In this document: positions 1 through 64,000 of the stretch, piece by piece | Position numbering within the stretch: position 1 is the first letter of the stretch | Layout: each line of letters opens with the position of its first letter | NCBI RefSeq assembly: GCF_000027125.1 | Contig: NC_017626.1 | Strand: one strand, 5' to 3' | DNA from: Escherichia coli 042 | GTDB lineage: Bacteria; Pseudomonadota; Gammaproteobacteria; Enterobacterales; Enterobacteriaceae | DNA: 64,000 nt | Position numbers and translations under genes: made by a program | The notes under the pieces: generated by a model | The model's input: the letters and a program-made list of their open reading frames with translations, nothing else | Told to the model about the DNA's origin: nothing | The model's database searches: none

Positions 1-263
1 TGGTGTTCGCCAGTAATAAAGATATTGCATTCATCTCAACAATTATTGGGCTAATTGATCATTTTATCGGCCCAATAACCATTGCTGGCATAGTTCTGCT
101 GATCATTGTGGCCAAATTTACTGGCAATCTTAAACTGGGGTCAGGAGAAAAAAGCAACAGGAAAACGGGGAATCGTAATGCTCATTCTCGCTCTTCGTCG
201 AGAAATTCTTTCCGCGGTGGTGGTGGTTCTTCAGGAGGCGGCGGTTCATCCGGACGCTGGTAA
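1..263 (+). CDS. 3' fragment of an ORF (5' end outside window) encoding a transmembrane helix followed by a Gly/Ser-rich tail ending GGGGSSGRW; resembles the C-terminus of the adjacent YgcG/TPM-domain protein
   Basis: Frame open from the window edge to TAA at 261-263; hydrophobic segment IAFISTIIGLIDHFIGPITIAGIVLLIIV then low-complexity tail nearly identical in protein to the ygcG C-terminus but diverged at DNA level. Confidence 0.4.
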   Translation, partial: VFASNKDIAFISTIIGLIDHFIGPITIAGIVLLIIVAKFTGNLKLGSGEKSNRKTGNRNAHSRSSSRNSFRGGGGSSGGGGSSGRW

Positions 264-268
264 TCATT

Positions 269-1162
269 ATGCGCTTAATCTTTTTTCTACTTACTTTATG
301 GTGCCTTCCTGGGCTTGCCCAGCAAATTGCTGTGCCGGAGCTGCGCCAACAGGTGACCGATATTACTGGTACGTTAAGCACGTCTGAACAACAATCACTG
401 ACACAACAGCTGCAGGATATCACACAAAAAACACGGGCCCAGGTCGCCGTATTAATAGTGCCATCCACCGGAGACGATACCATTGAACAATATGCAACAC
501 GCGTTTTTGATAGCTGGAAACTGGGAGATAAGCAGCGAAACGATGGTATTTTACTGCTGGTTGCCTGGGAAGATCATGCTGTCCGTATAGAAGTGGGCTA
601 CGGGCTGGAAGGGGTGGTTACCGATCTGCAAGCAGCGAAGATTATCCGTAATATATTAATCCCAGCCTTCAAAAGTGATGACTTGATGGGTGGGTTAACA
701 CTGGCAAGCGAAAATATCGGAGCGCTTCTGTTGAATGGTGAATTACCGGAAGACAGGGGGGATTATTACAGTATCAATCCCCCTATTCCATTATCGCTTG
801 CTGTAATTATATTGCTGGCGGTACTTTCATATTTTATTGTTTTTACCGATCCGTCGAATTTACCCTGGATAGCACTGACTGGCGGAATTTATGGGATGGT
901 ATTCCTCTATGTTGCCGAGCCAGGACCATGGACGAATTTAATCGTTGCCTGCGGTATGCTCACGCCTTTTGCTATCGTACCACTGGTTATTTTTTGGCTT
1001 ATCGTTAATAAAAAGCTACGCGCCAAATACAAAAAACTCAGTAAAGAAAGAGCTTCAAGAAAAGGTTCTTCTTCATCCTCTTCCGGTGGCGGCTCAAGTG
1101 GCGGCGGATTTAGCGGCGGGGGCGGTTCTTCTGGCGGTGGCGGCGCGTCCGGTCGCTGGTAA
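269..1162 (+). CDS. ygcG: TPM-domain membrane protein YgcG (N-terminal signal peptide, TM segments, Gly/Ser-rich C-terminal tail)
   Basis: 297-aa ORF, ATG at 269 immediately after upstream stop; position upstream of eno as in E. coli. Confidence 0.8.
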   Translation: MRLIFFLLTLWCLPGLAQQIAVPELRQQVTDITGTLSTSEQQSLTQQLQDITQKTRAQVAVLIVPSTGDDTIEQYATRVFDSWKLGDKQRNDGILLLVAWEDHAVRIEVGYGLEGVVTDLQAAKIIRNILIPAFKSDDLMGGLTLASENIGALLLNGELPEDRGDYYSINPPIPLSLAVIILLAVLSYFIVFTDPSNLPWIALTGGIYGMVFLYVAEPGPWTNLIVACGMLTPFAIVPLVIFWLIVNKKLRAKYKKLSKERASRKGSSSSSSGGGSSGGGFSGGGGSSGGGGASGRW

Positions 1163-1171
1163 CTCAACCAT

Positions 1172-1203
1172 AAAAAATGCCAGCCCGAAGGCTGGCATTT
1201 TTA
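1172..1203. terminator. Bidirectional rho-independent terminator between convergent ygcG and eno
   Basis: A-run, 9-bp stem aatgccagc/gctggcatt with 6-nt loop, T-run. Confidence 0.6.
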
Positions 1204-1221
1204 AATCAGATAAAGTCAGAC

Positions 1222-2535
<1,314 letters not shown>

Positions 2536-2564
2536 TCACTAGTTAAACTGAAACTCCAGACAAA

Positions 2565-2589
2565 CAACGCGTACCCAGGGTACGCGTTG
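2565..2589. other. Perfect palindrome (12-bp arms around a 1-nt centre) in the pyrG-eno spacer; probable RNA hairpin or processing site
   Basis: caacgcgtaccc-a-gggtacgcgttg read directly. Confidence 0.4.
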
Positions 2590-2607
2590 CCGTTCTAACT
2601 TTTTTAC

Positions 2608-4260
<1,653 letters not shown>

Positions 4261-4472
4261 TTAGGTTGAAAAGACGATGGAATAACCAGGACGGGAAAGC
4301 AGTATACCCGAACATGACCTGTGCCACAAACTTTCATTATCCCTCCTCTTCGCCAGCGCACTATTGAAATCAGGAGTGAGAAAATAGCCCCTTTGGGGTA
4401 AATGTTTTTGACGCAAATCAAGCGCTTGTCATTTAAAAAATGACACAAATCGCGCTTGACCACGTAATTCCC

Positions 4473-5264
4473 TTAGAGATCAATTTCCTGCCGTTTTACC
4501 TGTTGCCAGACTTCTTCCATTGTTTCGAGGTCAACACCTGTCATTTCCAGTCCACGCGCGGCAACAATACGCTCCACTTCGCGAAAACGGCGCTCGAATT
4601 TTTCATTGGCTTTTTGTAGTGCAATCTCTGCTTTTGTCCCTAAATGGCGTGCCATGTTGACCGTGGCAAACAGCAGGTCACCCATTTCCTCCTCCAGTTT
4701 AGCCTGGTCGATAACAGCCTGCCGCGCCTCGTACATCACCTCGTCGATCTCTTCGTAGACTTTATCGACTACCGGACCAAGCGTCGTCCAGTCGAAACCA
4801 ACGTTGGCGCAACGTTTCTGGATTTTTTGCGCACGCATTAAAGCCGGTAAACTACGAGGAATATCGTCCAGCGCTGAATGCTGCGCTTTCTGCGCGCGCT
4901 CTTCGGTTTTGATTTGCTCCCAACGGGTAAGCACTTCACTACTGTTTTCGGCAGAACTGTCAGCAAAAACATGCGGATGGCGACGCTCTAATTTATCGCT
5001 AATAGCAGCGCAAATATCATTAAAGTCAAAGCGCCCTTCTTCCTGAGCCATTTGCGCGTAAAACACCACCTGGAATAGCAGATCGCCCAGTTCACCGCGA
5101 AGATCGTCAAAATCTTCACGGGCGATGGCGTCCAGCACTTCGTAGGTTTCTTCAAGGGTGTAAGGCGCAATGGTGGCAAATGTCTGCTCTTTATCCCACG
5201 GGCAGCCGTTTTCCGGGTCGCGCAGGCGCTGCATAATAGTGAGCAAACGGTCGATTTGATTCAT
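4473..5264 (-). CDS. mazG: Nucleoside triphosphate pyrophosphohydrolase MazG
   Basis: 263-aa ORF with tandem MazG domains; synteny downstream of relA. Confidence 0.92.
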   Translation of the reverse strand: MNQIDRLLTIMQRLRDPENGCPWDKEQTFATIAPYTLEETYEVLDAIAREDFDDLRGELGDLLFQVVFYAQMAQEEGRFDFNDICAAISDKLERRHPHVFADSSAENSSEVLTRWEQIKTEERAQKAQHSALDDIPRSLPALMRAQKIQKRCANVGFDWTTLGPVVDKVYEEIDEVMYEARQAVIDQAKLEEEMGDLLFATVNMARHLGTKAEIALQKANEKFERRFREVERIVAARGLEMTGVDLETMEEVWQQVKRQEIDL

Positions 5265-5322
5265 TGAATTGTCCTGAAAATTGCGGGTCTGTCAGGTGTA
5301 ATACCTTCGAGTAAAAGATATC

Positions 5323-5350
5323 GCTGGATACGGCTGACGCCATATCCAGC
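5323..5350 (-). other. Hairpin (8-bp perfect stem gctggata/tatccagc, 12-nt loop) in the relA-mazG spacer; possible attenuator or terminator
   Basis: Inverted repeat read directly; on the minus-strand transcript it is followed by gatatcTTTTac. Confidence 0.35.
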
Positions 5351-5359
5351 TATATAAGA

Positions 5360-7594
5360 CTAACTCCCGTGCAACCGACGCGCGTCGATAACATCCGGCA
5401 CCTGGTTGAGTTTACCCAGCACGCGCCCCAGCACTTGCAGGTTGTAAATCTCAATGGTCATGTCGATGGTCGCCAGTTGCTGTTTGGTATCGCTACGGCT
5501 GGCAACGCCAAGCACGTTCACTTTCTCATTGGCGAGAATGGTCGTGATATCACGTAACAACCCACTACGATCATTAGCCACCACGCGGACCACCAGCGAA
5601 TATCCGGCGGAGTAGCTCTCACCCCATACCGCGTCAACAATGCGTTCTGGCGCATGGGAGCGCAGTTCCGCCAGTTGTTCGCAATCGGCGCGGTGTACTG
5701 AAATACCGCGTCCCTGGGTAATGAAGCCGACAATCTCATCTCCAGGAATCGGCTGGCAGCAGCGCGCGATGTGGTGCATCAGGTTACCGACACCTTCAAC
5801 CACCACACGACCGTTATCTTTACTGCGGTTTTGCGGCGTATAGCTTTTTTGCTGAAGTTGCTTCAGCGCGGCGGCATCCTGCTCTTCGGCACTCGGCTTA
5901 TTAAATTGCGATTGCAGGAAGTTCACCATCTGATTGAGACGGATATCCCCGCCACCAATTGCCGCCAGCAACTCGTCGACATCATTGAAGTTGTAACGCG
6001 GCAGCAGATGTTTTTCTGCTTCTTTCAGGCTGATCCCCAGATGTTCCAGCTCGTCGTCAAGGATTTGCCGCCCAGCCAGAATGTTTTTGTCACGGTCCTG
6101 TTTACGGAACCAAGCGTGAATTTTCGAACGCCCACGGCTGGTTGTGACGTAACCGAGGTTTGGGTTTAACCAGTCACGGCTGGGGTTCGGCTGTTTCTGG
6201 GTGATAATTTCAATCTGGTCGCCCATCTGCAGCTGGTAGGTGAACGGCACAATGCGCCCGCCTATTTTTGCCCCGATGCAGCGGTGTCCGACATCACTGT
6301 GGATGTGGTAAGCGAAGTCCAGCGGCGTTGATCCCGCAGGCAAATCAACAACATCACCTTTCGGCGTAAAGACATACACCCGGTCGTCAAAGACCTGGCT
6401 GCGTACTTCGTCGAGCATTTCGCCGGAATCAGCCATCTCTTCCTGCCACGCAATCAGTTTACGCAGCCAGGCAATCCGGTCTTCATGTCCCGAACGTGCG
6501 CCGCCAGCAGCCGCGCCCTCTTTATATTTCCAGTGCGCAGCAACACCCAACTCTGCATCTTCATGCATCTGTTTGGTGCGGATTTGGATCTCAACGGTTT
6601 TGCCACCCGGCCCCAGAACCACGGTATGAATAGACTGATAACCGTTTGGTTTCGGGTTAGCGACGTAATCGTCAAACTCATCCGGCAGGTGGCGATAGTG
6701 AGTGTGCACTATCCCCAGTGCGGCATAACAATCCTGTAAACGCTCGGCGACAATACGTACCGCACGCACATCAAACAGCTCATCGAAGGCGAGGTTCTTT
6801 TTCTGCATTTTGCGCCAGATGCTGTAGATGTGTTTCGGTCGACCATACACTTCAGCTTTAACGCCTTCAGCTTTCATCTCAGCGCGCAGATGGCCGACAA
6901 ACTCTTCGATATAGTGTTCGCGGTCGAGACGGCGTTCATGCAGCAGTTTTGCGATGCGTTTGTATTCGGTCGGGTGGAGATAACGGAAGCAGTAATCTTC
7001 CAGCTCCCATTTCAGTTGTCCAATCCCAAGACGGTTCGCCAACGGCGCGTAGATATTGGTGCACTCTTTTGCCGCCAGTACGCGTTCATCTTCCGGCGCG
7101 TCTTTTACTTCGCGCAGATGAGCAATACGCTCTGCCAGTTTGATGACCACGCAGCGGAAATCATCGACCATCGCCAATAACATCCGGCGAACGTTATCGA
7201 CCTGTTCGGAGGAAACAGAATCGGTATGCGTCGCTTTCAGCTGGCGGATCGCCGCCATATCACGCACGCCGTGAATAAGGTTAACGACCGACTTACCGAC
7301 GCTCTCACGCAGCACATCTTCGCTGACTACGTTGGCATCCGCCAGAGGGAACAGCAGCGCCGCCCGCAGCGTGTCAATGTCCATACTTAATGTCGAGAGG
7401 ATCTCCACCATCTCAACACCACGCCACAATAACAGACTGGCATCCGGATGCCCCTGCGTCTGTTGCAGACAATACGCCCAGGTTTCGGCTAAGCACTCAC
7501 ACGACTTCTGGCTGGTAATACCCAGACTTGCGATCCATTTTTCCGGATCAAATTCACCAGCCTTATTGATATGTGCACTTCTTACCGCAACCAT
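5360..7594 (-). CDS. relA: GTP pyrophosphokinase, (p)ppGpp synthetase I
   Basis: 744-aa ORF ending RRLHGS; recognised as E. coli RelA. Confidence 0.97.
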   Translation of the reverse strand: MVAVRSAHINKAGEFDPEKWIASLGITSQKSCECLAETWAYCLQQTQGHPDASLLLWRGVEMVEILSTLSMDIDTLRAALLFPLADANVVSEDVLRESVGKSVVNLIHGVRDMAAIRQLKATHTDSVSSEQVDNVRRMLLAMVDDFRCVVIKLAERIAHLREVKDAPEDERVLAAKECTNIYAPLANRLGIGQLKWELEDYCFRYLHPTEYKRIAKLLHERRLDREHYIEEFVGHLRAEMKAEGVKAEVYGRPKHIYSIWRKMQKKNLAFDELFDVRAVRIVAERLQDCYAALGIVHTHYRHLPDEFDDYVANPKPNGYQSIHTVVLGPGGKTVEIQIRTKQMHEDAELGVAAHWKYKEGAAAGGARSGHEDRIAWLRKLIAWQEEMADSGEMLDEVRSQVFDDRVYVFTPKGDVVDLPAGSTPLDFAYHIHSDVGHRCIGAKIGGRIVPFTYQLQMGDQIEIITQKQPNPSRDWLNPNLGYVTTSRGRSKIHAWFRKQDRDKNILAGRQILDDELEHLGISLKEAEKHLLPRYNFNDVDELLAAIGGGDIRLNQMVNFLQSQFNKPSAEEQDAAALKQLQQKSYTPQNRSKDNGRVVVEGVGNLMHHIARCCQPIPGDEIVGFITQGRGISVHRADCEQLAELRSHAPERIVDAVWGESYSAGYSLVVRVVANDRSGLLRDITTILANEKVNVLGVASRSDTKQQLATIDMTIEIYNLQVLGRVLGKLNQVPDVIDARRLHGS

Positions 7595-7641
7595 CGTCCT
7601 CTCCTTTAGGGACCAGACCTGCCGAAATCGGCAAATCGTAA

Positions 7642-8943
7642 CTATTTAACGCGCGAGAAAAGTACCATCGATTCCAGATGTCCCGTGTGTGGGAACATAT
7701 CCAGCATCGCCAGTCGCGCAATGGTATATCCTGCTTTTAATAACGCTTCGCTATCCCGAGCCAGCGTTGCAGGGTTACAGGATACATAAACTATACGAAT
7801 AGGTTCCAGTTTTATAATTTGCTGCATAACACCTGCGGCACCTGCTCGCGCGGGGTCCAGCAACACTTTATCGAAGCCGTTTTTCGCCCACGGCTGCTTT
7901 GTGACATCTTCTTCAAGATTTTCGTGATAAAACGTCACATTGTGTAAGTCATTAAGACGCGCATTCTGCTGGCCTTTTTCCACCAGCGCCGGAACACCTT
8001 CTACACCCACCACACTGGCAGCTTGTGTCGCCAATGGCAGTGTAAAATTGCCCATACCGCAGAACAGATCCAGTACGCGATCTTCAGGTTGTACATCCAG
8101 CCATTCCAACGCACGCGCTACCATTTTTTGGTTCACACCCGCATTGACCTGAATAAAATCGCGCGGGCTAAAAGTTAAGCGCAACCCGTTTGAGTCATAC
8201 CAGGGCATCTCACCAGAGACGGTTTCGAGTATCTCACTATCGGGGGCGAGATACAGATCCAGGCCTTCAGAATGCGAAAAGCGTTCCAGTTTTTCGCGAT
8301 CAGCCGAACTTAGCGGTGCGGTATGGCGCAAAATCATCAGCGTGCCGCTGGTTGCCTGTACCAGTTCAACATGACCAAGATGGCGCATAGCTTGTAAGCT
8401 GCCCAGGCATGCCCTGACTTTGGGCAGTAATGCTTCAAGTTGGGGCACTAAAATGGGGCATTGTTTAACGTCGACAATGTCACTGGAGCCCGCTTTGCGA
8501 AAGCCCATCTGAAGTTGCTGTGTTTTCGGTAAGTAGTTCAAACTTAAACGCGCGCGACGGCGATAGCCCCAGGGAACATCGGCGATCACTTCAGAGACTT
8601 CGTGTTTCATTAATCGGGCGAGTGCCGCACTTTTGCTTCGCTGCTGTAAATCCACGCTGGCGTGTTGTTGCTGACAGCCACCGCATACGCCAAAATGAGG
8701 GCAGAGTGGCGTTTCGCGTTCCGGGCTATCGCTTAACCGGCGCACGACTTTAGCGCGGGCGTACTGTTTTTTATCTTCAGTAACAGTAACTTCCGCGTTT
8801 TCCTGTGGCAGTAATCCAGGAATAAATAACGCTTTGCCGTTATGTCGTGCCACGCCCTGACCAAAAGAGTCGAGGTCGTTGACTGAAACAGTTATGATCT
8901 GACGCGTCGTCGTGCGTCGTTTTGCAGAGTAGAATTGCGCCAT
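7642..8943 (-). CDS. rlmD: 23S rRNA (uracil1939-C5)-methyltransferase
   Basis: 433-aa ORF with Cys cluster ([11 protein letters not shown]) and SAM-methyltransferase motifs; synteny between relA and barA. Confidence 0.9.
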
Positions 8944-8999
8944 TGGCGAGACTTTCTCAATTTAACAGTGTGACCTTAATTGTCCCATAACGGAACTCC

Positions 9000-11756
9000 A
9001 TGACCAACTACAGCCTGCGCGCACGCATGATGATTCTGATCCTGGCACCGACCGTCCTTATTGGTTTATTGCTGAGTATCTTTTTCGTTGTGCATCGCTA
9101 TAACGACTTGCAGCGTCAACTGGAAGATGCCGGAGCCAGCATTATTGAGCCGCTTGCAGTTTCTACTGAATATGGCATGAGCCTGCAAAATCGCGAATCT
9201 ATCGGTCAGTTAATAAGCGTACTGCATCGTCGCCATTCCGATATTGTTCGCGCGATTTCGGTTTATGATGAAAATAACCGACTCTTTGTCACCTCCAATT
9301 TTCATCTTGATCCCTCATCAATGCAGCTCGGCAGCAACGTGCCGTTTCCTCGCCAGCTCACTGTCACTCGTGACGGCGATATTATGATCCTCCGCACGCC
9401 GATTATTTCTGAGAGTTACTCCCCCGACGAATCGCCCAGTAGCGATGCCAAAAATAGTCAAAATATGTTGGGATATATTGCGCTTGAGCTGGATCTTAAA
9501 TCGGTTCGCTTGCAGCAATATAAAGAGATCTTTATTTCCAGCGTGATGATGCTGTTTTGTATCGGTATTGCGCTTATTTTTGGCTGGCGCTTAATGCGCG
9601 ATGTAACCGGTCCGATTCGCAATATGGTGAATACCGTCGACCGCATCCGTCGCGGGCAACTCGACAGCCGTGTGGAAGGATTTATGCTCGGCGAGCTGGA
9701 TATGCTGAAAAACGGTATCAACTCGATGGCAATGTCGCTGGCTGCTTATCACGAAGAGATGCAGCACAATATCGATCAGGCGACGTCCGATCTGCGTGAA
9801 ACGCTGGAGCAGATGGAAATTCAGAACGTTGAGTTGGATCTGGCGAAAAAGCGTGCCCAGGAAGCGGCGCGTATTAAATCCGAGTTTCTGGCAAATATGT
9901 CACACGAGCTGCGTACACCACTGAATGGTGTTATTGGCTTTACCCGCCTGACGCTGAAAACAGAATTAACACCAACGCAGCGCGATCACCTGAATACGAT
10001 TGAACGTTCGGCAAATAATTTGCTGGCAATTATTAATGATGTTCTCGACTTCTCGAAACTGGAAGCAGGTAAGCTGATTCTGGAAAGTATTCCATTCCCA
10101 CTACGCAGCACGCTGGATGAAGTCGTTACCCTGCTGGCACATTCTTCTCACGATAAAGGGCTGGAACTGACGCTCAATATTAAAAGCGACGTGCCCGATA
10201 ACGTAATTGGCGACCCACTACGATTACAGCAAATCATCACTAACCTGGTGGGGAATGCAATTAAATTCACCGAGAATGGCAACATTGATATTCTGGTAGA
10301 AAAACGTGCGCTGAGTAATACCAAAGTTCAGATTGAAGTGCAGATTCGGGATACCGGCATTGGTATTCCTGAACGCGATCAATCGCGCTTATTCCAGGCC
10401 TTCCGACAGGCTGATGCCAGTATTTCCCGCCGTCATGGTGGCACCGGGCTGGGGCTGGTGATTACACAAAAACTGGTTAATGAAATGGGCGGCGATATTT
10501 CGTTCCATAGCCAGCCGAATCGCGGTTCAACTTTCTGGTTCCACATTAATCTCGATCTGAATCCGAACATTATTATCGAAGGGCCATCCACCCAATGCCT
10601 CGCCGGCAAGCGCCTGGCCTATGTCGAACCAAACTCCGCAGCAGCGCAATGTACGCTGGATATTTTAAGTGAAACGCCGCTGGAAGTGGTTTATAGCCCA
10701 ACGTTCTCCGCGCTGCCTCCCGCGCATTACGACATGATGTTATTAGGCATTGCGGTGACCTTCCGCGAGCCGCTAACAATGCAACATGAGCGATTAGCGA
10801 AAGCGGTATCGATGACCGATTTTCTGATGCTGGCACTTCCTTGCCATGCACAAGTCAATGCTGAAAAACTTAAGCAAGATGGTATCGGCGCGTGTCTGCT
10901 GAAACCATTAACACCTACGCGCCTGTTACCTGCCCTGACGGAATTTTGTCATCACAAACAAAACACGCTTTTGCCTGTAACCGATGAAAGTAAGCTGGCA
11001 ATGACAGTCATGGCGGTTGATGACAACCCCGCTAACCTGAAACTTATCGGCGCATTGCTGGAAGATATGGTGCAACATGTGGAACTTTGCGATAGCGGGC
11101 ATCAGGCGGTTGAACGGGCGAAACAGATGCCGTTCGATTTGATCTTAATGGATATTCAAATGCCGGACATGGACGGCATTCGGGCCTGCGAACTCATCCA
11201 CCAGCTCCCCCATCAGCAACAAACGCCAGTTATCGCGGTAACGGCGCATGCAATGGCCGGGCAAAAAGAGAAGCTGCTTGGCGCAGGGATGAGCGATTAT
11301 CTGGCGAAACCGATTGAAGAAGAGCGATTGCATAATTTGCTGTTGCGCTACAAGCCTGGCAGCGGCATTTCCTCTCGCGTCGTGACGCCTGAAGTCAACG
11401 AAATTGTGGCGAACCCGAATGCAACCCTCGACTGGCAACTGGCACTACGCCAGGCAGCAGGAAAAACCGATTTAGCGCGCGATATGCTGCAAATGTTACT
11501 CGATTTCCTGCCTGAAGTTCGCAACAAAGTTGAGGAACAGCTGGTTGGAGAAAACCCGGAAGGCCTGGTTGATTTGATTCATAAACTGCATGGCAGTTGC
11601 GGCTATAGCGGTGTGCCGCGTATGAAGAATCTCTGCCAACTGATCGAACAACAGCTACGTAGCGGTACTAAAGAAGAAGATTTGGAGCCGGAGCTGCTGG
11701 AACTGTTAGACGAGATGGATAATGTAGCGCGCGAAGCCAGCAAAATTCTAGGGTAA
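9000..11756 (+). CDS. barA: Hybrid sensor histidine kinase BarA (TM, HAMP, HisKA, HATPase, receiver, HPt)
   Basis: 918-aa ORF; H-box SHELRTPLN, receiver domain, C-terminal HPt region. Confidence 0.95.
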
Positions 11757-11767
11757 TGGACCGTCTT

Positions 11768-11790
11768 GCCGAGTAGCAATCGGCTTTTTA
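11768..11790 (+). terminator. Rho-independent terminator downstream of barA
   Basis: Stem gccga/tcggc with 7-nt loop followed by TTTTT, 12 bp after the barA stop. Confidence 0.55.
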
Positions 11791-11831
11791 TGAAGCTGGT
11801 TTCAGACTGGTGACAAAGTGCCTGTGTTTAT

Positions 11832-11866
11832 GCCGGATGCGGCGATAACGCCTTATCCGGCCTACA
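11832..11866. repeat. REP (repetitive extragenic palindromic) element
   Basis: gccggatgcggcg...cgccttatccggcctaca, the characteristic REP palindrome. Confidence 0.6.
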
Positions 11867-11987
11867 AAACCAATTAAATTCAATGAATTAAAAAGTATGT
11901 TGGCCTGATACGTAGCGCAACAGGCAATTTTGCGTTTGGCATCAGACTCAACCCGGCTCCTGACAGAGCCGGTTTTGGTTTTCTGTC

Positions 11988-13328
11988 TTAACGTACCATG
12001 CACGGACGCTTGTTATCGAACGTCCAGCCAGGAATCAGATACTGCATTCCCATTGCATCGTCACGCGCGCCAAGCCCGTGCTTCTGATACAGCTCGTGGG
12101 CTTTCATCACCTGATCCATATCGATTTCTACGCCCAATCCTGGTTTTTGCGGCACCTGTACCAGCCCGCCTTTGATCTCAAACGGTTCTTTGGTCAGACG
12201 CTGATTGCCTTCCTGCCAGATCCAGTGTGTATCAATCGCGGTGATTTTACCCGGTGCAGCAGCGGCTACATGGGTAAACATCGCCAGGGAGATATCGAAA
12301 TGATTGTTAGAGTGTGAACCCCAGGTCAGGCCAAATTCATGGCACATTTGCGCCACACGTACCGAACCTTGCATCGTCCAGAAATGCGGATCCGCCAGCG
12401 GGATATCAACGGATTGTAACGAGAGCGTATGGCCCATCTGCCGCCAGTCGGTGGCGATCATATTGGTTGCGGTTGGCAGGCCAGTCGCGCGACGGAACTC
12501 TGCCATCACTTCACGCCCGGAGAAACCTTGCTCCGCACCACACGGATCTTCTGCATAAGCCAGCGAACCTTTCAGGTATTTACCGATTTTAATCGCTTCG
12601 TTCAGCGACCAGGCACCGTTAGGATCGAGGGTAATACGCGCCTGTGGGAAGCGTTGCGCCAGTGCCACAATAGATTCGGCTTCTTCTTCCCCGGCCAGTA
12701 CACCGCCCTTCAGTTTGAAATCGTTGAAGCCATATTTTTCATATGCCGCTTCCGCCAGGCGCACCACCGCATCCGGCGTCATCGCTTCTTCGTGACGCAG
12801 GCGATACCAGTCACATTTATCATCCGGCTGGCTTTGATACGGCAGCGGTGTGGCTTTGCGATTACCGACGAAGAACAGATAACCGAGCATTTCGACTTCG
12901 CTACGCTGTTGACCATCGCCCAGCAGCGATGCCACGTTAACCCCCAGATGCTGCCCCAGCAGATCCAGCATTGCCGCTTCTATACCGGTAACCACATGAA
13001 TAGTGGTCCGCAAATCAAATGTCTGCAAACCGCGCCCGCCGGCATCACGATCGGCAAATGTATTACGCACCAGCGTCAGAACGTTTTTGTATTCACCCAG
13101 CGTTTTACCCACCACTAGCGGAATCGCATCTTCCAGCGTTTTACGGATTTTCTCGCCGCCGGGAATTTCCCCTACGCCGGTGTGACCAGAATTATCTTTG
13201 ATAATCACAATATTACGCGTGAAGAACGGTGCGTGTGCACCACTCAGATTCATCAGCATACTGTCATGGCCCGCCACCGGGATGACCTGCATTTCAGTAA
13301 CAACAGGCGTCGTAAATTGAGAACTCAT
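11988..13328 (-). CDS. gudD: Glucarate dehydratase
   Basis: 446 aa from ATG at 13328 ([22 protein letters not shown]); enolase-superfamily fold; ORF-track start is an upstream TTG. Confidence 0.9.
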
Positions 13329-13348
13329 ATTTATGTCCTTTTTCAAAA

Positions 13349-14689
13349 TCAATGACGGCCGAAAACGGGACGTTTACGGTCAAAGGTCCAGCCGGGGATC
13401 AGGTACTGCATCGGGCCCGCGTCGTTACGCGCACCGCCAGGCAGACGTTTATAGGCCTCATGCGCCTTTTGTACCTGCTCCCAGTCCAGTTCCACGCCCA
13501 GACCGGGCGCATCAGGAACGGCAATTTTTCCGTTTTTAATCTCCAGCGGATTTTTGGTCAGGCAACAATCTCCCTCCTGCCAAATCCAGTGGGTATCGAT
13601 AGCAGTAGGATTACCCGGTGCCGCCGCGCCCACATGGGTAAACATCGCCAGAGAGATATCAAAGTGGTTATTGGAATGGCAGCCCCAGGTCAGCCCCCAG
13701 TCGTCGCAAAGTTGCGCCACGCGGACTGCACCGGAAAGCGTCCAGAAGTGCGGATCGGCAAGTGGAATATCTACCGCATTGAGCATCACCGCATGGCCCA
13801 TTTCGCGCCAGTTGGTGGCGATCATGTTAGTCGCGACGGGCAAGCCGGTCGCCCGCCGAAACTCCGCCATCACTTCACGTCCGGAGAAACCCTGTTCTGC
13901 GCCACATGGATCTTCGGCATAGGTGAGAACATCATTCAGCCCTTTGCACAGAGAAATGGCTTCATCAAGCAGCCATGCACCGTTGGGATCAACGGTAATT
14001 CGCGCATCCGGGAAGCGTTTCTTCAATGCACGAACAGTGTCGATTTCTTGCTCGCCAGGTAACACTCCGCCCTTAAGTTTGAAATCTTTAAAGCCATAGC
14101 GATCCTGTGAAGCTTCCGCCAGACGCACAACGGCTTCGCTGTTCATCGCTTTCTGATGCCGCAATTGATACCACTCATGGTTGCCCGGCGTATTTTCCAG
14201 ATAAGGAAGATCGGTTTTGGTCCGATCACCGATATAAAACAGATAACCGAGGACGGTAATAGCATCGCGTTGCTTGCCTGGCCCTAACAGTTCGCAGACC
14301 GGAACATTCAGCGCCTTACCTAGCAGGTCAAGCAAGGCGGCTTCCAGCGCCGCCACGGCATTAACGCGCAATTCAAAAGTCCAGGCACCTTTGCCGAAGG
14401 TATCAAAATCGGCTGCCTGATTACCTTTATGCACCTGCTGAACCACTTTATTCAGGCGCGCAACTTCCTGGCCCAGCACCATCGGAATAGCATCGACCAG
14501 TGTCTGATAAATCACCTCTCCGCCCGGCGCTTCACCAATACCGGTATGCCCGGCGTTATCGGTGAGTACCACAATATTGCGGGTGAAATATGCGTTATGT
14601 GCACCACCAATATTAAGCAACATGCTGTCATGCCCGGCCACCGGAATGACTTTCATATCAGTAATAACAGGACTGGATTGTGTCGTCAT
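13349..14689 (-). CDS. gudX: Glucarate dehydratase-related protein (paralog of GudD)
   Basis: 446-aa [24 protein letters not shown], strong paralogy to the adjacent gudD. Confidence 0.88.
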
Positions 14690-14690
14690 C

Positions 14691-16043
14691 TTATTGCCCC
14701 GCGACAGGTTTCAGCTCGATACGCTTGATATCGCCCACCAGCACCAGGTAGCTCAGCACCGCGATTAAGGCATGAACACCAACATAAATCAGCGCCCCAT
14801 TAAACGAGCCAGTCGTGCCAACGATATAACCAATTGCGATTGGCGTGACGATGCCAGAAATGTTACCGAACATGTTGAACAGGCCACCGGAAAGACCGCT
14901 GATCTCTTTTGGCGCGGTATCTGCCATTACTGCCCAACCCAGCGCCCCGATGCCCTTACCGAAGAAGGCCAGCGCCATAAAACCGATGATCATCCACTCA
15001 ACGTTGACGTAGTTGCAGAACACCATCACCATCGACAGCAACATGCCCATTACGATCGGTGTTTTACGCGCAATGTTCAGCGATCCCGTGCGGCGCATCA
15101 GCCAGTCGGAAATAATCCCACCCAGCACACCGCCGATAAAACCGCAAACCGCCGGAACGGAAGCCACAAAGCCCGCTTTCAGAATCGACATCCCACGCGC
15201 CTGCACCAGATAAACCGGAAACCAGGTAATGAAAAAGTAAGTCAGGGCGTTGATACAGTACTGACCGATATAAACGCCGATCATCATCCGTGACCCGAGC
15301 AGCTGTTTGATCTGCCCCCACTTCACGCTGAACGGCACTTTAACTTTGGTATTTTGCTGATCCATATTGATCAGCGCGCCACCCGCGGCGATGTACTCCA
15401 GCTCTTTCTGATTTACACCCGGATGTTGATTTGGCTCGTGGATGACTTTCAACCAGATAAAGCTGATGACAATGCCCAGACCGCCCATAAAGAAGAAGAC
15501 GTGTGACCAGCCCACTTCATGCGTCAGCCAGCCCATAATCGGCGCGAAGATCACCGTTGCGAAGTATTGAGCGGAGTTAAAAATCGACACCGCCGTTCCC
15601 CTTTCCTGCGCCGGAAACCAAGCCGCAACAATGCGACTGTTGCCGGGGAAAGATGGCGCTTCAGCAAGCCCGACCAGGAAGCGCAGCGTAAACAGGGCAA
15701 CGATAATGCCGAATCCACTAAAGATATCGACGAAGCCTTGCAGCAAGGTAAACATCGACCAGATAAAGATCGACCAGAAGTAGACGCGTTTTGAACCAAA
15801 ACGATCCAGCAACCAACCACCAGGGATCTGCCCGATAACATAAGCCCATGAGAAGGCAGAGAACACATAGCCCATTCCCACGGGATCAAGGCCGATATCT
15901 TTGGCCATTTCCGAACCGGCAATAGAAAGCGTAGCGCGGTCGCCGTAGTTGAAGGATGTGACGATAAACAACATCACCACTATCCAGTAACGAGCATTCG
16001 TGCGTTTTTCCACACTGCTCGCAGCCTGACTTAAAGAACTCAT
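14691..16043 (-). CDS. gudP: MFS glucarate/galactarate transporter
   Basis: 450-aa polytopic membrane ORF at the head of the gudPXD operon. Confidence 0.9.
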
Positions 16044-16370
16044 TGTTGCACTCCTGAAAATTCGCGTTAGCCACGCTCACTCTGGACTGCGACATCGCCA
16101 GGAAATCAGAGGTGACGTAGGGTGTTTTTTGCCGTTTTTATAGGTCGTTCGCCGAATACGGCGCGTGTTTATATCTGGCAATAGCAGTATAAAAAGCGCG
16201 CCATAGCGGCTCACCGTGCAACAACACAACATTAATGCGTTCAATGAGGCCCAATTTTGGCATTAGCCCTGGACGGTGGAATCCACTTCACGGAAATGAA
16301 AACAAGAACAAGAAAGGAAGGGTTAAAACGAAGAAATAAAGAAGAGTATGAAATGGATCGCTTGACTCCA

Positions 16371-16423
16371 GGCAAACGCCAGTAAAAATCCGCGCTATGA
16401 AGCAGTTTTTACTGGCATTTGCC
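16371..16423. repeat. Large imperfect inverted repeat (18-bp arms, 17-nt loop) in the yqcA-gudP intergenic region
   Basis: ggcaaacgccagtaaaaa ... tttttactggcatttgcc, one mismatch. Confidence 0.7.
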
Positions 16424-16441
16424 TGAAAAGATTCGATTCAG

Positions 16442-16501
16442 CACCGCTAAAACGGCATTTACACCGCTAAAACGGCATTTACACCGCTAAAACGGCATTT
16501 A
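16442..16501. repeat. Three perfect tandem copies of the 20-bp unit caccgctaaaacggcattta, followed by a partial fourth
   Basis: Read directly; begins 17 bp beyond the yqcA stop codon. Confidence 0.9.
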
Positions 16502-16517
16502 CCGCTCGCTGAACGTA

Positions 16518-16967
16518 TCAGGACAACAGCGTGCCCCAATGTTCGACCCACGGATTTGATTCCGTTTCCGGTTCCGGGTTCTCACTGGCGTCAATCAACA
16601 GCATTTCTCCCACTCGCTGAGCGCTCTGTTCCTGCAACAAGGCATCGAACTGTTTGCCGCCATTGCAGAAATTCACATAACTACTGTCGCCGAGCGCAAT
16701 CACGCCATAACGCAGATTCGGCTGGAAGCCCAGGGTATCTTTGATTCCCTGAAAGAGCGGCACAATGCTATCAGGAAGGTCGCCCTGCCCGGTCGTGGAC
16801 GTAACCACCAGAACATACTTATCCTGATAGGGCAGCCAGTCGCTTAATTCAGGATCTTCAAATACCGTTGCTTTGTGGCCCTGTGCGGTCAGAATTGCTT
16901 CTGCTTCTTCCGCCACTAACAGCGAATTTCCGTACATGGTGCCGACAAAAATACCAATTTCCGCCAT
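16518..16967 (-). CDS. yqcA: Flavodoxin-like protein YqcA
   Basis: 149-aa ORF with flavodoxin signature ([15 protein letters not shown]). Confidence 0.85.
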
Positions 16968-16984
16968 ACCGTTTTCTCCCTGGA

Positions 16985-17767
16985 TTAGGAACTTATCTCT
17001 CCATCCTGACCCGATGGCGCACTGAACTCAACCCTTTCATTTTCAGGAAGCAGACCGCGCCAGCCAAATTGTGATAACGCCTGCATCCAGGTGTCGTCCA
17101 GGCCCGCGTGAATAGTCAGCGGCTCGCCAGTAAAAGGATGCGTCAATGACAACTGACTGGCATGCAACATTAACCGCTGAAGGCCAAAATGTTCAGCACC
17201 GCTGCGATTCTGGCGTAAATCACCATGTTTGCTGTCGCCAATAATCGGGTGGCGCAAATGGGCAAGATGGCGACGGAGCTGGTGCTTGCGTCCGGTTTTC
17301 GGCTCCAGTTCCACCAGGCCGTAGCGCGTGGTCGGGTAACGTCCGGTCGCTACCGGCATTTCTACGGTCGCCAGACCGCGATAATGCGTCACTGCTGGCT
17401 GTGGGCCTTTATCTTCGCGGGCAAATTTATCAGCGATTTTGTCCAGTTCTTCCACCAGTGGATAATCCAGAACTGCTTCTTCCATCAACCAGCCGCGCAC
17501 AATCGCATGGTAACGTTTCTGGATTTGGTGCTGTTCAAACTGTTGTGCCAGCAGCCGTCCGGCCTCGCTGGATAATCCCATCAACAACACACCAGAAGTT
17601 GGTCGGTCCAGACGATGAGCAGTAAACACATGCTGGCCTATCTGGTCACGCACGGTTTGCATGACCACTACTTTCTCGTCGCGATCCAGCCAGCTGCGGT
17701 GAACCAGCCAGCCGGAGGGTTTATTTACCGCAACCAGCCATTCATCCTGATAGAGTATTTCCAGCAT
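16985..17767 (-). CDS. truC: tRNA pseudouridine65 synthase
   Basis: 260-aa ORF with RluA-family catalytic motif ([12 protein letters not shown]). Confidence 0.85.
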
Positions 17768-18096
17768 TAGCTCGCATCATCCGCAAAAAGAGCATCCAGT
17801 TTTTCCAGCTCAGCCAGAATAAGCGCGCGTTGCGGGTGGTCCGTCGCCAGCGCCATTTCATAATAGGGTGCAACGGCAAAAGCGCCCGGTAACGGCTGGT
17901 TGTTATCTAACAAATCGTGCATTCGCGGGATCAGCACCCACTGCAACCACTCCAGTGGTTCCATGGTGTCCATAAAGAACGGTTGGGTACTGTTAAATTG
18001 ATGCGGCTGGGGTTCATCGTTTTGCCAGTGCTGATGTTCACGCAGTAATGCTTCAAGCGCCTGCAGCTGGAGACGAACGCGGTCATGAGTGGTCAT
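17767..18096 (-). CDS. yqcC: DUF446-family protein YqcC
   Basis: 109-aa ORF, stop overlapping truC start; synteny. Confidence 0.8.
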   Translation of the reverse strand: MTTHDRVRLQLQALEALLREHQHWQNDEPQPHQFNSTQPFFMDTMEPLEWLQWVLIPRMHDLLDNNQPLPGAFAVAPYYEMALATDHPQRALILAELEKLDALFADDAS

Positions 18097-18141
18097 AAAG
18101 CAACCTCAATAAGAAAAACTGCCGCGAAGGATAGCAGGAAT

Positions 18142-18507
18142 AAAAAAAGGGAGCACTGTATTCACAGTGCTCCCGGTTCGTTTCGCAGCATTCCAGCTAC
18201 TTTTGTTGCTCCCTGCTCATCCTTGACAACTTTTCCTCTGGCCTTGCGGCCAATCGTTCATCCTGAACTATTGCTTCCTGCTCACACCACCCCGATGTGA
18301 TACTTCATCCTGAAGTGTCCCTGGCCTTCCTGGCCCACCGAATCATCCTGACCGGTTCTCATTCTCCATCCTGGAGGTGTCCTTTAACGCGTCCTGCGTC
18401 ATCCTCTTCGCTTCATCCAGAAGCCTTTCCCTGAAACACCATCCTGGTGTGTCCTTCAGAAGTGTCATCATCCTGATGTTCACTTCGTTGTCTGACTCCC
18501 TGTCGAC
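18142..18507 (-). ncRNA. csrB: CsrB small RNA (CsrA-sequestering sRNA)
   Basis: Minus strand begins GTCGACAGGGAGTCAGACAACGAAGTGAACATCAGGATG and carries at least 10 CAGGA(U/A)G-type GGA motifs; ends in hairpin gggagcactgtgaatacagtgctccc plus U-run at 18149-18174. Confidence 0.85.
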
Positions 18508-18680
18508 GAAGATAGAATCGTCTTTTTCGCGAAGTCTTACAAGGCGCTTACAGACAATGCCTTAAGGAAAATTTCATATGAAAGTTAAGGATTAACAAGC
18601 AATATATTGATTTTAAATGAAAATAACGATTCTTATCTTTTTAAGTATTCGCTTATTTCCTGGCGATCTCCTACAGAGTC

Positions 18681-18698
18681 TGTAAGAGATCTCTCACA
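18681..18698. promoter_or_regulatory. 18-bp near-palindrome TGTAAGAGATCTCTCACA, matching the UvrY(SirA) response-regulator box found upstream of csrB
   Basis: Read directly, about 175-190 bp upstream of the csrB 5' end. Confidence 0.55.
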
Positions 18699-18717
18699 AC
18701 CAGATGGGGTATTTGGA

Positions 18718-19263
18718 TTACAGAAGAGGCTTAAGTTGATTAAGGAATTCCGCAAGATTTGAGGCTAAATGCGCCCGTTTACGTGTTCCCAGCGTCTCTT
18801 TGCACACTTCACCGGAGAGATTACACACCGAGATGACCTCTAACTCTTCTTCCAGCGTCGCGATAAATAGCGTGGGCGGCAGTTTTAGCCTTTTCTGAGT
18901 CACCAGATGACCAATCAGATTTTCCTGCACCCGACGGAAGTCGTCTTCACTCCAGGTTTGCAGCAATGTCAGTTTAATATCGCCAAACTGCGCGTGCATA
19001 TCCCCGGCAAACTGAGTCGTATAAAAGGTATGAATTGTGGGTTGTATCACAATATCAAAAGCGCGTTCAACCGCGTTTACATTTTGTTCCCCGGTAAACG
19101 GCTGGGGTTGCCAGTATACGGCGTCTTCGGTGGTTGAAATAATGCACGGTGAAGGAACGCCGTACAGTTCCTCACTCAACGGCCAGCTTTTATGCTCTTC
19201 ATGCCACGCATCGCAGTAGCGTGCAGTAAAATCTTTCAGGGCTTGTGCGGTCAAATCGTCCAC
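18718..19263 (-). CDS. syd: SecY-interacting protein Syd
   Basis: 181-aa ORF; synteny next to csrB. Confidence 0.85.
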
Positions 19264-19330
19264 TAATTTCTCTCTTCACTTAAACCAGATACACTTGTCG
19301 TTTAGTTTATCTGGTTTATGACGGTGAAAC

Positions 19331-20179
19331 ATGTCTTCTTATGCAAACCATCAGGCACTTGCGGGCCTGACTCTTGGAAAATCAACCGATTACCGGGATA
19401 CCTATGACGCCAGCCTACTGCAAGGCGTTCCGCGTAGTCTGAATCGCGATCCGCTGGGTCTGAAAGCGGATAACCTGCCTTTTCACGGTACGGATATCTG
19501 GACGCTATATGAACTTTCCTGGCTGAATGCGAAAGGTTTGCCGCAGGTCGCCGTCGGTCATGTTGAACTTGATTACACCAGCGCAAATCTGATTGAGTCG
19601 AAGAGTTTTAAGCTCTATCTCAACAGTTTTAACCAGACGCGTTTTAATAACTGGGATGAGGTGCGCCAGACGCTGGAGCGCGACTTAAGCACTTGCGCTC
19701 AGGGTAAGGTTAGCGTGGCGTTATATCGTCTTGATGAACTGGAAGGCCAACCGATAGGTCATTTCAATGGCACTTGCATTGATGACCAGGATATCGCTAT
19801 CGATAACTATGAATTCACCACTGACTATCTTGAGAATGCCACCAGCGGCGAGAAAGTAGTGGAAGAAACACTCGTTAGCCACCTGCTGAAATCAAACTGC
19901 CTGATTACTCATCAGCCAGACTGGGGATCTATCCAAATTCAGTATCGTGGACGCAAGATTGACAGGGAAAAACTGCTGCGTTATCTGGTTTCTTTCCGTC
20001 ATCATAACGAGTTCCATGAACAGTGCGTAGAACGCATTTTTAATGACCTGTTACGCTTCTGCCAGCCAGAGAAATTGAGCGTTTACGCACGTTATACCCG
20101 TCGTGGCGGTCTGGACATTAACCCGTGGCGCAGTAATAGCGATTTTGTCCCATCGACCACAAGACTGGTTCGGCAATAA
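19331..20179 (+). CDS. queF: NADPH-dependent 7-cyano-7-deazaguanine reductase (queuosine biosynthesis)
   Basis: 282-aa ORF, two-domain QueF. Confidence 0.9.
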
Positions 20180-20290
20180 ATTTTTTCTCAATTTTGCGTG
20201 CTGGATTCACGCAGAAGGTTGTGAAAGGTCATCAGGCAGGGCTATTGTAATCAAAGGGAATGACGATATTCGTCCCATAAGGAGTTTTTC

Positions 20291-21655
20291 TTGATTACAC
20301 ATATTAGCCCGCTTGGCTCCATGGATATGTTGTCGCAGCTGGAAGTGGATATGCTTAAACGCACCGCCAGCAGCGACCTCTATCAACTGTTTCGCAACTG
20401 TTCACTTGCCGTACTGAACTCCGGTAGTTTGACCGATAACAGCAAAGAATTGCTGTCTCGTTTTGAAAATTTCGATATTAACGTCCTGCGCCGTGAACGC
20501 GGCGTAAAGCTGGAACTGATTAATCCCCCGGAAGAGGCTTTTGTCGATGGGCGAATTATTCGCGCTTTGCAGGCCAACTTGTTCGCGGTTCTGCGTGACA
20601 TTCTCTTCGTTTACGGGCAAATCCATAACACCGTTCGTTTTCCCAACCTGAATCTCGACAACTCCGTCCACATCACTAACCTGGTCTTTTCCATCTTGCG
20701 TAACGCTCGCGCACTGCATGTCGGTGAAGCGCCAAATATGGTGGTCTGCTGGGGCGGGCACTCAATTAACGAAAACGAGTATTTGTATGCCCGTCGCGTC
20801 GGGAATCAGCTGGGCCTGCGTGAGCTGAATATCTGCACCGGCTGTGGTCCGGGAGCGATGGAAGCGCCAATGAAAGGTGCTGCGGTCGGACACGCACAGC
20901 AGCGTTACAAAGACAGTCGTTTTATTGGTATGACAGAGCCATCGATTATCGCCGCTGAACCGCCTAACCCGCTGGTCAACGAATTGATCATCATGCCGGA
21001 TATCGAAAAACGTCTGGAAGCGTTTGTCCGTATCGCTCACGGTATCATTATCTTCCCTGGCGGTGTGGGTACGGCAGAAGAGTTGCTGTATTTGCTGGGA
21101 ATTTTAATGAACCCGGCCAACAAAGATCAGGTTTTACCATTGATCCTCACCGGCCCAAAAGAGAGCGCCGACTACTTCCGCGTACTGGACGAGTTTGTCG
21201 TGCATACGTTGGGTGAAAACGCGCGCCGCCATTACCGCATCATCATTGATGACGCCGCTGAAGTCGCTCGTCAGATGAAAAAATCGATGCCGCTGGTGAA
21301 AGAAAATCGCCGCGACACAGGCGATGCCTACAGCTTTAACTGGTCAATGCGCATTGCGCCAGATTTGCAAATGCCGTTTGAGCCGTCTCACGAGAACATG
21401 GCTAATCTGAAGCTTTACCCGGATCAACCTGTTGAAGTGCTGGCTGCCGATCTGCGCCGTGCGTTCTCCGGTATTGTGGCGGGTAACGTAAAAGAAGTCG
21501 GTATTCGCGCCATTGAAGAGTTTGGTCCTTACAAAATCAACGGCGATAAAGAGATTATGCGTCGTATGGACGACCTGCTACAGGGTTTTGTTGCCCAGCA
21601 TCGTATGAAGTTGCCAGGCTCAGCCTACATCCCTTGCTACGAAATCTGCACGTAA
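20291..21655 (+). CDS. ppnN: Nucleotide 5'-monophosphate nucleosidase PpnN (YgdH, LOG family)
   Basis: 454-aa ORF with TTG start ([14 protein letters not shown]); LOG-family PGGxGTxxE motif. Confidence 0.85.
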
Positions 21656-22210
21656 TCCCCCTCCCCCGGTGACGTTTGTTGCCGGGTTTTCTCGTTTTTG
21701 GTCACATACCCATCAATTTATTTCATTTGTTATATGAATGTTTCTTACCACCCTCACGCGATAAATATCATTACAGTTAATATGTCATACAATTTATGTT
21801 GTAACGCAAACGTTTCCCTATTTTCATAAACCACATTTTATCGCTATGAAAAAGAAATTATCGCCATGATTAACTAAAAGTATTGATTTTTTCAGTTCAA
21901 CCTACATATATTGCGCGCCCCGGAAGAAGTCAGATGTCGTTTAATGGGCAAATATTGCCCTTAAATTCTCTTTTACTTTTGATTTACAGAGTAAAGCGTT
22001 GGGATAATCTATCTTCCAAGTAGATTATTGTATTTGGGATCAAGATCACTGATAGATACATAACTTGTGTGTATCTTTCCGCCCTCAAATTATTACGGCG
22101 GTAAATGATTAAGCCATCGCCGATAGACAGATTTCATTTTTACGGTCAGGCACCTTCCCGGGCTGAACTGGCTAAAAGCTGAATTATTTGCATTCCTCCA
22201 GGAGAAATAG

Positions 22211-23500
22211 ATGGAAACGACTCAAACCAGCACGATTGCGTCGAAAGACTCTCGTAGTGCCTGGCGCAAGACAGACACCATGTGGATGCTGGGCCTTTAC
22301 GGCACGGCAATCGGCGCGGGCGTGCTGTTCCTGCCAATCAACGCCGGTGTTGGCGGTATGATCCCGCTGATCATCATGGCTATCCTTGCGTTCCCGATGA
22401 CATTTTTTGCTCACCGCGGTCTGACTCGCTTCGTACTGTCTGGTAAAAACCCGGGCGAAGACATCACCGAGGTTGTAGAAGAACACTTTGGTATTGGCGC
22501 AGGTAAACTGATTACCCTGCTCTACTTCTTCGCTATCTACCCGATCCTGCTGGTTTATAGCGTGGCAATCACCAATACAGTTGAAAGCTTCATGTCTCAC
22601 CAGCTGGGTATGACGCCACCGCCGCGTGCGATTCTGTCGCTGATCCTGATCGTGGGTATGATGACCATCGTTCGCTTTGGTGAGCAGATGATCGTTAAAG
22701 CGATGAGTATTCTGGTATTCCCGTTTGTTGGCGTACTGATGCTGCTGGCTCTGTACCTGATCCCGCAGTGGAACGGCGCAGCACTGGAAACGCTGTCTCT
22801 GGACACTGCATCGGCAACCGGAAACGGTCTGTGGATGACCCTGTGGCTGGCAATTCCGGTAATGGTGTTCTCGTTCAACCACTCTCCGATCATCTCTTCT
22901 TTCGCCGTTGCGAAGCGTGAAGAGTACGGCGATATGGCAGAACAGAAATGCTCGAAGATCCTGGCATTCGCACACATCATGATGGTGCTGACCGTAATGT
23001 TCTTCGTATTCAGCTGCGTACTGAGCCTGACTCCGGCAGACCTGGCTGCGGCTAAAGAGCAGAACATCTCGATTCTGTCTTACCTGGCTAACCACTTTAA
23101 CGCACCGGTTATCGCGTGGATGGCTCCGATTATCGCGATTATCGCAATCACCAAATCCTTCCTCGGCCACTACCTGGGCGCACGTGAAGGCTTCAACGGT
23201 ATGGTGATTAAATCTCTGCGTGGTAAAGGTAAGTCTATCGAAATCAACAAGCTGAACCGTATCACTGCGCTGTTCATGCTGGTAACGACCTGGATTGTTG
23301 CCACCCTGAACCCGAGCATCCTGGGTATGATTGAAACCCTGGGCGGCCCAATCATCGCGATGATCCTGTTCCTGATGCCGATGTACGCAATTCAGAAAGT
23401 ACCGGCAATGCGTAAGTACAGCGGTCACATCAGCAACGTATTCGTTGTCGTGATGGGTCTGATTGCAATCTCCGCAATCTTCTACTCTCTGTTCAGCTAA
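22211..23500 (+). CDS. sdaC: Serine:H+ symporter
   Basis: 429-aa polytopic membrane ORF (HAAT family), upstream of sdaB. Confidence 0.93.
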
Positions 23501-23557
23501 GTCCTTTCGCGCCGCTTTCGGGCGGCGCTTCCTCCGTTTTAACGCGATGTATTTCCT

Positions 23558-24925
23558 ATGATTAGCGTATTCGATATTTTCAAAATCGGCATTGGCCCTT
23601 CCAGTTCTCATACCGTTGGACCAATGAAAGCGGGTAAACAATTTACCGACGATCTGATTGCCCGTAATCTGCTTAAAGACGTGACCCGCGTGGTGGTTGA
23701 CGTGTACGGCTCGCTCTCTCTGACCGGTAAAGGCCACCACACTGATATCGCCATTATTATGGGCCTGGCGGGTAACCTGCCGGATACCGTGGATATCGAT
23801 TCCATCCCTGGTTTTATTCAGGATGTGAATACTCATGGTCGCCTGATGCTGGCAAATGGTCAGCATGAAGTGGAGTTCCCGGTTGATCAGTGCATGAACT
23901 TCCATGCCGACAACCTTTCTCTGCATGAAAACGGTATGCGCATTACCGCACTGGCGGGCGATAAAATCGTTTACAGCCAGACTTACTACTCTATCGGCGG
24001 TGGCTTTATCGTTGATGAAGAACATTTTGGCCAGCAGGATAGCGCACCGGTTGAAGTTCCTTATCCGTACAGTTCAGCAGCCGATCTGCAAAAACATTGT
24101 CAGGAAACCGGGCTGTCACTCTCTGGCCTGATGATGAAAAACGAGCTGGCGCTGCACAGCAAAGAAGAGCTGGAACAGCACCTGGCGAACGTCTGGGAAG
24201 TCATGCGTGGCGGTATTGAGCGCGGTATTTCCACCGAAGGCGTGTTGCCTGGCAAACTGCGCGTTCCACGCCGTGCTGCGGCACTACGCCGGATGCTGGT
24301 CAGCCAGGATAAAACCACCACTGACCCGATGGCGGTTGTTGACTGGATCAACATGTTTGCACTGGCAGTGAACGAGGAGAACGCTGCTGGCGGTCGCGTG
24401 GTGACTGCGCCGACTAACGGTGCGTGCGGGATTATCCCGGCTGTGCTGGCGTACTACGATAAGTTTATCCGCGAAGTGAACGCTAACTCACTGGCTCGTT
24501 ACCTGCTGGTAGCCAGCGCCATTGGTTCTCTTTATAAGATGAACGCGTCGATTTCTGGTGCCGAAGTGGGTTGCCAGGGTGAAGTTGGCGTGGCGTGCTC
24601 AATGGCGGCGGCTGGTCTGGCAGAACTGTTAGGCGCAAGCCCGGCGCAGGTGTGCATCGCGGCGGAAATAGCCATGGAGCATAACCTCGGTCTGACGTGT
24701 GACCCGGTTGCTGGACAGGTGCAGGTACCGTGCATCGAGCGTAACGCCATTGCGGCAGTAAAAGCGGTGAACGCCGCGCGTATGGCGCTGCGCCGTACCA
24801 GCGAGCCGCGCGTCTGCCTCGATAAAGTTATCGAGACCATGTACGAAACAGGTAAAGATATGAACGCCAAGTACCGCGAAACCTCTCGCGGCGGCCTGGC
24901 AATGAAGATCGTTGCCTGCGATTAA
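23558..24925 (+). CDS. sdaB: L-serine dehydratase 2 (Fe-S)
   Basis: 455-aa ORF, MISVFDIFKIGIGPSSSHTVGPM N-terminus. Confidence 0.93.
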   Translation: MISVFDIFKIGIGPSSSHTVGPMKAGKQFTDDLIARNLLKDVTRVVVDVYGSLSLTGKGHHTDIAIIMGLAGNLPDTVDIDSIPGFIQDVNTHGRLMLANGQHEVEFPVDQCMNFHADNLSLHENGMRITALAGDKIVYSQTYYSIGGGFIVDEEHFGQQDSAPVEVPYPYSSAADLQKHCQETGLSLSGLMMKNELALHSKEELEQHLANVWEVMRGGIERGISTEGVLPGKLRVPRRAAALRRMLVSQDKTTTDPMAVVDWINMFALAVNEENAAGGRVVTAPTNGACGIIPAVLAYYDKFIREVNANSLARYLLVASAIGSLYKMNASISGAEVGCQGEVGVACSMAAAGLAELLGASPAQVCIAAEIAMEHNLGLTCDPVAGQVQVPCIERNAIAAVKAVNAARMALRRTSEPRVCLDKVIETMYETGKDMNAKYRETSRGGLAMKIVACD

Positions 24926-25792
<867 letters not shown>

Positions 25793-25844
25793 CGGCGTGC
25801 CGGATGCAAACGATTATCAACACATTGAATTTAATGAACTTATA

Positions 25845-25879
25845 CGCCGGATAAGACGCAGCTAGCGTCGCATCCGGCA
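25845..25879. repeat. REP element between convergent xni and fucO
   Basis: cgccggataagacgcagctagcgtcgcatccggca, with a further partial REP half at about 25797-25812. Confidence 0.55.
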
Positions 25880-25896
25880 TTATCACATCAGCGCAT

Positions 25897-27048
25897 TTAC
25901 CAGGCGGTATGGTAAAGCTCTACAATATCCTCAAGCGTTGCTTCGCGCGGGTTGCCACCGGTACAAACGTCATCAAGCGCCGCCTGCGCCAGTGCCGGAA
26001 TGTCTTCCTTGCGTACACCAACGTCACGCAAATGTGGCGGAATACCGACATCACGGTTGAGAGCAAACACCGCTTCAACAGCGGCATTACGCGCCTCTTC
26101 CAGGCTCATACCTTCCACTTTCACGCCCATAACGCGCGCGATATCGCGGTACTTCTCACCGGTAAAGTCAGCGTTATAGCGCATGACATGCGGTAACAGG
26201 ATGGCGTTCGCAACACCGTGTGGAGTGTTATAAAACGCGCCCAGTGGATGCGCCATACCATGCACCAACCCTAACCCAACATTCGAGAAGCCCATACCCG
26301 CAACATACTGCCCGAGCGCCATTTCTTCTCCGGCATCCTTATCACCAGCAACCGATCCTCGCAGCGCCCCAGCAATGATTTCAATCGCTTTAATGTGCAG
26401 TGCATCGGTTAGCGCCCACGCGCCACGGGTAATATACCCCTCAATAGCATGAGTGAGCGCATCGACACCCGTCGCAGCTTTCAGCGCTGGAGGCATACCA
26501 TCCATCATGTCAGCGTCAATAAACGCCACCTGCGGGATATCATGCGGATCAACGCAAACAAACTTGCGCCGTTTCTCTTCGTCAGTGATCACGTAGTTAA
26601 TGGTCACTTCTGCCGCAGTGCCTGCTGTGGTGGGGATTGCCAGAATCGGTACACTGGGTTTATTGGTCGGGGAAAGTCCTTCCAGGCTACGCACATCGGC
26701 AAACTCCGGGTTGTTGCTGATAATGCCAATCGCTTTGCACGTATCCTGTGGAGAACCACCACCAATAGCGATCAGGTAATCCGCGCCGCTATTCTGGAAT
26801 ACACCGAGCCCTTCTTTGACGACAGTAATTGTTGGGTTGGGCACTACGCCGTCGTAAATCGCCCATGCCAGCCTTGCAGCATCCATCTTATCGGTCACTT
26901 TTGCCACCACGCCGCATTGCACCAGCGTTTTATCGGTGACGATCAGCGCCTTCTGATAACCACGGCGTTTCACCTCATCGATTAAAGCTCCAACAGCACC
27001 CCGACCAAACCATGCCGTTTCGTTCAGAATCATTCTGTTAGCCATCAT
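25897..27048 (-). CDS. fucO: L-1,2-propanediol oxidoreductase (lactaldehyde reductase)
   Basis: 383-aa ORF (MMANRMILNE...; the true start may be the second Met at 27045); iron-containing alcohol dehydrogenase family. Confidence 0.93.
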   Translation of the reverse strand: MMANRMILNETAWFGRGAVGALIDEVKRRGYQKALIVTDKTLVQCGVVAKVTDKMDAARLAWAIYDGVVPNPTITVVKEGLGVFQNSGADYLIAIGGGSPQDTCKAIGIISNNPEFADVRSLEGLSPTNKPSVPILAIPTTAGTAAEVTINYVITDEEKRRKFVCVDPHDIPQVAFIDADMMDGMPPALKAATGVDALTHAIEGYITRGAWALTDALHIKAIEIIAGALRGSVAGDKDAGEEMALGQYVAGMGFSNVGLGLVHGMAHPLGAFYNTPHGVANAILLPHVMRYNADFTGEKYRDIARVMGVKVEGMSLEEARNAAVEAVFALNRDVGIPPHLRDVGVRKEDIPALAQAALDDVCTGGNPREATLEDIVELYHTAW

Positions 27049-27072
27049 CCTTCTCCTTGTTGCTTTACGAAA

Positions 27073-27720
27073 TTACTCTTCAATCCGTAACCCGTAGGTT
27101 TTGAATTTCTCCAGCACTACGGCAATCTCTTCATCGCTCAGCACTGGCACCGGGTCCGTAATCGCCAGGGTCGTCAGGTAAAGTTGCGCCAGCACTTCAA
27201 CTTCATGCGCCAGCCATAACGCTTTTTCCAGATTCACCTCACAAGCGATAAGCCCATGATGTTGTAACAAAGTTGCCTTACGATTTTTGAGAGCCAGCGC
27301 AACATGTTCAGAAAGTTCGCGTGTTCCAAAGGTCGCATAAGGCGCGCAAGGAATAGAATTACCGCCAGCCGCCGCAATCATGTAGTGAATAGCGGGGATC
27401 GGTCGGTTAAGAATGGAAACTGCTGTGCAATGAACGGCATGATTGTGAACAACCGCGTTGGCATCCGGTCTGCTTTGATAGGCCGCCATATGGAAACGCC
27501 ATTCGCTTGAGGGGAGTTTTCCTTCCTCATGTTTACCGTTGCCATCAATAAAGACAATATGCGACTCCGTCAGTTTTTCATATGGAATACCTGTAGGCGT
27601 AATCAGCATCCCATCCTGATAACGTACACTGACGTTACCCGCTGTCCCCTGGTTCAGTCCCAGGCGGGTCATTTCCAGGCAAGTGTCAATAATCTGACGA
27701 GCAAGTTTATTTCGTTCCAT
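27073..27720 (-). CDS. fucA: L-fuculose-1-phosphate aldolase
   Basis: 215-aa class II aldolase ORF. Confidence 0.93.
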   Translation of the reverse strand: MERNKLARQIIDTCLEMTRLGLNQGTAGNVSVRYQDGMLITPTGIPYEKLTESHIVFIDGNGKHEEGKLPSSEWRFHMAAYQSRPDANAVVHNHAVHCTAVSILNRPIPAIHYMIAAAGGNSIPCAPYATFGTRELSEHVALALKNRKATLLQHHGLIACEVNLEKALWLAHEVEVLAQLYLTTLAITDPVPVLSDEEIAVVLEKFKTYGLRIEE

Positions 27721-28266
27721 TAGCTACCTCTCTCTGATTCAAAACAGGGCAATAATGTTGTTCCTTTCACACTATTGAATTAGCCGTTTAATTACCCACC
27801 ATCTTCTTCCTGATTAACAAGAAAGAAATTCACAAGCTTATATTTTGTGACCTGGTTCAACTAATCACAGTAAATAACTGCAACTTCTCTTTTTATAATC
27901 CCATTAAAAATGACCGCTCTTAAAAATATTTATCAAAACGGTCATTTTTCCATTCCCTCTCGCCAGAAATGCCCGTTTTCGGCACAAACAATTAATACGG
28001 TCATCGGGTTTGTGTTTTTTATGATTTATTTTCTGAAACGGGCATGAAATTTCGATTATTAAAGTGATGGTAGTCACATAAAGTCACCTCCCAGCTAATA
28101 AGTGTGACCGCCGTCATATTACAGAGCGTTTTTTATTTGAAAATGAATCCATGAGTTCATTTCTGACAGGCAAATATTCACTGATATGAAGCCCGAACTC
28201 GCTGGTTTTGCACTTTTGAAAACATAACCGATTACGTGCTTAAGCTTCTGAACCTAAGAGGATGCT
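27721..28266. promoter_or_regulatory. Divergent fucAO / fucPIKUR control region with repeated inverted motifs and two CRP-like sites
   Basis: AAAATGACCG-N22-CGGTCATTTT at 27907-27948; related ATGCCCG/CGGGCAT and ACGGTCAT motifs at 27967-28050; aGTGA-N6-TCACA at 28063-28078 and TGTGA-N6-TCATA at 28103-28118. Confidence 0.6.
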
Positions 28267-29583
28267 ATGGGAAACACATCAATACAAACGCAGAGTTACC
28301 GTGCGGTAGATAAAGATGCAGGGCAAAGCAGAAGTTACATTATTCCATTCGCGCTGCTGTGCTCACTGTTTTTTCTTTGGGCGGTAGCCAATAACCTTAA
28401 CGACATTTTATTACCTCAATTCCAGCAGGCTTTTACGCTGACAAATTTCCAGGCTGGCCTGATCCAATCGGCCTTTTACTTTGGTTATTTCATTATCCCA
28501 ATCCCTGCCGGGATATTGATGAAAAAACTCAGTTATAAAGCAGGGATTATTACCGGATTATTTTTATATGCCTTGGGCGCTGCATTATTCTGGCCCGCTG
28601 CAGAAATAATGAACTACACCTTATTTTTAGTTGGCCTATTTATTATTGCAGCCGGATTAGGTTGTCTGGAAACTGCCGCAAACCCTTTTGTTACGGTATT
28701 AGGGCCGGAAAGCAGTGGTCACTTCCGCTTAAATCTTGCGCAAACATTTAACTCATTTGGCGCAATTATCGCGGTTGTCTTTGGGCAAAGTCTTATTTTG
28801 TCTAACGTGCCACATCAATCGCAAGACGTTCTCGATAAAATGTCTCCAGAGCAATTGAGTGCGTATAAACACAGCCTGGTATTATCGGTACAGACACCTT
28901 ATATGATCATCGTGGCTATCGTGTTACTGGTCGCCCTGCTGATCATGCTGACGAAATTCCCGGCATTGCAGAGTGATAATCACAGTGACGCCAAACAAGG
29001 ATCGTTCTCCGCATCGCTTTCTCGTCTGGCGCGTATTCGTCACTGGCGCTGGGCGGTATTAGCGCAATTCTGCTATGTCGGCGCACAAACGGCCTGCTGG
29101 AGCTATTTGATTCGCTACGCTGTAGAAGAAATTCCAGGTATGACTGCAGGCTTTGCCGCTAACTATTTAACCGGAACCATGGTGTGCTTCTTTATTGGTC
29201 GTTTCACCGGTACCTGGCTCATCAGTCGCTTCGCACCACACAAAGTCCTGGCCGCCTACGCATTAATCGCTATGGCACTGTGCCTGATCTCAGCCTTCGC
29301 TGGCGGTCATGTGGGCTTAATAGCCCTGACTTTATGCAGTGCCTTTATGTCGATTCAGTACCCAACAATCTTCTCGCTGGGCATTAAAAATCTCGGCCAG
29401 GACACCAAATACGGTTCGTCCTTCATCGTTATGACCATTATTGGCGGCGGTATTGTCACTCCGGTCATGGGGTTTGTCAGTGACGCAGCGGGCAACATCC
29501 CCACTGCCGAACTGATCCCGGCACTCTGCTTCGCAGTCATCTTTATCTTTGCCCGTTTCCGTTCTCAAACGGCAACTAACTGA
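28267..29583 (+). CDS. fucP: L-fucose:H+ symporter
   Basis: 438-aa MFS ORF. Confidence 0.93.
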   Translation: MGNTSIQTQSYRAVDKDAGQSRSYIIPFALLCSLFFLWAVANNLNDILLPQFQQAFTLTNFQAGLIQSAFYFGYFIIPIPAGILMKKLSYKAGIITGLFLYALGAALFWPAAEIMNYTLFLVGLFIIAAGLGCLETAANPFVTVLGPESSGHFRLNLAQTFNSFGAIIAVVFGQSLILSNVPHQSQDVLDKMSPEQLSAYKHSLVLSVQTPYMIIVAIVLLVALLIMLTKFPALQSDNHSDAKQGSFSASLSRLARIRHWRWAVLAQFCYVGAQTACWSYLIRYAVEEIPGMTAGFAANYLTGTMVCFFIGRFTGTWLISRFAPHKVLAAYALIAMALCLISAFAGGHVGLIALTLCSAFMSIQYPTIFSLGIKNLGQDTKYGSSFIVMTIIGGGIVTPVMGFVSDAAGNIPTAELIPALCFAVIFIFARFRSQTATN

Positions 29584-29615
29584 ACATATTTTCCGAATAA
29601 AGTGAGGAATCAGTA

Positions 29616-31391
29616 ATGAAAAAAATCAGCTTACCGAAAATTGGTATCCGCCCGGTTATTGACGGTCGTCGCATGGGTGTTCGTGAGTCGCTTGAAGAAC
29701 AAACAATGAATATGGCGAAAGCCACGGCCGCACTGCTGACCGAGAAACTGCGCCATGCCTGCGGAGCTGCCGTCGAGTGTGTCATTTCCGATACCTGTAT
29801 CGCGGGTATGGCTGAAGCCGCTGCTTGCGAAGAAAAATTCAGCAGTCAGAATGTAGGCCTCACCATTACGGTAACGCCTTGCTGGTGCTATGGCAGTGAA
29901 ACCATCGACATGGATCCAACCCGCCCGAAAGCCATTTGGGGCTTTAACGGCACTGAACGTCCCGGCGCTGTTTACCTGGCAGCGGCTCTGGCAGCTCACA
30001 GCCAGAAAGGCATCCCGGCATTCTCCATTTACGGTCATGACGTTCAGGATGCCGATGACACATCGATTCCTGCTGATGTTGAAGAAAAACTGCTGCGCTT
30101 TGCCCGCGCCGGTTTGGCCGTCGCCAGCATGAAAGGTAAAAGCTATCTGTCGCTGGGCGGCGTTTCGATGGGTATCGCCGGTTCCATTGTTGATCACAAC
30201 TTCTTTGAATCCTGGCTGGGAATGAAAGTCCAGGCGGTGGATATGACCGAACTGCGTCGCCGTATCGATCAGAAGATTTACGACGAAGCCGAACTGGAAA
30301 TGGCGCTGGCCTGGGCTGATAAAAACTTCCGCTATGGCGAAGATGAAAATAACAAACAGTATCAACGCAATGCCGAGCAAAGCCGCGCAGTTCTGCGCGA
30401 AAGTTTACTGATGGCGATGTGTATCCGCGACATGATGCAAGGCAACAGCAAACTGACCGATATTGGTCGCGTGGAAGAATCACTTGGCTACAACGCCATC
30501 GCTGCGGGCTTCCAGGGACAACGTCACTGGACCGATCAATATCCCAATGGCGACACCGCCGAAGCGATCCTTAACAGTTCATTTGACTGGAATGGCGTGC
30601 GCGAACCCTTTGTCGTGGCGACCGAAAACGACAGTCTTAACGGCGTGGCAATGCTAATGGGCCACCAGCTCACTGGTACCGCTCAGGTATTTGCCGATGT
30701 GCGTACCTACTGGTCACCAGAAGCAATTGAGCGTGTAACGGGGCATAAACTGGACGGACTGGCAGAACACGGCATCATCCATTTGATCAACTCCGGTTCT
30801 GCTGCGCTGGACGGTTCCTGTAAACAACGCGACAGCGAAGGTAACCCGACGATGAAGCCGCACTGGGAAATCTCTCAGCAAGAGGCTGACGCTTGCCTCG
30901 CCGCTACCGAATGGTGCCCGGCGATCCACGAATACTTCCGTGGCGGCGGTTACTCTTCTCGCTTCCTTACCGAAGGCGGCGTCCCGTTCACTATGACTCG
31001 AGTCAACATCATCAAAGGCCTGGGACCGGTACTGCAAATCGCGGAAGGCTGGAGCGTGGAATTGCCGAAGGATGTGCATGACATCCTCAACAAACGCACC
31101 AACTCAACCTGGCCAACCACCTGGTTTGCACCGCGCCTCACCGGTAAAGGGCCGTTTACGGATGTGTACTCGGTAATGGCGAACTGGGGCGCTAACCACG
31201 GGGTTCTGACCATCGGCCACGTTGGCGCAGACTTTATCACTCTTGCCTCCATGCTGCGTATCCCGGTATGTATGCACAACGTTGAAGAGACCAAAGTGTA
31301 TCGTCCTTCTGCCTGGGCCGCGCACGGCATGGATATTGAAGGCCAGGATTACCGCGCTTGCCAGAACTACGGCCCGTTGTACAAGCGTTAA
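29616..31391 (+). CDS. fucI: L-fucose isomerase
   Basis: 591-aa ORF. Confidence 0.95.
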
Positions 31392-31499
31392 TACATTACT
31401 CCCTGATGTGATGCCCGGTCGCTCCGGCTACCGGGCCTGAACAAGCAAGAGTGGTTAGCCGGATAAACAATGTTATCCGGCTATATTGCAGGAGCGATT

Positions 31500-32918
31500 A
31501 TGAAACAAGAAGTTATCCTGGTACTCGACTGTGGCGCGACCAATGTCAGGGCCATCGCGGTTAATCGGCAGGGAAAAATTGTTGCCCGCGCCTCAACGCC
31601 TAATGCCAGCGATATCGCGATGGAAAACAACACCTGGCACCAGTGGTCTTTAGACGCCATTTTGCAACGCTTTGCTGATTGCTGTCGGCAAATCAATAGT
31701 GAACTGACTGATTGCCACATCCGCGGTATCGCCGTCACCACCTTTGGTGTGGATGGCGCTCTGGTAGATAAGCAAGGCAATCTGCTCTATCCGATCATTA
31801 GCTGGAAATGTCCGCGAACAGCAGCGGTAATGGACAATATTGAACGGTTGATCTCCGCACAGCAGTTGCAGGCTGTTTCTGGCGTCGGAGCCTTTAGTTT
31901 CAATACGTTATATAAGTTGGTGTGGTTGAAAGAAAATCATCCACAACTGCTGGAACGCGCGCACGCCTGGCTCTTTATTTCGTCGCTGATTAACCACCGT
32001 TTAACCGGCGAATTCACTACTGATATCACGATGGCCGGAACCAGCCAGATGCTGGATATCCAGCAACGCGATTTCAGTCCGCAAATTTTACAAGCCACCG
32101 GTATTCCACGCCGACTCTTCCCTCGTCTGGTGGAAGCGGGTGAACAGATTGGTACGTTACAGAACAGCGCCGCAGCAATGCTCGGCTTACCCGTTGGCAT
32201 ACCGGTGATTTCCGCAGGTCACGATACCCAGTTCGCCCTTTTTGGCGCTGGTGCCGACCAAAATGAACCCGTGCTCTCTTCCGGTACATGGGAAATTTTA
32301 ATGGTCCGTAGCGCCCAGGTTGATACTTCGCTGTTAAGTCAGTATGCCGGTTCCACCTGCGAACTGGATAGTCAGGCAGGGTTGTATAACCCAGGTATGC
32401 AATGGCTGGCATCCGGCGTGCTGGAATGGGTGAGAAAACTGTTCTGGACGGCTGAAACTCCCTGGCAAATGTTGATTGAAGAGGCTCGTCTGATCGCGCC
32501 TGGCGCGGATGGCGTGAAAATGCAGTGTGATTTATTGTCGTGTCAGAACGCTGGCTGGCAAGGAGTGACGCTTAATACCACGCGGGGGCATTTCTACCGC
32601 GCGGCGCTGGAAGGGTTAACCGCGCAATTACAGCGCAATCTACAGATGCTGGAAAAAATCGGGCACTTTAAAGCCTCTGAATTATTGTTAGTCGGCGGAG
32701 GAAGTCGCAACACATTGTGGAATCAGATTAAAGCCAATATGCTTGATATTCCGGTAAAAGTTCTCGACGACGCAGAAACGACCGTCGCAGGAGCTGCGCT
32801 GTTCGGTTGGTATGGCGTAGGGGAATTTAACAGCCCGGAAGAAGCCCGCGCACAGATTCATTATCAGTACCGTTATTTCTACCCGCAAACTGAACCTGAA
32901 TTTATAGAGGAAGTGTGA
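31500..32918 (+). CDS. fucK: L-fuculokinase
   Basis: FGGY-kinase ORF; start chosen at ATG 31500 (GGAG 6 bp upstream, [12 protein letters not shown]); an in-frame ATG at 31470 lies inside an intergenic hairpin. Confidence 0.88.
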
Positions 32919-32919
32919 A

Positions 32920-33342
32920 ATGCTGAAAACAATTTCGCCGTTAATTTCTCCCGAACTATTGAAAGTGCTGGCAGAGATGGGACATGGAGATGAAATTATT
33001 TTTTCCGATGCTCACTTTCCCGCCCATTCGATGGGACCGCAGGTGATCCGCGCTGATGGCCTGTTGGTGAGCGACTTGCTCCAGGCGATTATCCCGTTAT
33101 TTGAACTGGACAGTTATGCACCGCCGCTGGTGATGATGGCGGCGGTAGAAGGTGACACTCTCGATCCTGAAGTAGAACGACGTTACCGTAATGCGCTTTC
33201 ACTACAAGCCCCGTGTCCTGACATCATCCGCATCAATCGTTTTGCGTTTTATGAACGGGCACAAAAAGCCTTTGCGATCGTTATCACAGGCGAACGAGCG
33301 AAGTACGGGAATATTCTTTTAAAAAAAGGGGTAACACCGTAA
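32920..33342 (+). CDS. fucU: L-fucose mutarotase
   Basis: 140-aa RbsD/FucU-family ORF. Confidence 0.9.
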
Positions 33343-33399
33343 TCTCATACCGGTACGCCCGCATGACGCGGGCGGTTATCGAATGATGGGGTGAAAAAT

Positions 33400-34131
33400 A
33401 TGAAAGCGGCACGCCAGCAAGCGATAGTCGACCTGCTGCTGAACCATACCAGCCTGACCACGGAAGCTCTCTCTGAACAGCTAAAGGTCAGTAAAGAAAC
33501 CATTCGTCGCGATCTCAATGAATTACAGACGCAGGGTAAAATTCTGCGCAATCATGGGCGCGCTAAATATATCCACCGTCAAAATCAAGACAGTGGCGAT
33601 CCCTTTCACATCCGGCTGAAAAGCCATTATGCGCATAAAGCAGATATCGCGCGCGAGGCGCTCGCGTGGATTGAAGAAGGGATGGTAATAGCCTTAGACG
33701 CAAGTTCAACCTGCTGGTATCTGGCACGCCAGTTGCCTGACATCAACATCCAGGTCTTCACCAATAGCCATCCGATTTGCCATGAACTCGGTAAACGCGA
33801 ACGCATTCAACTAATCAGTTCCGGCGGCACACTTGAGCGCAAATATGGCTGTTACGTCAATCCCTCGCTGATTTCCCAACTTAAATCGCTGGAAATCGAT
33901 CTGTTTATTTTTTCTTGTGAAGGGATCGATAGCAGCGGCGCACTGTGGGACTCCAATGCCATCAACGCTGATTACAAATCAATGCTATTAAAACGCGCCG
34001 CGCAATCGTTGTTATTGATTGATAAAAGTAAATTTAATCGTTCAGGGGAAGCCCGCATCGGGCATCTGGATGAGGTAACGCACATTATTTCTGATGAGCG
34101 CCAGGTTGCAACTTCTTTGGTAACAGCCTGA
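33400..34131 (+). CDS. fucR: DeoR-type activator of the fucose regulon
   Basis: 243 aa from ATG at 33400 (MKAARQQAIVDLL), HTH plus sugar-binding domain. Confidence 0.9.
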   Translation: MKAARQQAIVDLLLNHTSLTTEALSEQLKVSKETIRRDLNELQTQGKILRNHGRAKYIHRQNQDSGDPFHIRLKSHYAHKADIAREALAWIEEGMVIALDASSTCWYLARQLPDINIQVFTNSHPICHELGKRERIQLISSGGTLERKYGCYVNPSLISQLKSLEIDLFIFSCEGIDSSGALWDSNAINADYKSMLLKRAAQSLLLIDKSKFNRSGEARIGHLDEVTHIISDERQVATSLVTA

Positions 34132-34174
34132 CGGAAAGGGTAGCAGGCCGGAGACGACGCCCCGGCCTTGCCTG

Positions 34175-35275
34175 TTATCGCTCGTCGCGACGACCACCCA
34201 CCGCAGCCCAGATACGGCGGACGTGCACCGTCACTTCTTCGCGATCGTGATACAACTGCCGCGCCTGAATCTGAGCATTTATGCCATGTTCATCAAGCTG
34301 TGCCTGAATATACGCCAGATTGTGTGACACTTCTTCGTAGCGTTTTTTCATCGGCAGTTTGAGGTTGAAAATGGTTTCACGACACCAGCCATTAACCAGC
34401 CACTGCGCCATCAATGCCGCAACTTTCGCCGGTTTTTCAACCATATCGCATACCATCCAGGAAATATTGCTGCGTGTCGGACGGAATTTGAAACCATCTT
34501 CCCGCAGCCACGTCACCTGCCCGGTATCCATCAGACTTTGCGCCATCGGGCCGTTGTCGACGGAATAAACCCACATGTTGCGCTTCACCAGTTGGTAGGT
34601 CCAGCCACCAGGGCAAGCGCCCAAATCCACCGCCCACATCCCGTTCGCCAGGCGTTCATCCCACTCATCCGCAGGAATAAACACATGAAATGCCTCTTCC
34701 AGTTTGAGCGTGGAACGACTCGGCGCATCTGCCGGAAATTTCAGGCGCGGAATGCCCATATAGAACGGCGAATTATTGTTGCTGTATGAGTAACCGGTAT
34801 AGCAGCAGCCTGGTGCAATAAAGAATACATGCACAACCGGACGCTTCGGCGTTTCATAGTTCGCCAGCACACCCGCATCGCGCAAGGCAGCGCGTAGCGG
34901 CACGGTGAATTTACGGCAGAATTTCAGCAACTCTTTGCTTTCGTTGGTATCGGCAACTTCAACACGCAGTTCACCGCCCTTCTCTACTACGCCCTGTAAC
35001 ATGCCGACAATGGGAGTAATACGATCTTCTGGCGGCAAATGCTGCAGGAGTTCCCCCACCACAAACCACTGGCGGGCAAAAATTAATGAACTGAACGGCA
35101 GCTCACGGATTAACTTATCGCCATCATCAGGTTGATAACATTCATAAATGACATAACCCGCATTCTCTTTCACGCGGGCAAAACCGAAAATTTCCCGCTG
35201 GCCGGCTTTATCGGTAATTTCTGCGGCGCACTCTTTTTCAAAGCCCGGACGGCACAGCAATACAACCTTATTCAT
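34175..35275 (-). CDS. rlmM: 23S rRNA (cytidine2498-2'-O)-methyltransferase
   Basis: 366-aa ORF; synteny with ygdD and gcvA. Confidence 0.88.
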
Positions 35276-35663
35276 GACTTACGCCCTTGCGCTTTAAACG
35301 GATAGCACCAACTAACATTAACGCCCAGCCCGCGAGGAAGCTCACGCCGCCAACCGGTGTGACAAATGCCCACAAACGCAGATGGGACAGCGCCAGGCAA
35401 TAAAGGCTGCCGCTGAACAGCACCGTGCCTAACGCGAGGAAAACGCTACTCCAGTAAAACCAGATACTGATGCGACGCTGCATTGCCACCGCCAGACCTA
35501 AGATCGCCAGCGTATGGAACGCCTGATATTCGAGACCGGTCTGGATCCAGCCCATCTCAACGGCCCCCATGGTTTTACTTAACACATGCGCGCCAAAAGC
35601 GCCCAGAGCCACAAAAATGAAGCCGCTAATGGCGGCGAAAATCAGCATAAAACGGCTGGTCAT
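35268..35663 (-). CDS. ygdD: DUF423 inner-membrane protein
   Basis: 131-aa hydrophobic ORF overlapping the rlmM start by 8 bp. Confidence 0.8.
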
Positions 35664-35681
35664 GGTCGTACCCTACGTAAA

Positions 35682-36599
35682 TTATTGTTCATAACGAAAG
35701 CGGAATTTTTCTTGTTCAGCAGCGGCTTTCGCCAGGATCCATTGACGAAAGGCGGCTATTTTACCCAGTTCTGCCTGACTGTCATGACAAACCAGATAAA
35801 AAGCATTTTTACTGACCAGAACATCATTAAACGGGCAAACAAGACGTCCGGCCTCGATTTCAGATTGCGCCATCACGTTATTTGCCAGCGCCACTCCCTG
35901 CCCGTGAATAGCCGCTTGCAGCACCATGGCGCTATGGCTAAAAATTGGCCCTTGCTGAACGTTGATATGATTTAACCCCAATTGGCGAGTATATGTCTGC
36001 CAGTCACGGCGTGACGCATCATGTAATAACGTATGTTTAGCCAGATCTTCCGGGGTCTTCAAGGGTTTTTCGCCAGTCAGCAGTAGCGGCGAACACACCG
36101 GCAATAAATATTCGGCGTAAAGTTTTTCCACCCGTAGCCCCGGCCAGTTGCCCCGACCATAAAATATCGCCACATCAACATCATCCGCCAGCTTATCTTC
36201 CTGACGATCAACCGCCTGGATTCGAACGTCAATTCCCGGATAAGCTGAATTAAAGCTGGAAAGTCGCGGAACCAACCAATGAATGGCGAAACTGGGGAGT
36301 AAACTGACCGTCAACGCCCCCTTGGCGCTACGGGCCTGGAGTTTACGCGTCGCTTCGGTTAATTGCGAAAATATCTCTTTGATATCGAGGAAATAGCTTT
36401 GACCTTCCTCGGTCAGCAGGAGTGAACGATTACGGCGGCGGAACAGTTTTAGCCCCAGAAAATCCTCAAGAGACTTGATTTGATGACTTACTGCGGCCTG
36501 GGTCACAAAAAGCTCTTCTGCTGCGCGAGTGAAACTTAAATGGCGTGCTGCGGCATCAAAAACTCGTAAGGCATTTAGCGGTGGTAATCGTTTAGACAT
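35682..36599 (-). CDS. gcvA: LysR-family regulator of the glycine cleavage system
   Basis: 305-aa ORF, MSKRLPPLNALRVFDAAARHLSFTRAAEELFVTQAAVSHQI HTH. Confidence 0.93.
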   Translation of the reverse strand: MSKRLPPLNALRVFDAAARHLSFTRAAEELFVTQAAVSHQIKSLEDFLGLKLFRRRNRSLLLTEEGQSYFLDIKEIFSQLTEATRKLQARSAKGALTVSLLPSFAIHWLVPRLSSFNSAYPGIDVRIQAVDRQEDKLADDVDVAIFYGRGNWPGLRVEKLYAEYLLPVCSPLLLTGEKPLKTPEDLAKHTLLHDASRRDWQTYTRQLGLNHINVQQGPIFSHSAMVLQAAIHGQGVALANNVMAQSEIEAGRLVCPFNDVLVSKNAFYLVCHDSQAELGKIAAFRQWILAKAAAEQEKFRFRYEQ

Positions 36600-36727
36600 G
36601 GCTTTTAAACTTTGATGTTAAATGAATTTAACAATTAGATCACACTGTGTAACCTATTAGTTTTTTTAATCTGAGCCATTATAAATTGTCCGTTGAGCTT
36701 CTACCAGCAAATACCTATAGTGGCGGC

Positions 36728-36933
36728 ACTTCCTGAGCCGGAACGAAAAGTTTTATCGGAATGCGTGTTCTGGTGAACTTTTGGCTTACGGTTGTGATGT
36801 TGTGTTGTTGTGTTTGCAATTGGTCTGCGATTCAGACCATGGTAGCAAAGCTACCTTTTTTCACTTCCTGTACATTTACCCTGTCTGTCCATAGTGATTA
36901 ATGTAGCACCGCCTAATTGCGGTGCTTTTTTTT
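36728..36933 (+). ncRNA. gcvB: GcvB small RNA, divergent from gcvA
   Basis: ACTTCCTGAGCCGGAACGAAAAG start, GU-rich repeats (gttgtgatgttgtgttgttgtgtttg), two hairpin/U-run terminators, the last ending in T8 at 36926-36933. Confidence 0.85.
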
Positions 36934-36949
36934 ACCTTGCGATCGCGAA

Positions 36950-37177
36950 TTACTGATCCAGTTCGACCATCTCTTTCACGTCGGTACGGTTGATCTGCTG
37001 TTTGTTGCCATTAGCGTCTTTATACGAAATCATACCGGTATCGTTATCAGTCTGTGGTTTGCCGTCAGAGACGATGGTACGTCCGTCATTGGTGTGCATC
37101 ACATAGTTCGAACCGGAACAGGCGCCCAGGGCAAAAGTCAGCATACAGGCAGAAATAATTGCGGCAGTCTTTTTCAT
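36950..37177 (-). CDS. ygdI: DUF903 lipoprotein YgdI
   Basis: Short ORF with lipobox (LTFALGACSG). Confidence 0.75.
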   Translation of the reverse strand: MKKTAAIISACMLTFALGACSGSNYVMHTNDGRTIVSDGKPQTDNDTGMISYKDANGNKQQINRTDVKEMVELDQ

Positions 37178-37368
37178 CATCTTCTCCTTAAAGCGATTAA
37201 TAAATCTTAATAGTATTGATTAACAGGCTAAAATTAACGCCTAACACTATTCAGCATATGTTACTTACGCGGCTTCGCCAGGATATCCAGATAATTCTGA
37301 TGGTTAGCACTCTCCTTGTATCAAAGTGAATTTTGCGTCACGATCGGTTCATCAAGCCGAGGAGTACC

Positions 37369-38574
37369 ATGAACGTTTTTAATCCCGCGCAGTTTCGCGC
37401 CCAGTTTCCCGCACTTCAGGATGCGGGCGTCTATCTCGACAGCGCCGCGACCGCGCTTAAACCTGAAGCCGTGGTTGAAGCCACCCGACAGTTTTACAGC
37501 CTGAGCGCCGGAAACGTCCATCGCAGCCAGTTTGCCGAAGCCCAACGCCTGACCGTGCGTTATGAAGCTGCACGAGAGAAAGTGGCGCAATTACTGAATG
37601 CACCAGATGACAAAACTATCGTCTGGACGCGCGGCACCACTGAATCCATCAACATGGTGGCACAATGCTATGCGCGTCCACGTCTGCAACCGGGCGATGA
37701 GATTATTGTCAGCGTGGCAGAACACCACGCCAACCTCGTCCCCTGGCTGATGGTCGCCCAACAAACTGGAGCCAAAGTGGTGAAATTGCCGCTTAATGCG
37801 CAGCGACTGCCGGATGTCGATTTGTTGCCAGAACTGATCACACCTCGTAGTCGAATTCTTGCTCTGGGACAAATGTCGAACGTCACTGGCGGTTGCCCGG
37901 ATCTGGCGCGAGCGATTACCTTTGCTCATTCAGCCGGGATGGTGGTGATGGTTGATGGTGCTCAGGGGGCGGTGCATGTCCCCGCAGATGTTCAGCAACT
38001 GGATATTGATTTCTATGCTTTCTCTGGTCACAAACTGTATGGCCCGACGGGTATCGGCGTGCTGTATGGCAAATCAGAACTGCTGGAAGCGATGTCACCC
38101 TGGCTGGGTGGCGGCAAAATGATTCACGAAGTGAGTTTTGACGGCTTCACGACTCAATCTGCGCCGTGGAAACTGGAAGCCGGAACGCCAAATGTCGCTG
38201 GTGTCATAGGATTAAGCGCGGCGCTGGAATGGCTGGCAGATTACGATAGCAACCAGGCCGAAAGCTGGAGCCGTAGCTTAGCAACGCTGGCGGAAGATGC
38301 GCTGGCAAAACGTCCTGGCTTCCGCTCATTTCGCTGCCAGGATTCCAGCCTGCTGGCCTTTGATTTTGCTGGCGTTCATCACAGCGATATGGTGACGCTG
38401 CTGGCGGAGTACGGTATTGCCCTGCGGGCCGGGCAGCATTGCGCTCAGCCGCTACTGGCAGAATTAGGCGTAACCGGCACACTGCGCGCCTCTTTTGCGC
38501 CATATAATACAAAGAGTGATGTGGATGCGCTGGTGAATGCCGTTGACCGCGCGCTGGAATTATTGGTGGATTAA
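37369..38574 (+). CDS. csdA: Cysteine desulfurase CsdA
   Basis: 401 aa from ATG at 37369 (GAGGAG RBS; [16 protein letters not shown]); class V aminotransferase. Confidence 0.9.
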
Positions 38575-39017
38575 TGACGAACCCGCAATTCGCCGGACAT
38601 CCGTTCGGCACAACCGTAACCTCAGAAACGTTACGCAATACCTTCGCACCGTTGACGCAATGGGAAGATAAATATCGCCAGTTGATCATGCTGGGGAAAC
38701 AGCTTCCGGCTTTGCCAGACGAGTTAAAAGCGCAGGCTAAAGAGATTGCCGGATGCGAAAACCGCGTCTGGCTGGGATATACCATGGCTGAAAACGGCAA
38801 GATGCATTTCTTTGGCGACAGCGAAGGGCGCATTGTGCGCGGCCTGCTGGCGGTGTTGTTGACTGCCGTTGAGGGGAAAACCGCCGCCGAATTGCAGGCA
38901 CAGTCGCCGCTGGCATTGTTTGATGAGCTGGGATTGCGTGCGCAGCTTAGCGCCTCACGCAGCCAGGGGTTGAATGCGTTAAGCGAGGCGATTATCGCTG
39001 TGGCGAAGCAGGTTTAA
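38574..39017 (+). CDS. csdE: Sulfur acceptor protein CsdE
   Basis: 147-aa SufE-like ORF, start overlapping the csdA stop (TAATG). Confidence 0.88.
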
Positions 39018-39067
39018 GCACAGAACCAGGTCGGATAAGACGTTCGCGTCGCATCCGACCTGATTGT

Positions 39068-39874
39068 TTACCCCTGACGGGCCGCTTTCGCCATCATCTT
39101 CTTCAGCGCATGAGAAACCGCAACAAAACCAAAGGTGGCGGTCACCATCGTCGCCGCGCCAAATCCAGATGCACAATCCATCCGCTTTGGCCCTTCCGCC
39201 GTAGCTTTCATTGCACAGACCGTGCCATCTGACTGCGGGTACACCAGCGCTTCGGTAGAGAACACGCAATCCACGCCGAGCTTACCTTTGCTGTTTTTCA
39301 CTACGCCAAAATCGCTTTTCAGGCGCTCGCGCAACTTCGCCGCCAGCGGGTCCTGAATCGTTTTCGCCAGATCGGTAACCTGAATCTGCGTCGGGTCAAT
39401 CTGCCCACCCGCGCCACCAGTCGTGACCAGCGGGATTTTATTGCGCCGACAATAAGCAATCAGCGCCGCTTTGGGCCGTACACTATCAATGGCATCAATC
39501 ACGTACGAATAACCCACGCTCATATACTGCGCTACGTTATCCGGCGTCACGAAATCATCCACCACCGTTACACGGCACTCCGGGTTAATCTGGCGAATAC
39601 GCTCCGCCATAACTTCCGCTTTTGCCAGCCCAACGTTATCGCGCAGGGCATGAATTTGCCGATTGGTATTGGTGACGCACACATCATCCATATCGATAAG
39701 CGTGATTGCGCCAATCCCTGTGCGCGCCAGCGCTTCCGCCGCCCAGGAACCGACACCGCCAATACCCACCACACAAATATGTGCATCGGCAAACAGTTGC
39801 AGCGCTTTTTCACCATACAGACGCGCAGTGCCGCCAAAACGCTGACGCCATGCATCACTAATTACCACAGACAT
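39068..39874 (-). CDS. tcdA: tRNA threonylcarbamoyladenosine dehydratase (E1-like)
   Basis: 268-aa ThiF/MoeB-like ORF with GxGxxG motif. Confidence 0.88.
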   Translation of the reverse strand: MSVVISDAWRQRFGGTARLYGEKALQLFADAHICVVGIGGVGSWAAEALARTGIGAITLIDMDDVCVTNTNRQIHALRDNVGLAKAEVMAERIRQINPECRVTVVDDFVTPDNVAQYMSVGYSYVIDAIDSVRPKAALIAYCRRNKIPLVTTGGAGGQIDPTQIQVTDLAKTIQDPLAAKLRERLKSDFGVVKNSKGKLGVDCVFSTEALVYPQSDGTVCAMKATAEGPKRMDCASGFGAATMVTATFGFVAVSHALKKMMAKAARQG

Positions 39875-39927
39875 AGCACCTCAGAATTAAAAAGGGCGAG
39901 GTTATCCCTCACCCTAAACGCATAAAT

Positions 39928-40025
39928 GCCTGATGCGCTACGCTTATCAGGCCTACATAACTCCTGCAATATTTTGGATTTGCATGATTTGTAGGCCGGA
40001 TAAGGCGTTCACGCCGCATCCGGCA
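39928..40025. repeat. Pair of REP elements (BIME-like) in the mltA-tcdA spacer
   Basis: gcctgatgcgctacgcttatcaggcctaca (39928-39957) and tgtaggccggataaggcgttcacgccgcatccggca (39990-40025). Confidence 0.6.
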
Positions 40026-40112
40026 TGAACAACGCGCACTTAGTCAATAATCAGGATGTGAGGTTACCCCTCACCCTGTCATATCCGTAAAAACGGCATA
40101 CAGAATATCACA

Positions 40113-41210
40113 TCAGCCGCTAAAGACGTTACCTGCGCCCGGAGCCGTTTTCAGCACCCAGACACGTCCATAGTGGTTGTACCAACCTGCGCGGTGCCCG
40201 GCTTCCGGACCGATCCCTTGATAGATATCGAAGTGTTGGCCTTTGATTGCGCCACCGACATCCAGCGCCACCATCAGACGCAGTTCATACTGACCGTTAA
40301 ATTTGCCGTTATTATCCAGCAGCGGCACTTCTGCCAGTAAGGTAGTACCTGGCGGAATAATTGAACGATCGGAGGCAACAGAAGCACGGCCAACCAGCGG
40401 TACTGCACTTGCTCCTTTCACCGGTGCAAAAGATTGCGGTTTAAAGAAAACGAAAGACGGGTTCTGTTCCAGCAGCTCGCGAACCTCGGCTTCACTGTGT
40501 GTTTCGCCCCAGTGACGAATCGCCTGCATCGACATATCTTCTTTTTTCACTTCGCCACGGTCGATCAGCACCTTACCAATGCTGCGATAGGCATGACCGT
40601 TTTTCCCTGCATAGCTGAAAAAGTTAAGCGGACTGCCATCACCAAAGTCGATATACCCACTACCCTGCACATCCATAATGAAGTTATCCATCAAGGAGTT
40701 ACTGTAAGCGAGAATGTATTTATCGCTCAATGCTCCCGCGTAGATCTCCGCACGAGACGGCAAACGACCACGTTTTGGTGGCATACGGTAAATCGGATAC
40801 TGGAACTCGCCCTGGCGGGTATGGCGTGCCTGAATTACCGGCGTGTAATAGCCTGTAAACTGCACGTTACCATAGTTGTCGGCACCTTCCATCTGCCAGG
40901 CATCAATGCCGAACTGGCGCATATTGCGGGTATCACCGCCTGCGCGCAGCCACTCTTGCACCGCGTTATAAACATTACTCTGGTTGCCATACAGACGCGG
41001 TGACGAATTACGGATATGGTTAATTTGCTCGGCAAAATCACCGGCGTTAATCGGCGCGCCAACGGCATCTGGCTGGTTCACCAGAGAGAAAGGCTGGGTA
41101 AATTTCCCGTCTTTATATTGCTGTCCGCGATCGGTTGGTTTGGAAGAGCAGGCGGCAAGCATTGCCACAACCGTGCCCATAAGAAGGTACTTTACCCAAC
41201 GTCCTTTCAT
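40113..41210 (-). CDS. mltA: Membrane-bound lytic murein transglycosylase A
   Basis: 365 aa from ATG at 41210 (MKGRWVKYLLMGTVVAMLAACSS lipoprotein signal); the ORF-track extension to 41492 reads through the tRNA genes and is an artefact. Confidence 0.9.
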   Translation of the reverse strand: MKGRWVKYLLMGTVVAMLAACSSKPTDRGQQYKDGKFTQPFSLVNQPDAVGAPINAGDFAEQINHIRNSSPRLYGNQSNVYNAVQEWLRAGGDTRNMRQFGIDAWQMEGADNYGNVQFTGYYTPVIQARHTRQGEFQYPIYRMPPKRGRLPSRAEIYAGALSDKYILAYSNSLMDNFIMDVQGSGYIDFGDGSPLNFFSYAGKNGHAYRSIGKVLIDRGEVKKEDMSMQAIRHWGETHSEAEVRELLEQNPSFVFFKPQSFAPVKGASAVPLVGRASVASDRSIIPPGTTLLAEVPLLDNNGKFNGQYELRLMVALDVGGAIKGQHFDIYQGIGPEAGHRAGWYNHYGRVWVLKTAPGAGNVFSG

Positions 41211-41377
41211 TGTTCTCTTCTTCAGGTTAAAAAATAAGGCGCAACGAAGATAACAAACCGCCGCGTTTAATGAAATGAGCAGCCTCTCCGTGACGCAAAT
41301 TTTGCACAAAAAATAGGCTTTAGTGATTTGTTTTTGTTCAAAATCATGCCAGAACCGTGATCGGGGTAAAAAAAAGG

Positions 41378-41405
41378 TTGCATGAAAACGCGAGCGGAGT
41401 ATAGT
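41378..41405 (+). promoter_or_regulatory. Sigma70 promoter of the tRNA-fMet operon (-35 TTGCAT, 16-bp spacer, -10 TATAGT, GC-rich discriminator, upstream A-tract)
   Basis: Read directly, 14-41 bp upstream of the first tRNA. Confidence 0.6.
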
Positions 41406-41418
41406 GCGCATCCACGGA

Positions 41419-41495
<77 letters not shown>

Positions 41496-41528
41496 ATTAA
41501 AATTTGATGAAGTAAAGCAGTACGGTGA

Positions 41529-41605
<77 letters not shown>

Positions 41606-41639
41606 ATCAAAATTTGATGAAGTAAAAGCAGTACGGTGA

Positions 41640-41716
<77 letters not shown>

Positions 41717-41724
41717 ATTATTGA

Positions 41725-41747
41725 ACACCCTAACGGGTGTTTTTTTG
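41725..41747 (+). terminator. Rho-independent terminator of the tRNA operon
   Basis: acaccc-taac-gggtgt hairpin followed by T7. Confidence 0.7.
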
Positions 41748-41790
41748 TTTCTACTCTCCCATAAAAAAAGCGCCATTCAGCGCCTTTTTA

Positions 41791-43044
41791 TCATCCCCTT
41801 CTCGCCAGCGTCGCCCCATCGGCAAAATACGCTTTAATCCCCGCAAGAATAGACTCCGCAACTTCCTGCTGGAAAGTCGCCGTTTTCAGTTTACGTTCTT
41901 CCTCAACGTTACTGATAAACGCCGTTTCGACCAGAATGGAGGGAATATCAGGCGCTTTCAGCACGGCAAACCCGGCCTGTTCAACCTGATTTTTATGCAG
42001 CTTGTTGATTTTACCGAGCTTATTCAGCACCGCTTTACCAAACTTAAGGCTGTCGGCAATGGTCAGCGACTGCACCATATCGAACATGGTGTGGTCGACA
42101 TAGCGGTCACCGCTTTTGCTCACGCCACCAATCAAGTCCGAGGCGTTCTGGGTCTGTGCCAGATATTTTGCCGCAGTACTGGTTGCGCCTTTGGTTGAGA
42201 GCGCAAACACTGAGGAACCGCTCGGCTGGCGACTGGTAAAGGCGTCGGCATGGATAGAGACAAACAGGTCGGCACGCTGTTTCTGGGCTTTTGCTACGCG
42301 CACTTGCAACGGAATGAAGATGTCTTCATTGCGCGTCATGTACACCTTCATATTGCCCTCTTTCTCGATCAGAGAGCGCAAACGGCGAGCTATTTGCAAT
42401 ACCACGTCTTTTTCGCGCGTTTTGTATTTCCCCACCGCACCGGAGTCTTCGCCGCCGTGGCCAGGGTCAAGCATAATAACAATCGGACGATCGCGCCCTG
42501 CTTTACCCGGTTGTGGACCACTTTGTGCTGGCGGCACCTGCTTTTCGAGGTCGCCTTTGTTGTAATCCTCCAGCAGCGCCAGCAGCGGGTCCTGCATATC
42601 CTGTGCATTAGCCGGATAGAGGTCCATCACCAGACGCTCTTTAAACCCGGCGACCGGCGCAAGGGCAAACAGCTGCGGTTTTACGTTTTGCTTTAATTCA
42701 AAAACCATGCGTACGGTTTGCGGGTCAAATTGCCCGACGCGCGCCGACTTGATGAACGGGTCGTCTGCACGAATTTGTGCCGCCATCCCCTTGAGTACCG
42801 AGTTCAGGTTTACATCTTCGATATCCACCACCACGCGTTCCGGGTTACTCAACGCGAACTGCTTATATTTCAGCTGACGATTTGATTCTACCGTCACGCG
42901 GGTGTAGCTGGACGCAGGCCAGACGCGCACCGCCACGACCTGGCTGACCGCAGCCAGACTGACCTGACTTACGCTCAATAGCCACATGGCACCCGCGCCT
43001 TGCAGTAAACGACGACGGCTGATTGCAGTGTTGGATCCTGACAT
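41791..43044 (-). CDS. amiC: N-acetylmuramoyl-L-alanine amidase AmiC (Tat-exported)
   Basis: 417 aa from ATG at 43044 ([23 protein letters not shown] twin-arginine signal). Confidence 0.9.
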
Positions 43045-43275
43045 GCCTCTCCCGAGCAAAAGAAATCTAAGCTGTGTAACAAGTAAACGACTAATTTGAC
43101 CGGAAACTTTAGCGAAAGACGCATAATCTGTCATCTAATAAACGGTAAACATTCTTTTTATATTCACGGCATTACTGATAAAAAAGTCGCTCTCGCATAA
43201 AATTTACACTTGCACCCTGCGAAAAAACAGAATAAAAATACAATAATTTCGAATAATCATGCAAAGAGGTGTGCC

Positions 43276-44607
43276 GTGGTAAAGGAACGTAAAACCGAGT
43301 TGGTCGAGGGATTCCGCCATTCGGTTCCCTATATCAATACCCACCGGGGAAAAACGTTTGTCATCATGCTCGGCGGTGAAGCCATTGAGCATGAGAATTT
43401 CTCCAGTATCGTTAATGATATCGGGTTGCTGCACAGCCTCGGCATCCGTCTGGTGGTGGTCTATGGCGCACGTCCGCAGATCGACGCAAATCTGGCTGCG
43501 CATCACCACGAACCGCTGTATCACAAGAATATACGTGTGACCGACGCCAAAACACTGGAACTGGTGAAGCAGGCTGCGGGAACATTGCAACTGGATATTA
43601 CTGCTCGCCTGTCGATGAGTCTCAATAACACGCCGCTACAGGGCGCGCATATCAACGTCGTCAGTGGCAATTTTATTATCGCCCAGCCGCTGGGCGTCGA
43701 TGACGGCGTGGATTACTGCCATAGCGGGCGTATCCGGCGGATTGATGAAGACGCGATCCATCGTCAACTGGACAGCGGTGCAATAGTGCTAATGGGGCCG
43801 GTCGCTGTTTCAGTCACTGGCGAGAGCTTTAATCTGACCTCGGAAGAGATTGCCACTCAACTGGCCATCAAACTGAAAGCTGAAAAGATGATTGGTTTTT
43901 GCTCTTCCCAGGGCGTCACTAATGACGACGGTGATATTGTCTCCGAACTTTTCCCTAACGAAGCGCAAGCGCGGGTAGAAGCCCAGGAAGAGAAAGGCGA
44001 TTACAACTCCGGTACGGTGCGCTTTTTGCGTGGCGCAGTGAAAGCCTGCCGCAGCGGCGTGCGTCGCTGTCATTTAATCAGTTATCAGGAAGATGGCGCG
44101 CTATTGCAAGAGTTGTTCTCACGCGACGGTATCGGTACGCAGATTGTGATGGAAAGCGCCGAGCAGATTCGTCGCGCAACAATCAATGATATTGGCGGTA
44201 TTCTGGAGTTGATTCGCCCGCTGGAGCAGCAAGGTATTCTGGTACGCCGTTCTCGCGAGCAGCTGGAGATGGAAATCGACAAATTCACCATTATTCAGCG
44301 CGATAACACGACTATTGCCTGCGCCGCGCTCTATCCTTTCCCGGAAGAGAAGATTGGGGAAATGGCCTGTGTGGCAGTTCACCCGGATTACCGCAGTTCA
44401 TCACGGGGCGAGGTTCTGCTGGAACGCATTGCCGCTCAGGCGAAGCAGAGCGGCTTAAGCAAATTATTTGTGCTGACCACGCGCAGTATTCACTGGTTCC
44501 AGGAACGTGGATTTACCCCAGTGGATATTGATTTACTGCCCGAGAGCAAAAAGCAGTTGTACAACTACCAGCGTAAATCCAAAGTGTTGATGGCGGATTT
44601 GGGGTAA
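43276..44607 (+). CDS. argA: N-acetylglutamate synthase
   Basis: 443 aa from GTG at 43276 ([36 protein letters not shown]); kinase-like plus GNAT domains. Confidence 0.93.
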
Positions 44608-44619
44608 GCGATGAAAATC

Positions 44620-44661
44620 GTCGGATGCGACATGCGTAACACTCGTGCGTCGCATCCGGCA
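44620..44661. repeat. REP element between convergent argA and recD
   Basis: gtcggatgcgacatgcgtaacactcgtgcgtcgcatccggca. Confidence 0.55.
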
Positions 44662-44668
44662 ATTACGT

Positions 44669-46495
44669 TTATTCCCGTGAACTAAACAACGCCGCCAGAC
44701 CACTGCGCCGCTCAGTACGAGTGGCGATTGCCGCACTTAATATGCGCTCATCGGCATACAGCGACAGACGGCGACGCGCGCGGGTCACCGCGGTGTAAAC
44801 CAGCTCTCGTGTTACTACCGGCGTGCGTTGGCTCGGTAAAATCAACGCCGCATGGTCGAACTCCGATCCCTGCGATTTATGTACCGTCATCGCCCACGTA
44901 GTTTCGTGCTCTGGCAGGCGACTCGGTTGCACAGACTTAATATTGCCGTCCGGCATCGCAAACCAAACGCGCGTCCCCTGTCCGCGATCCAGAGCGATAC
45001 CGATATCGCCATTAAACAACCCAAGCGCGCTGTCATTACGGGCAATCATCACCGGTCGGCCTTCGTACCAACGAGAGTGCGGATTACGATGAATTTTGCG
45101 CTTCTGTTGCATAAACTGCTCAATTCGCTCATTCAGTCCAGCCACGCCAAACGGCCCTTCCCGCAGGGCGCACAAAAGCTGGTACTCATTGAACGCCTGA
45201 ATGATTAAATCCGGCTCGGCACGCGCTTGCAGCAGATCCAGATAACGTCCGTAACCCGCAAGAGCTTCCTCAAGCATCGCAATATAATCTTCGCCGCTCT
45301 GTAAAAGCCGTTTTTCGATATCAGAAAAATCCTGCTGAAAAACGGTTTTCACTGCCGTTTTATCACCACGGTTGATCGCCGCAGCTAACTGACCAATGCC
45401 AGAATCGCTGCCGAAACGATAGCTTTTTTGCAGCAGGCAGAGACTGTCGCGCAAAGATGCCGCTTCTGTGCCAGTTCCTGCCGGAACGTGAGTTCCCGTC
45501 AGGCGGCTTAGCTGCCCGGCACGCTCGGCGGTAAAGCCGGCATTGGCATAAGCACAAATATCGCCCAGCACAGCCCCAGCCTCAACCGAGGCCAGTTGAT
45601 CACGATCGCCGAGAAAGATCACTCGCGCATGATCGGGCAAGGCGTCGATCAGTCTCGACATCATCGGCAGATCGATCATTGACGCTTCATCTACCACCAG
45701 CACATCAAGATGCAGCGGGTTACCGGCATGATGACGTAAACGCTGGCTACCCGGCTGTGCACCCAGCAATCGGTGCAAAGTACTGGCATCTTCCGGAATG
45801 CGTTTCTTTTGTTCATCGGTCAGCGGTAACTGGCGCAAAGCCTTGCCGAGAGATTCGGTTAAGCGCGCGGCAGCTTTACCCGTTGGTGCAGCCAAACGGA
45901 TACGGCAGCGTTCGCCGTCGGCCATTTGAATTAACGCAGCCAGCAACTTCGCTACGGTGGTCGTTTTACCGGTGCCAGGGCCGCCGGAAATCACCGAGAT
46001 CCGCCGCGTCAGCGCCACTGCCGCCGCAACTTTTTGCCAGTTAATTTCATCGCTTACTGGAAAAAGTTTGTCCAGGGTTTGCGCCAGTAGAGCTTCATCA
46101 ACCTCAATGGCATGATTCACTTCGTTGAAAAAGCGTGCCACTGTGCGCTCGTTACACCACATGCGATTCAAATAAAGACGATCACCACAGAGGATCATCG
46201 GCGTTGGTTCATCTCCCCGGCTGACCGCTTGTGAAGCCAGCAAGCATTCTTCCCAATTTTGTAACTCACCGATTTCACTGACACAGGTCGCCAACAGCGG
46301 ATGCGACGCCTCGTTATTTTCCAGTCGTGAGAGCGGTAAACAGACATGCCCTTCTCCGGCGTCGTGGCTTAACAGGGCTGCCGCGAGGGTGACGGCAGGA
46401 TGTTCATCTCCCGCCACGGTCAGGGCAAATTGCACATCCAGCGGGCGTAGCTGTTTGTGCTCCACAGCTTCCAGTAATTGCTTTTGCAATTTCAT
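44669..46495 (-). CDS. recD: RecBCD helicase/nuclease subunit RecD
   Basis: 608-aa ORF with Walker [10 protein letters not shown]; start overlaps the recB stop. Confidence 0.95.
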
Positions 46496-49400
46496 TACGC
46501 CTCCTCCAGGGTCATACCGGCAAACATCTCATCCATCAGGTCAATCAACCCGGCGTTGGGTCGGGTTGTGTAAATCCCTTGTTGCGGATGTTCTTTATCA
46601 ACGCCACGCAGGAACAGATAGATAACGCCGCCAAAGTGACGATCATAGTCGTAATCAGCAATGCGATGGCGCAGATAACGGTGCAGCGCCAGGGTATAAA
46701 GCTGATATTGCAGATCATAGCGGTGTGCCTGCATCGCCGCTGCCATAGCCTGTTGGGTGTAAGCCGAACTGTCTTCACCCAGCCAGTTGGATTTATAGTC
46801 GAGCAGGTAATAACGCCCTTCGTGGCGGAATACCAGGTCGATAAAGCCTTTTAACATGCCGCGTACCTGCATGAACTCCAGCGGCGGGCAGCCAGCGGAT
46901 AGCGGATCAAACTGGCGAATTAGTGCATCAAGCTGGCTGGCGATGAGCGGTTCACTAATCGGCAGGTAAAACTCCATCTCCACCTGTTTATCGCGGTCGG
47001 AAAGCTGACTCAGGCTAACACCCGTTTCATTGAGAGGTGCCTGGAGGACAGCCGTGATCCACTCGGTCAACACCGGTTCCCACTGCGATTCAAAGCCGCC
47101 GAGTTCCAGTTTTTCCTGTACCCAGTTCGGGTCAACCGGCTGGGTAAAATCGAGGTCTTCAAACAAACTGTGCAAGAATGTCCCCGGTGACGCACCGCGC
47201 GGGAACTGATGCGGTGTTAACGTCGGTTCTTCAACGACGCTGACCACGCCTGCGGCATCAACATCCAGCCGTGGCATCAGATCCTGAGCGATACCGTGAC
47301 CACGCTGCTGCAAACCGGAGTAGCTGGTGACACGCCAGTTATCGCCGGGCAATCGTTGTAGTGTCCTCGCATTCAGTTCTGCAGTTATAGCATCATTAAC
47401 CTGCCAGGGCTGGTTATCACCCGTTTGTGCCGTTTGCCAGGCAATATCATCATCGCATAACGCTTCAATACAGGTGCGAAGTCCTGCCGCATCTTGCGGT
47501 TCCCCTTTTTGCAGCAAACGCCCGAGCGCACTTTGGTGGACGTCGGTGTCACCTTTTTTATCGCCACGACGGCGCACCAGCGGTGCAACGCCGAGACTGC
47601 AATGCCAAACCGAACGCGTCAGCGCCACGTAAAGCAAACGCAGATCTTCCGCCAGACGTTCGGCCTCCGCGAGATCGACACTTTCTGGCGCAGCGTTAAG
47701 ATCCAGAACAGCCTCAAACGAGTGGCGATCGTGATAGAACGCCTGATCCTGGACGCGGAAATTGGTAATAAATGGCAACCAGACCAGCGGATATTCCAGC
47801 CCTTTTGATTTATGGATCGTGACAATCTGCACCAGATGTTTATCACTTTCGAGGCGCATTTGTTGGCTGGAGGCATTACTGTCTGGCTCGAGGATATGTT
47901 GCGATAACCAGCGTACCAGCGCATGTTCACTTTCCAGCTGCGTTCCGGCTTCTTGTAGCAGTTCGCTGATATGCAAGATATCGGTAAGACGCCGCTCACC
48001 GCCTGCCGTTGCCAGCAAGTTTTCAGCAATGTTACGCGCCGACATCAGCGCCCGCAGCATCGGCATAACGCCACGTTTGCGCCAGATTTGCCGATAACCA
48101 TCGAACTCTTCGACTACCGCATCCCACGCATGTTCGTCATTATTCAGCGTTTCAATATCCAGCGCATTCAGCCCCATCATTGACGTTGCCAGCGCACTGC
48201 GCAGGGTGTTCTCACGTTCGGGAGTCATCACCGCCTGCAACAGCCAAAGCATCTCCTGCGCTTCCAGAGTTTCAAAAACACTGTCGCGGTTCGAAAGGTA
48301 AACGGAAGGGATTTCCAGCAGCGTTAAGGCATCGCGCACCTGAGCGGCCTCCTGGCGGCTGCGCACCAGCACACTGATGTCCGAAGCACGCACCGGACGC
48401 GCGTCGTCGCCGTTCATCAGCAACGCTTCGCCCCGCTGTCCGGCTTGTAGCCAGTCGCGGATTTGCGCAGCACATACCTGCGCCATGGTACTTTGATAGT
48501 CGCCAACGCCGCAGCTTTCGCCTTCCATCAGCCACATTTTCATCGCAGGCTGCGTTTCACCTTTAAACACAAAACGTAACGCCTGATTTTTCCCGGCTGA
48601 TTTCACTGGAATAAAAGGAATTTCGCGAAACATGAACGCGTCATCAGTCTGACTGAAAAGCTTATTCACGCTGTTCACCATTCCTGGTGCGGAGCGCCAG
48701 TTGGTATCTAAAGTGTAGTGGGCGTGAACTTCGCTACGCGCCTTCATATAAGTGAAGATATCCGCACCCCGGAATGCATATATGGCCTGTTTCGGGTCGC
48801 CAATCAGCAACAATGCGGTTTCCGGCTGATGGTGCCAGATACGGCGAAAAATTCGGTACTGCTGGGGGTCGGTATCCTGAAATTCATCGATCATTGCCAC
48901 CGGGAATCGCGTACGGATCGCCGCTGCCAACACCTCTCCGCTTTCGCTACGCAGCGCGGAATCGAGCCGACTTAACATGTCATCAAAACCCAATTCGCCA
49001 CGGCGGCGTTTTTCACGCGCTACTGTTTCGCGGATCTCAGCCAATGCGCGGGTGATCACCAGATCGCGGATCGACAATGGTTCTGCAAGCAGTTGATCGA
49101 TCGCCTCAAACAGTGGATGTCGCGGGGTTTCCCCCCCGGCTTTCGTGCGATCTTCTAAGAAACGCTGAGAGAATTTTTCCAGCGACTCCGGTAACTGATA
49201 ACTGTTGGTCTCTTCTTCTGCCCAGGCGCTGATCTTGTCGATCCATTTAGCCTGATTGCTACGGTTAAACTTGCGTCGATCAATACCAGAAGATTCGATC
49301 AGCGCATCCAGTTCACCCACCGCGTCGCGCCACTGCTGTTTTACCGTATCAATACGCGCCACAATTTGCGCGTGGCGGGAAGCCAGCGTTTCATCATCGG

Positions 49401-50037
49401 GCGGCGGCGCTTTGATAACCGGCGCTTCGCCTTGCAGATAACGATTAATATCGCGCAGCAACGCCTGCGGTCCTTTCCAGGTTTCAAAGACGACCTGGGC
49501 AATTTCACGCGGCAGCGGGTAGCAGTGGCGACGCCAGAAATCGGCGCAGGCCTGGTAGCGTAGCAGAGACTCATCTTCAATCAGCTGCTGCTCAAACAGC
49601 ATGCCGGATTCAAAGGCATTCAGGTTGAGCATGCGCTGGCAAAAACCGTGAATAGTAAAGACTGCCGCTTCATCCATCTGCCGTTCGGCTAACAACAACC
49701 ACTGCGCGGCTTGCGCTTTATCGTCGATCTCTTCCAGCAGGCGTTCGTACAGTGGATTGTCGGTGGTTTCACGCAAACAGGCGATGCGCAACTCGTGGAT
49801 ATTGCTACGGATACGACCGCGCAATTCTGCCGTGGCAGCCTCGGTAAAGGTGACCACCAGCAGTTCTTCAACGGTCAGCGGGCGGGGAAAGGCGGCAGAA
49901 CCGCCTAGTCCAAGTAACAGGCGCAAATAGAGCGCCGCAATCGTAAAGGTTTTGCCTGTGCCGGCAGAGGCTTCAATCAGGCGCTCGCCCTGTAAGGGCA
50001 AGCGCAAAGGATCTAGTGTCTCGGCGACATCACTCAT
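46495..50037 (-). CDS. recB: RecBCD helicase/nuclease subunit RecB
   Basis: 1180 aa from ATG at 50037 ([32 protein letters not shown]). Confidence 0.95.
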
Positions 50038-52918
50038 TCTTTTCACTCATCAGGGGCATTGTTTGCTGCAACGCGCTGACGTTCTCCCACACTTTCCAGC
50101 CTTCAGGATGCACATATTCGGCTTTCCCGTTCTGGCTACCGGAAATCTGCGACAGAATAGCCATGCCTTGCGGCTCGACCACCGCCTGATGGAAGAAATC
50201 GGCCAGTTTTTGCGGCGTCAGCAGTTTTATCTGGGCCACGATTTTATCACGCGAATCGAAGCGCATATTGCCGCGATCGAAATCTTTACTTAACTTCGAT
50301 GCTTCTTCGCCGAGCGTTTGCGGTGCCTGCAGCATCTGGGTAATTACCGCCTGCTGGATTTGCGCAAACTCTTCTGGCTTCATCGTCCGCAATTTTGCCT
50401 CTGCGGTTGGGAAAAACGCCTTGTAACGCTCCCACAAGAATGAAGGCTGTTTATCATTGCTTTGCAACAGGAAGCCCATGCCCCACTGACGCCCCACGCT
50501 CATTGGAAACGCAAACACGGCATAGCCCAACTGTTCTTCGGTACGCAACTGATTGTAGAACCACGGCTGTACGATCTGCCCCAACAGAGAGCTATAGGCT
50601 GAGCTGGTGTATTCATCGTAGCCAGTCGGTACAAATACCGCTGCCAGTGCGGAGTCGGTGCTGTTACCGGCTTTTTCAAAGATGACGGATTGTTTTTTAT
50701 CGACCACGACATCTTTGTTACGACACCACTCCGAACCATCAGCGCCCAACTGTTTTTGCACATCGCGTGCCAGCGTTGTTGCCTGGGCTTCGGTCATGTT
50801 GCCAATAACCATAAACTCTGGTCGAGCCCCTGATTTTAAGGCGTCGCGATAGGCCAGCACCTCTTTCAAAGTGATTGAAGGCAAAATTTTGCGCCGTTCA
50901 TCTCGCGAGAAGTACGGCACTTGCGAGAGCATCTGCGCGGGCATAATCGCCTGCTCGAACGCTTTGCCCTTTTCTGCAGAATCCATCATCTGGTTATACC
51001 AGGACTTCGCCTGCTCAAGCTGATCTTCCGTAGCGGTATAGCTAAAGTAGCCCTCCAGCAGAGCCTGGAACAGCTGCGGCAGGCGCTGGGTGTAACCATT
51101 GGCATTAACCATAAGGCCGTTGTTAGCGTTGGTGGAAAAACTTATGCCACCAACCGACGCCTGGTTGCTTAACTGATCAAGCGCTAGCCCTGCGAGATAA
51201 TCATTGAGCGCAAACATCACCTGATTACGGGCACTGTCCATGGCTTTCGGGTTACGCAAAATCAGGCTGACATCAGCTTTGGGTTCGCTGGCAAAATAAC
51301 GGCTTGGCGCATAGACCACACGCAGATTCGACTCATCAACAATAAGCTCTGGATGGTCATATTTCTTCTCTGACTTAATCAGCGAGAAATCGTCAGGAAT
51401 ATAGGGGTTAAGCTCTGGCAAAGAGAGCGCAATGTCGGCGGCTTTTTTCTGCCAGTCAGCGAAAGTTTGTGCGCTAATTTTATCGACCTGATACGGCGCA
51501 TCGACAAAGTAAGCCGTTTTGTTGTGCGGCTCTTTCGGGCTGATATACCAGATACGCGCATTCTGCGGCGTCATCATCGCCAGGCGTTCTTTTACTGCTT
51601 TAGCGTCGTACCGATCGGCAATATTGACTGCATCCAGCGTATGCTCAACAGGAACGCGAATCATGGTATCTGCCAGCCATTCGACGTAATCCATATCACG
51701 GGTGATTGACGGATAACGAAAGTCGATATCCAGCACATTCGCCAGTTCATCGAAGTATTGTTTATCAATCCCTTTTTCGCGTAACAGATTGAGGTAGCTA
51801 AAAATGGCCGCCACAACCTGATCGCGATTCGCCAGACCTTTATCGGTTAAAGACGCAGAGATCGCTAATACGCCGCTGTTGCCGTTGACGATAGGATCGG
51901 AATTGGCGCTAATGCCCTCAACTAATCCCTGCTTTTGCAGCCAGTCAGAAAGTGTACCTGGGCTGCGATTACCAATCAGATAGGTAATCAATTCATCCGT
52001 TTTACTACGGAACTTCGCTGAATTGTTATCGATGCGAAACTCAACGCGCAGAACTTTACGCGGCAGCGCCGGGACGTAATGAATGATAATGCCCTTTTGC
52101 GCGTCGGTGACTACCGGCACGGTGATTTCCGGTTTTTTGCTCTCTTTGTTCGGCACGCGACCAAAGGTGTCCGCCGCCATTTTTGCCAACTCCGGCAGCG
52201 GTTTATTGCTGTAAATAACCGCCTTCATCAGATTGGCAGAGTAATATTTCTCGTGAAAATCTTTCAGCGCCTGCTGCACCGGATTTCCGGGTTTGTCGCT
52301 TAAAGTTTCGAGGTTACCACCAGAAAACTTTGAACCGGGGTGTGCCGGGTTAATGGTTTCTGCGCTGACCTGTGCCATGCGCATCCCGTCACGCGTACGC
52401 GCCATGGTTAATTCGGCATTCACTGCATTACGTTCACGTTCGGCGTATTTCTTGTCGAGCAAGGGTTCTGCAATAGCGTCCGCCAGGCGGTCTACCGCAC
52501 CGGGCAAGGCGTCGTTCTCAACTTCCAGATAGAAAGCCGTGCGATACGGTGCCGTGCTGGCATTGTGACTGCCGCCGTGCATTTTGAGATATTCGGCCAG
52601 ACTGTCAGCCTGCGGGTACTTTTTCGACCCCATCAGACTCATATGTTCAAGGTAATGTGCCAGCCCCTGGTACGCCTCGGGATCTTCCAGCGACCCAACG
52701 GGCACTACCAGCGCCGAGAGCGATTTAACCGCCTGCGGATCAGAAACCAGCAAGACCACCATACCGTTATCCAGACGTATAGCCTGATACTGGCGGTTAT
52801 CTTTATCACTTTTACGGATGGTTTCCTGAATCGGCTGCCATCCCGTTTCTGCCTGACTTAAGGGTGCCCAAAGGGCAACAAACAACAATAATGCTTTGAA
52901 CCAGGTGCTGCGGGGCAT
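50030..52918 (-). CDS. ptrA: Protease III (pitrilysin), M16 zinc metalloprotease
   Basis: 962-aa ORF with signal peptide and inverted zinc motif HYLEHM; lies between recC and recB. Confidence 0.93.
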   Translation of the reverse strand: MPRSTWFKALLLFVALWAPLSQAETGWQPIQETIRKSDKDNRQYQAIRLDNGMVVLLVSDPQAVKSLSALVVPVGSLEDPEAYQGLAHYLEHMSLMGSKKYPQADSLAEYLKMHGGSHNASTAPYRTAFYLEVENDALPGAVDRLADAIAEPLLDKKYAERERNAVNAELTMARTRDGMRMAQVSAETINPAHPGSKFSGGNLETLSDKPGNPVQQALKDFHEKYYSANLMKAVIYSNKPLPELAKMAADTFGRVPNKESKKPEITVPVVTDAQKGIIIHYVPALPRKVLRVEFRIDNNSAKFRSKTDELITYLIGNRSPGTLSDWLQKQGLVEGISANSDPIVNGNSGVLAISASLTDKGLANRDQVVAAIFSYLNLLREKGIDKQYFDELANVLDIDFRYPSITRDMDYVEWLADTMIRVPVEHTLDAVNIADRYDAKAVKERLAMMTPQNARIWYISPKEPHNKTAYFVDAPYQVDKISAQTFADWQKKAADIALSLPELNPYIPDDFSLIKSEKKYDHPELIVDESNLRVVYAPSRYFASEPKADVSLILRNPKAMDSARNQVMFALNDYLAGLALDQLSNQASVGGISFSTNANNGLMVNANGYTQRLPQLFQALLEGYFSYTATEDQLEQAKSWYNQMMDSAEKGKAFEQAIMPAQMLSQVPYFSRDERRKILPSITLKEVLAYRDALKSGARPEFMVIGNMTEAQATTLARDVQKQLGADGSEWCRNKDVVVDKKQSVIFEKAGNSTDSALAAVFVPTGYDEYTSSAYSSLLGQIVQPWFYNQLRTEEQLGYAVFAFPMSVGRQWGMGFLLQSNDKQPSFLWERYKAFFPTAEAKLRTMKPEEFAQIQQAVITQMLQAPQTLGEEASKLSKDFDRGNMRFDSRDKIVAQIKLLTPQKLADFFHQAVVEPQGMAILSQISGSQNGKAEYVHPEGWKVWENVSALQQTMPLMSEKNE

Positions 52919-53093
52919 TCACGGACCTCATAATCAACTTTATTTTCTGGCCAGATTCAACAGGTTAACGCAAATCATCTGCCAGAATTTAATCTTGTGC
53001 TGCACGAGTCAGCCTATGTCTATATATCCATCAGTCCGTGACTGGTGCGCATCATAAAGCAAGCAGATATATTGCGCAATTTTTATACAGCAC

Positions 53094-56000
53094 TCATGAC
53101 TGATTAAAGCGAAACAGCGGTAACAGGAAACGTTGCGACTGTTCAACGATGGCCTCCATTGTCTCTGGTGTTAATTGCCGCCAGAGCCGTTGATACCAGA
53201 CATCATCACCTTCGCCACGCACCATCATGTTGCCTTCGTAAGCCTGAAGGAATTTCGTACGGGCTTTTTGTAACGTGGAATCGTCATCCAGCATGGCATC
53301 GTTTTGCGCGTCATAACAGGTTTTTAGCCACGCGCCGCCACTTTCAGGTAACACCAGCAATGGCGCGGACATTCCTTCACGATACCCCTCAATCAGTTGT
53401 GAGAGGTAATGCAAAGCCTGTTCGGCTGCAAGCGGCGGAAAACGCCACTCGCCGTCTTTGCGTAGAAAAAGGCGACTTTCACCATTACCACCGCTGGCAC
53501 AGTAGACAAGGTGTTCCAGCCAAAGTTGCATTCCCTGCGCCACACTTAATAAAGAGGGACGCCAGCGCAACAGGCCATCCGGCTGCACCTGCGGCAACCA
53601 GCCAGTTATCTGCACACCGTTGCAGGCGAGATCAATTTCCATACTTTGCCCCGGCTGGCGACAGGCAATGACTCTGTCGGCAAGCTGCTGCATCTCCTGG
53701 CACTGTGTTTCCCAGAAAATTTCACCAAAAGCGCCATACGGTAAATCCCCTGCCGCCCGGAAGCGGCGGAACAAGCGTTCGGCATCATCCTGCTCAACCA
53801 GTGCATTCAATAACTGCTGATTGATTTGATAACGGCTAAGCCCTTCCAGAATAAATGGCTCGGTGTCGGGGATTTCGCTGTCTTCAGTACGGAAGTTCAC
53901 CTGCAAACGCATCTGGAAGAACGCCCGTACCGGATGTGCCCAGAATCGTTGTAGCGTTTCCAGCGGCACGGTTTCCGGTAAGGTAAACGGCAGCGGCTGA
54001 ACAAATTCAGAATGTGCTTTACCAGCCTGGCTGGCCGCAGGTAGCCATTCACGAGCATAGCTTTGTCGTTCGCCTGGCTGGTAGTTTTGCGGATCAAACG
54101 GCATCCGGGTATGGAGGCAAGTAAGATGCGCTTTTACCCTTGCCTCGCTTTCATCACAGTTGAGCGCTTCATCGCCCGGTAGATAATGGCTTTGCCCGAT
54201 GTAGTCGATCAGTTCCTGCACCAGTACCGACGGGAAACGTTCACTGTTATCCTGAATAGAACGCCCGATATAGCTGATATAGAGTTTTTGCTGCGCGGAA
54301 ATTAACGCTTCCAGGAACAGATAGCGGTCGTCATCGCGACGGCTACGGTCGCCACGCTTCGGTTTCTGGCTCATCAGGTCAAAGCCCAATGGCGCAAGCT
54401 GGCGTGGATAAACGCCGTCGTTCATTCCCAGCAGGCAAACCACTTTGAATGGGATGGAACGCATTGGCATCAGAGTACAAATGTTAACCGGTCCGGCGAG
54501 AAAACGCTGGCTGATACGTTCCTGATCCAGGCGCTGTGCCAGTTCATCACGCAATAGTGACAGCGGCACCGCGTCGCCATACTGCGCACCTAAACCTTCG
54601 GCGATAATCGCCTGCCATTGTTGTTCGATCAGCGTCATCGCCGCTTCGGTTTCCGCATCCGGCAGGAAGAAGGCGTTGAGCATATCGCGACAAACCGGCA
54701 ACCACTCTTCCAGCGGACGCTCCTGCGCCAGCCCGCGACGCCAGATGTTTAGCTGCATTAGCAGTGAAGCCAGATGCCCCACTAGTTCTGCAATTAAGCC
54801 GCTCGATTCATCATAAGGTAGAACCGATTGCCACTCGCCCTGCGCGCTCTCCATCGCGTAGCCCAGCAACATACGCGTCAGGCCAAATCGCCAGGTGTGT
54901 TGTCCGGTGGCGGGGAGTTCCAGCTCGCGAACGTTGTCGTCATCTATCCCCCAACGAATGCCAGACTCGTTGACCCACTGGCGTAAATAACGCAGCCCTT
55001 CTTCGGTGATGTCAAACCGCGCCGCCAGCACCGGCACATCCAGTAATGCCAGAACGTCCTCCGACACAAAGCGACTGTCAGGCAGTGATAACAGGCTGAT
55101 AAACGCTTCAAGTACAGGATGCGACTGCCGCGCCCGACGGTCGGAAATGGCGTAAGGTAGGTAACGATCCGCAGGTGCGCTACCAAACACAGCCTGAATA
55201 AACGGACTGTAGCTGTCGATGTCGGCCACCATCACGATGATGTCGCGCGGAGTGAGTGTCGGGTCTTCCTCCAGCATCGCCAGCAGGCGATCGTGTAAAA
55301 CTTCAACTTCGCGCTGCGGGCTATGGCAAACGTGGAAGGTGATACTGTTATCCAGTGGATCAAGCAGGCGTTTGTTATCGCTACGGGAAAACTCTTCGAT
55401 ATTCACACCCGCAACGGCGCGATTTTCCAGTTCCAGAATGTCAGACTGAATGTTATGCAGCAGGTTGTCTGGCGTCACATCGACAAAAGCGTCCAGTTCC
55501 TGGCTGCCCTCCAGGTCAGAAAGGAGATAAATGTAGTCGCGCCCCAACTTGCCCCATGAGGCCAACAGCGGGTTGCCGACATCCTGTTCACCATCGCTGT
55601 TAAAGAGCTGTCCGGCATTTTCGCTGTCGCGAAATAGCGGTAATTCGCGATCTTCAAAACTGTGTCGGCGCTGACGAGTCAGTAGTTTCGCCAGATAAGC
55701 AGGATCTTTAATGTCGCCCCAGTAATAACGGCAGGGGTTGGTAAACAGGAGATGGATTTCAATATGTTTACCCAGCGCCTGTAGCGCCTGGAGATAAACA
55801 GGCGGTAACGCGGAAATACCGCATATAAAGACGCGCGAAGGTAGCCCCGGCGGGCAGGTCGTCGCGGACTCCAGCGTTTCGATAAAGCGCTGATAGAGAT
55901 TGGCGCGGTGCCAGCGCGGTTGCCCGAGTTCATGGGTATATTCCACCAGCGCCTTCCACAACGGCGCTTGCCAGGCCTGCGCCTCTCCAAGTCCTTCTAC

Positions 56001-56462
56001 CAGATTCCCGGCTTCCCACTGTGCCAGCCAGTCCGGGCGATAGACCAGATACTGGTCAAACAGGTCCGCCGCTTTTGAGGAAAGCTGGAACAGTTTTCGC
56101 TTGTCGCTATCGTCAGCCAGATAATGCCGCAACAGGGTAAAGTCTTCGCGATCCAGCAATTGCGGCAACAGAGTCATCAGTTTCCAGCTCATGCTCTGTT
56201 TGTTAAAGGCGCTCTCTTTGGGGATCTCCGGTAACACCCGGACGAACATATCCCAGATAAAGCTCGCAGGCAGCGGAAAATCAATGTTTGCCGCAATACC
56301 AAACTTTTGCGACAGGGTCATTTGCAGCCACTGCGCCATACCGGTACTTTGCACCAGAATCATTTCTGGTTCGAAAGGATCGTCCAGCCGTTCGCATTCG
56401 ACGATGAACTCCATCAACTCTTCCAGCACGTCCAGACGATTGGAATGGTAGACCCTTAACAT
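53094..56462 (-). CDS. recC: RecBCD subunit RecC
   Basis: 1122-aa ORF; synteny. Confidence 0.95.
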   Translation of the reverse strand: MLRVYHSNRLDVLEELMEFIVECERLDDPFEPEMILVQSTGMAQWLQMTLSQKFGIAANIDFPLPASFIWDMFVRVLPEIPKESAFNKQSMSWKLMTLLPQLLDREDFTLLRHYLADDSDKRKLFQLSSKAADLFDQYLVYRPDWLAQWEAGNLVEGLGEAQAWQAPLWKALVEYTHELGQPRWHRANLYQRFIETLESATTCPPGLPSRVFICGISALPPVYLQALQALGKHIEIHLLFTNPCRYYWGDIKDPAYLAKLLTRQRRHSFEDRELPLFRDSENAGQLFNSDGEQDVGNPLLASWGKLGRDYIYLLSDLEGSQELDAFVDVTPDNLLHNIQSDILELENRAVAGVNIEEFSRSDNKRLLDPLDNSITFHVCHSPQREVEVLHDRLLAMLEEDPTLTPRDIIVMVADIDSYSPFIQAVFGSAPADRYLPYAISDRRARQSHPVLEAFISLLSLPDSRFVSEDVLALLDVPVLAARFDITEEGLRYLRQWVNESGIRWGIDDDNVRELELPATGQHTWRFGLTRMLLGYAMESAQGEWQSVLPYDESSGLIAELVGHLASLLMQLNIWRRGLAQERPLEEWLPVCRDMLNAFFLPDAETEAAMTLIEQQWQAIIAEGLGAQYGDAVPLSLLRDELAQRLDQERISQRFLAGPVNICTLMPMRSIPFKVVCLLGMNDGVYPRQLAPLGFDLMSQKPKRGDRSRRDDDRYLFLEALISAQQKLYISYIGRSIQDNSERFPSVLVQELIDYIGQSHYLPGDEALNCDESEARVKAHLTCLHTRMPFDPQNYQPGERQSYAREWLPAASQAGKAHSEFVQPLPFTLPETVPLETLQRFWAHPVRAFFQMRLQVNFRTEDSEIPDTEPFILEGLSRYQINQQLLNALVEQDDAERLFRRFRAAGDLPYGAFGEIFWETQCQEMQQLADRVIACRQPGQSMEIDLACNGVQITGWLPQVQPDGLLRWRPSLLSVAQGMQLWLEHLVYCASGGNGESRLFLRKDGEWRFPPLAAEQALHYLSQLIEGYREGMSAPLLVLPESGGAWLKTCYDAQNDAMLDDDSTLQKARTKFLQAYEGNMMVRGEGDDVWYQRLWRQLTPETMEAIVEQSQRFLLPLFRFNQS

Positions 56463-56474
56463 AGCGGCTCCTGA

Positions 56475-56798
56475 CTACTGACGATTCGGGCAATGCAGGC
56501 GGGTCATCTCGCCTTCTCTGCCCCCGGGTGAAACTAGCGTAACGCTGATGCTGACACATCCCGCCTGCGATGTCTGCATTCGGTTGACCTGCCAGTTGGC
56601 AGGTGGCGAAATCGCACGCAGTTGCGTTTGCTGCCAGCCATGCCGCCAGAGCTGTTGGTACTGGTTTCTGCTGGCAAGACTGTTCATTAATGTTCGCTGG
56701 AAACCCGATAACGCAGTGACAATCATCACCATCAACACCATCGCCAACATTACCTCCGGCAGGCTAAAGCCTTGTTGATTCTTCAGGGAAGCTGACAT
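56475..56798 (-). CDS. ppdC: Prepilin peptidase-dependent protein C (pseudopilin-like)
   Basis: 107 aa from ATG at 56798 ([27 protein letters not shown], prepilin-type N-terminus). Confidence 0.8.
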
Positions 56799-57190
56799 AA
56801 CGCCCTCTCTTTCAGCGGACAAAAATCGCTCCAGCCGCGTGGCGAAAAAACAATGTTTCCATCGATGACTTCGCCTGTTCGCCACAACGAAACGCCTTCA
56901 TAACCGGCAATCAATAAGGCTTCATTATCTGCCAATAAACGCAGACAAACCCGGGCACCGGTGGCAGCGTACAGTAAGCACTGAACTGCGGGCTGCGTCT
57001 GCCAGGAGTGCATTTTTCCCCACTCCAGCGCCGACTGAACGATGGCCTGGCGGCGCAATGACTGACTTTCCATGCTCACGCGAGAGGCAAAACTGCGATC
57101 CTGTTGGCTCATTCCTTGTAATAGCAAGCTACCCAAAACCAGCAGCATAAGGACCAGAGCCAGTGACGAAACACCCTTTTCGCGGTTCAC
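56783..57190 (-). CDS. ygdB: Uncharacterised protein YgdB (DUF2509)
   Basis: 135-aa ORF overlapping both neighbours. Confidence 0.8.
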
Positions 57191-57750
57191 AGGTTGGATC
57201 CTGTCACGCTATAGCTGGCATCTACCACGGTTTGCGGATCAGCCTTGCTGGCAGCGTGCATATTAACCGTCAACACCGGCGAGAAACCGCTGACATCCTG
57301 TCGGGTAACCTGAAAAGTGTCGATAATGATGGCATCCGGATTAGTGACTTTATCCCAGCCCTTACCTTCACAGGATGTCGCACCGCGTAGCGTTTCCAGC
57401 ACATGCTCCTTCAGACGAAATCCAATCTGGTCGGACTCTTTTACCGGTTCGCGATCCCAGATACCGTTACTGTTCGCATCCCACTGCACAATGATACAGT
57501 CACCCTGTCCGACAATTTCCAGCCCTTCGCCGGTACAGCTGCCATGACAATAACCCGCCCTCTGGAGATGCTTCGCGACGGTAAATACCCGCAGCCAGAT
57601 TTCATCTTCCAGCGCCAGCTTACGGGTGCTCGTTAAACTTTCACGCTGTAACGCAGGCAGAAAGCGTGCTGCCCCCAGCAACAATACGCTACTGATCGCC
57701 ATAGCAATCAACACTTCCAGCAGAGAAAAACCTAGCTCTTTTACAGGCAT
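57187..57750 (-). CDS. ppdB: Prepilin peptidase-dependent protein B (pseudopilin-like)
   Basis: 187 aa from ATG at 57750 ([24 protein letters not shown]). Confidence 0.8.
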
Positions 57751-58211
57751 CCTTCTGTTTCTCCTTGCTGACAAAGCCGGAGTCTTCCCCACGGCGAAAC
57801 CACCAGCCACCACTCGCCCGTTGAGTTTTTGAAGCGAATATGCCCGGCCCATGCGGTATTGCGCAGGCCAAAGAAAGCAAGCGAAGGTGTCAGGTCGCTC
57901 ATTTCGACTTCGGGCCAGCGTGGCACAAAGACCAATGGTGAACTGCCATGACAGGTATTGGCCCCAGCAGCGGAACTCACAAGGCACCATAACGCCCCCT
58001 CCCTGATAACGCTGATACTGTGGTCGCGGTTATGCCAGTTGGCATCTTCACGTAAATAGAGCAAATAGTCCCGCGCCTGGCTGGCGGTTTGCCATAGCCG
58101 TTGCGACTGCTGCCAGTATTGCCAGCCATAGAGTCCACTTGCGCTTAGCATGACCAAAATCAGCATCGCGACCAGCGTTTCAATCAGCGTATAACCACGT
58201 TGTGTTTTCAT
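57741..58211 (-). CDS. ppdA: Prepilin peptidase-dependent protein A (pseudopilin-like)
   Basis: 156-aa ORF ([22 protein letters not shown]). Confidence 0.82.
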
Positions 58212-58346
58212 GCCGGCAGTATGGGGCGAGGAGAAAAAAAGACGAGGGCCAGTTTCTATTTCTTCGGCGCATCTTCCGGACTATTTACGCCGTTGCAGGA
58301 CGTTGCAAAATTTCGGGAAGGCGTCTCGAAGAATTTAACGGAGGGT

Positions 58347-58374
58347 AAAAAAAACCGACGCACACTGGCGTCGG
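58347..58374 (-). terminator. Rho-independent terminator downstream of thyA
   Basis: On the minus strand, stem ccgacgc/gcgtcgg with 6-nt loop followed by U8. Confidence 0.6.
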
Positions 58375-58395
58375 CTCTGGCAGGATGTTTCGTAA

Positions 58396-59190
58396 TTAGA
58401 TAGCCACCGGCGCTTTAATGCCCGGATGTGGATCGTATCCTTCAATCTCAAAGTCTTCGAAACGGTAGTCGAAGATGGATTCGGGTTTACGTTTGATAAT
58501 CAACTTCGGCAGCGGACGCGGTTCGCGGCTTAATTGCAGATGAGTTTGATCCATATGGTTGCTGTACAGGTGCGTGTCGCCACCGGTCCAGACAAAATCA
58601 CCCACTTCCAGATCGCACTGCTGCGCCATCATATGCACCAGTAACGCGTAGCTGGCAATGTTGAACGGCAGCCCGAGGAAAACGTCACAGGAGCGCTGAT
58701 AAAGCTGGCAAGAGAGTTTGCCGTCTGCCACATAGAACTGGAAGAATGCATGGCACGGTGCCAGCGCCATTTTATCCAGTTCGCCTACGTTCCACGCTGA
58801 AACAATAATGCGGCGGGAATCCGGGTCGTTTTTCAGCTGGTTCAATACCGTAGTAATCTGGTCAATATGACGACCATCTGGCGTTGGCCAGGCGCGCCAC
58901 TGTTTACCATACACTGGCCCGAGGTCGCCATTTTCATCGGCCCATTCGTCCCAGATGGTGACATTGTTTTCGTGTAGATAAGCAATGTTAGTATCGCCCT
59001 GCAGGAACCACAGCAGTTCGTGGATGATGGAACGCAGGTGGCAACGTTTGGTTGTCACCAGCGGGAATCCATCCTGCAGGTTAAAACGCATCTGATGACC
59101 AAAAATGGAAAGCGTTCCGGTTCCGGTACGGTCGTTTTTCTGTGTGCCTTCGTCGAGCACTTTTTGCATCAGTTCTAAATACTGTTTCAT
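58396..59190 (-). CDS. thyA: Thymidylate synthase
   Basis: 264-aa [39 protein letters not shown]. Confidence 0.96.
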
Positions 59191-59196
59191 GGTTCC

Positions 59197-60072
59197 TCAG
59201 GAAACGTGTTGCTGTGGGCTGCGACGATATGCCCAGACCATCATGATCACACCCGCGACAATCATCGGGATGGAAAGAATTTGTCCCATGCTGATGTACT
59301 GCACCCAGGCACCAGTAAACTGCGCGTCGGGCTGGCGGAAAAACTCAACAATGATGCGAAACGCGCCGTAACCAATCAGGAACAAACCTGAGACAGCTCC
59401 CATTGGGCGCGGTTTACGAATATACAGGTTGAGGATAATAAACAGCACTACACCTTCCAGCAACAGCTCGTAAAGCTGTGATGGGTGGCGCGGCAGCACA
59501 CCGTAAGTATCGAAAATGGATTGCCACTGCGGGTTGGTTTGCAGCAGCAAAATATCTTCTGTACGGGAGCCAGGGAACAGCATGGCAAACGGGAAGTTCG
59601 GGTCAACGCGGCCCCACAATTCACCGTTAATAAAGTTGCCCAGACGCCCGGCACCAAGACCAAACGGAATGAGTGGTGCGATAAAATCAGAGACCTGGAA
59701 GAAGGAACGTTTAGTACGGCGGGCGAAGATAATCATCACCACGATAACGCCAATCAGGCCGCCGTGGAAGGACATGCCGCCGTCCCAGACACGGAACAGA
59801 TACAGCGGATCGGCCATAAACTGCGGGAAGTTGTAGAACAGAACATAACCAATACGTCCACCGAGGAAGACGCCGAGGAAGCCCGCATAGAGTAAGTTTT
59901 CAACTTCATTTTTGGTCCAGCCGCTGCCCGGACGATTCGCCCGACGTGTTGCCAGCCACATTGCAAAAATGAAACCCACCAGATACATCAGGCCGTACCA
60001 GTGAAGCGCTACGGGTCCTATTGAGAAAATGACCGGATCAAACTCCGGAAAATGCAGATAGCTACTGGTCAT
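59197..60072 (-). CDS. lgt: Phosphatidylglycerol:prolipoprotein diacylglyceryl transferase
   Basis: 291-aa polytopic ORF immediately upstream of thyA. Confidence 0.95.
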
Positions 60073-60222
60073 CTGTCACCACAAGTTCTTGTTATTTCGC
60101 TGAAAGAGAACAGCGATTGAAATGCGCGCCGCAGGTTTCAGGCGCTCCAAAGGTGCGAATAATAGCACAAGGGGACCTGGCTGGTTGCCGGATACCGTTA
60201 AAAGATATGTATATGATCCGCG

Positions 60223-62469
60223 CTATAACCCTCCGCGAATCAACCCGCCCATGCCGCGACGCTCCATAAAGGCTGCAACCTGATGGCGAACTTCGGTCGC
60301 CAGTTGCGCTTCCAGACTACGCTGCGCAAGATTTTCTGCTTCGGCATAATCAATGCGCCGCAGCAGGTATTTTACGCGCGCTACAGAACGTCCGTTCATA
60401 GACAGATGACGATACCCAAGCCCAATGAGGATTGCCACGCACATGGGATCGCCCGCCATTTCACCGCACAAACGGAGATCGATACCATGTATTTCCGCTT
60501 CCCGAGCGATCATCGCCAGAGCTCGTAACATTGCAGGATGAAGACTGTCATAAATGTTCGCCACCCGGGTATTGTTGCGATCAACGGCCAGGATGTATTG
60601 AGTCAGATCGTTGGTGCCAACAGAGATAAAATCGACCCGCTTTGCCAGATGCGGCAGCATAAATACCATTGACGGCACTTCAAGCATGATGCCGATACGT
60701 GGTTTGGGAATTTCGTAACCGATCATCTCCTCGACTTCACGTCCGGCACGTTCAATCAGGCGGCGTGCTTCGTCAACTTCATCGAGGCTGGTGACCATCG
60801 GCAACAGAATATTCAGGTTGCCCGTAGCGGCATTAGCACGCAGCATCGCCCGCACCTGGATCAAGAAGATCTCCGGCTGATCGAGCGTAATGCGAATCCC
60901 ACGCCAACCCAGGCATGGATTCTCTTCGCTGATCGGCATGTAAGGCAGCTGCTTATCTGCTCCGACATCCAGCGTACGCAAGGTGACGGGTTTATCATTG
61001 AACATTTGCAGCATCCCCTGATACTGCGCCACCTGTTCTTCTTCCGACGGAAAACCACTTTGCAGCATGAATGGGATTTCAGTGCGATAAAGACCGATGC
61101 CATCAATACGGCTGCCCAGTTTTTCTTCATGTTCCGGGCTTAAACCAGCATTGAGCATGACTTTTATACGCTCACCGCTTTTTAACTGGGCGGGTAAATT
61201 GACGTCATCTTCCGCCAGACGGCTAAGCTCAATCTCTTCACTAATTAGCCGCTGATATTCTTGCAGCAGTACCGGCTCCGGATCGACCAGCAATTCACCG
61301 CGATAGCCATCAACGATCAGCGTCCTACGATGCAGCACCGAAGGCTGAATATCCGCGCCCATCACGGTAGGGATCCCCAGCGCACGTACCATGATCGCAG
61401 CATGGGAGTTGGCTGCGCCATCTCGCACGACAACACCGACTAAGCGATCCTGGGGCAGCTCAGCAAGCGTTGTCGCTGACAGTTCATCTGCCACCAGAAT
61501 GAAACGTTCCGGCCAGGCATTCGGCCCTTGATTAGCGTCATCAAGATGAAACAGCAATCGCTGACCCAGCGCACGTAAATCGCCAGCCCGCTCTTTGAGA
61601 TAGTTATCGCTTAGCGCGGCAAACTGTTCGGCAAATTTTTCAATGACCGTTTTTACCGCCCACTCTGCCACCGAGCCTTTATCAACCTCGGCAAACAATT
61701 CGCGACGCAGCCGGGTGTCCGAAAGCAGGTGCGAGTAAAGATCGAAAATAGCCGCCGTTTCTTTTTGTGCACCGGCGGCAAAGCGTTTGCTGTAGCGGCG
61801 AAACTCGTTTGCCGCTCCTTCCAGCGCCCCGGTCAGTCGTTCGCGTTCCAGAGCCGGATCCAGCGTTGATGCCTGATACACCTGTTCCATTAAAGGTAAC
61901 GTGGCATCCTGCCAACCTTCGGCAATCGCCACACCAGGTGCTGCCGGTAATGCACGGATTCGCGTCTGGCGATATTGCCCAAACAAGGCAGTCAACTGCG
62001 ACTGAGAAAGAATAGCTGCCATCTGGGTGGCAAGCGTCACCAGGAAGGATTCTTCACTTTCGTCATACTGGCGCAACTCTCGTTGCTGTACCACCAGTAC
62101 ACCAAGCAACTGGCGACGTTGAATAATTGGTACGCCTAAAAACGCGCGGAAACGTTCTTCTTTTACGGAGGGGATGTATTTGAAGCTGGGGTGCTTTTGC
62201 GCATCTGCAAGGTTTATCGGTTCCGCCAGCCTGCCAACCAGGCCGACGATCCCTTCATCAAACGCGAGCGTTACAGTGCGACCGCGTGGTTTTTTCAGCC
62301 CCCGGGTCGCCATCAGGTAGTAACAACGTCGATCATGATCGGCCAGGTAGACCGAACAGACCTCGGTATCCATCGCAAGACAGATGTCGGTAACCAGAAT
62401 ATTTAACGCCTCATTCAGGCGTGGTGCGCTGGCTACCTTTTCGACTATTTCGCGCAGGCGAGTGAGCAT
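60223..62469 (-). CDS. ptsP: Nitrogen-PTS Enzyme I (GAF domain plus PEP-utilising enzyme)
   Basis: 748-aa ORF. Confidence 0.95.
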   Translation of the reverse strand: MLTRLREIVEKVASAPRLNEALNILVTDICLAMDTEVCSVYLADHDRRCYYLMATRGLKKPRGRTVTLAFDEGIVGLVGRLAEPINLADAQKHPSFKYIPSVKEERFRAFLGVPIIQRRQLLGVLVVQQRELRQYDESEESFLVTLATQMAAILSQSQLTALFGQYRQTRIRALPAAPGVAIAEGWQDATLPLMEQVYQASTLDPALERERLTGALEGAANEFRRYSKRFAAGAQKETAAIFDLYSHLLSDTRLRRELFAEVDKGSVAEWAVKTVIEKFAEQFAALSDNYLKERAGDLRALGQRLLFHLDDANQGPNAWPERFILVADELSATTLAELPQDRLVGVVVRDGAANSHAAIMVRALGIPTVMGADIQPSVLHRRTLIVDGYRGELLVDPEPVLLQEYQRLISEEIELSRLAEDDVNLPAQLKSGERIKVMLNAGLSPEHEEKLGSRIDGIGLYRTEIPFMLQSGFPSEEEQVAQYQGMLQMFNDKPVTLRTLDVGADKQLPYMPISEENPCLGWRGIRITLDQPEIFLIQVRAMLRANAATGNLNILLPMVTSLDEVDEARRLIERAGREVEEMIGYEIPKPRIGIMLEVPSMVFMLPHLAKRVDFISVGTNDLTQYILAVDRNNTRVANIYDSLHPAMLRALAMIAREAEIHGIDLRLCGEMAGDPMCVAILIGLGYRHLSMNGRSVARVKYLLRRIDYAEAENLAQRSLEAQLATEVRHQVAAFMERRGMGGLIRGGL

Positions 62470-62481
62470 AATTGGCGTGAC

Positions 62482-63012
62482 TTAACCTCTTTTACGTCGA
62501 TAAGCAGATGCGTTTTGTGGTTTTGGCGTATTTTCCTGCAGTGACATCACCACACTCGCGAACTCTTTCATTACCCTACGGTAGACATCACGTTTAAATG
62601 ACACCACCTGTCTGACTGGATACCAGTAACTTACCCATCGCCAGCCGTCAAACTCTGGTGTACTGCTGGTTTGCATATTGATTTCTGCATCGCCGCTCAC
62701 CAGCTGCAAGAGAAACCATTTTTGTTTTTGGCCGATACAAACCGGCTTCGTGTCCCAACGCACCAAACGTTTCGGTAATTTGTAGCGCAACCAGTTACGC
62801 GTTGAAGCAAGGATTCGAACGTCTTTGCGGCTTAATCCTACTTCTTCAAACAATTCACGGTACATCGCCTGCTCTGCGGATTCTCCGGGGTTGATTCCGC
62901 CTTGCGGAAATTGCCAGGAGTGCTGACCAAATCGCCGGGCCCACATTACCTGCCCCTGGCGATTACAAATCACGATACCTACGTTTGGGCGGTAGCCATC
63001 GTCATCAATCAC
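62482..63012 (-). CDS. rppH: RNA pyrophosphohydrolase (Nudix)
   Basis: 176-aa ORF from GTG start, [20 protein letters not shown], Nudix box. Confidence 0.9.
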
Positions 63013-63149
63013 CGGACTACCTCAAAATAAAGCTTTATATACGAATGATTGTTTCATACTCCAGGAAGACGGTAAACCACTCTCTGCAGGGCATTACACA
63101 CTAATAACAATTGAATAACTCACAGTTATGTGCAGAGTTATAAACAGAG

Positions 63150-63510
63150 GAAGGGGTGGATAGCCGTTTTTATTCACCTTTTCTGTGGATAGAGTTGTGA
63201 AGAACTACGGAATTACTACGGGAAAACCCAGAGCATTCTGAATAAGCCCGATATAGATATTTTAAAATATTCATTATCAGTCAATGCATTACATATAATT
63301 TGAGTAATAAAAAAGAGTAATTCGTGACCCAGGTCACACCTCTCATTTACGGGTTGGCGAAAGATCAACCAATGCGGTATTTATCCACAGAATGTGCCAC
63401 TAAGTTAAGCACTGAACCACTAAAAACTGGAGTTTCGTCGCACGTCAAGGCTGTAAATGGAAACAGTAGTGGAGGTTTTTCACAGTTATCCCAGCTTTCT
63501 GTGGATAACA
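63150..63510. promoter_or_regulatory. DnaA-box cluster consistent with DARS2 (DnaA-reactivating sequence 2) in the rppH-mutH intergenic region; boundaries approximate
   Basis: Three closely spaced DnaA-box-like 9-mers at 63155-63192 (GGTGGATAG, TTATTCACC, TGTGGATAG) and two perfect consensus boxes at 63381-63389 (TTATCCACA) and 63500-63508 (TGTGGATAA) in 684 bp of AT-rich noncoding DNA. Confidence 0.55.
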
Positions 63511-63696
63511 TGGTGTAAGATCCTGTTTATTTTCAGTGACCAGATTTGGAAAACCCATTGCAGTGTTGCGCAACTCGATTACCGGCAACCTAAAAAGCAA
63601 TATAAATCAGAGAATTGAACAACGCATGTGGAAAAAGTTACACTGCGAATATTCGGCACATAATTGCTGTTTGTTTTTTAACCAAGGTATCGTGAC

Positions 63697-64000
63697 ATGT
63701 CCCAACCTCACCCACTGCTCTCTCCTCCCGAAACTGAAGAACAGTTGTTAGCGCAAGCACAGCAACTTTCTGGTTATACATTGGGAGAACTGGCAGCACT
63801 TGCCGGGCTGGTTACACCAGAGAATTTAAAACGCGATAAGGGCTGGATTGGCGTGTTACTGGAGATCTGGCTAGGTGCCAGCGCAGGAAGTAAACCTGAG
63901 CAAGATTTTGCTGCTCTGGGCGTGGAACTTAAAACTATCCCTGTGGATAGTCTTGGTCGTCCGCTGGAAACAACATTCGTTTGTGTAGCCCCGTTAACGG
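63697..64000 (+). CDS. mutH: Methyl-directed mismatch repair endonuclease MutH, 5' portion (continues beyond window)
   Basis: ATG at 63697; [37 protein letters not shown]...; open to the window end. Confidence 0.9.

Follow-up and report, generated by a model that had tools for sequence, protein, structure and literature searches.

Wherever the role of a TPM domain is known, the domain lies on the outer face of an energy-transducing or receptor membrane and serves as an accessory or assembly factor. The founding members of the family, Psb32 and TLP18.3, act on photosystem II in its repair and assembly (bioRxiv 10.1101/2025.05.08.652833). CcoZ (Cj1484) is needed for cbb3 oxidase activity in Campylobacter (PMC8267372). 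Together with MSMEG_4692 of the mycobacterial CIII2CIV2 supercomplex, it offers a precedent for a TPM protein that assists a complex of the inner membrane. Phosphatase or ATPase activity or metal binding has been reported for some TPM members, but a phosphatase role has been doubted. [quoted passage not shown] YdjH, compared here by its description, is the TPM protein of the envelope-stress operon pspA-ydjGHI in Bacillus subtilis. When a Flavobacterium sppA mutant is under membrane stress, lemA rises along with a TPM gene.

E. coli K-12 has a TPM protein of its own, YgcG (b2778, UPF0603/COG1512). A literature search on YgcG, on LemA plus TPM, and on COG1512/COG1704 found no functional study of E. 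coli YgcG, of the gene cassette described below, or of the Gly-rich tail its proteins carry. The Psb32 preprint mentions a Gly-rich extension of bacterial homologs in one sentence (bioRxiv 10.1101/2025.05.08.652833), and beyond that sentence no mention of the tail was found in the literature.

The DNA considered here is a 64-kb stretch of the E. coli 042 chromosome, referred to as the window. Its left edge falls inside a TPM gene, called TPM2, which is followed by a second one, TPM3. Taken as a whole, the fragment at the edge is very probably the 3' end of a gene that is annotated and intact and stands third in a cassette. The product of this gene carries a tail that is a hallmark of its family and has a putative envelope role. 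The identity of the cut gene is held with high confidence, and the mechanism proposed for the LemA/TPM assembly and its tails with low to moderate confidence.

The gene at the window edge and its neighbor

Frame 3 of the plus strand is open from base 3 of the window, closes with TAA at 261-263 and codes for 86 residues, which consist of a hydrophobic stretch and then ...SRSSSRNSFRGGGGSSGGGGSSGRW. The C-terminal end of this fragment (window 3-263) is GGGGSSGGGGSSGRW, or in longer form ...FRGGGGSSGGGGSSGRW. The next open reading frame, TPM3, ends with GGGGSSGGGGASGRW, or in longer form ...FSGGGGSSGGGGASGRW. The features of the window that are referred to in the text are the following.

1..263, plus strand: 3' end of TPM2, codons 297-382 and the stop (open frame; identical to Ecol_316 locus 6001-6263)
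24..119, plus strand: last TM helix of TPM2, residues 304-335, the fifth after the signal peptide (hydropathy, AlphaFold2)
123..260, plus strand: predicted disordered tail of TPM2, residues 337-382, rich in Ser/Arg/Asn/Gly (pLDDT below 50)
210..260, plus strand: C-terminal motif of TPM2, F-R-GGGG-SS-GGGG-S-S-G-R-W (match to the family logo, with Ser for Ala at -5)
269..1162, plus strand: TPM3, 297 aa, "TPM domain-containing / YgcG family protein", WP_001236716.1 (ORF; Pfam TPM_phosphatase 133 bits; RefSeq)
1109-1159, plus strand: C-terminal motif of TPM3, as in TPM2 (sequence)
1173..1202, no strand assigned: hairpin terminator between TPM3 and the convergent eno (fold of 1160-1215)
18139-18498: csrB, as expected for the E. 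coli chromosome here
36728-36933: gcvB, likewise expected here
41419-41716: three tandem tRNA-Met genes, likewise expected here

The initial annotation had described a cut-off upstream ORF with a TM helix and a Gly-rich tail like that of its neighbor, and the frame, the tails and the chance controls agree with that description. TPM2 and TPM3 agree in 14 of their last 15 residues and differ in one, a Ser/Ala replacement. When the 47-residue TPM2 tail was shuffled 200,000 times, no shuffle gave 14/15 matches (maximum 11), and shuffling of the last 15 residues alone never attained this score either (maximum 13). When all six frames of the 64-kb window were read from stop to stop, Gly-rich-tail endings were found in the TPM2 and TPM3 frames only. 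In BLASTP with composition correction, the tail of the 86-aa fragment was not significant against TPM3 (E about 1), and the fragment alone gave no match to a TPM profile. The paralogy of TPM2 and TPM3 rests on the full-length protein, whose N-terminal TPM domain is encoded upstream of the window.

Where does the cut frame begin? A Megablast search of 5,426 complete E. coli genomes found window positions 1-1300 in Ecol_316 at 99.9% identity, with one mismatch (position 1275). The upstream 886 bp and the remaining cassette genes were read from this near-identical public genome, not from the window. The frame, which could have closed just upstream of the window, runs on for these 886 bp to an ATG. 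The complete gene is an annotated CDS in Ecol_316 (5115-6263 of the locus extract) that encodes a 382-aa "TPM domain-containing protein" (WP_001217985.1). In other words, the fragment looks truncated because the window edge cuts an intact annotated gene. Since the gene, the protein and the family are already in RefSeq, TPM2 is already known and ordinary.

The hairpin between TPM3 and eno has a 13-bp stem and folds with -20.3 kcal/mol (z = -6.4 against shuffles). With its flanking A-run and T-run, it could act bidirectionally. A 117-aa antisense ORF (130-483, minus strand) spans the TPM2/TPM3 junction. It has no RefSeq annotation and was set aside as a gene, being most likely a shadow frame. 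The remaining window is ordinary E. coli chromosome, with eno, pyrG, mazG, csrB, gcvB and the three tRNA-Met genes. In an annotation comparison, mazEF, which lies between mazG and relA in K-12, was absent from the window, where about 95 nt (5265-5359) separate mazG and relA.

Organization of the queE-eno cassette

The gene order of the locus in Ecol_316 is queE (minus strand), lemA (200 aa), TPM1 (297 aa), TPM2 (382 aa), TPM3 (297 aa) and eno (minus strand). The lemA gene (PF04011) lies upstream of the TPM genes on the same strand, outside the window. The domain search that the initial annotation had called for identified the upstream lemA product as LemA (164 bits) and full-length TPM2 as TPM_phosphatase (76.5 bits, compared to 139 bits for TPM1 and 133 bits for TPM3). 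The two genes at the window edge are tandem paralogs, as that annotation had suggested they might be, but the complete set is three TPM genes plus lemA. The intergenic gaps from lemA through TPM1 and TPM2 to TPM3 are 13, 14 and 5 nt. Because these gaps measure only 5-14 nt, the four genes probably form an operon. In a promoter and terminator scan, the cassette had fewer promoter-like sites than its shuffled versions, and the hairpin terminator found by folding went undetected.

By global protein alignment, TPM1 and TPM2 are 38% identical, TPM1 and TPM3 48%, and TPM2 and TPM3 36%. The TPM domains of the paralogs align at E 5e-30 (TPM2 and TPM3, 39% identical) and 3e-31. At 36-48% identity, the three proteins are old paralogs. 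A recent tandem duplication, or gene conversion between neighbors, would also make the two tails alike, and TPM2 and TPM3 do lie side by side, 5 nt apart, with 14 of 15 final residues in common. However, 8 of the 14 shared codons differ synonymously at the third position, the remainder of the two proteins is only 36-39% identical, and the same tail is present in distant bacteria. The data already contradict this explanation, and there is next to no chance that it is correct. The initial annotation had noticed that the tail DNAs differ synonymously and had favored an old duplication or a shared motif over a recent repeat, and both the divergence of the TPM domains and the family-wide occurrence of the tail bear this out.

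The cassette resembles loci in Pseudomonas aeruginosa, Bartonella and Methylocaldum, in which lemA is also followed directly by a tail-bearing TPM gene. These loci have one such gene (Methylocaldum with an additional short, tail-less one), whereas the Escherichia cassette has three. The genomic partners of YdjH in B. subtilis, PspA and a band-7 protein, differ from those of the cassette.

The exact TPM3 protein is present on at least 1000 public contigs. A look-up of the exact TPM2 sequence in the protein collection gave no match, a result that says nothing about how often this exact sequence occurs. Two other identities were considered and rejected. The idea of a defense island was dropped, despite a neighboring CRISPR array and mazEF, because a PADLOC-DB scan of LemA and TPM1-3 gave no defense-protein match; in the same scan, the sole match of K-12 YgcG was DrmB at chance level (E 0.0075). 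Likewise, a similarity to the YxzE-like putative bacteriocin family (PF25184) scored 19.7-25 bits against a cutoff of 40 and involved the TM/Gly-rich stretch alone, driven by composition.

Domain architecture and predicted membrane topology of TPM2

Full-length TPM2 belongs to the TPM family (Pfam PF04536, TLP18.3/Psb32/MOLO-1), which it matches over residues 23-149 with its 76.5 bits against a cutoff of 22.1. Within the family it falls in the YgcG-type branch, whose members combine a signal peptide, a TPM domain, a TM block and a Gly-rich C-terminus. Its N-terminus is hydrophobic and predicted to be a signal peptide (MRIFLLLLMLCGFQVFA). An AlphaFold2 model built on a 64-sequence alignment has a mean pLDDT of 65.9 and is confident in the TPM domain (pLDDT 80-92). 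The model places helices at 171-194, 200-216 and 221-252, a low-confidence Lys-rich loop at 253-277, and then a hairpin of helices at 278-300 and 304-335. The hydrophobic stretch recognized in the initial annotation corresponds to the end of the fourth of these helices together with the fifth. Thus, TPM2 is predicted to consist of a Sec signal peptide, a periplasmic TPM domain, five TM helices that anchor it between the domain and the tail, as in YgcG-type proteins, and a disordered tail of about 46 residues. A full-length TPM2 with this enlarged five-helix membrane block was found only in Escherichia in the full-length TPM2 search. The tail is probably cytoplasmic in this model, on the opposite side from the TPM domain, because of the signal peptide and five TM helices, the Lys-rich loop at 253-277, and a charge asymmetry across the family. 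LemA bears the lipobox LSGC and should therefore face the periplasm.

The TPM fold is a mixed alpha/beta sandwich, and a Foldseek search of the PDB with the TPM2 model gave 5anp (BA41) as the best match (E 3.7e-9, TM-score on target 0.83), with further matches to 2kw7 (PG0361), 7tbr (Rhom172_1776), 8c7i (Psb32) and 3ptj (TLP18.3). A phmmer search of the PDB with TPM2 also matched 7tbr (E 2.5e-12). Psb32 and TLP18.3 share the fold of TPM2 at E 5e-6 to 1e-5 and have the same general arrangement, in which the TPM domain lies outside the cytoplasm and a membrane anchor is C-terminal to it. However, Psb32 has a single TM helix and lacks a Gly-rich extension (bioRxiv 10.1101/2025.05.08.652833). Scores against the NCBIfam Psb32 model are 34-40 bits, far under its cutoff of 160, and E. 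coli has no photosystem. The TPM domain of MSMEG_4692 also matches TPM2 structurally, as seen with the supercomplex chains 8ovc_V, 6hwh_O and 6adq_J. MSMEG_4692 and CcoZ belong, unlike TPM2, to the DUF5130 branch, and the queE-eno locus has no evident link to a respiratory complex.

Distribution of the cassette and its relation to the K-12 locus

The cassette (at least 80% of its 3.8 kb) was found in 1102 of 5426 complete E. coli genomes (about 20%), including O157:H7 strains and NRG857C, and UTI89 matches it at the lemA end. The K-12 arrangement, yqcG with one ygcG, is present in 3924 of the 5426. E. albertii has the four-gene cassette at the same locus between queE and eno. At this locus, Klebsiella spallanzanii has lemA, TPM1 and a TPM2 homolog that lacks the TPM domain but keeps a signal peptide, a multi-helix membrane block and a perfect tail.

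Three further observations concern individual genomes. In E. coli Z142-3, a third arrangement combines lemA and a single TPM1-like gene with a hydrophobic ORF of 120 aa (locus extract 4230-4592), which is unrelated to TPM2 and TPM3 and takes their place; the TPM gene is called "partial" in RefSeq, yet its ORF reads through to a normal tail. In O157:H7 NE1127, TPM1 (extract 989-1896) has an in-frame stop at codon 225, and the remainder with the tail is still encoded downstream; this O157:H7 lineage thus has one truncated paralog. In the K. spallanzanii extract (5001-7468), the TPM2 homolog is followed by a stretch of about 1.6 kb, and the repeats in its translation (...GLSPLARGT...RFIPAGAGNT...) resemble a CRISPR array.

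How do the window genes relate to K-12 ygcG? YgcG is like them in having a signal peptide, a TPM domain, a TM block and a locus beside eno. Its last 17 residues are identical to those of TPM3, and its 3' end with the terminator is about 95% identical in DNA to window 1081-1300. However, the window strain carries lemA and three TPM genes, and K-12 a single TPM gene without lemA. Neither TPM2 nor TPM3 can be taken as the ortholog (allele) of ygcG, as they are 31% and 44% identical to YgcG in protein and K-12 DNA matches the window in Megablast only from position 1081 onward. The initial annotation had placed "ygcG" directly downstream of the cut gene; the gene there is of the YgcG family but is not the K-12 allele. 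Among the 120 matches listed in a search with K-12 YgcG, there were E. coli alleles only (81-98% identity).

The other K-12 gene at the locus, yqcG, encodes a stress-induced 46-aa protein that NCBI names a cell envelope stress response protein. The queE-side intergenic region, common to both arrangements, binds PhoP in K-12. The first 91 nt beside queE are identical in K-12 and the cassette strain, and yqcG (extract 5056-5196) aligns in the same order and reading frame to the 5' end of lemA (Ecol_316 3591-3680). YqcG residues 12-41 align to LemA residues 1-30, with loss of the lipobox Cys. The score of the DNA local alignment was attained by 2 of 2000 shuffles with the cassette lemA and by 0 of 2000 with the lemA of the third arrangement. 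At the protein level, the corresponding numbers were 69 of 2000 with the cassette LemA and 0 of 2000 with that of the third arrangement. It appears that yqcG is a relic of the 5' end of lemA, left by deletion or replacement.

The cassette looks ancestral and the K-12 form reduced, because the cassette occupies the same locus in E. albertii and, in part, in K. spallanzanii. In other words, the direction of change would be loss of the cassette in most strains rather than gain in a few. The initial annotation had suggested a strain-specific tandem paralog. TPM2 is indeed a paralog whose presence varies by strain, but the polarity is reversed, as it is K-12 that looks reduced.

A conserved Gly-rich tail

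When full-length TPM2 was used as a query, nearly all full-length matches ended with ...GGGG..GGGG[AS]SG.W, although such a search picks its candidates via shared words and is hence tail-biased. A control query without the tail (TPM3 residues 1-162) was therefore searched against 1.84 billion cluster representatives (50% identity). About 111 of the best 150 representatives carried the tail at the C-terminus, and the rest mostly look like fragments or frame-shifted calls. The logo of the motif is [FWY]-S-GGGG-x-[SF]-GGGG-A-S-G-x-W. In the tailed set (n=111), S at -4 occurs in 99%, A at -5 in 90% and G at -6 to -8 in 99-100%; the terminal W is at 100% by the selection criterion of the set. The end of TPM2 fits the logo except for S in place of A at -5, a variant present in 8% of the 111. 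A query with a 49-aa tail-only protein gave short E. coli/Shigella fragments only. As the tailed representatives share only about 45% identity with the query in their TPM domains, the strict tail is the more strongly conserved part. Judged from these alignments, the tail motif characterizes the YgcG-type TPM subfamily as a whole, and selection has maintained it despite the divergence at synonymous sites.

The hydrophobic block of family members spans a median of about 78 residues. Across the family, D+E is 2.96 in the 20 residues before the TM block and 0.70 after it. A crude hydropathy count gave a mode of 2, not three, strong TM segments in many members. The acidic depletion fits a cytoplasmic tail, but this side is not secure for every member.

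TPM2 alleles vary within the motif. In addition to S at -5, O157:H7 has G380V, NRG857C has G380D, and several E. albertii alleles have lost the terminal W. The TPM2 tail is thus less canonical than those of TPM1 and TPM3, and its departures from the consensus suggest a weaker constraint on this copy.

A simpler reading of the tail is that of a low-complexity flexible spacer kept by its composition, without a specific partner or role. The disorder predicted by AlphaFold2, the disappearance of the tail signal under BLASTP composition correction, and the tolerance of TPM2 alleles for changes at -3 and -5 and even for loss of W are all as such a spacer would have them. However, composition does not account for an exact pattern in which a pair of GGGG blocks, with a fixed distance between them, is followed by A-S-G at positions -5 to -3 (90-99%) and by W as the last residue. 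This pattern is held across representatives whose TPM domains are so divergent and is retained perfectly in the Klebsiella homolog that has no TPM domain. A mere spacer is thus unlikely.

The tail could also be a "slippery" end that shields the protein from extraction or degradation by cytoplasmic AAA+ proteases such as FtsH, rather than a docking peptide. Gly-rich tracts impair the grip of AAA+ unfoldases, and the tail is long, has a very high Gly content and probably lies in the cytoplasm. This role leaves the invariant A-S-G-x-W tip and the aromatic residue at -17 unexplained, and it is rated somewhat below the spacer. Another possibility, advanced here tentatively and with the odds against it, is that the C-terminal peptide GGGG-x-[SF]-GGGG-A-S-G-x-W-COOH is a specific cytoplasmic docking signal, through which LemA/TPM assemblies that face the periplasm would be connected to a conserved housekeeping partner inside the cell.

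Selection on TPM2

Between E. coli and E. albertii, omega of TPM2 is 0.26 over its full length and 0.22 over the 87 codons that fall inside the window; by this measure, TPM2 is under purifying selection. A separate observation is that dS between the two species (E. albertii extract 5001-6146 versus Ecol_316 5115-6263) is very uneven along the gene: the TPM domain has 0.57, codons 161-296 have 0.08 and the final 87 codons 0.15. This unevenness suggests between-species recombination inside the gene.

Is TPM2 a redundant paralog that is decaying toward a pseudogene? Its TPM domain scores lowest of the three (76.5 versus 133-139 bits), its tail is off consensus, and in several alleles of E. albertii the tail lacks the final W. 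In addition, the Klebsiella homolog has lost its TPM domain, and the whole cassette is lost or reduced in most E. coli. Decay nevertheless seems improbable. The full-length ORF is intact in the window strain (read via Ecol_316), O157:H7, NRG857C and E. albertii, the omega values are low both overall and in the window part, and even the Klebsiella variant has kept the five-helix membrane block.

Proposed function and implications

By analogy with other TPM proteins, namely Psb32/TLP18.3, the TPM-fold subunit of the mycobacterial supercomplex, CcoZ and MOLO-1, LemA and the TPM proteins would most likely be helpers of membrane complexes on the outer face of the inner membrane. In the proposed mechanism, the LemA lipoprotein and the three TPM membrane proteins would form a periplasm-facing assembly in the inner membrane. 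This assembly may supply accessory or assembly factors for membrane complexes and contribute to envelope upkeep. The Gly-rich tails would be flexible cytoplasmic tethers, each with a specific recognition tip (A-S-G-x-W).

For the window itself, these results are of little import, as its edge cuts an annotated gene and the apparent repeat is a family signature. For the family, they point to a C-terminal peptide that is common to TPM/YgcG proteins in many bacteria and is stricter than the TPM domain. If the docking signal is real, the three-paralog cassette of Escherichia would show three such tips at once. For E. coli, the queE-eno region of K-12 looks like a reduced version of an older cassette of lemA and three TPM genes, and studies of ygcG and yqcG in K-12 would then address a remnant system.

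Follow-up and report, generated by a model that had tools for sequence, protein, structure and literature searches.

The hp1 structure of ompA and the leader of T7 gene 10 are stem-loops that stabilise a message from its 5' terminus. The hairpin between rpsO and pnp is an RNase III site that adjoins a terminator; the pnp leader helix is longer than the pyrG-eno stem described here, and autoregulation by PNPase is established. To our knowledge, nothing like PNPase autoregulation is known for enolase. Between the co-transcribed genes rplL and rpoB lies a leaky terminator or attenuator, which also has an RNase III site. Lastly, adhE and eno are named together as paradigm targets of RNase G (PMC4681348, PMC4191395), and the processing of adhE is credited, in the passages of these two papers that deal with it, to Aristarkhov et al. 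(1996) and to Jourdan and McDowall (2008).

The pyrG-eno hairpin resembles the adhE leader in having a helix with rnc-dependent cuts, followed by RNase G cleavage to an 18-nt leader (as cited in passages of PMC4681348 and PMC4191395). However, in adhE the structure blocks the ribosome-binding site of that same message, whereas the pyrG-eno stem is located between two cistrons, approximately 30 nt upstream of the Shine-Dalgarno sequence, and comprises only 13 bp of perfect helix plus an outer helix of approximately 5 bp. Like the rpsO-pnp element, in which RNase III cuts both arms and the downstream message then decays (according to a passage of PMC4681348), it is an intercistronic stem-loop, but a staggered pair of cuts does not emerge from the pyrG-eno fold. 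With ompA hp1 and the T7 gene 10 leader, this locus would share a stable hairpin at the 5' terminus, followed by an AU-rich leader of approximately 40 nt and a strong Shine-Dalgarno sequence on a very highly expressed gene, and the published eno 5' end at -77 (±1-2 nt) coincides with the base of the helix. In contrast to those two leaders, the eno 5' end arises from processing rather than from transcription initiation, and protection there is putative. The likeness to rplL-rpoB consists of a GC-rich stem and a U-containing tail within an operon, and the Vibrionaceae and Aeromonadaceae versions of the pyrG-eno element look canonical in this respect; in E. coli, however, the tail is interrupted (UUUGUCU), several stem-bearing families have no U-tract, and it is the downstream gene, eno, that has the more abundant product.

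Both the hairpin of E. coli and the surrounding nuclease cuts have already been published. Enolase is among the most abundant proteins of E. coli and is a component of the RNA degradosome; how its message comes to be uncoupled from that of pyrG, which is of low abundance, is a real if small question for operon biology. Our addition is modest: formal covariation evidence for selection of the stem as sense-strand RNA, conservation of the hairpin's position in Enterobacterales, Vibrionales and Aeromonadales, an eno leader that is conserved to an unusual degree, and the confinement of a helix of RNase III length to two families (Enterobacteriaceae and Yersiniaceae). These findings could justify a curated RNA family; they alter no concept.

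The palindrome and its RNA fold in E. coli

The features of the locus are listed in Table 1. As the original prediction held, a perfect palindrome, CAACGCGTACCC-A-GGGTACGCGTTG, can be read directly off the plus strand at exactly 2565-2589, and the two genes around it are co-oriented, with the palindrome inside the spacer that separates them. Its central base, A on the plus strand, is T (U in the RNA) on the transcribed minus strand. Counted from the eno ATG, the palindrome spans -45 to -69. In MG1655, it corresponds to 2907986-2908010 and the spacer to 2907942-2908028, and the annotation of that genome has no feature in the pyrG-eno spacer.

Table 1. Features of the pyrG-eno locus, with positions numbered in the 64-kb window (the whole stretch of DNA analysed)
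Feature	Position	Strand	Remarks
Perfect palindrome, 25 nt	2565-2589	minus	arms 2565-2576 and 2578-2589, centre 2577
pyrG (CTP synthase) CDS, upstream gene	2608-4245	minus	
eno (enolase) CDS, downstream gene	1222-2520	minus	
pyrG-eno intercistronic spacer, 87 nt	2521-2607	minus	the eno 5' UTR of PMC6872547
Main RNA stem-loop, GGCAACGCGUACC-CUG-GGUACGCGUUGUU	2563-2591	minus	folds, energy, covariation
Extended hairpin, including outer helix UUAGA (2594-2598)/UCUGG (2556-2560)	2556-2598	minus	folds
AU-rich eno leader 3' of the hairpin	2521-2561	minus	Shine-Dalgarno GAGG at 2529-2532
Published 5' end -77 ('enoP6')	2597	minus	base of the outer helix; position ±1-2 nt
Published 5' end -27	2547	minus	within the eno leader
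Published 5' end -18	2538	minus	within the eno leader

A palindrome of such size anywhere in the window is only mildly unusual (approximately 5%): among 40 dinucleotide shuffles of the full 64 kb, two contained a 12-bp arm. The window has only five perfect inverted repeats whose arms reach 10 or more and whose loops do not exceed 8. By simple counting, the same palindrome would be expected by chance inside one given 87-nt spacer with a frequency of approximately 5e-5.

The stable hairpin that had been predicted is borne out by the fold of the spacer RNA, with a minimum free energy (MFE) of -27.9 kcal/mol (z = -3.07; 0 of 200 shuffles fold equally well), and by strong covariation in the stem (see below). 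The 12+1+12 symmetry of the palindrome is not the shape of this RNA, because a 1-nt loop is sterically impossible. The main stem has 13 pairs, of which 11 are Watson-Crick and two are basal G.U, with a 3-nt CUG loop and an energy of approximately -19.5 kcal/mol; it starts 16 nt past the pyrG stop codon and is present in every suboptimal fold within 1.4 kcal/mol. An outer helix of 4-5 bp (UUAGA/UCUGG), with pair probabilities of 0.5-0.6 in the partition function, is joined to the main stem via a 2x2 internal loop, for a total of approximately 18-20 bp.

A 351-nt probe over the site matched 5425 of 5426 complete E. coli genomes at 95% identity or more, and the element is present as a single copy per genome in 5425 of the 5426, a search with 11-nt words included. 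Matches to the arms within the 64-kb window are at chance level. The 43-mer around the element is identical in 3417 genomes, and 2002 genomes fall into the class with a one-base difference. All three genomes sampled from this class have A changed to G at -73 (2593), in the 2x2 internal loop, and the palindrome is unchanged in the sampled genomes that differ only at this position. Strain E1739, which is more divergent, has G at -73 plus an ACC insertion in the 5' arm. The loci carrying the sampled E. coli variants include L082 and L084. In a river isolate, 8 nt (TAAGTAAA) are duplicated right after the pyrG stop codon.

Conservation of the stem and of the eno leader

A genome scan with the enolase N-terminus gave 80 loci from Enterobacterales, Vibrionales and Aeromonadales. 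pyrG is immediately upstream of eno in all 80, with a gap that is usually 62-94 nt, and nearly every spacer contains one dominant GC-rich hairpin soon after the pyrG stop. The sequence of the stem varies by genus: it is CAACGCGUACC in E. coli, CAAUGCACCC in Citrobacter, CAACGCCCC in Pseudocitrobacter, GGGGCGGC in Yersinia, GGGCAGCAGC in Vibrio and AUAGCUGUAGC in Photobacterium. Judged from the aligned spacers, it is pairing rather than sequence that is conserved across Enterobacterales.

In a MAFFT alignment of 31 Enterobacterales (A1), for which 10 stem pairs were scored, 99% of stem cells hold standard pairs, and slid controls are 27-53% paired. Both sides have changed in 7 of the 10 pairs; compensatory cells number 60 vs 16.6 in column shuffles, and none of 500 shuffles reaches 60. 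A chance origin is rejected on this comparative evidence, namely the 99% pairing and the compensatory changes among the 31 Enterobacterales. A covariance model built from A1 has a single match in the 64-kb window, and it matches upstream of eno in every Enterobacterales locus. The model-fitted alignment of 56 distinct sequences derived from it, which leans towards the structure, is 96.7% paired with compensatory changes in 10 of 10 pairs. On the sense strand, G.U occupies 57 cells vs 3 for A.C. Because G.U so far exceeds A.C, the object of selection is the sense mRNA and not duplex DNA or an antisense transcript.

The energy of the best hairpin was compared with 100 dinucleotide shuffles per spacer (p ≤ 0.05) for the 70 short spacers, and 66 of these beat their shuffles; the exceptions are one Aeromonas and three Morganellaceae. 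All spacers from Enterobacteriaceae, Erwiniaceae, Hafniaceae, Yersiniaceae and Vibrionaceae pass, as do 8 of 9 from Aeromonadaceae and 8 of 11 from Morganellaceae. An equivalent strong hairpin is located at the same position in Vibrionaceae and Aeromonadaceae. Helix length differs among families: a helix of at least 20 bp, which is approximately two turns and long enough for RNase III, is found in 11 of the 21 Enterobacteriaceae and in four of the five Yersiniaceae (extended helices of 20-26 bp), and helices elsewhere are 8-19 bp, with medians of 11-19 (approximately 11 in Erwiniaceae, Morganellaceae and Vibrionaceae). Rfam gives no match in the spacer at E ≤ 1, and none at the gathering score in 14 related loci.

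The hairpin is 38-43 nt from the eno ATG in four Enterobacterales families and in Vibrionaceae, 46-50 nt in Aeromonas, and 29-32 nt in Morganellaceae (except for one outlier and two Xenorhabdus with long spacers). The distance from the pyrG stop to the hairpin varies, being mostly 6-18 nt; it is 3-16 nt in Vibrionaceae and Aeromonadaceae, with 7-9 in most Vibrionaceae and 12 in most Aeromonas. Between families, the eno leader is 85% identical vs 65% for third codon positions of eno, and its consensus, GUCUGGAGUUUUAGUUUAACUUGUACUGAGGAAAACCUA, is near-invariant from Citrobacter to Yersinia, Serratia and Edwardsiella (at about 1160-1200 in L001-L080). The near-constant spacing to the ATG and the conserved leader indicate that the hairpin is tied to the eno leader, not to the pyrG stop. 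The leader sequence is an outlier in E. coli and E. albertii (UUUCAG; ACUAGUGACUUGAGG). The motif GUUUAACUU presumably resembles the 'epsilon' translational enhancer of T7 gene 10.

Loop length and loop sequence vary freely, with insertions of 90-180 nt in the loops of some lineages. Ten loci have long spacers of 105-254 nt (L007, 1031-1200; L008, 1008-1200; L012, 1014-1200; L014, 1027-1200; and L027, L028, L037, L038, L049 and L053). In at least six of the ten (L007, L008, L012, L014, L049 and L053), the extra DNA folds inside the hairpin loop, and the basal helix is retained around such inserts (e.g. GGCAACGCG...CGCGUUGUU in Siccibacter). The inserts fold into a long hairpin of their own and have no Rfam match; that of Erwinia endophytica recalls what we take to be an ERIC repeat. 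In Erwinia and Mixta (L016, L023, L052 and L059; 1118-1203), AGUAUUUUC follows the pyrG stop and is predicted to pair with the Shine-Dalgarno region, GGAAAAACU. This predicted Erwiniaceae helix, which encloses the hairpin and might sequester the ribosome-binding site, is absent from E. coli.

Published ends and processing of the pyrG-eno messenger

According to published work on E. coli, transcription that reaches eno is initiated a long way upstream, from the promoter of pyrG and from eno promoters located within that gene. PMC2759082 places eno promoters P1-P3 and P7 within pyrG, lists the older eno promoters at -731, -760 and -903 inside this gene, and maps eno 5' ends at -27, -77 and -212 that were interpreted as promoters; a 105-bp fragment conferred chloramphenicol resistance in a fusion. 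In PMC6872547, primer extension and S1 mapping identified bands in the 87-nt UTR that are RNase III-dependent, and one of them, band 3, builds up in a strain without RNase G. Two of the rnc-dependent bands are equated there with the -27 and -77 ends, and 'enoP6' is reinterpreted as a processing site. In the E. coli literature, the ends that flank the hairpin, -77 on one side and -27 on the other, are reported as RNase III-dependent and 5'-monophosphorylated. We reject the promoter reading of these two ends: our scan detected nothing promoter-like in the spacer, and PMC6872547 reports both as rnc-dependent. Two sigma-70-like sites are present in pyrG at 3466-3534 on the minus strand (TTGAAA-18-TATATT, 10/12, and CTGAAA-17-TAAAAT), near, not at, the published internal eno promoters.

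PMC6872547 also describes a 'large hairpin upstream of the Shine-Dalgarno', removal of which by RNase III was proposed to improve translation. Given a UTR of 87 nt, this would have to be the 2565-2589 stem. The text of that paper calls sites 1 and 3 canonical RNase III sites in its M-fold drawing; purified RNase III cut a model hairpin elsewhere than in vivo, a cis-antisense RNA was invoked, and antisense cDNA ends were found at -36 and -83, either side of the palindrome. Because of this mismatch between the cuts in vitro and in vivo (PMC6872547), a direct part of the hairpin in the rnc-dependent cuts is only putative. PMC4191395 reports that RNase E has a site between pyrG and eno and that RNase G cleavage shortens the eno leader to 18 nt. 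Neither of two RNase III target maps has an entry for the site: PMC5371410 names eno only as an RNase G target, and PMC6212723 makes no mention of it. We found no spacer coordinates in the supplement of PMC4681348 (in either genome version), no pyrG or eno entry in the supplements of PMC12207403, nothing about eno in PMC9239193, PMC8848933 or PMC10503654, and no mutational test of the stem in the literature.

The three published 5' ends bracket the extended hairpin (Table 1). In the fold, U-77 pairs with G-37 (P = 0.53) as the first pair of the outer helix, and -27 is in a separate small hairpin. An assignment of -77 and -27 as a 2-nt staggered RNase III pair fails in the MFE, suboptimal and partition-function folds alike. 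Both flanking ends are preceded by AG and followed by UU (AAG↓UUAGA and CAG↓UUUAAC). The consensus for RNase E and RNase G is RN↓WUU, and by these motifs the -27 and -77 ends appear to resemble RNase E/G sites more than an RNase III stagger.

We consider it fairly likely that the hairpin is an intercistronic element of mRNA processing and stability, acting post-transcriptionally on the pyrG-eno messenger. The suggestion that it is a processing signal gains support from the covariation and from the published RNase III, RNase G and RNase E ends around it. The hairpin would serve as a landmark that positions cuts, splitting the eno message from the pyrG segment and from long untranslated leaders. 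[quoted passage not shown] A cut at -27 would instead remove the hairpin and expose an accessible leader, more translatable and RNase G-sensitive, in which RNase G would then cut at -18; RNase E would also cut the spacer. The ratio of the -77 to the -27 species would tune enolase output independently of pyrG.

Since only Enterobacteriaceae and Yersiniaceae have helices of at least 20 bp, the role inherited by all these bacteria is probably to provide a stable structural barrier or cap rather than an RNase III site as such. A bolder proposal, which we regard as improbable, is that the hairpin insulates the enolase message and is ancient, being common to at least three gammaproteobacterial orders; it would operate as a structural roadblock and not as an RNase III site. 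If this were true, it would block 5'-end-dependent scanning or decay by RNase E/G from entering eno from the pyrG segment and would cap the processed eno mRNA, which would explain expression of eno far above that of the co-transcribed pyrG. On the same proposal, the hairpin with its U-tract in Vibrionaceae and Aeromonadaceae could additionally act as a terminator that is switched off by the ribosome finishing pyrG.

Termination and other readings of the hairpin

The hairpin might alternatively be a leaky intrinsic terminator or attenuator at the end of pyrG, with partial release at the UUUGUCU tail and the remaining transcripts reading into eno, but we think this unlikely. The GC-rich stem (13 bp with a CUG loop, approximately -19.5 kcal/mol) is of the kind expected for an intrinsic terminator, and in the tail UUUGUCUG a count that begins at the last Watson-Crick pair gives 5 U in 8, a borderline value under the scan's rule; however, the E. 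coli tail (UUUGUCUGG) is interrupted, the count falls to 3 U in 8 after the G.U-extended stem, and the consensus scan makes no call there. The same scan calls the Photobacterium and Vibrio equivalents terminator-like, but makes no call for Aeromonas caviae or for Proteus, whose stem of 12 bp has no U-tract. The hairpin is followed by U7 in 7 of 9 Aeromonas (by UUUCCUUAA in the other two), and the U count is 5-7 in 8 in Aeromonadaceae and likewise in 12 of 16 Vibrionaceae (range 2-6); in contrast, it is 1-4 in Morganellaceae, 2 in Hafniaceae, 2-3 in Erwiniaceae and 1-2 in Budviciaceae, all of which keep the hairpin. With an interrupted tail, no scan call and a U-tract unconserved across families, the partial termination offered in the original prediction is weak for E. 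coli. Its effect would also run the wrong way: because the known eno promoters (except for the disputed -27 and -77) are inside pyrG, upstream of the hairpin, all eno transcripts have to pass it, and termination there would depress eno in comparison with pyrG, although eno has the higher expression of the two. In the Term-seq tables of PMC7815308, the interval 2907942-2908028 has no listed 3' end, which is weak evidence, as the eno terminator is missing there too; of the transcript ends anticipated near the palindrome, the published ones are the 5' ends at -77, -27 and -18.

Those tables bear in the same way on the proposal that the hairpin is a barrier to 3'-to-5' exonucleases, since a stable 3' end is not among their entries. 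Such a role is compatible with the processing and stability reading, and it draws on the stability of the hairpin (-19.5 kcal/mol), on its location soon after the pyrG stop across nearly all 80 loci and on the endonuclease cuts known directly 3' of it. Nevertheless, constant spacing is kept to the eno ATG (38-43 nt) and not to the pyrG stop (6-18 nt), and a cut at -77 would take the hairpin off pyrG, and we give this proposal a low probability. Very improbable is a palindrome that works at the DNA level, by binding a protein dimer or by forming a cruciform, or, in a variant, as a hairpin in an antisense transcript. Its two-fold symmetry is perfect in E. coli and the antisense cDNA ends at -36 and -83 flank it (PMC6872547), but pairing is conserved and sequence is not, as it would be for a protein site; a G.U in the sense RNA is an A.C mismatch in the antisense RNA or DNA, for which the count is 57 vs 3 against; and the loop is free to vary in length and sequence, with the 90-180-nt insertions described above. 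A DNA protein site or cruciform is rejected on the unconserved sequence and the G.U asymmetry. The probability that the palindrome is a dispersed repeat (REP/BIME or ERIC) or a product of chance verges on nil: although 12-bp arms turn up in approximately 5% of shuffled 64-kb windows, the site is single-copy in 5425 of 5426 genomes, its arms match elsewhere at chance level, the covariance model has one match in the window, and the stem covaries across genera. REP/BIME and other dispersed palindromic repeats are ruled out by the finding of one site per genome.

The window contains a further palindrome 20 nt past the eno stop, at 1173-1202, which is one of its five perfect inverted repeats. It has 13-bp arms, AAAAATGCCAGCC-CGAA-GGCTGGCATTTTT, with A-runs and T-runs on both sides. 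The terminator scan does not list it; its letters suggest an intrinsic terminator that works in both directions, located between eno and ygcG, which converge. Sub-threshold Rfam matches to STnc370 and STnc430 are located at 1166-1264 on the minus strand.

Follow-up and report, generated by a model that had tools for sequence, protein, structure and literature searches.

The relA-mazG locus

The locus lies in a stretch of 64,000 nucleotides of Escherichia coli 042 DNA, referred to here as the window. Two genes encoded on the minus strand, relA and mazG, the latter annotation being also present in the matching genomes, are separated by a spacer of 95 nt (5265-5359). On the plus strand this spacer is bounded by the CAT of the mazG start (5262-5264) and by CTA, the complement of the relA TAG stop (5360-5362). 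The neighbouring genes recognized with NCBIfam are pyrG (2608-4245) and rlmD (7642-8943). The features discussed below are the following:

4473..5264, minus strand: mazG, nucleoside triphosphate pyrophosphohydrolase, 263 aa (NCBIfam TIGR00444, 416.6 bits; NF007113, 369 bits)
5265..5298, minus strand: mazG-proximal leader CACCUGACAGACCCGCAAUUUUCAGGACAAUUCA, common to both alleles, identical in the K-12 alignment and conserved in E. albertii too
5299..5359, minus strand: empty-allele-specific segment of ~60 nt, absent in the K-12 alignment and covered by the 67-nt probe
5313..5322, minus strand: tail 3' of the hairpin, GAUAUCUUUU, a short interrupted U-tract
5323..5350, minus strand: REP-derived hairpin, 12-bp stem and 4-nt loop
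5351..5359, minus strand: linker of 9 nt from the relA stop to the hairpin base, UCUUAUAUA
5360..7594, minus strand: relA, GTP diphosphokinase, 744 aa, TAG stop at 5360-5362 (NCBIfam NF008124, 1678 bits, 744/744 positions)

A previous sequence-only reading of the window had placed the relA stop at 5360 and the mazG start at 5264, 95 bp apart, and these coordinates are exact. It had also described a spacer devoid of ORFs and of FRT-like or IS-like scars, from which the mazEF toxin-antitoxin (TA) module was missing. This description was borne out: no ORF lies wholly within 5265-5359, no such scar is found at the spacer, the FRT core is absent from the entire window and tblastn with the K-12 MazE and MazF sequences as queries (E<=1e-3) returned no homolog of either protein anywhere in the 64 kb. 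The hallmarks of a mazEF locus, an ORF for a MazF/PemK-fold toxin preceded by a MazE ORF and an autoregulated promoter/operator palindrome just downstream of relA, are not found in the window.

The mazG-proximal leader carries a Shine-Dalgarno-like CAGGA at 5272-5276, and its UUUUCAGGA motif is also kept in the spacers of Citrobacter and Salmonella. The sole promoter-like match in the spacer, a σ70-like CTGACA-16-GACAAT at 5295..5268, was rejected since its -10 element lies 3 nt before the mazG ATG and makes a normal leader impossible.

The junction compared with K-12

The order relA-mazE-mazF-mazG had been given correctly for K-12, and the 95-bp spacing is not shared by that strain: the relA-mazG interval of K-12 MG1655 measures 731 nt and contains the mazEF promoter, mazE, mazF and the antisense RNA aMEF (gene ameF) in ~690 nt. 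When the two sequences are aligned, they agree at every spacer position from mazG up to 5298; weak similarity follows, until homology returns with the relA stop codon itself. Neither the ~60 nt at 5299-5359 of the window nor the ~690 nt of K-12 can be matched to the other sequence, and the two states are therefore alternative alleles, called here empty and occupied. The K-12 mazEF promoter edge has no similarity to the window's first 60 nt past the relA stop (local score 8, shuffle mean 8.1). The 'clean' presence/absence difference of the sequence-only reading thus has to be abandoned in favour of two alternative sequences, of ~60 nt here and ~690 nt in K-12.

This junction bears directly on the idea that mazEF was deleted in situ, spontaneously or by engineering (e.g. 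λ-Red/FRT ΔmazEF), leaving the 95-bp junction behind. Laboratory ΔmazEF strains exist, and a deletion would account for a missing module between intact neighbour genes. However, since ~60 nt of the spacer are absent from K-12, excising mazEF from a K-12-type locus cannot give the window sequence, and the junction itself refutes excision. The core of the 34-bp FRT site was not found in the window, the allele is common to 1000 natural isolates and to other Escherichia lineages, and the genuine loss scar of E. albertii described below keeps both cassette edges whereas the window keeps none. We regard in-situ deletion as vanishingly improbable.

The rest of the window

According to the sequence-only reading, every other gene of the window was collinear with K-12. 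For gene order this is nearly so, as 1081-64000 is collinear with K-12; the difference is nevertheless not restricted to a single locus, with positions 1-1080 divergent and small indels at ~16470 and 25806-25855. Among complete genomes, Ecol_316, THO-008 and others come nearest, with 99.6% identity to the window over 25 kb.

Positions 1-1080 gave no megablast match to K-12. The ORF at 269-1162 on the plus strand encodes a TPM-domain YgcG homolog with 45% identity to K-12 YgcG, and the partial ORF at 3-263 ends, as this ORF does, in a Gly/Ser-rich ...GGGGSSGRW tail. This suggests a tandem or divergent ygcG-type allele at 1-1162. At 16462-16482, two blast segments overlap by ~20 bp in K-12 coordinates (2922499-2922519), a sign of a short duplication or indel between gudP and yqcA. 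The segment 25806-25855, between the ygdG and fucO homologs, consists of 50 bp absent from K-12 and lies just upstream of the REP GCCGGATAAGACGCAGCTAGCGTCGCATCCGGC.

Frequency of the empty allele in E. coli

Of the 5426 complete E. coli genomes, 5425 are matched by a query of 901 nt that bridges the junction. In a minority of them relA and mazG are adjacent and the match is unbroken; in the remainder mazEF splits it into two. The allele-specific probe of 67 nt (5296-5362) detects the empty allele in 1000/5426 complete genomes (18%), once in each and always adjoining relA, at 95-99% identity. Matches to the K-12 mazEF segment identify 4419/5426 genomes (81%) as mazEF carriers. Together the two counts reach 5419/5426, with seven genomes outside both, and thus leave little room for genomes carrying both the empty allele and mazEF. 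In E. coli SW07163 (NZ_CM129852.1, 997286-1018501), the relA 3' end and a truncated piece of mazF stand ~20 kb apart, pointing to a large insertion or rearrangement inside its mazEF locus.

None of the 1000 probe matches is 100% identical to the window. A private SNP at 5354, in the 9-nt linker, sets the window (A on the plus strand) apart from every other genome examined (G), and aligned copies of the 95-nt spacer from matching E. coli genomes differ from it at 1-5 positions. The window nonetheless has relA and mazG adjacent across the spacer sequence of mazEF-less isolates, that is, a natural mazEF-free allele. Among the genomes positive for the probe are an O25b:H4-ST131 strain and THO-008, a member of ST393, which we take to be a phylogroup D lineage. 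The assignment of THO-008 to ST393 was published previously (PMC8709547).

The absence of mazEF from the relA-mazG site in many E. coli, with the operon intact, is already known and is an ordinary polymorphism. In strains such as UTI89 that are devoid of mazEF, relA and mazG were described as an undisturbed bicistronic operon, in a study that also notes the plasticity of TA insertion loci (Fraikin, Goormaghtigh and Van Melderen 2020, PMC7167474) and cites Fiedoruk et al. (2015) for the mazEF-free locus. CFT073 lacks the classic mazF, which another B2 strain, NRG857c, carries at relA (PMC7232551).

The site in other Enterobacterales and the ancestral allele

We compared 80 loci encoding close MazG relatives in species-representative genomes of Escherichia, Citrobacter, Salmonella, Klebsiella, Enterobacter, Pectobacterium and others. 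The relA 3' end is found at most 2.5 kb upstream of mazG in 78 of them, mostly 46-145 nt off, and MazE/MazF are found upstream of mazG in none of the 80. To describe the module as missing from its 'canonical site', as had been done from the sequence alone, is therefore to take K-12 as the reference: the state free of mazEF is that of 18% of E. coli, of 80/80 other Enterobacterales loci and of divergent Escherichia lineages, and it is on record in the literature.

Two of these divergent lineages are labelled E. coli and carry the same 95-nt spacer. The flanks of E69 are 4-7% divergent from the window and those of SCPM-O-B-8794 ~9-10%, the latter being as distant as E. albertii. The SCPM-O-B-8794 spacer differs from that of the window at 10/95 positions, one of them being the private SNP of the window; since this divergence matches that of the flanks, it indicates vertical inheritance.

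Most outgroup spacers contain canonical REP palindromes (GTAGGCCGGATAAGGCG…). That of Citrobacter gillenii, also 95 nt long and with two inverted REPs, aligns over its full length with the window spacer (z = 6.4, falling to 5.2 when the ribosome-binding region is left out), a score reached by 0/500 dinucleotide shuffles. Several other Citrobacter and Klebsiella spacers align with z values of 4-6. The spacers of Salmonella arizonae and of two Citrobacter gave no significant alignment to the window spacer outside the ribosome-binding region, and orthology therefore rests mainly on C. gillenii and on the Citrobacter and Klebsiella spacers just mentioned for their z values of 4-6. Part of the similarity between REPs is repeat-family membership rather than orthology. 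The K-12 mazEF cassette has a G+C content of 45.7%, against 53.8% for relA and 50.6% for mazG.

The outgroup distribution, the shared 95-nt spacer, the C. gillenii alignment and the cassette composition together designate the empty allele as the ancestral type. The sequence-only reading had left ancestral absence and deletion side by side; the ~60 nt without a K-12 counterpart speak against deletion, and the outgroups favour ancestral absence. Very probably, then, the window represents a natural, mazEF-free, older and uninterrupted relA-mazG allele derived from a relA-REP-REP-mazG spacer, and the K-12 type an insertion. As far as can be judged from distribution and sequence, the direction of the event was apparently the gain of mazEF by the older empty allele. 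The following course of events is proposed. The ancestor would have had the enterobacterial relA-REP1-REP2-mazG arrangement, in which the relA-proximal REP would persist as the hairpin at 5323-5350 and REP2 would have decayed. In the K-12 type, a cassette of ~690 bp comprising the mazEF promoter, mazE and mazF would have replaced the first ~60 nt of the spacer, REP1 included, over a stretch that begins directly behind the relA stop and ends ~35-55 nt short of mazG. The window allele would have lost nothing.

An E. albertii scar and the age of the cassette

The E. albertii type strain NBRC 107761 (locus L007, 2240-2500) has a relA-mazG spacer of 261 nt. Its first ~30 nt correspond to the K-12 mazEF promoter edge at 29/30 positions, and its last ~63 nt agree at 59/63 positions with the region that follows mazF. 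Ahead of these ~63 nt stands AGGAATTACAACTCA, 15 nt that reproduce mazF coding sequence exactly, and REPs lie between the two cassette edges. This spacer is a genuine mazEF loss scar, and no comparable cassette-edge remnants were found in the window spacer.

The cassette edges in E. albertii imply either an old origin of the occupied allele or its passage between species, so that a single recent gain within E. coli is not established. The E. albertii edges, together with the empty allele common to lineages ~9% divergent, also underlie another reading, in which the presence or absence of mazEF at relA-mazG is a very old polymorphism kept across Escherichia speciation, whose alleles may differ beyond MazF through the lost hairpin. 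We consider this reading unlikely.

Flanking haplotypes and recombination

In its first 305 nt of mazG (noted as 4965-5264), the window differs at 1 site from mazEF-bearing K-12 and at 10 from LR-58-2, which carries the empty allele. The relA 3' flank is slightly nearer to empty-allele strains (9 differences vs 13). From these comparisons, flanking haplotype and allele state are uncoupled, and a recombination mosaic surrounds the site.

Such a mosaic could have been left by a secondary loss through allelic replacement, in which an ancestor bearing mazEF imported an ancestral-type empty spacer from another E. coli. With the mazG 5' end near K-12 and the relA 3' end nearer to empty-allele strains, the flanks are compatible with this scenario, as is the variation of allele state within B2, where NRG857c has mazEF and CFT073 and UTI89 do without it. 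The mosaic is nevertheless explained equally well by mazEF inserting into, or recombining onto, a similar haplotype. There is, besides, no positive sign that mazEF was ever in the window's lineage, and the nearest genomes, those of the Ecol_316/THO-008 cluster, all carry the empty allele. Allelic replacement appears quite unlikely to us, and we retain the older, uninterrupted allele as the preferred account of the window.

The hairpin and its REP ancestry

The sequence-only reading had drawn the hairpin at 5323-5350 with a perfect stem of 8 bp. This is right for the plus strand, but on the transcribed minus strand the stem is longer. The relA-sense RNA reads GCUGGAUAUGGC-GUCA-GCCGUAUCCAGC and forms a 12-bp stem with one U·G and seven G-C pairs, closed by a GUCA loop. 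Its fold amounts to -21.9 kcal/mol in the relA-sense orientation vs -17.0 in antisense, and a 111-nt context of the hairpin folds with z = -4.7.

Several characters relate this hairpin to REPs. It is an imperfect palindrome with a GCCGGATG/GCCGGATAAGGCG-type core, it is extragenic and directly 3' of relA, its 5' arm agrees with the REP core GCCGGATAAGGCGT at 12/14 positions and it aligns with a canonical REP of the C. gillenii spacer. The window as a whole has 16 matches to the REP core vs 5.8 expected, with perfect copies at 11848 and 39995. The 5' GTAG tag, by which REPs are recognized by the REP-associated transposase, is ATAG in the window; the other E. coli have ATAG after CAT, and only the divergent SCPM-O-B-8794 keeps GTAG, with a near-canonical GTAGCCGGATACGG. 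On account of this change from GTAG to ATAG, the element is no typical REP and is best termed REP-derived.

Of the 10 spacer differences of SCPM-O-B-8794, five fall in the stem. All of them keep pairing: a U-A pair becomes C-G by compensatory change, and three wobble changes lead from U·G to C-G, from C-G to U·G and from G-C to G·U, for a fold of -21.5 kcal/mol. The wobble pairs work on the relA-sense RNA only. In this one divergent lineage, the conserved pairing is suggestive of selection on RNA structure.

Possible roles of the hairpin in relA-mazG expression

The hairpin begins 9 nt past the relA stop, ends 58 nt ahead of the mazG start and had been proposed to act as a relA terminator or attenuator. 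It does occupy the site where a relA 3'-end element is expected, and it is the sole terminator-like match on the minus strand in the spacer. It is not an obvious intrinsic terminator: its stem is strong and its U-tract poor, as the tail GAUAUCUUUUAC has just four consecutive U, starting 6 nt past the 12-bp stem. Terminator-like matches are not in excess region-wide (5 vs 4.2 in shuffles).

REPs stabilise upstream mRNA, and the hairpin may likewise shield the 3' end of the relA message from exonucleases. Partial transcription attenuation ahead of mazG is another possible role. In addition, a REP downregulates translation when fewer than 16 nt separate it from a stop codon (Liang et al. 2015, summary in PMC12306157). 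Since the hairpin starts 9 nt past the stop codon, it may damp RelA synthesis through ribosome stalling at relA translation termination. The transcript concerned would be a single one, as asserted for such strains (PMC7167474), and co-transcription of relA and mazG is expected in the present strain as well. By analogy, the hairpin could thus be a 3' stabiliser, a partial terminator or attenuator, or a translation attenuator.

These roles have to be weighed against the view of the hairpin as a decaying REP relic without function and without bearing on relA-mazG expression. Its REP hallmarks are degraded, with ATAG for GTAG and 2 mismatches in the core; the second ancestral REP is no longer recognisable as a palindrome; K-12-type strains do without the hairpin altogether; and it belongs to no Rfam family, the region 4300-7800 giving no match at E<=1. 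On the other hand, the stem is kept in full at -21.9 kcal/mol, the five stem substitutions of SCPM-O-B-8794 all preserve pairing on the sense RNA, the wobble pairs fit the relA-sense strand only, and the distance of 9 nt from the stop is within the experimentally defined range of active REPs. The relic hypothesis is a serious possibility, if a somewhat doubtful one.

The relA-mazG site as an insertion site

The site has received other genes in other Enterobacterales. In Superficieibacter sp. 1612_C1 (locus L021), the relA-mazG spacer is 935 nt long and holds a ParD-family antitoxin gene (TIGR02606, 86.5 bits) followed by an ORF of 98 aa resembling ParE. In one assembly of Buttiauxella agrestis (locus L043), the spacer reaches 1788 nt; a gene for the type VI secretion protein Hcp/TssD (189.7 bits) comes first, and two ORFs that match no family come next. 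One of these two encodes a small hydrophobic-looking protein and resembles by eye an ORF in the 950-nt spacer of a further locus (L019). The Superficieibacter and Buttiauxella cassettes agree with the remark that parDE occupies the relA-mazG site in Salmonella (PMC7167474). Work cited in the same article gives ccdO157 or REP sequences as alternative occupants of the folA-apaH site. REP as an alternative occupant of relA-mazG is not mentioned in PMC7167474, nor was it found stated in the literature searched.

Implications

Strains devoid of mazEF form part of the published argument for regarding chromosomal TA modules as accessory, mobile insertions and not as core stress regulators. To this argument the present analysis makes two modest additions. 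The polymorphism is quantified, at 18% empty vs 81% mazEF among 5426 complete genomes, and the junction and the outgroups place the empty allele as the ancestral type, derived from a REP pair. A practical caveat ensues for cross-strain comparisons of relA or mazG expression and for those involving ΔmazEF, because the K-12-type insertion would have removed a conserved hairpin near the relA stop. If the hairpin does set RelA and MazG levels, mazEF+, mazEF- and ΔmazEF strains would differ in stringent-response expression independently of the toxin.

Comparison with known systems

The closest known counterparts of the window are the mazEF-free loci of UTI89 and CFT073, in which relA and mazG are likewise directly adjacent without TA genes. 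Nothing material distinguishes them from the window, which has the SNP at 5354 and whose nearest relatives form an ST393-type cluster and are not the commonly cited B2 uropathogens. The folA-apaH region is comparable as a chromosomal intergenic site holding, depending on the strain, a type II TA cassette or REP sequences; it is a different locus and involves another TA family.

With the REP/BIME elements found at gene 3' ends (Higgins et al.; Liang, Rudd and Deutscher 2015), the hairpin shares the nature of an extragenic palindrome placed just past a stop codon, at 15 nt or less, and it is orthologous in position to the canonical REPs of Citrobacter, Klebsiella and Leclercia spacers. It departs from typical REPs by being degenerate (ATAG), by a more perfect stem and a shorter loop, and by standing single, its partner having decayed.

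The relA-mazE-mazF-mazG (chpA) locus of K-12 has the same flanking genes, the last ~34 nt of the mazG leader and the relA stop in identical or nearly identical form. Between these shared borders, K-12 carries ~690 bp with the autoregulated mazEF promoter, mazE, mazF and aMEF, whereas the window carries ~60 nt with the REP-derived hairpin.

Follow-up and report, generated by a model that had tools for sequence, protein, structure and literature searches.

A clade-restricted 20-bp tandem repeat of variable copy number and a separate terminator-like hairpin in the yqcA 3′ untranslated region upstream of gudP in Escherichia coli

The perfect tandem array between yqcA and gudP in E. coli 042 is a clade-restricted minisatellite, or variable-number tandem repeat (VNTR): it occupies one locus, its copy number varies among strains, and it changes faster than its flanks. 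From sequence comparison we conclude that the neighboring inverted repeat is a separate, older element, which appears to have descended from a bidirectional intrinsic terminator. The best overall explanation, which we consider probable, is that the array is a VNTR generated by slippage or exchange and that the inverted repeat is a conserved hairpin of the terminator type. Both elements are previously undescribed but of known kinds.

The analyzed window is a 64-kb (64,000 nt) stretch of the E. coli 042 chromosome. The intergenic region at 16044-16517 is bounded by gudP and yqcA, both encoded on the minus strand, and open reading frames (ORFs) and annotation place the repeats between these two genes as first described. 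Upstream of yqcA lie truC, yqcC and then the full-length gene for the CsrB small RNA (18139-18498, minus strand; Rfam RF00018, 383.9 bits), just upstream of yqcC. The array and the hairpin are both located inside the yqcA 3′ untranslated region (3′UTR), as follows.

16518-16967, minus strand: yqcA (flavodoxin) coding sequence, from its ORF and from how MG1655 and other genomes are annotated at this locus
16518-16520, minus strand: yqcA stop codon
16502-16517, minus strand: 16-nt spacer from the array to the yqcA stop codon, a flank that MG1655 and strain 1190 also have after their single copy
16442-16501, no strand: tandem array of 3 × 20 bp, with the unit CACCGCTAAAACGGCATTTA on the plus strand and TAAATGCCGTTTTAGCGGTG on the gene strand
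16370-16424, minus strand: long hairpin with a 19-bp stem, in which AGGCAAAUGCCAGUAAAAA (16424-16406) pairs with UUUUUACUGGCGUUUGCCU (16388-16370)
14691-16043, minus strand: gudP coding sequence, gene 1 of gudPXD, from its ORF and annotation

The initial annotation described three units without a mismatch at 16442-16501. Tandem Repeats Finder returned the same array (16442-16502, period 20, 3.0 copies, 100% matches), and a repeat search found three identical 21-nt copies at spacings of 20 and 20, confirming this description. The score of 122 is the highest among the non-tRNA arrays in the window; a 110-bp tandem array of 2.7 copies at 41417-41718 corresponds to three consecutive tRNA-Met (CAT) genes (41419-41495, 41529-41605 and 41640-41716), a cluster of the metZ-metW-metV type. 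When up to three mismatches were allowed, the 20-mer matched just the three array sites in the window and had no match in 100 shuffles. The genome search proposed for further copies found none elsewhere, the 20-mer being confined to one locus per genome in the window and in 5,426 complete E. coli genomes. A partial fourth copy had also been claimed: CCGCT does follow the array at 16502-16506, but it belongs to the ancestral flank and is also found after the single copy of K-12. The pentamer ACCGC occurs at 16443-16447 and at 16501-16505. The heptamer GGCATTT is present in both the unit and the inverted-repeat arm, as noted from the start; by our own rough estimate, a 7-mer common to the 20-mer and the 53-nt repeat is expected by chance in about 8% of cases.

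To compare copy number across the species, we used a 460-bp query with anchored flanks, which matched 5,425 of the 5,426 complete genomes. Among 60 of the matched genomes, sampled systematically, 57 loci span 420 bp, corresponding to one copy, and include those of a K-12 MG1655 derivative, O157:H7, O104:H4 and an ST648 strain; one locus of 480 bp holds four copies and one of 520 bp holds six. A two-unit query, which matches only where two units adjoin and yields one hit fewer than the number of copies, detected the locus in 170 of the 5,426 genomes, on the chromosome every time. Of these 170, 102 gave full coverage of a three-unit query and so carry three or more copies. About 5,255 genomes (97%), K-12 included, thus have one copy, while 170 have two to six and 68 of them exactly two; the two-unit-query sample gives estimates of ~82 genomes with three copies, ~17 with four, at least two with five and at least one with six. 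Alleles of one (L003), two (L004), three (L007 and the window), four (L005), five (L006) and six units (L002) were read directly, and all units within them are identical.

The comparison across genomes therefore bears out one of the roles first suggested, that of a copy-number-variable repeat: the locus has one to six copies, and the number differs among strains with identical flanks. Three copies cannot be regarded as a trait of the E. coli locus, because 97% of genomes are single-copy and the expansion is restricted to one clade. The chance that the repeat is an artefact of assembly or sequencing, a concern raised in the initial annotation, is close to nil, given that at least 59 independent complete genomes share the three-copy allele at 100% identity and that 102 such genomes have three or more copies. 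The single copy of MG1655 carries one single-nucleotide polymorphism (SNP), located inside the heptamer, and the remaining intergenic region is nearly the same as in the window. A dimer of the K-12-type unit was found in no complete E. coli genome, and only the G-variant unit, with stronger CCG/CGG pairing, has ever been expanded. Outside Escherichia the 20-mer unit is absent, and unrelated sequence follows yqcA in Citrobacter and Salmonella.

The tempo of these changes was examined by comparing 9.4 kb of flanking sequence (7 kb on the gudP side and 2.4 kb on the yqcA side) among 14 sequences. Six strains with 3, 3, 4, 4, 5 and 6 copies, which originate from Mexico, Pakistan, the USA, Switzerland, Poland and Hungary, show zero differences over these flanks. 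The two-copy strains form a separate haplotype with 58-76 differences from the six-strain clone, the window represents a third haplotype that is 89-117 differences away, and K-12 is about 212-230 away. The expanded state is found on several flanking haplotypes, which have the immediate yqcA and gudP alleles in common. Alleles of three to six copies on the same flanks show that the number of units varies inside one clone and changes faster than point mutation. The lab-derived isolates described as 'capsule spontaneous mutant' each keep three copies, which hints that the array is stable over short passage. In the four-copy strain FDAARGOS_1288, sdaC is split by an IS1 insertion (15751-17816 of its locus sequence) that is unrelated to the repeat.

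These alleles suggest that a 20-bp stretch of the yqcA 3′UTR was tandemly duplicated in one clade and that whole units have since been gained and lost, most likely through slippage during replication or unequal exchange among the identical units. Microhomology was nearly lacking for the first duplication, as the ACCGC pair flanking the unit is 18 bp apart and not 20, whereas later steps would need only the misalignment of identical units. Slippage assisted by a DNA hairpin is unsupported, because neither strand of the array, taken as single-stranded DNA, is more stably folded than shuffled sequences. The array would need no function of its own, although its neutrality is an assumption.

Between the array and gudP lie five sequence blocks, separated by variable sequence, whose positions relative to the gudP start codon are constant in many enterobacterial genera; the hairpin is located between the first two blocks listed here.

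16434-16441, minus strand: block b1 CTGAATCG, about −398 from the gudP ATG and immediately downstream of the array on the gene strand
16347-16366, minus strand: block b3 GTCAAGCGATCCATTTCATA, with GTCAAGCGAC..TTTCACACT at −323/−310 from the ATG in all genera, directly after the hairpin
16286-16301, minus strand: block b4 TTTCATTTCCGTGAAG, an inverted repeat TTCA-N6-TGAA at −258, always 65 bp from b3
16231-16210, minus strand: conserved 22-mer TGTTGTGTTGTTGCACGGTGAG at −188, part of 16186-16231
16192-16186, minus strand: −10-like TTATACT, at −149 from the gudP start codon

The region 16186-16231 is the probable core promoter of gudP; a 24-mer in it is 96% identical across genera, and Citrobacter has a promoter-like match ending in TATACT. 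In other genera b3 reads AGCGA-N6-TCACA, and E. coli has TCATA instead of TCACA. Sites of the form TGTGA-N6-TCGCT are listed as strong CRP sites (PMC12871828), and b3 resembles such a site in sequence. The blocks together look like an uncharacterized control architecture of gudPXD. A pyrimidine-rich tract of ~55 nt, CTCTTCTTTATTTCTTCGTTTTAACCCTTCCTTTCTTGTTCTTGTTTTC (16296-16350, minus strand), lies between two conserved blocks and is constant in length but variable in sequence across genera. A sigma-54 promoter in GGCATTTTCACTGC was considered and rejected, since by eye its GG-N10-GC is not kept in E. coli or Citrobacter.

The position of the array upstream of gudP had suggested an iterated binding site for CdaR, the gud regulator, or for another DNA-binding protein, such that more copies would recruit more protein upstream of gudP. 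The heptamer common to the unit and the hairpin arm fits this proposal, as do the unit junctions, which read GGCATTTACA and resemble the conserved GGCATTTACA/GGCATTTTCA beside the hairpin in other genera. We nevertheless regard it as very unlikely. In 97% of E. coli, K-12 included, there is one unit only, which in K-12 even has a SNP inside the heptamer, and other genera that retain every conserved block upstream of gudP lack the unit; moreover, 250-310 bp separate the array from the likely gudP −10 downstream of it. The garP-garD control region, which belongs to the same CdaR regulon as gudP, holds nothing similar: its 374 bp contain no match to the 20-mer or the hairpin arms with up to 3 mismatches in 16, and the only string in common is GCGC..TTATACT at the probable −10. 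Being single-copy in most genomes, confined to one locus, absent outside Escherichia and lacking a garP/garD counterpart, the array gives the idea of a CdaR-binding element no support. A look-alike of b4, TTCA-N5-TGAA, does occur in the garP-garD region.

The inverted repeat, first described with 18-bp arms at 16371-16423, is real and slightly longer: its 19-nt arms (16370-16388 and 16406-16424) enclose a 17-nt loop (16389-16405), the one arm mismatch forms a G.U pair on the minus-strand RNA, and the arms are extendable to 35 nt at 77% complementarity. The predicted RNA fold reaches −40.1 kcal/mol (z −9.2) on the gene strand and −31.7 kcal/mol on the other strand. The hairpin starts 93 nt past the yqcA stop codon in this strain and 53 nt past it in one-copy strains. 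It is present species-wide, at 99% identity or more in 4313 of 5425 E. coli genomes, with a median of one place per genome (blastn, word 11). The E. coli version has a full stem without a following U-run, its U5 run falling inside the stem, and a promoter and terminator consensus scan did not call it a terminator in E. coli and found nothing in the array either. The hairpin most likely ends yqcC-truC-yqcA transcription and would thereby shield the gudPXD control region from read-through.

The remaining role first proposed for the repeats, a 3′UTR structure of yqcA, is plausible insofar as the array lies between the yqcA stop codon and the first strong hairpin and folds on itself. On the yqcA-strand RNA the array is predicted to fold at −29.3 kcal/mol (z −3.3, a stability matched by no shuffle out of 200), with pairing between units via G.U-containing helices, while the RNA of the opposite strand has no such fold (z +1.0). 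Folding of the yqcA 3′UTR thus gives a self-paired array on the gene strand, followed by an inverted repeat that looks like a terminator hairpin. In modelled alleles of 0-6 units, each unit gains about −10 kcal/mol and the neighboring hairpin has a pair probability of 1.00 throughout; extra units are therefore predicted to add a self-paired RNA hairpin upstream of the terminator hairpin, which stays intact.

An effect of the array on mRNA stability or termination is conceivable from these models. A stronger version holds that the array is a selected, contingency-type tuning element, whose units lengthen the yqcA 3′UTR hairpin and thereby alter mRNA stability or termination and read-through into gudPXD. 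The strand-specific fold, its gain in stability with every added unit, the variation of copy number within one clone and the fact that the sole expanded unit is the G-variant with stronger CCG/CGG pairing all accord with it, but the predicted terminator hairpin is unaffected by copy number, the allele sizes spread over 2-6 as drift would give, and the expansion occurs in just 3% of genomes. On balance we find selected tuning unlikely. If true, copy number would determine the amount of transcription or mRNA decay that continues past the next hairpin into the control region of gudPXD (glucarate/galactarate), in a carrier clade that includes the uropathogenic ST69-type clone.

To trace the hairpin outside E. 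coli, we collected 80 loci from other species via YqcA. The hairpin and its flanks were found in other Escherichia, in the Citrobacter amalonaticus, koseri and sedlakii groups, in Salmonella arizonae and diarizonae, and in Superficieibacter. In an alignment of 23 sequences, 73% of the cells of the 19-pair stem are paired, as opposed to 29-47% when the stem is slid by 1-3 columns. No shuffle among 500 matched the covariation score of 0.184, and sliding the stem gave 0.108 at best; for example, alignment columns 43/75 hold A-U in seven sequences, C-G in six and U-A in two. Only the inner stem carries this signal, which comes from Escherichia, Citrobacter and Salmonella alone, and the outer three stem pairs (GGC/GCC) exist in Escherichia only. 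In Citrobacter sp. MGH106 the hairpin center reads CCTTTC-ATTT-GAAAGG, followed by T-runs, and it scores as terminator-like on both strands.

Other hairpins accompany this one in some genera. A distinct terminator-like hairpin immediately follows the yqcA stop codon in Salmonella, and a G+C-rich hairpin is seen by eye at the same place in Citrobacter, where the scan called none in locus L014. Because another hairpin directly follows yqcA, the second hairpin may not be the primary yqcA terminator in Salmonella and Citrobacter. Where the gudP region and yqcA are not neighbors, as in E. albertii and some Citrobacter, a different, simple terminator hairpin follows yqcA; Citrobacter sp. R56 has its breakpoint within the hairpin module. 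In Phytobacter a T-run is present on the opposite strand only. The blocks on either side of the hairpin hold a fixed spacing even where the hairpin itself is not conserved, which hints at a role at the level of DNA.

Such a role would be explained if the inverted repeat were conserved mainly as DNA, its arms forming a pair of palindromic operators for gudP and not an RNA terminator. The arm palindromes GGCAAATGCC and GGCGTTTGCC have centers 43 bp apart, and the garP-garD region has GCAAATGC and GCATATGC with centers 42 bp apart (7039-7046 and 7081-7088 of the K-12 locus L008), although this match rests on two 8-mers. Blocks b1, b3, b4 and b6 keep 65-76-bp spacing across genera despite the changing hairpin core, which also speaks for operators, as does the restriction of the outer GGC/GCC pairs to Escherichia. 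However, the inner stem shows compensatory changes, at columns 43/75 among other places, that are unexpected for two independent operators, the center is a canonical terminator in Citrobacter, and, counting further against this reading, we know of no regulator that binds the palindrome motif of the arms. We therefore give an operator pair a small but appreciable chance, and retain the terminator-type hairpin as the preferred interpretation. Palindromes of the GGC(A/G/T)(A/T)(A/T)TGCC type occur upstream of gudP at 16414-16423 and 16371-16380, within the hairpin arms, and also at 16259-16268.

The models also allow a combination in which array copy number tunes a G.U-dependent yqcA 3′UTR hairpin and the conserved hairpin lies inside a gudP module that spans genera; we consider this combination decidedly doubtful. 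Were it true, the hairpin would be part of a previously undescribed b1-hairpin-b3 module, containing a CRP-like site, in 65-76-bp phasing with the gudP promoter.

Further candidates for the region were rejected. A very basic 29-aa ORF, MKTRTRKEGLKRRNKEEYEMDRLTPGKRQ (16296-16385, plus strand), runs divergently from gudP and ends inside a hairpin arm, and in some genomes PGAP annotates a 42-aa version as hypothetical protein WP_001296328.1. As a small protein gene it fails on comparison: outside Escherichia the corresponding frames encode 3-25 aa and differ, one Escherichia lineage has a premature stop, and 8 synonymous substitutions stand against 11 non-synonymous ones. A known sRNA was also sought; Rfam 15 at E ≤ 1 gave no intergenic match in E. 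coli or in six loci of other genera, CsrB (18139-18498) being the only match. An sRNA derived from the 3′UTR (b1 plus hairpin) does not hold as a general reading, the U-run being absent or on the other strand in Phytobacter, Kosakonia and Silvania; counts of G.U versus A.C show a weak strand bias. A search of the available literature found nothing on a yqcA repeat or VNTR, on yqcA or gudP terminators, or on CdaR operator sites, and neither yqcA nor gudP is named in the supplements of PMC7815308.

Each element can be placed beside known systems. With the VNTR loci of the kind analyzed by MLVA, the array shares identical head-to-tail units, gain and loss of whole units, and alleles that differ on identical flanks; unlike them, it is variable in one clade only (~3% of genomes) and a single, non-repeated sequence elsewhere. 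VNTR or minisatellite loci are the class used in MLVA typing. The phase-variable contingency repeats of Haemophilus and Neisseria lie in promoters or coding regions and have units of 1-7 bp. The yqcA array likewise changes in number on a clonal time scale, but its unit is 20 bp, it lies in a 3′UTR and it has no evident on/off logic. As in operator and iteron arrays, its direct repeats of ~20 bp are at helical-turn spacing, whereas the array is not conserved in copy number or species range, nor across co-regulated promoters.

The inverted repeat resembles bidirectional Rho-independent terminators in having a stem-loop with an A-tract and a T-tract after a stop codon, in the scoring of its Citrobacter orthologue on both strands and in the covariation of its stem. 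It differs from them in that the E. coli hairpin has a 17-nt loop in place of a G+C-rich core and pairs its A and T tracts inside the 19-bp stem, with no U-run after it. Being intergenic, palindromic and hairpin-forming, the yqcA-gudP elements are also reminiscent of REP/BIME, ERIC/IRU and MITE sequences but are single-locus. The hairpin and the 20-mer are each found at one locus per genome, and since a sensitive search gave one copy per genome, the hairpin is not a REP, ERIC or MITE element.

These results remove the triple repeat as a false lead in the regulation of gud genes in E. coli. Because alleles of three to six copies occur on identical flanks in one clone, the locus is a within-clone length marker, which could add typing resolution for a lineage that includes an O15:H18 ST69 isolate. 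Upstream of gudP, the hairpin and its flanking blocks belong to a conserved and apparently unstudied architecture that is relevant to the use of oxidized sugars in the inflamed gut.

Follow-up and report, generated by a model that had tools for sequence, protein, structure and literature searches.

The csrB small RNA gene and its distal UvrY box in the yqcC-syd gap of an Escherichia coli-type chromosome

Introduction

What is encoded in a stretch of chromosome that gene annotation leaves blank, and how is it switched on? The question is raised by an ORF-free gap of 621 bp (18097-18717) between yqcC and syd, two genes on the minus strand, within the 64-kb window analysed here (the window being the whole stretch of DNA). 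The original prediction, read from the raw sequence, was that this gap, given as 620 bp, encodes the small RNA CsrB on the minus strand, with a binding box for the regulator UvrY (SirA) about 180 bp upstream of its 5′ end and the gene of the sensor kinase BarA 7 kb away. CsrB sequesters dimers of CsrA through GGA motifs, and CsrA binding is established for the K-12 RNA, from which the RNA in the window differs at 3 of 369 positions.

Our analysis leads to the same answer, and we put the probability that the gap is the csrB locus of an E. coli-type chromosome at about 97%; no evidence contradicting this explanation was found. CsrB, its UvrY box, the dependence on IHF and BarA are all known, textbook parts of the Csr system, and biologically nothing here is new. 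Of practical use is the finding that csrB goes unmarked in most RefSeq annotations. None of the 55 E. coli RefSeq records listed carries a feature under the 621-bp gap (in one PGAP-annotated record whose gene map was checked, L002, it lies at 12001-12621), and against these 55 the csrB ncRNA is annotated only in the curated K-12 record, which bears out the expectation that a known element would be invisible to the ORF track. With csrB missing from standard annotation, scans that depend on ORFs or on annotation overlook a master regulator that a covariance-model pass recovers at once. The locus also serves as a positive control, in which an sRNA and its distal activator site were recognised from raw sequence alone.

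Identity and boundaries of the RNA gene

A whole-window scan with Rfam places a match to RF00018 (CsrB/RsmB) at 18139-18498 on the minus strand, with a score of 383.9 bits (E = 1.1e-111) against a gathering score of 71 bits. The alignment is untruncated, spanning model positions 1-356 of 356, and no non-standard pairs were flagged in the consensus hairpins. In the K-12 reference, csrB (b4408) is annotated as an ncRNA between yqcC (b2792) and syd (b2793). We aligned the gap with this reference and found 366 of the 369 bases of the RNA to be identical, with the K-12 annotation fixing the ends of the gene at 18507 and 18139, while over the whole gap 614 of 621 bases are identical and the neighbouring genes are alike. 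The upstream neighbour is supported by a score of 285.8 bits for its 181-aa product against the model of the SecY-interacting protein Syd (NF003439). The predicted content and strand of the gap thus stand, and its predicted length was one base pair short. The span originally proposed for the gene with its box, 18142-18698, is right at its upper end, which is the exact outer edge of the palindrome, and wrong at its lower end, which falls 3 nt inside the gene. The features of the locus are collected in Table 1.

Table 1. Features of the csrB locus and barA, in window coordinates
Feature	Position	Strand	Basis
barA, tripartite sensor kinase phosphorylating UvrY	9000..11756	+	918-aa ORF; NF008318
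yqcC, flanking gene downstream of csrB	17767..18096	-	109-aa ORF; position as K-12 b2792
csrB, 369-nt small RNA sequestering CsrA	18139..18507	-	Rfam RF00018 and alignment to K-12 b4408
Intrinsic terminator of csrB: stem-loop 18149-18174, then T run 18139-18148	18139..18174	-	Stem and Rfam consensus
Putative csrB core promoter	18514..18542	-	Geometry from the K-12 annotated 5′ end, and conservation
Candidate IHF site AATCAATATATTG, -105 to -93	18600..18612	-	Match to WATCAANNNNTTR
Third UvrY half-site TGTAGGAGA, 5 bp from the inverted repeat on the promoter side	18667..18675	-	PMC4682653 and conservation
UvrY-P binding site (by identity), 18-bp inverted repeat TGTGAGAGATCTCTTACA, centre -182.5	18681..18698	-	Identical to the published footprint
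syd, flanking gene upstream of the UvrY box	18718..19263	-	181-aa ORF, NF003439; position as K-12 b2793

Of 5426 complete E. coli genomes, 5425 contain the gap, and in 22 of these no single match spans 80% of it. Identity reaches 99.8% in the top E. coli matches and is 99% or more in 791 records, and the differences from K-12 are ordinary alleles. One additional place matching the gap sits on a plasmid. In E. coli strain MARGA_3 (L004, 2315-3492), an IS3-family element lies within csrB at approximately nt 92 of the RNA, a natural disruption of the gene.

Elsewhere in the window, the RNA GcvB is found at 36728-36933 on the plus strand (Rfam RF00022, 199 bits, full model), and a short match to the sRNA ES036 (CssrF; RF02751) lies at 39949-39991 on the minus strand, scoring 46.5 bits (gathering score 37.6). 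At 41419-41716 on the plus strand, three tRNA-Met genes (anticodon CAT) stand in tandem, approximately 110 bp apart and each matched by Rfam with 61.4 bits; this trio is probably the metZWV initiator-tRNA cluster.

Architecture of the RNA

About a dozen short hairpins make up the RNA and expose GGA in their loops; single-stranded linkers carry more of these motifs, and an intrinsic terminator closes the 3′ end. The csrB strand contains 22 GGA, 14 AGGA and 9 CAGGA[A/T/C]G motifs, compared to 2 GGA on the opposite strand, a minor correction to the original count of at least ten. Over both strands of the window, every other stretch of 369 nt has fewer than 22 GGA, the means for the two strands being 4.3 and 4.9. 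Dinucleotide shuffles of the RNA retain 15.3 ± 2.5 GGA, so that the observed number is only ∼2.7 standard deviations higher and much of the GGA excess is built into the composition, and the placement of the motifs is more informative than their number. The minimum-energy fold puts 10 of the 22 GGA entirely within hairpin loops and another 7 entirely within other unpaired segments, while just one, in the terminator stem, is fully paired. The centroid fold places 12 GGA in hairpin loops, and most of the motifs have an unpaired probability above 0.7. Folding thus puts GGA motifs in single-stranded loops, as had been anticipated. All 11 GGA-bearing hairpins of the Rfam consensus are retained in the window. 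The folding energy of -122.6 kcal/mol compares with -98.3 ± 5.1 kcal/mol for the shuffles (z = -4.81), and none of 100 shuffles was as stable.

The terminator, called strong in the original prediction, has a stem of 11 pairs, 7 of them G-C, and a loop of 4 nt, and TTTTTTTATT (T7) comes after it. Its stem is the last hairpin of the Rfam consensus, and compensatory changes occur in it across genera.

Could the gap encode one or more small proteins, instead of an RNA or besides it? The mechanical ORF list does hold a 46-aa ORF with a GTG start (18343-18483, minus strand) and plus-strand ORFs of 62-71 aa; they occur in that list only, and the K-12 reference annotates the ncRNA only. The pattern of conservation is that of an RNA. 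Among the CsrB matches of eight enterobacterial genera, aligned with MAFFT (imperfectly in the 5′ third, where the hairpins are repetitive), compensatory changes are seen in 21 of 52 consensus pairs, while the GGA sequences of the loops, such as CCUCCAGGAUGGAG, are invariant across the eight. Compensatory stems around invariant loops fit a structured RNA and do not fit a coding sequence. In addition, the length of the RNA varies among genera from 291 to 361 nt, with many indels. We therefore regard a protein-coding role for the gap as very improbable and read it as the csrB gene.

The distal UvrY box

Upstream of csrB lies an 18-bp inverted repeat, which reads TGTAAGAGATCTCTCACA on the plus strand and TGTGAGAGATCTCTTACA on the csrB strand. 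It is symmetric at 8 of 9 positions, and its centre is 182.5 bp upstream of the csrB start at 18507, in keeping with the predicted distance. The box fits the inverted-repeat consensus TGTAAGNNNNNNCTTACA and has no mismatch to the looser pattern TGTRAGNNNNNNCTYACA, with which a scan of the 64-kb window returned no further UvrY box. The pattern TGTRAGAGATCTCTYACA has a single match in the window even when up to 3 mismatches are allowed. An inverted-repeat finder with a minimum arm of 12 nt missed the 9+9 box and gave instead an overlapping pair, GATCTCCTACAGA and TCTGTAAGAGATC, in which the right half of the box is matched to a third half-site.

The identification of the palindrome as the UvrY/SirA box holds letter for letter. 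In E. coli csrB, the same sequence was described centred at -183/-182, as the centre of a barA-dependent ChIP-exo peak that is cross-linked in vivo and as the sole region protected by phosphorylated UvrY (UvrY-P) in DNase I footprints (Zere et al., 2015; PMC4682653). From these published experiments on the identical sequence, the box in the window is taken to be bound by UvrY-P.

The core of the palindrome, AGATCT with GATC at its centre, is at the same time a BglII restriction site and a Dam methylation site, and it might be thought that the palindrome is a product of chance, or simply such a site with no role in csrB transcription. At 1 mismatch, the looser pattern TGTRAGNNNNNNCTYACA would be expected by chance 0.28 times per window, but the full palindrome pattern is expected just 0.03 times. 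The UvrY-P footprint and the barA-dependent cross-link in vivo were obtained on the same sequence in the same position (Zere et al., 2015), and 100 of 125 box occurrences listed across other Gammaproteobacteria lie beside a strand-specific GGA-rich stretch, leaving a chance or purely enzymatic origin exceedingly improbable. The palindrome is best read as the UvrY box of csrB.

The occurrences in other genomes come from a scan for the exact box pattern in one genome per species, which gave at least 120 loci with at least 125 box occurrences. A stretch was counted as GGA-rich when the 500 bp on one side of the box held at least 12 GGA, at no less than 2.5 times the background of the locus and on one strand only; the count of 100 in 125 refers to the matches listed. 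These loci come from Enterobacterales, Vibrionaceae, Shewanella, Halomonadaceae, Alcanivorax and Kangiella. That the 18-bp box does not vary among them is no independent evidence, as the search pattern forced it. Rfam found CsrB beside the box in all 10 loci tested from Enterobacterales and Vibrionaceae. The distance from the box centre to the 5′ end of the CsrB match is 175-202 bp in seven Enterobacterales loci (191.5 bp in the window), and ∼263-274 bp in the Vibrio and Photobacterium loci. Syd or YqcC is encoded in 55-57 of the 120 listed loci, including those of Photobacterium and Shewanella.

In the Shewanella, Alcanivorax, Vreelandella, Kangiella, Salinicola and Porphyromonadaceae loci, Rfam returned no Csr/Rsm match at the gathering score, and a possible role of the box at divergent sRNAs in such Rfam-negative loci was judged by GGA counts alone. 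In Shewanella gelidimarina, the exact box stands beside a stretch with 27 GGA on the sense strand, yet no Csr/Rsm family of Rfam matches. The loci of Alcanivorax, Vreelandella, Kangiella and Salinicola have weak GGA enrichment only. A box was also recorded on a contig labelled uncultured Porphyromonadaceae (Bacteroidota; L046, 14541-14558), where it has no GGA-rich flank and may be a chance match or belong to a mis-binned contig.

The third half-site and the Dam sites

Zere et al. also pointed to TGTAGGAGA, located 5 bp downstream of the repeat, and described it as “partially conserved” in E. coli and Salmonella (Zere et al., 2015). In a promoter alignment of 14 enterobacterial genera, four blocks are conserved besides the box, namely this third half-site, the core of an IHF site, the TTG of the -35 element and the -10 element. 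All 14 genera keep the TGT, G, A and T of the third half-site.

A polarity is apparent when the loci that combine a box with a GGA-rich sRNA are compared (100 among the matches listed, from Enterobacterales, Vibrionaceae and Shewanella). On the sRNA side, 92 of the 100 loci have GTRRG 5-6 nt past the box, compared to 7 of 100 on the far side, and the full TGTRRG, after a gap of 4-5 bp, is found in 74 of the 100. This polarity is independent of the search pattern, which did not force it. Among the sRNA loci listed, the third half-site is near-universal and faces the sRNA, an observation that goes slightly beyond the published description (PMC4682653) and is a small addition to it. It is a bolder suggestion, and one that we hold doubtful, that the third half-site might be an obligatory, orientation-setting part of the activating site for regulators of the UvrY/GacA type rather than a “partially conserved” extra. 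Were it obligatory, the bound form of UvrY-P would be larger than a dimer and would always be oriented toward the promoter.

GATC Dam sites occur both at the dyad of the repeat (18688-18691) and in the third half-site (18665-18668), 23 bp from each other. More speculatively, the binding of UvrY could depend on the methylation state of these GATC sites; no paper connecting Dam methylation, or the GATC of the box, with csrB transcription turned up in a search of the literature.

The candidate IHF site and the putative core promoter

Between the box and the gene, a match to the IHF consensus marks a candidate IHF site by its sequence and by its position. The core C, A and TT of this site are invariant, or nearly so, across the 14 genera. 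In the published work an IHF site lies between the two regions that are cross-linked to UvrY, a position with which the match in the window agrees, and both the binding of UvrY and the expression of csrB needed IHF to reach their optimum (Zere et al., 2015; PMC4682653). Of the seven differences from K-12 in the gap, four are crowded into 17 bp at this site. Two of them (18606 and 18603) occupy NNNN positions that the IHF consensus leaves unspecified, and the other two (18599 and 18590) lie just outside it on the promoter side. Because the changes inside the site affect unspecified positions only, the IHF consensus is kept.

From the annotated 5′ end of K-12 csrB, which sets the geometry, and from conservation, we infer a -35 hexamer TTGTAA (18537-18542), a 17-bp spacer, a -10 hexamer GATTCT (18514-18519) and a start at the G at 18507. 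Across the aligned genera, the TTG of the -35 hexamer is invariant and a -10 resembling GATTCT is conserved. A consensus scan of 18000-18800 found no sigma-70 promoter, as the scan needs 9 of 12 matches and the putative csrB promoter has 7 of 12. Such a weak match to the consensus fits a promoter that depends on an activator.

Two direct TGTAAG hexamers, 11 bp apart on the minus strand, are found at 18547-18552 (-45 to -40) and 18536-18541 (-34 to -29), the second overlapping the -35 hexamer. The pair lies inside the promoter-proximal ChIP-exo cross-linking region, which was not footprinted by UvrY in vitro (Zere et al., 2015). We considered a proximal UvrY site at this pair and found it unsupported. 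The upstream hexamer occurs only in Escherichia and Citrobacter, and only the TTG of the -35 hexamer is invariant across the 14 genera; no proximal site is therefore claimed, in agreement with the negative footprint (PMC4682653).

Linkage to barA and the proposed mechanism

The barA reading frame translates without a stop, and residues 1-917 of its 918 match the BarA equivalog model NF008318 (NCBIfam) with 1624.1 bits, against a cut-off of 890 bits. The stop of barA is 6.4 kb from the 3′ end of csrB and 6.9 kb from the UvrY box, close to the 7 kb of the original prediction. With both genes identified, the window does contain the sensor gene and the terminal sRNA target of the BarA-UvrY-CsrB cascade, as had been proposed; uvrY and csrA are absent from the 64 kb. 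A syntenic E. coli record gives the order barA, gudD, gudX, gudP, yqcA, truC, yqcC, the unannotated gap and syd, and the intervening gudPXD operon accounts for the 6.4 kb that separate barA from csrB in the window. In Escherichia albertii (L006, 2516-7354), the gud operon is absent and barA and csrB are 1.7 kb apart, with only yqcA, truC and yqcC between them. Several Enterobacterales among the short loci that were fetched have barA near csrB. Because BarA acts in trans, by way of UvrY, whose gene lies elsewhere, we infer that the linkage is an inherited gene order and not a mechanism, and no cis mechanism is suggested.

The CsrA, UvrY and IHF binding in the following model is drawn from literature on identical or near-identical sequence. 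BarA would phosphorylate UvrY, which is encoded outside the window, as in published work on the identical sequence. UvrY-P would then bind the inverted repeat at -182.5, and IHF presumably bends the DNA between this distant activator and the promoter. The resulting transcript would bind many CsrA dimers via its GGA motifs, titrating CsrA off its mRNA targets.

Comparison with known systems

The closest comparison is with csrB of K-12 (b4408; PMC4682653), where the gene, its neighbours and its 369-nt length are the same, and which shares with the window an identical inverted repeat, an identical third half-site and the same bases at the IHF consensus positions. The two differ by seven single bases in 621 bp, four around the IHF site and three in the RNA. 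At +52 the window has A in place of the K-12 C, turning CAGGA into AAGGA. At +175 a G-U pair of K-12 is a G-C pair in the window, and at +340, in the terminator stem, a G-U pair of K-12 is an A-U pair. The csrB ortholog of Salmonella enterica, compared from the published description, has the same inverted repeat as its SirA box, centred at -182/-181, with the same third half-site, and an IHF site between two cross-linking sites (Zere et al., 2015; PMC4682653).

A further comparison is with csrC of E. coli (b4457), which also specifies a GGA-hairpin RNA that sequesters CsrA and is also activated by UvrY-P from far upstream. The left half-site of csrC, TGTGAGA(C/G)A, matches the csrB box at 8 of 9 positions, while the right half of the K-12 csrC site TGTGAGACATTGCCGATA (L003, 1369-1386) is degenerate, giving 12 of 18 overall; this alignment of the palindrome with the csrC site agrees with the published one, as does a TGTAAG 16 bp upstream of the csrC site (PMC4682653). 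An IHF site or IHF dependence is not reported for csrC in that work. That the RNA in the window is CsrC or another member of the Csr/Rsm clan (Rfam CL00106), within which CsrB and CsrC are alike in GGA-hairpin architecture and UvrY box, is next to inconceivable, since Rfam keeps the best of overlapping clan matches and kept CsrB, over the full model and at 383.9 bits, and since the locus aligns to K-12 csrB with syd and yqcC, whereas K-12 csrC is 246 nt long and lies between yihA and yihI.

Farther afield, the exact box stands beside GGA-rich stretches in Vibrio, Photobacterium and Shewanella, and the GGA enrichment is weaker in Vreelandella (Halomonas). The other gammaproteobacterial RNAs of the Rsm/Csr type are shorter or divergent, with several loci below the Rfam gathering score. 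The counterparts of CsrB are RsmY and RsmZ with a GacA box in Pseudomonas, and CsrB, CsrC and CsrD with VarA in Vibrio. They share one logic, in which a kinase of the GacS/BarA type and a regulator of the GacA/UvrY type act through an upstream TGTAAG...CTTACA box on a GGA-rich sponge RNA.

What the first reader, a model, noticed from the sequence alone, without database searches (positions are those of the whole stretch)
27907..28118. Repeated inverted-motif family and CRP-like sites in the fuc divergent control region
Between fucA and fucP there is a 10-bp perfect inverted repeat AAAATGACCG-N22-CGGTCATTTT (27907-27948), followed by related copies (AAATGCCCGTTTT at 27967-27979, ACGGTCATCG at 27996-28006, AAACGGGCATG at 28036-28046) and two CRP-like sites (28063-28078 and 28103-28118). 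The iterated ATGACCG/CGGTCAT motif is what would be expected of multiple operator half-sites for the DeoR-type activator FucR encoded in the same operon.
Basis: partly seen in the sequence, partly recalled or inferred. Interest (0 to 1): 0.3.

Follow-up and report, generated by a model that had tools for sequence, protein, structure and literature searches.

The report
Known FucR boxes and CRP sites
The repeated CGGTCAT-type motifs and the two CRP-like sites between fucA and fucP in this E. coli window are real and strongly conserved, and they match the published binding sites of the fucose activator FucR and the cAMP receptor protein, so the finding is correct but already known.

Summary
The window is E. 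coli. Five CGGKCAT cores lie within 136 bp, against 0.06 expected. De novo k-mer counting over 20 genera recovers AACGGKCA as the top non-AT motif. In a 16-genus alignment the boxes and CRP sites are conserved islands (0.86 against 0.55 identity).

The motif equals the published FucR DAP-seq consensus. Two boxes are OFucR3 (27909-27923) and OFucR2 (27968-27982), whose mutation cut fucose induction of PfucAO by more than 50-fold and by about 30% (Zhang et al. 2024). The two CRP-like sites are the published OCrp1 and OCrp0 of the fucPIK promoter.

Three details go beyond the papers I could read:
- The best-scoring box, the right arm of the inverted repeat (27932-27946), is given no sequence or name there.
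- The boxes alternate in orientation and form tail-to-tail pairs with a rigid 28-bp spacing, plus a conserved cryptic sixth box (28010-28018).
- Only the spacer between the second and third boxes varies in length (20-53 bp).

In passing: a CRP-like site inside fucU, upstream of fucR, shows the strongest synonymous-site constraint in that gene.

The parts
27753..27774 (-). OCrp3, a published CRP site in the fucA 5'UTR (centre +19.5 from the PfucAO start)
   Evidence: The reverse complement equals tagTGTGAaaggaacaACAtta of Zhang 2024. Sequence read.
27783..27783 (-). [quoted passage not shown]
   Evidence: Position 27783 is G on the plus strand, so C on the fucA strand.
27843..27864 (-). OCrp2, a published essential CRP site for PfucAO (centre -70.5)
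   Evidence: The reverse complement equals ttagtTGAaccaggTCACAaaa. TGTGA..TCA is invariant in 16 genera.
27909..27923 (-).
   Evidence: The reverse complement equals TTAAGAGCGGTCATT, whose mutation cut fucose induction more than 50-fold. PWM score 13.4 bits. Conserved as ATGNCCG in 14 of 16 genera; Symbiopectobacterium has ACGCCCG and Kosakonia GTGACTG.
27932..27946 (+). FucR box S2, the right arm of the inverted repeat (ATCAAAACGGTCATT). It is the best match to the motif and has no sequence or name in the papers read
   Evidence: PWM score 19.4 bits, the matrix maximum. The box is conserved in all 16 genera: eight of its columns are invariant, one has 15 of 16, and the K column is T or G. It lies 28-29 bp from S1 in 33 of 47 loci.
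27968..27982 (-). FucR box S3, the published OFucR2 (CGGGCAT here, CGGTCAT in K-12)
   Evidence: The reverse complement is CCGAAAACGGGCATT. The K-12 form was mutated with about 30% loss of induction. The K-12 difference is shown. PWM score 19.2 bits.
27991..28005 (+). FucR box S4 (ATTAATACGGTCATC), probably one of the 'putative operators OR0/OR1' of fucPIKUR
   Evidence: PWM score 13.4 bits. It lies exactly 28 bp from S3 in 42 of 47 loci. The core is invariant in 16 genera.
28010..28018 (-). Cryptic box S4' (TTGTGTTTT here; consensus cTGTGGnTTT). It is conserved but non-canonical, 13 bp right of S4 and 28 bp left of S5
   Evidence: Mean identity 0.81 across 16 genera, similar to the CRP sites. 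In Photorhabdus the same position holds a canonical ATGACCGAA. Its assignment to FucR is inferred.
28032..28046 (+). FucR box S5 (TCTGAAACGGGCATG), 29 bp upstream of the centre of OCrp1
   Evidence: PWM score 14.4 bits. Mean identity 0.94 in 16 genera. S4-S5 is 40-42 bp and S5-OCrp1 is 29-30 bp.
28060..28081 (.). OCrp1, the distal CRP site of the fucPIKUR promoter (core 28063-28078; about -81.5 if the start is at 28152)
   Evidence: One mismatch to the consensus. GTGA..TCACA is invariant in 16 genera. Named; no sequence is printed for it there, so the assignment is by position.
28100..28121 (.). OCrp0, the proximal CRP site of the fucPIKUR promoter (core 28103-28118; about -41.5)
   Evidence: The reverse complement equals taaTaTGAcggcggTCACActt. 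Conserved in 16 genera. It lies 39-40 bp from OCrp1 in 47 of 47 loci.
28139..28152 (+). Inferred fucP -10 (GAAAAT, 28139-28144) and start (T at 28152)
   Evidence: Inference only. The published start is 'a T'. T28152 would put OCrp0 at -41.5. TTGAAAAT occurs in 13 of 20 genera.
33400..34131 (+). fucR, the DeoR-type regulator presumed to bind the boxes
   Evidence: Pfam HTH_DeoR 6.6e-23 and DeoRC 1.6e-45. RefSeq annotation 'L-fucose operon activator'.

Best explanation
The region is the shared control region of the divergent fucAO and fucPIKUR operons.

The box. The repeated motif is the asymmetric recognition box (about 10 bp, AAACGG[T/G]CAT) of FucR. FucR is the fuculose-1-phosphate-activated DeoR-type activator encoded at the end of the same operon.

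The array. Five canonical boxes and one conserved degenerate box alternate in orientation (< > < > < >). They form three tail-to-tail pairs whose cores are a fixed 28 bp apart.

Two modules.
- Pair S1/S2 sits 59-60 bp upstream of CRP site OCrp2 and drives fucose induction of PfucAO.
- Boxes S3/S4 and S4'/S5 sit 29 bp upstream of the tandem CRP sites OCrp1 and OCrp0 and serve PfucPIKUR.

At both promoters CRP is the promoter-proximal activator and FucR acts from further upstream. FucR most likely stabilises CRP or RNA polymerase binding, or reshapes the AT-rich DNA.

Shown: motif identity, clustering, conservation, fixed spacing, and (from the literature) the functional need for S1, S3, OCrp2 and OCrp0.

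Inferred: FucR contact at S2, S4, S4' and S5; the 28-bp pair as the binding unit; the division into two modules; and the way FucR helps CRP.
For: Motif and clustering
- Five CGGKCAT cores lie in 136 bp, against 0.06 expected.
- The five PWM scores (13.4-19.4 bits) are at or above the 99th percentile of shuffles, 13.0 bits.
- Unbiased k-mer counting in 20 genus-representative fucA-fucP intergenic regions gives AACGGTCA 36 times against 0.33 in shuffles. The logo is AAA-CGG-K-CA-T.

Match to the literature
- The FucR consensus and the mutational data for OFucR3 (S1, more than 50-fold loss) and OFucR2 (S3, about 30% loss) were seen only under fucose induction.
- The minimal fully inducible PfucAO fragment is -270..-1, which is window 27721-27990. 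It contains S1-S3 but not S4 or S5.
- OCrp0 is identical to the published sequence and was shown to be essential for the IS5 fusion promoter.
- Mutation of OCrp2 lowered activity 14- to 350-fold.

Conservation and spacing
- In 16 genera the feature columns average 0.86 identity and the rest 0.55.
- S1-S2 is 28-29 bp, S3-S4 is 28 bp (42 of 47 loci), S4-S5 is 40-42 bp, S5-OCrp1 is 29-30 bp and OCrp1-OCrp0 is 39-40 bp. S2-S3 ranges from 20 to 53 bp.
- '<>' neighbours at exactly 28 bp were counted 67 times in 47 loci.

Association with fucR
- The full array occurs in the loci that also carry fucR. That includes Edwardsiella, which has a different transporter.
- FucR has HTH_DeoR and DeoRC domains.
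Against: - No FucR footprint, EMSA or ChIP result for this region was accessible. Binding at each box is therefore inferred from a DAP-seq consensus quoted second-hand and from reporter mutagenesis of two boxes.
- S2, S4, S4' and S5 have not been mutated individually in the papers read.
- S4' does not score with the PWM in E. coli. It could be the site of another factor.
- Core centres 28 bp apart (box centres about 26 bp) put the paired boxes on roughly opposite faces of the helix. That is awkward for a simple symmetric dimer.
- The 47 loci are phylogenetically related, so the counts overstate the number of independent observations.
- The fucP start, and hence the -41.5/-81.5 geometry, is inferred.
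- The 'negative control' loci are imperfect, because fucR may lie beyond the 9 kb fetched.
Confidence: 0.9

Rival explanations
1. The boxes are independent single FucR sites. The 28-bp pairing and the alternation of orientation are by-products of shared descent, not a binding unit. The S1/S2 inverted repeat has no meaning beyond holding two sites.
For: - The published consensus is an asymmetric 15-mer, and the two sites tested were treated as independent.
- S1 is degenerate or undetected in about a third of loci.
- All loci descend from one ancestral region, so fixed spacing could simply be inherited.
Against: - Spacer sequences have diverged (0.41-0.67 identity) while the spacer lengths S1-S2, S3-S4 and S4-S5 stay fixed. 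The neighbouring S2-S3 spacer changes freely from 20 to 53 bp, so indels are tolerated there and not elsewhere.
- In Photorhabdus the cryptic partner S4' is canonical at the predicted position.
Confidence: 0.35
2. The inverted repeat acts through nucleic-acid structure (a DNA cruciform, an RNA hairpin or a terminator) rather than as protein-binding boxes.
For: The 56-nt stretch 27900-27955 folds as a DNA hairpin at -9.6 kcal/mol, z = -4.9. The region is AT-rich, and the literature describes it as prone to superhelical destabilisation.
Against: - It lies upstream of both transcription starts, so it is not transcribed.
- The scan found no terminator-like site, and Rfam gave no match at E up to 1.
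- Across 16 genera the variable position of S1 and that of S2 are complementary in only 5, so complementarity is not under selection. Each arm keeps the box consensus instead.
Confidence: 0.02
3. The motif is recognised by a regulator other than FucR, or it is a chance feature of AT-rich intergenic DNA.
For: No direct FucR footprint is available. Other proteins have been proposed to bind this intergenic region, for example SrsR at 28201-28211.
Against: - Clustering P is about 1e-9.
- The motif was derived from FucR DAP-seq, and the mutational effects appear only with fucose.
- The array travels with fucR across genera.
- The SrsR box lies in the fucP 5'UTR, outside the array, and its role was not confirmed.
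Confidence: 0.03

Closest known systems
The published E. coli K-12 fucPIKUR/fucAO control region (Zhang et al. 2024, PMC11011485; Zhang et al. 2025, PMC11894529; FucR motif from Baumgart et al. 2021)
   Same: It is the same locus, 97% identical (15 differences in 546 bp). OFucR3, OCrp0, OCrp2 and OCrp3 are letter-identical. OFucR2 differs only at the permitted T/G position.
   Different: - The papers name two FucR sites with sequences and two further 'putative operators' without sequences.
- They do not mention an inverted repeat or palindrome.
- Not found in the papers read: box S2 as the best-scoring site, the cryptic S4', the 28-bp pair rule, and the single variable spacer.
- This strain has CCAG where K-12 has the IS5 target CTAG.
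CRP-dependent promoters with tandem CRP sites and a second, pathway-specific activator ('class III' in Busby & Ebright 1999, as summarised)
   Same: Two CRP sites lie 40 bp apart next to the promoter, and a sugar-specific regulator is needed in addition.
   Different: Here the specific activator binds upstream of CRP (about -110 to -190). In the AraC, RhaS and MelR systems it binds promoter-proximally (from my own knowledge, not tested here).
Multi-operator regions of other DeoR-family regulators, such as GlpR at the divergent glpTQ/glpACB region and DeoR at deoCABD (from my own knowledge; the family is described)
   Same: The same protein architecture (HTH_DeoR plus DeoRC), a sugar-phosphate effector, several operators in one control region, and interplay with CRP.
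   Different: Those proteins are repressors whose short palindromic or tandem operators overlap the promoters. FucR is an activator, and its boxes are asymmetric, widely spaced (28 bp) and at least 110 bp upstream of both starts.
The malEp/malKp divergent region with repeated asymmetric MalT boxes and CRP sites (from my own knowledge)
   Same: A divergent sugar regulon controlled by an array of asymmetric activator boxes interspersed with CRP sites, forming one higher-order complex.
   Different: MalT is unrelated to the DeoR family. In the mal region the CRP sites lie between the activator boxes, not promoter-proximal to them.

Membership tests
FucR (DeoR-type) operator box, as defined by the DAP-seq consensus quoted in Zhang 2024 | Match to [GA][CT][CG][AC][AG][ATC][AT]CGG[TG]CA[TA][TCG], with CGG and CA invariant | tested here: met
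   Five boxes carry CGG[TG]CAT. PWM scores are 13.4-19.4 bits. S4' does not match.
FucR (DeoR-type) operator box, as defined by the DAP-seq consensus quoted in Zhang 2024 | Located in the control region of fuc regulon operons and found together with fucR in other genomes | tested here: met
   The boxes lie between fucA and fucP. The array is present in 46 other loci with fucR and in three Edwardsiella loci.
FucR (DeoR-type) operator box, as defined by the DAP-seq consensus quoted in Zhang 2024 | Mutation of the box abolishes FucR/fucose-dependent activation | not testable with these tools
   Published for S1 (OFucR3) and S3 (OFucR2) in K-12. Not done for S2, S4, S4' or S5 in the papers read.
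FucR (DeoR-type) operator box, as defined by the DAP-seq consensus quoted in Zhang 2024 | Direct protection or binding by purified FucR at the box | not testable with these tools
   No footprint paper is held.
CRP (cAMP receptor protein) binding site | Two-fold symmetric TGTGA-N6-TCACA core | tested here: met
   28063-28078 and 28103-28118 each have one mismatch. There are 5 such sites in 64 kb against 1.6 expected.
CRP (cAMP receptor protein) binding site | Conservation in orthologous promoters | tested here: met
   The half-sites are invariant in 16 genera. The two sites are 39-40 bp apart in 47 of 47 loci.
CRP (cAMP receptor protein) binding site | Centre at a class I or class II position relative to the start (-41.5, -61.5, -71.5, -82.5 ...) | tested here: inconclusive
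   -41.5 and -81.5 follow only if the fucP start is T28152. That is inferred from 'the TSS is a T' and a GAAAAT -10. OCrp2 is at -70.5 from the published PfucAO start.
CRP (cAMP receptor protein) binding site | Experimental dependence on CRP | not testable with these tools
   Published: mutation of OCrp0 abolishes the IS5 fusion promoter. OCrp0 and OCrp1 are stated to be important for fucPIK.
Classical DeoR-family repressor operator (a short palindrome overlapping the promoter) | A palindrome with adjacent half-sites overlapping the -10/-35, acting by occlusion | tested here: not met
   The boxes lie 110-190 bp upstream of both starts and the half-sites are 28 bp apart. FucR activates. Only S4/S4' in Photorhabdus resembles a tight palindrome.
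Structured RNA, intrinsic terminator or repeated mobile element | An Rfam match, a stem plus T-run, covarying arms, or multiple genomic copies | tested here: not met
   No Rfam match. No terminator-like site. The arms do not covary. There is one copy per genome in 5024 E. coli genomes.

The most novel reading that the evidence does not exclude
FucR does not use single 15-bp sites. Its operator is an ordered array of six alternately oriented boxes, built from three tail-to-tail pairs with a rigid 28-bp core spacing.
- The array includes a top-scoring box (S2) that the papers read do not name, and a conserved degenerate box (S4').
- It is split by one length-variable hinge (S2-S3) into a fucAO module and a fucPIKUR module.
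- Such wide, out-of-phase half-site spacing would imply an extended or DNA-wrapping oligomer of a DeoR-type activator that works by loading CRP.
- That binding mode has not been described for this family in anything I could read.
Probability: 0.45. Interest if true: 0.35.

Novelty: already known. Interest (0 to 1): 0.15.

Why it matters
As written, the finding re-derives published E. coli biology from sequence alone, which is useful mainly as a positive control for the scan. The comparative analysis adds a testable refinement. It says which boxes are likely to matter for fucPIKUR (S4, S4', S5, none mutated in the papers read). It says that S2 should be as important as the essential S1. It also says that spacing within pairs, not between modules, is the constrained quantity. 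This could guide the design of fucose biosensors and explain how a member of a repressor family works as an activator from more than 100 bp upstream of the promoter.

Tried and rejected
- Hairpin, cruciform or RNA reading of the inverted repeat. The DNA fold has z = -4.9, but there is no covariation between the arms in 16 genera, no Rfam hit, no terminator-like site, and the repeat lies upstream of both starts. Rejected.
- Sigma-70 consensus scan of 27650-28350. It found nothing. This is uninformative, as expected for activator-dependent promoters.
- A hidden short-palindrome partner 13 bp from S1 and from S2, by analogy with S4/S4'. Weak matches exist in E. coli only and are not conserved in alignment A2. 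Rejected.
- S4' as half of a CRP site. It gives about 6 of 10 matches in E. coli and fewer elsewhere (read). Rejected.
- The CGGTCAC inside OCrp0 (7.3 bits) as a further FucR box. It is not conserved outside the CRP half-site. Rejected.
- The FucR-like AACGGGCAC at 33254-33262 near fucR. It shows no constraint beyond codon needs. Rejected.
- fucA-paralogue loci without fucP as negative controls. They have 0-4 scattered boxes and no full array. They are not clean controls, because three show a fucR fragment at the locus edge and L060 has one 28-bp pair.
- Literature. Podolny 1999, Zhang 2010 and Baumgart 2021 are not held, so the FucR consensus and the fucPIK CRP work are cited second-hand.
- phmmer of FucR against PDB sequences found nothing at E up to 1e-5, so no structural template for the binding mode was obtained.

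Full report
**1. Where we are.** The window is Escherichia coli. The 546 bp between the two genes match 5024 of 5426 complete E. coli genomes once each, at best 99.8% identity. The flanking genes are annotated in RefSeq as fucO-fucA on the minus strand and fucP-fucI-fucK-fucU-fucR on the plus strand. The fucR product has the HTH_DeoR and DeoRC domains. Against K-12 MG1655 the intergenic region has 15 differences in 546 columns. Ten of them lie in one short stretch, 27950-27972.

**2. The observation.** All the listed elements are present.
- The inverted repeat is 11 bp perfect (27906-27916 / 27939-27949). It sits inside a 22+22-nt palindrome that is 82% complementary.
- One listed copy is off by one base: ACGGTCATCG starts at 27997.
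- An inverted repeat of this length occurs in 1.2% of shuffles, so on its own it is only mildly unusual.
- The motif family is not. CGGKCAT occurs 5 times within 136 bp, against 0.06 per shuffled intergenic region. No shuffled 64-kb window puts more than 3 copies in any 150 bp. The Poisson P is 1.5e-9.
- The two CRP-like sites each have one mismatch to TGTGA-N6-TCACA. The window holds 5 such sites against 1.6 expected.

**3. Independent motif discovery.** With FucA as query I fetched 80 loci from Enterobacterales genomes. Forty-six keep the divergent fucA/fucP arrangement together with fucR.
- Counting k-mers in 20 genus-representative intergenic regions, with no prior motif, gives AACGGTCA 36 times against 0.33 in shuffles. 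It is the top k-mer that is not simple AT-rich sequence.
- The logo built on the core is AAA-CGG-(T/G)-CA-T.
- A position weight matrix from these sites scores five places in the window at 13.4-19.4 bits. The 99th percentile of shuffles is 13.0 bits, and the next real candidate scores 7.3.

**4. Phylogenetic footprint.** I aligned the stretch from the fucA-side CRP site to the fucP-proximal CRP site in 16 genera, from E. coli to Yersinia and Hafnia. It is 290-304 bp long in all of them.
- The conserved islands are the five boxes, three CRP sites and one further element.
- Feature columns average 0.86 identity and the remaining columns 0.55.
- The further element, cTGTGGnTTT (TTGTGTTTT at 28010-28018 here), lies 13 bp to the right of box S4 and 28 bp to the left of box S5.
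- In Photorhabdus that position holds a canonical inverted box, giving TTCGGTCAT-cttt-ATGACCGAA.
- I therefore read it as a degenerate sixth box, S4'. This is an inference.

**5. Architecture.** The boxes alternate in orientation: S1 <, S2 >, S3 <, S4 >, S4' <, S5 >. Spacings of core centres in 47 loci:

| Interval | Spacing (bp) |
|---|---|
| OCrp2-S1 | 59-60 |
| S1-S2 | 28-29 |
| S2-S3 | 20-53 |
| S3-S4 | 28 (42 loci), 29 (1 locus) |
| S4-S5 | 40-42 |
| S5-OCrp1 | 29-30 |
| OCrp1-OCrp0 | 39-40 |

- '<>' neighbours exactly 28 bp apart were counted 67 times.
- The spacers have diverged in sequence (0.41-0.67 identity) while keeping their length. Only the S2-S3 spacer varies in length, and it also carries most of the polymorphism within E. 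coli.
- So the region looks like two rigid modules joined by a hinge: OCrp2-S1-S2 on the fucA side, and S3-S4-S4'-S5-OCrp1-OCrp0 on the fucP side.
- The loci are related, so these counts are not independent events. The contrast between fixed and free spacers within the same sequences is the informative part.

**6. What the literature already says.**
- Zhang et al. 2024 (PMC11011485) quote the FucR DAP-seq consensus of Baumgart et al. 2021, with CGG and CA as the most conserved positions. They name two sites.
- OFucR3, TTAAGAGCGGTCATT, is the reverse complement of window 27909-27923, which is S1. Mutating it lowered fucose-induced PfucAO activity more than 50-fold.
- OFucR2, CCGAAAACGGTCATT, is the reverse complement of 27968-27982, which is S3, apart from the T/G position. 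Mutating it lowered activity by about 30%. Neither mutation mattered without fucose.
- The PfucAO start is 63 nt upstream of the fucA ATG, at 27783. This puts S1, S2 and S3 at -130.5, -158.5 and -189.5.
- OCrp2 (27843-27864) lies at -70.5 and OCrp3 (27753-27774) in the 5'UTR.
- The minimal fully inducible fragment, -270..-1, is window 27721-27990. It contains S1-S3 but not S4 or S5, which fits the two-module view.
- Zhang et al. 2025 (PMC11894529) give OCrp0 as taaTaTGAcggcggTCACActt, the reverse complement of 28100-28121. They state that OCrp0 and OCrp1 serve fucPIKUR and that IS5 inserts between them. [quoted passage not shown]
- Neither paper mentions an inverted repeat or palindrome.
- A 2017 paper still called these regulatory sequences 'complex, but poorly-described'.
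- I found no FucR footprint. Podolny 1999, Zhang 2010 and Baumgart 2021 are not held.

**7. Mechanism.**
- Most likely, FucR charged with fuculose-1-phosphate occupies the box array and co-activates both divergent promoters with CRP.
- CRP is promoter-proximal at both promoters. On the fucA side OCrp2 is at -70.5. On the fucP side OCrp0 and OCrp1 would be at about -41.5 and -81.5 if the start is T28152.
- That start is inferred from the statement that the start is a T, a GAAAAT -10 at 28139-28144, and conservation of TTGAAAAT.
- FucR therefore acts from more than 100 bp upstream. That fits the published suggestion that it helps CRP bind rather than contacting RNA polymerase directly.
- The pair with 28-bp spacing as the binding unit is my inference. 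It is supported by the fixed spacing and by the canonical S4' in Photorhabdus.
- It is weakened by the fact that such spacing puts the two boxes on roughly opposite faces of the helix.

**8. Rivals.**
- A structural reading (hairpin or cruciform). The arms fold with z = -4.9. However, the variable position of S1 and that of S2 are complementary in only 5 of 16 genera, the repeat is upstream of both starts, and neither Rfam nor the terminator scan finds anything.
- Another regulator or chance is excluded by the statistics, the fucose-specific mutant phenotypes and the co-occurrence with fucR. The proposed SrsR box (28201-28211) lies outside the array, and its role was not confirmed.
- Whether the boxes act singly or as pairs remains open.

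**9. Verdict.** The feature is already known: a published FucR motif, two validated FucR sites and four named CRP sites. It ranks low for surprise. The modest additions are box S2, box S4', the 28-bp rule and the hinge. They are predictions to be tested by footprinting and spacing mutants.

**10. In passing.**
- The CRP-like site TGCGATCGTTATCACA (33273-33288) lies inside the 3' end of fucU, about 120 bp before the fucR ATG.
- Over 13 genera, third-codon-position identity averages 0.65 for fucU. It reaches its gene-wide maximum, 0.95, over codons 118-123 (33271-33288), exactly on this site.
- A second peak of 0.90 falls at 33310-33327, where a -10 for a class II CRP promoter would lie.
- This suggests an internal CRP-dependent promoter for fucR. 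The two fuc papers read do not mention one.

Noticed in passing
window 33273-33288 (inside fucU, 32920-33342), with 33310-33327: The CRP-like site TGCGATCGTTATCACA lies about 120 bp upstream of the fucR ATG. It coincides with the strongest synonymous-site conservation in fucU: third-position identity 0.95 against a gene mean of 0.65 in 13 genera. A second peak (0.90) covers AATATTCTTTTAAAAAAA, where a -10 and start of a class II CRP promoter would fall. This is possibly an internal CRP-dependent promoter for fucR. The two fuc papers read do not mention one.
   Followed up: partly
window 28091-28094: K-12 has the IS5 target CTAG here (-374..-371 from the fucA ATG). This is the single insertion site that activates fucAO for growth on propanediol. 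This strain has CCAG (TCCCAGCTAA against TTCTAGCTAA), so that adaptive IS5 route may be altered. A neighbouring CTAA remains.
   Followed up: partly
window 28010-28018: A conserved non-canonical element cTGTGGnTTT (TTGTGTTTT here) lies between FucR boxes S4 and S5. It is as conserved as the CRP sites across 16 genera and is replaced by a canonical inverted FucR box in Photorhabdus. I read it as a cryptic sixth box, but it could be the site of another factor.
   Followed up: partly
window 27950-27972: Ten of the 15 differences from K-12 in the 546-bp intergenic region cluster in the spacer between boxes S2 and S3. This is the only spacer whose length also varies between genera (20-53 bp). One of the ten changes box S3 from CGGTCAT to CGGGCAT, which the consensus allows.
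   Followed up: yes
L026, L033-L040, L044-L046, L048, L050, L052-L054, L056-L065, L067-L069, L072 (fucA at about 9001 in most): Many Enterobacterales carry a fucA homologue (82-88% identity) in a different context: no FucP-type permease next to it, and fucI 5-7 kb away where it lies within the fetched DNA. These loci lack the FucR box array. L060 (Serratia sp. DD3) has a single 28-bp '<>' pair at -187/-159 from fucA, with no fucR within 9 kb.
   Followed up: partly
window 28201-28211: gCtGgTTTTGC in the fucP 5'UTR is the published SrsR (YgfI) box of this intergenic region. The 2024 paper found no effect of SrsR on fucAO.
   Followed up: no
window 19036-19051 and 63323-63338: Two further sites with one mismatch to the CRP core (TGTGGGTTGTATCACA and CGTGACCCAGGTCACA). 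Their context was not examined.
   Followed up: no

Follow-up and report, generated by a model that had tools for sequence, protein, structure and literature searches.

The gap between gcvA and ygdI in Escherichia coli 042 carries the known gcvB small RNA gene

Introduction

Does the 350-bp gap between gcvA and ygdI in the stretch of Escherichia coli 042 DNA analysed here (64,000 nucleotides, hereafter the window) hold the gene for the small RNA GcvB, and does anything in that gene or its control region depart from what is known in E. coli K-12? The noncoding RNA GcvB is about 200 nt long, and most of the 54 genes in its regulon serve amino-acid transport and metabolism (PMC9299463). In most E. 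coli genomes automated RefSeq annotation leaves this gap empty, and a scan limited to open reading frames would therefore miss a regulator of more than 50 genes. A preliminary description made from the sequence alone had placed a GcvB RNA here, divergent from gcvA, with a single-stranded GU-rich region and two terminators of the hairpin/U-run type. Here we examined what the RNA is and where its ends lie, how it folds, how well it and its gene order are conserved, what promoter and terminator signals it has, and how far its R1 region is complementary to two classic targets.

The gap encodes a full-length GcvB RNA

The whole window was scanned with the covariance models of all 4227 Rfam families. 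The GcvB model (RF00022) scored 199 bits at 36728-36933, on the plus strand only (gathering score 42, E = 1.1e-46), and the match was full length, spanning model positions 1-204 of 204; it lies at exactly the position proposed beforehand. The 5' end of GcvB, ACTTCCTGAGCCGGAACGAAAAG, is located at 36728-36750. In the alignment to E. coli gcvB, 206 of 206 bases were identical to the ncRNA gcvB of K-12 MG1655 (b4443, NC_000913.3 2942696-2942901), and both ends coincide. Folding of the 206-nt RNA gave -62.1 kcal/mol, compared with a mean of -47.1 for dinucleotide-shuffled sequences (z = -3.63), and was more stable than all 200 shuffles. The structural and covariance signal is far beyond chance, and the RF00022 match together with complete identity to K-12 already settles what the RNA is.

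The gene and its two neighbors, in window coordinates, are:

35682-36599, minus strand: gcvA, encoding the LysR-family activator of gcvB (NF008352 GcvA, 512.8 bits, cutoff 288; K-12 annotation)
36728-36933, plus strand: gcvB, the 206-nt GcvB sRNA, which runs from +1 through the t2 U-run (RF00022 and K-12 identity)
36950-37180, minus strand: ygdI, a lipoprotein gene (NF033216, 111.4 bits)

The gcvB gene thus occupies the gcvA-ygdI gap in the orientation that had been described: it is divergent from gcvA, with 128 nt between the gcvA ATG and the gcvB +1, and convergent with ygdI, whose stop codon lies 17 nt from the gcvB 3' end. Gene order (rlmM-ygdD-gcvA / gcvB / ygdI-csdA-csdE, with csdA and csdE on the plus strand) is the same as in K-12 MG1655, and the curated K-12 record has ncRNA gcvB between gcvA and ygdI. 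The start of ygdI is ambiguous by one codon: the ORF as called begins with an ATG at 37180 (76 aa, MMKK...), and K-12 annotates 37177 (228 nt, 75 aa).

Among 5426 complete E. coli genomes, the 206-nt sequence was present in 5425, at 99% identity or more in 5389; one genome had no gcvB match and a few others had matches that were partial or of low identity. Most of these RefSeq genomes have no annotated feature beneath the match, in agreement with the earlier remark that ORF calling does not capture the gene. In one strain, the bovine isolate OkiPb01677 (NZ_AP042483.1, locus 3001-4560), gcvB is broken after nt 125 by an IS4-like element of the ISVsa5 family whose transposase CDS lies at locus 3233-4441; the disruption would strip R2, R3 and t2 from the transcript, leaving R1 and most of SL3. 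A second copy or variant of gcvB, which such a split match might suggest, was rejected, since the split is this insertion in another strain and is irrelevant to the window.

Further RNA matches were obtained elsewhere in the window. The CsrA-sequestering sRNA CsrB is present at full length at 18139-18498 on the minus strand (RF00018, 383.9 bits, E = 1e-111). Three tandem tRNA-Met (CAU) genes lie at 41419-41716 on the plus strand (Rfam, 61.4 bits each, with starts 110-111 nt apart); their position and sequence fit the E. coli metZ-metW-metV initiator tRNA cluster. A short, 43-nt match to ES036 (CssrF) at 39949-39991 on the minus strand is barely over its threshold (RF02751, 46.5 bits, gathering score 37.6).

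Stem-loops, seeds and terminators

The RNA resolves into the following elements:

36734-36788, plus strand: SL1, the long 5' hairpin (Rfam structure line; MFE and centroid folds)
36790-36818, plus strand: R1, the G/U-rich single-stranded seed GGTTGTGATGTTGTGTTGTTGTGTTTGCA, GcvB nt 63-91 (sequence; unpaired in the Rfam consensus)
36822-36838, plus strand: SL2, GGTCTG-CGATT-CAGACC (Rfam structure; MFE and centroid folds; folds of each homologue)
36841-36861, plus strand: SL3 with T6, the internal Rho-independent terminator t1 (terminator scan; hairpin 36841-36855, then TTTTTT)
36862-36877, plus strand: R2, the conserved CACTTCCTGTACATTT, GcvB nt 135-150 (near-invariant in the alignment)
36878-36899, plus strand: R3 seed in SL4, about GcvB nt 151-172 (invariant block; boundaries approximate)
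36905-36933, plus strand: SL5 with T8, the terminal Rho-independent terminator t2 (terminator scan; AGCACCGC-CTAATT-GCGGTGCT, then TTTTTTTT)

The GU-rich single-stranded region noted previously is R1, which lies between SL1 and SL2 and is almost wholly unpaired in the centroid fold as well. In published work, R1 is the main target-pairing region and serves most targets, the three seeds being R1, R2 and, within SL4, R3, and the sole use of R2 is probably the repression of cycA (PMC9299463). The conserved R2 sequence CACUUCCUGUACAUUU is present at 36862-36877. The R3 mutations G156C, G160C and C162G have been published (PMC9299463); the corresponding sites here are G36883, G36887 and C36889, and since G156, G160 and C162 thus fall on G, G and C, the published GcvB numbering fits the window. 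The sponge RNA SroC pairs in SL1 and SL4 (PMC9299463).

Both hairpin/U-run terminators of the preliminary description were recovered: t1 is followed by T6, and t2 consists of a hairpin (36905-36926) with a stem of eight pairs, six of them G-C, followed by T8. Hfq binding typically depends on a Rho-independent terminator that ends in a 3' poly-U tail and on U-rich or A/U-rich stretches left single-stranded within the RNA. The RNA has sequence features of this kind, namely the terminal hairpin followed by U8 and the internal U6 after SL3, and binding of GcvB to Hfq has been published (PMC9299463, PMC4474525). In E. coli, t1 and t2 give RNAs of 130 and 206 nt, with about 90% of transcripts ending at t1 and about 10% at t2, and the 206-nt form is needed to repress oppA and dppA (PMC1557403).

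Conservation across Enterobacterales

Relatives were gathered by an exact-pattern scan, with one genome per species, for the R1 motif GTTGTGATG-N(0-12)-TTGTGTTTGCA, which returned at least 120 loci. At least 107 of the loci listed have a recognizable gcvB 5' end, and all of these belong to Enterobacterales (about 100 species). Genera among the matches listed include Yersinia, Serratia, Photorhabdus, Xenorhabdus, Proteus, Providencia, Morganella, Edwardsiella, Hafnia, Rahnella, Erwinia and many Enterobacteriaceae. About a dozen pattern matches in Firmicutes, Bacteroidota and an archaeon lacked the gcvB 5' motif and were discarded as chance. For the matches listed, the restriction to Enterobacterales is a lower bound on the range. 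In addition, the R1 pattern cannot detect homologues in Pasteurellaceae or Vibrionaceae; gcvB homologues in both families have been published, and their R1 differs.

Conservation of R1 itself is circular in this set because the relatives were collected by means of the R1 pattern. The search pattern does not cover R2, the t2 stem or the R3/SL4 block CACTTCCTGTACATTTACCCTGTCTGTCCATAGTGATT, yet all three are fully or almost fully conserved across 95 aligned sequences from the matches listed, and in the same 95 the t2 loop varies while its stem is invariant. A plain MAFFT alignment of the 95 sequences analysed with RNAalifold gave only 26 consensus pairs, two of them with compensatory changes, a result that is weak and not contrary to the structure, since MAFFT shifts the SL1 apex and the SL2 register between clades. 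An alignment-free fold of each sequence, in segments set by conserved anchors, was therefore used in its place. Among the matches listed, an SL1 hairpin of 10-19 pairs was recovered from every one of the 97 homologues (71 distinct sequences), and the segment from R1 to R2 forms exactly two hairpins, SL2 and SL3, again in all 97 (79 distinct sequences). In SL2, clear compensatory changes from U-A to C-G were observed in other genera, for example GTCTGG/CCAGAC against GTCCGG/CCGGAC.

R1 varies in length within this set. Compared with the RF00022 consensus, copies from Enterobacteriaceae (E. coli, Salmonella, Citrobacter, Enterobacter, Klebsiella and others) carry eight extra nucleotides (uuguguug), which are absent from those of Yersinia, Serratia, Proteus, Photorhabdus and Edwardsiella. 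The main seed seems to have expanded specifically in the Enterobacteriaceae lineage, giving this longer R1.

The genomic context is conserved on the gcvA side. Among the matches listed, every one of the 99 loci with sufficient flanking sequence has gcvA upstream in divergent orientation; the median distance from its ATG to +1 is 128 nt, as in the window, and a convergent ygdI follows downstream in 76 of 107. The remaining 31 of the 107 keep gcvA next to gcvB without a ygdI-like gene downstream, an arrangement that speaks against reading the region as nothing more than a ygdI 3' UTR with its terminator, or as the leader of gcvA, with an incidental resemblance to GcvB. That reading could draw on the t2 hairpin, which is on the opposite strand, 17 nt past the stop codon of ygdI, and on the gcvA promoter, which shares the same intergenic region. 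The RF00022 match, however, covers all 204 model positions on the plus strand only, while ygdI and gcvA are both on the minus strand; on that strand the t2 hairpin is followed by ACATTAAT, which contains no U-run; and the curated K-12 annotation lists an ncRNA here. We consider the odds of a mere UTR or leader to be vanishingly small. A bidirectional t2 that would also terminate ygdI was likewise rejected, being unsupported because the minus-strand hairpin lacks a following U-run.

A second alternative, that GcvB is a dual-function RNA which also encodes a small protein, concerns an ORF of 46 codons at 36761-36901 on the plus strand, which runs from ATG to stop inside the gcvB RNA. Its length is held at 44-46 aa in 35 of 96 homologues among the matches listed, all of them close relatives within Enterobacteriaceae; in the other 61, however, the longest ATG-initiated ORF reaches only 0-43 aa, and the ORF is therefore not conserved where the RNA is. 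Its ATG falls in the region of the SL1 apical loop without a properly spaced Shine-Dalgarno sequence (the upstream sequence is GAACGAAAAGTTTTATCGGA), and its frame crosses R1 and both internal hairpins, whose conservation pattern is that of RNA structure. PMC1557403, citing Urbanowski et al. 2000, reports that gcvB RNAs are not translated, lacZ translational fusions having been negative. On these grounds (poor conservation in the family, no spaced Shine-Dalgarno sequence and published non-translation) the ORF was rejected as a coding gene, and we regard a coding role as extremely improbable. If it were translated, GcvB would be a dual-function RNA.

The shared control region of gcvA and gcvB

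Two elements were located upstream of the RNA:

36656-36670, no strand assigned: dyad ATTAGTTTTTTTAAT, ATTA-N7-TAAT, at -72 to -58 of gcvB (nearly every position at least 95% conserved)
36693-36721, plus strand: gcvB promoter-like site, with -35 TTGAGC at 36693-36698, a 17-nt spacer and -10 TATAGT at 36716-36721 (consensus scan)

The sigma-70-like promoter ends 7 nt before the +1 (A36728). Across 94 distinct Enterobacterales upstream sequences from the matches listed, nearly all positions of the block at 36656-36727 (-72 to +1), which includes both hexamers and the dyad, show 95% conservation or more. The dyad has the T-N11-A form that is typical of LysR-family operators. The type of motif, together with the published GcvA-dependent activation of gcvB (PMC1557403), suggests that the dyad at 36656-36670 is a putative GcvA recognition site. 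According to the same paper, which cites Urbanowski et al. 2000, gcvA raises gcvB::lacZ expression about 400-fold (PMC1557403), and GcvB has been described as transcribed divergently from gcvA, controlled by GcvA and GcvR, and induced at high glycine (PMC9299463).

Between 36600 and 36960 the window is identical to K-12 at 359 of 361 positions. The two differences, 36604 (T for A) and 36647 (G for A), both lie between gcvA and gcvB, and as the sole differences in the 361-bp stretch they are what could make regulation of gcvB here unlike that in K-12. Both, however, occupy poorly conserved columns upstream of and outside the conserved -72 to +1 block; 36604 belongs to the gcvA leader, just 5 nt away from the start codon of gcvA, and is not close to the gcvB promoter elements. 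The window allele moreover recurs at 100% identity across many unrelated strains of E. coli, among them O157:H7 and ATCC 11775, the type strain, and is therefore a common natural variant. Regulation that differs from K-12 on account of these substitutions is accordingly very unlikely. Neither translation of the 46-codon ORF nor an effect of the allele has positive support here, and we give only a slight chance to the proposition that either the ORF is translated under some condition or the 36604 T/36647 G allele alters expression of gcvA or gcvB.

Expected mechanism and target pairing

We conclude with near certainty that 36728-36933 is the canonical E. coli gcvB gene, with GcvA/GcvR control, Hfq-dependent repression of targets and SroC-dependent decay; no observation made here speaks against this. 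Its control by GcvA and GcvR, Hfq dependence, regulon and relation to SroC are taken from the literature, and the published mechanism applies directly, as the window and K-12 RNAs have one and the same sequence. RNA polymerase would start at A36728 from the sigma-70-type promoter, which would depend on the LysR-type GcvA encoded divergently 128 nt away. At low glycine, GcvR (encoded elsewhere in the genome) would make GcvA a repressor, and the RNA would therefore be expected to accumulate in rich medium and at high glycine. Transcripts would stop at t1 (the form of about 130 nt) or continue to t2 (the 206-nt form). Once bound to Hfq, the full-length RNA would use R1, R2 and the R3 seed in SL4 to pair with more than 50 mRNAs, at C/A-rich sites that lie within or close to their translation-initiation regions. 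Most of these mRNAs encode amino-acid and peptide transporters and biosynthetic enzymes (e.g. dppA, oppA, cycA, gdhA and ilv), and the pairing would block translation and promote mRNA decay. Pairing of the sponge SroC with SL1 and SL4 would lead to RNase E cleavage and removal of GcvB; degradation of GcvB by RNase E after SroC pairing at these two sites has been published (PMC9299463).

The pairing step was examined in silico for R1 (nt 63-91), using the dppA and oppA leaders of K-12. The predicted duplex with the dppA leader (-44 to -11) had an energy of -26.2 kcal/mol, which was matched by 13 of 300 dinucleotide-shuffled leaders, and that with the oppA initiation region (-10 to +14) had -23.1 kcal/mol, matched by 7 of 300. 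Predicted pairing was thus stronger than for 96-98% of shuffled leaders; the test is only moderately significant because the shuffles retain the C/A-rich dinucleotide content. These predicted duplexes modestly back the R1 pairing step.

Comparison with known GcvB RNAs

The gcvB of the window is a gene already known, found where it normally lies and with the sequence it normally has, and nothing about it is new. The preliminary description proved right in what it observed, in its coordinates and in how it read them. Its recognition matters for complete annotation only and advances no open question. With respect to E. coli K-12 GcvB (b4443), it is the same gene, with 206 of 206 bases, both ends, the neighbors and the orientation in common; the RNA shows no difference, and the two upstream substitutions (36604, 36647) are at non-conserved positions.

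GcvB of Salmonella enterica has the same five-stem-loop architecture, the same R1, R2 and R3 seeds and the same gcvA-divergent locus, and the copy from Salmonella arizonae aligns over its full length with the window gcvB. The Salmonella RNA differs by a few substitutions, mainly in SL1, in the loops of SL2 and SL3 and in the t2 loop; the Salmonella and E. coli RNAs have been reported to be 10 nt apart, with almost the same structure and function (PMC9299463).

The gcvB of Yersinia pestis is about 77% identical to the E. coli gene and gives RNAs of about 130 and 206 nt (PMC1557403). It is likewise divergent from gcvA, activated by GcvA, repressed by GcvR and equipped with both t1 and t2, and it represses dppA (PMC1557403). 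All hairpins are retained in the Yersinia copies of our alignment, whereas their R1 is shorter, lacking the 8 nt of the Enterobacteriaceae copies, and the apical sequence of SL1 also differs. In addition, t1 is weaker in Y. pestis, where the two isoforms are roughly equal, in contrast to the approximately 90% termination at t1 in E. coli (PMC1557403).
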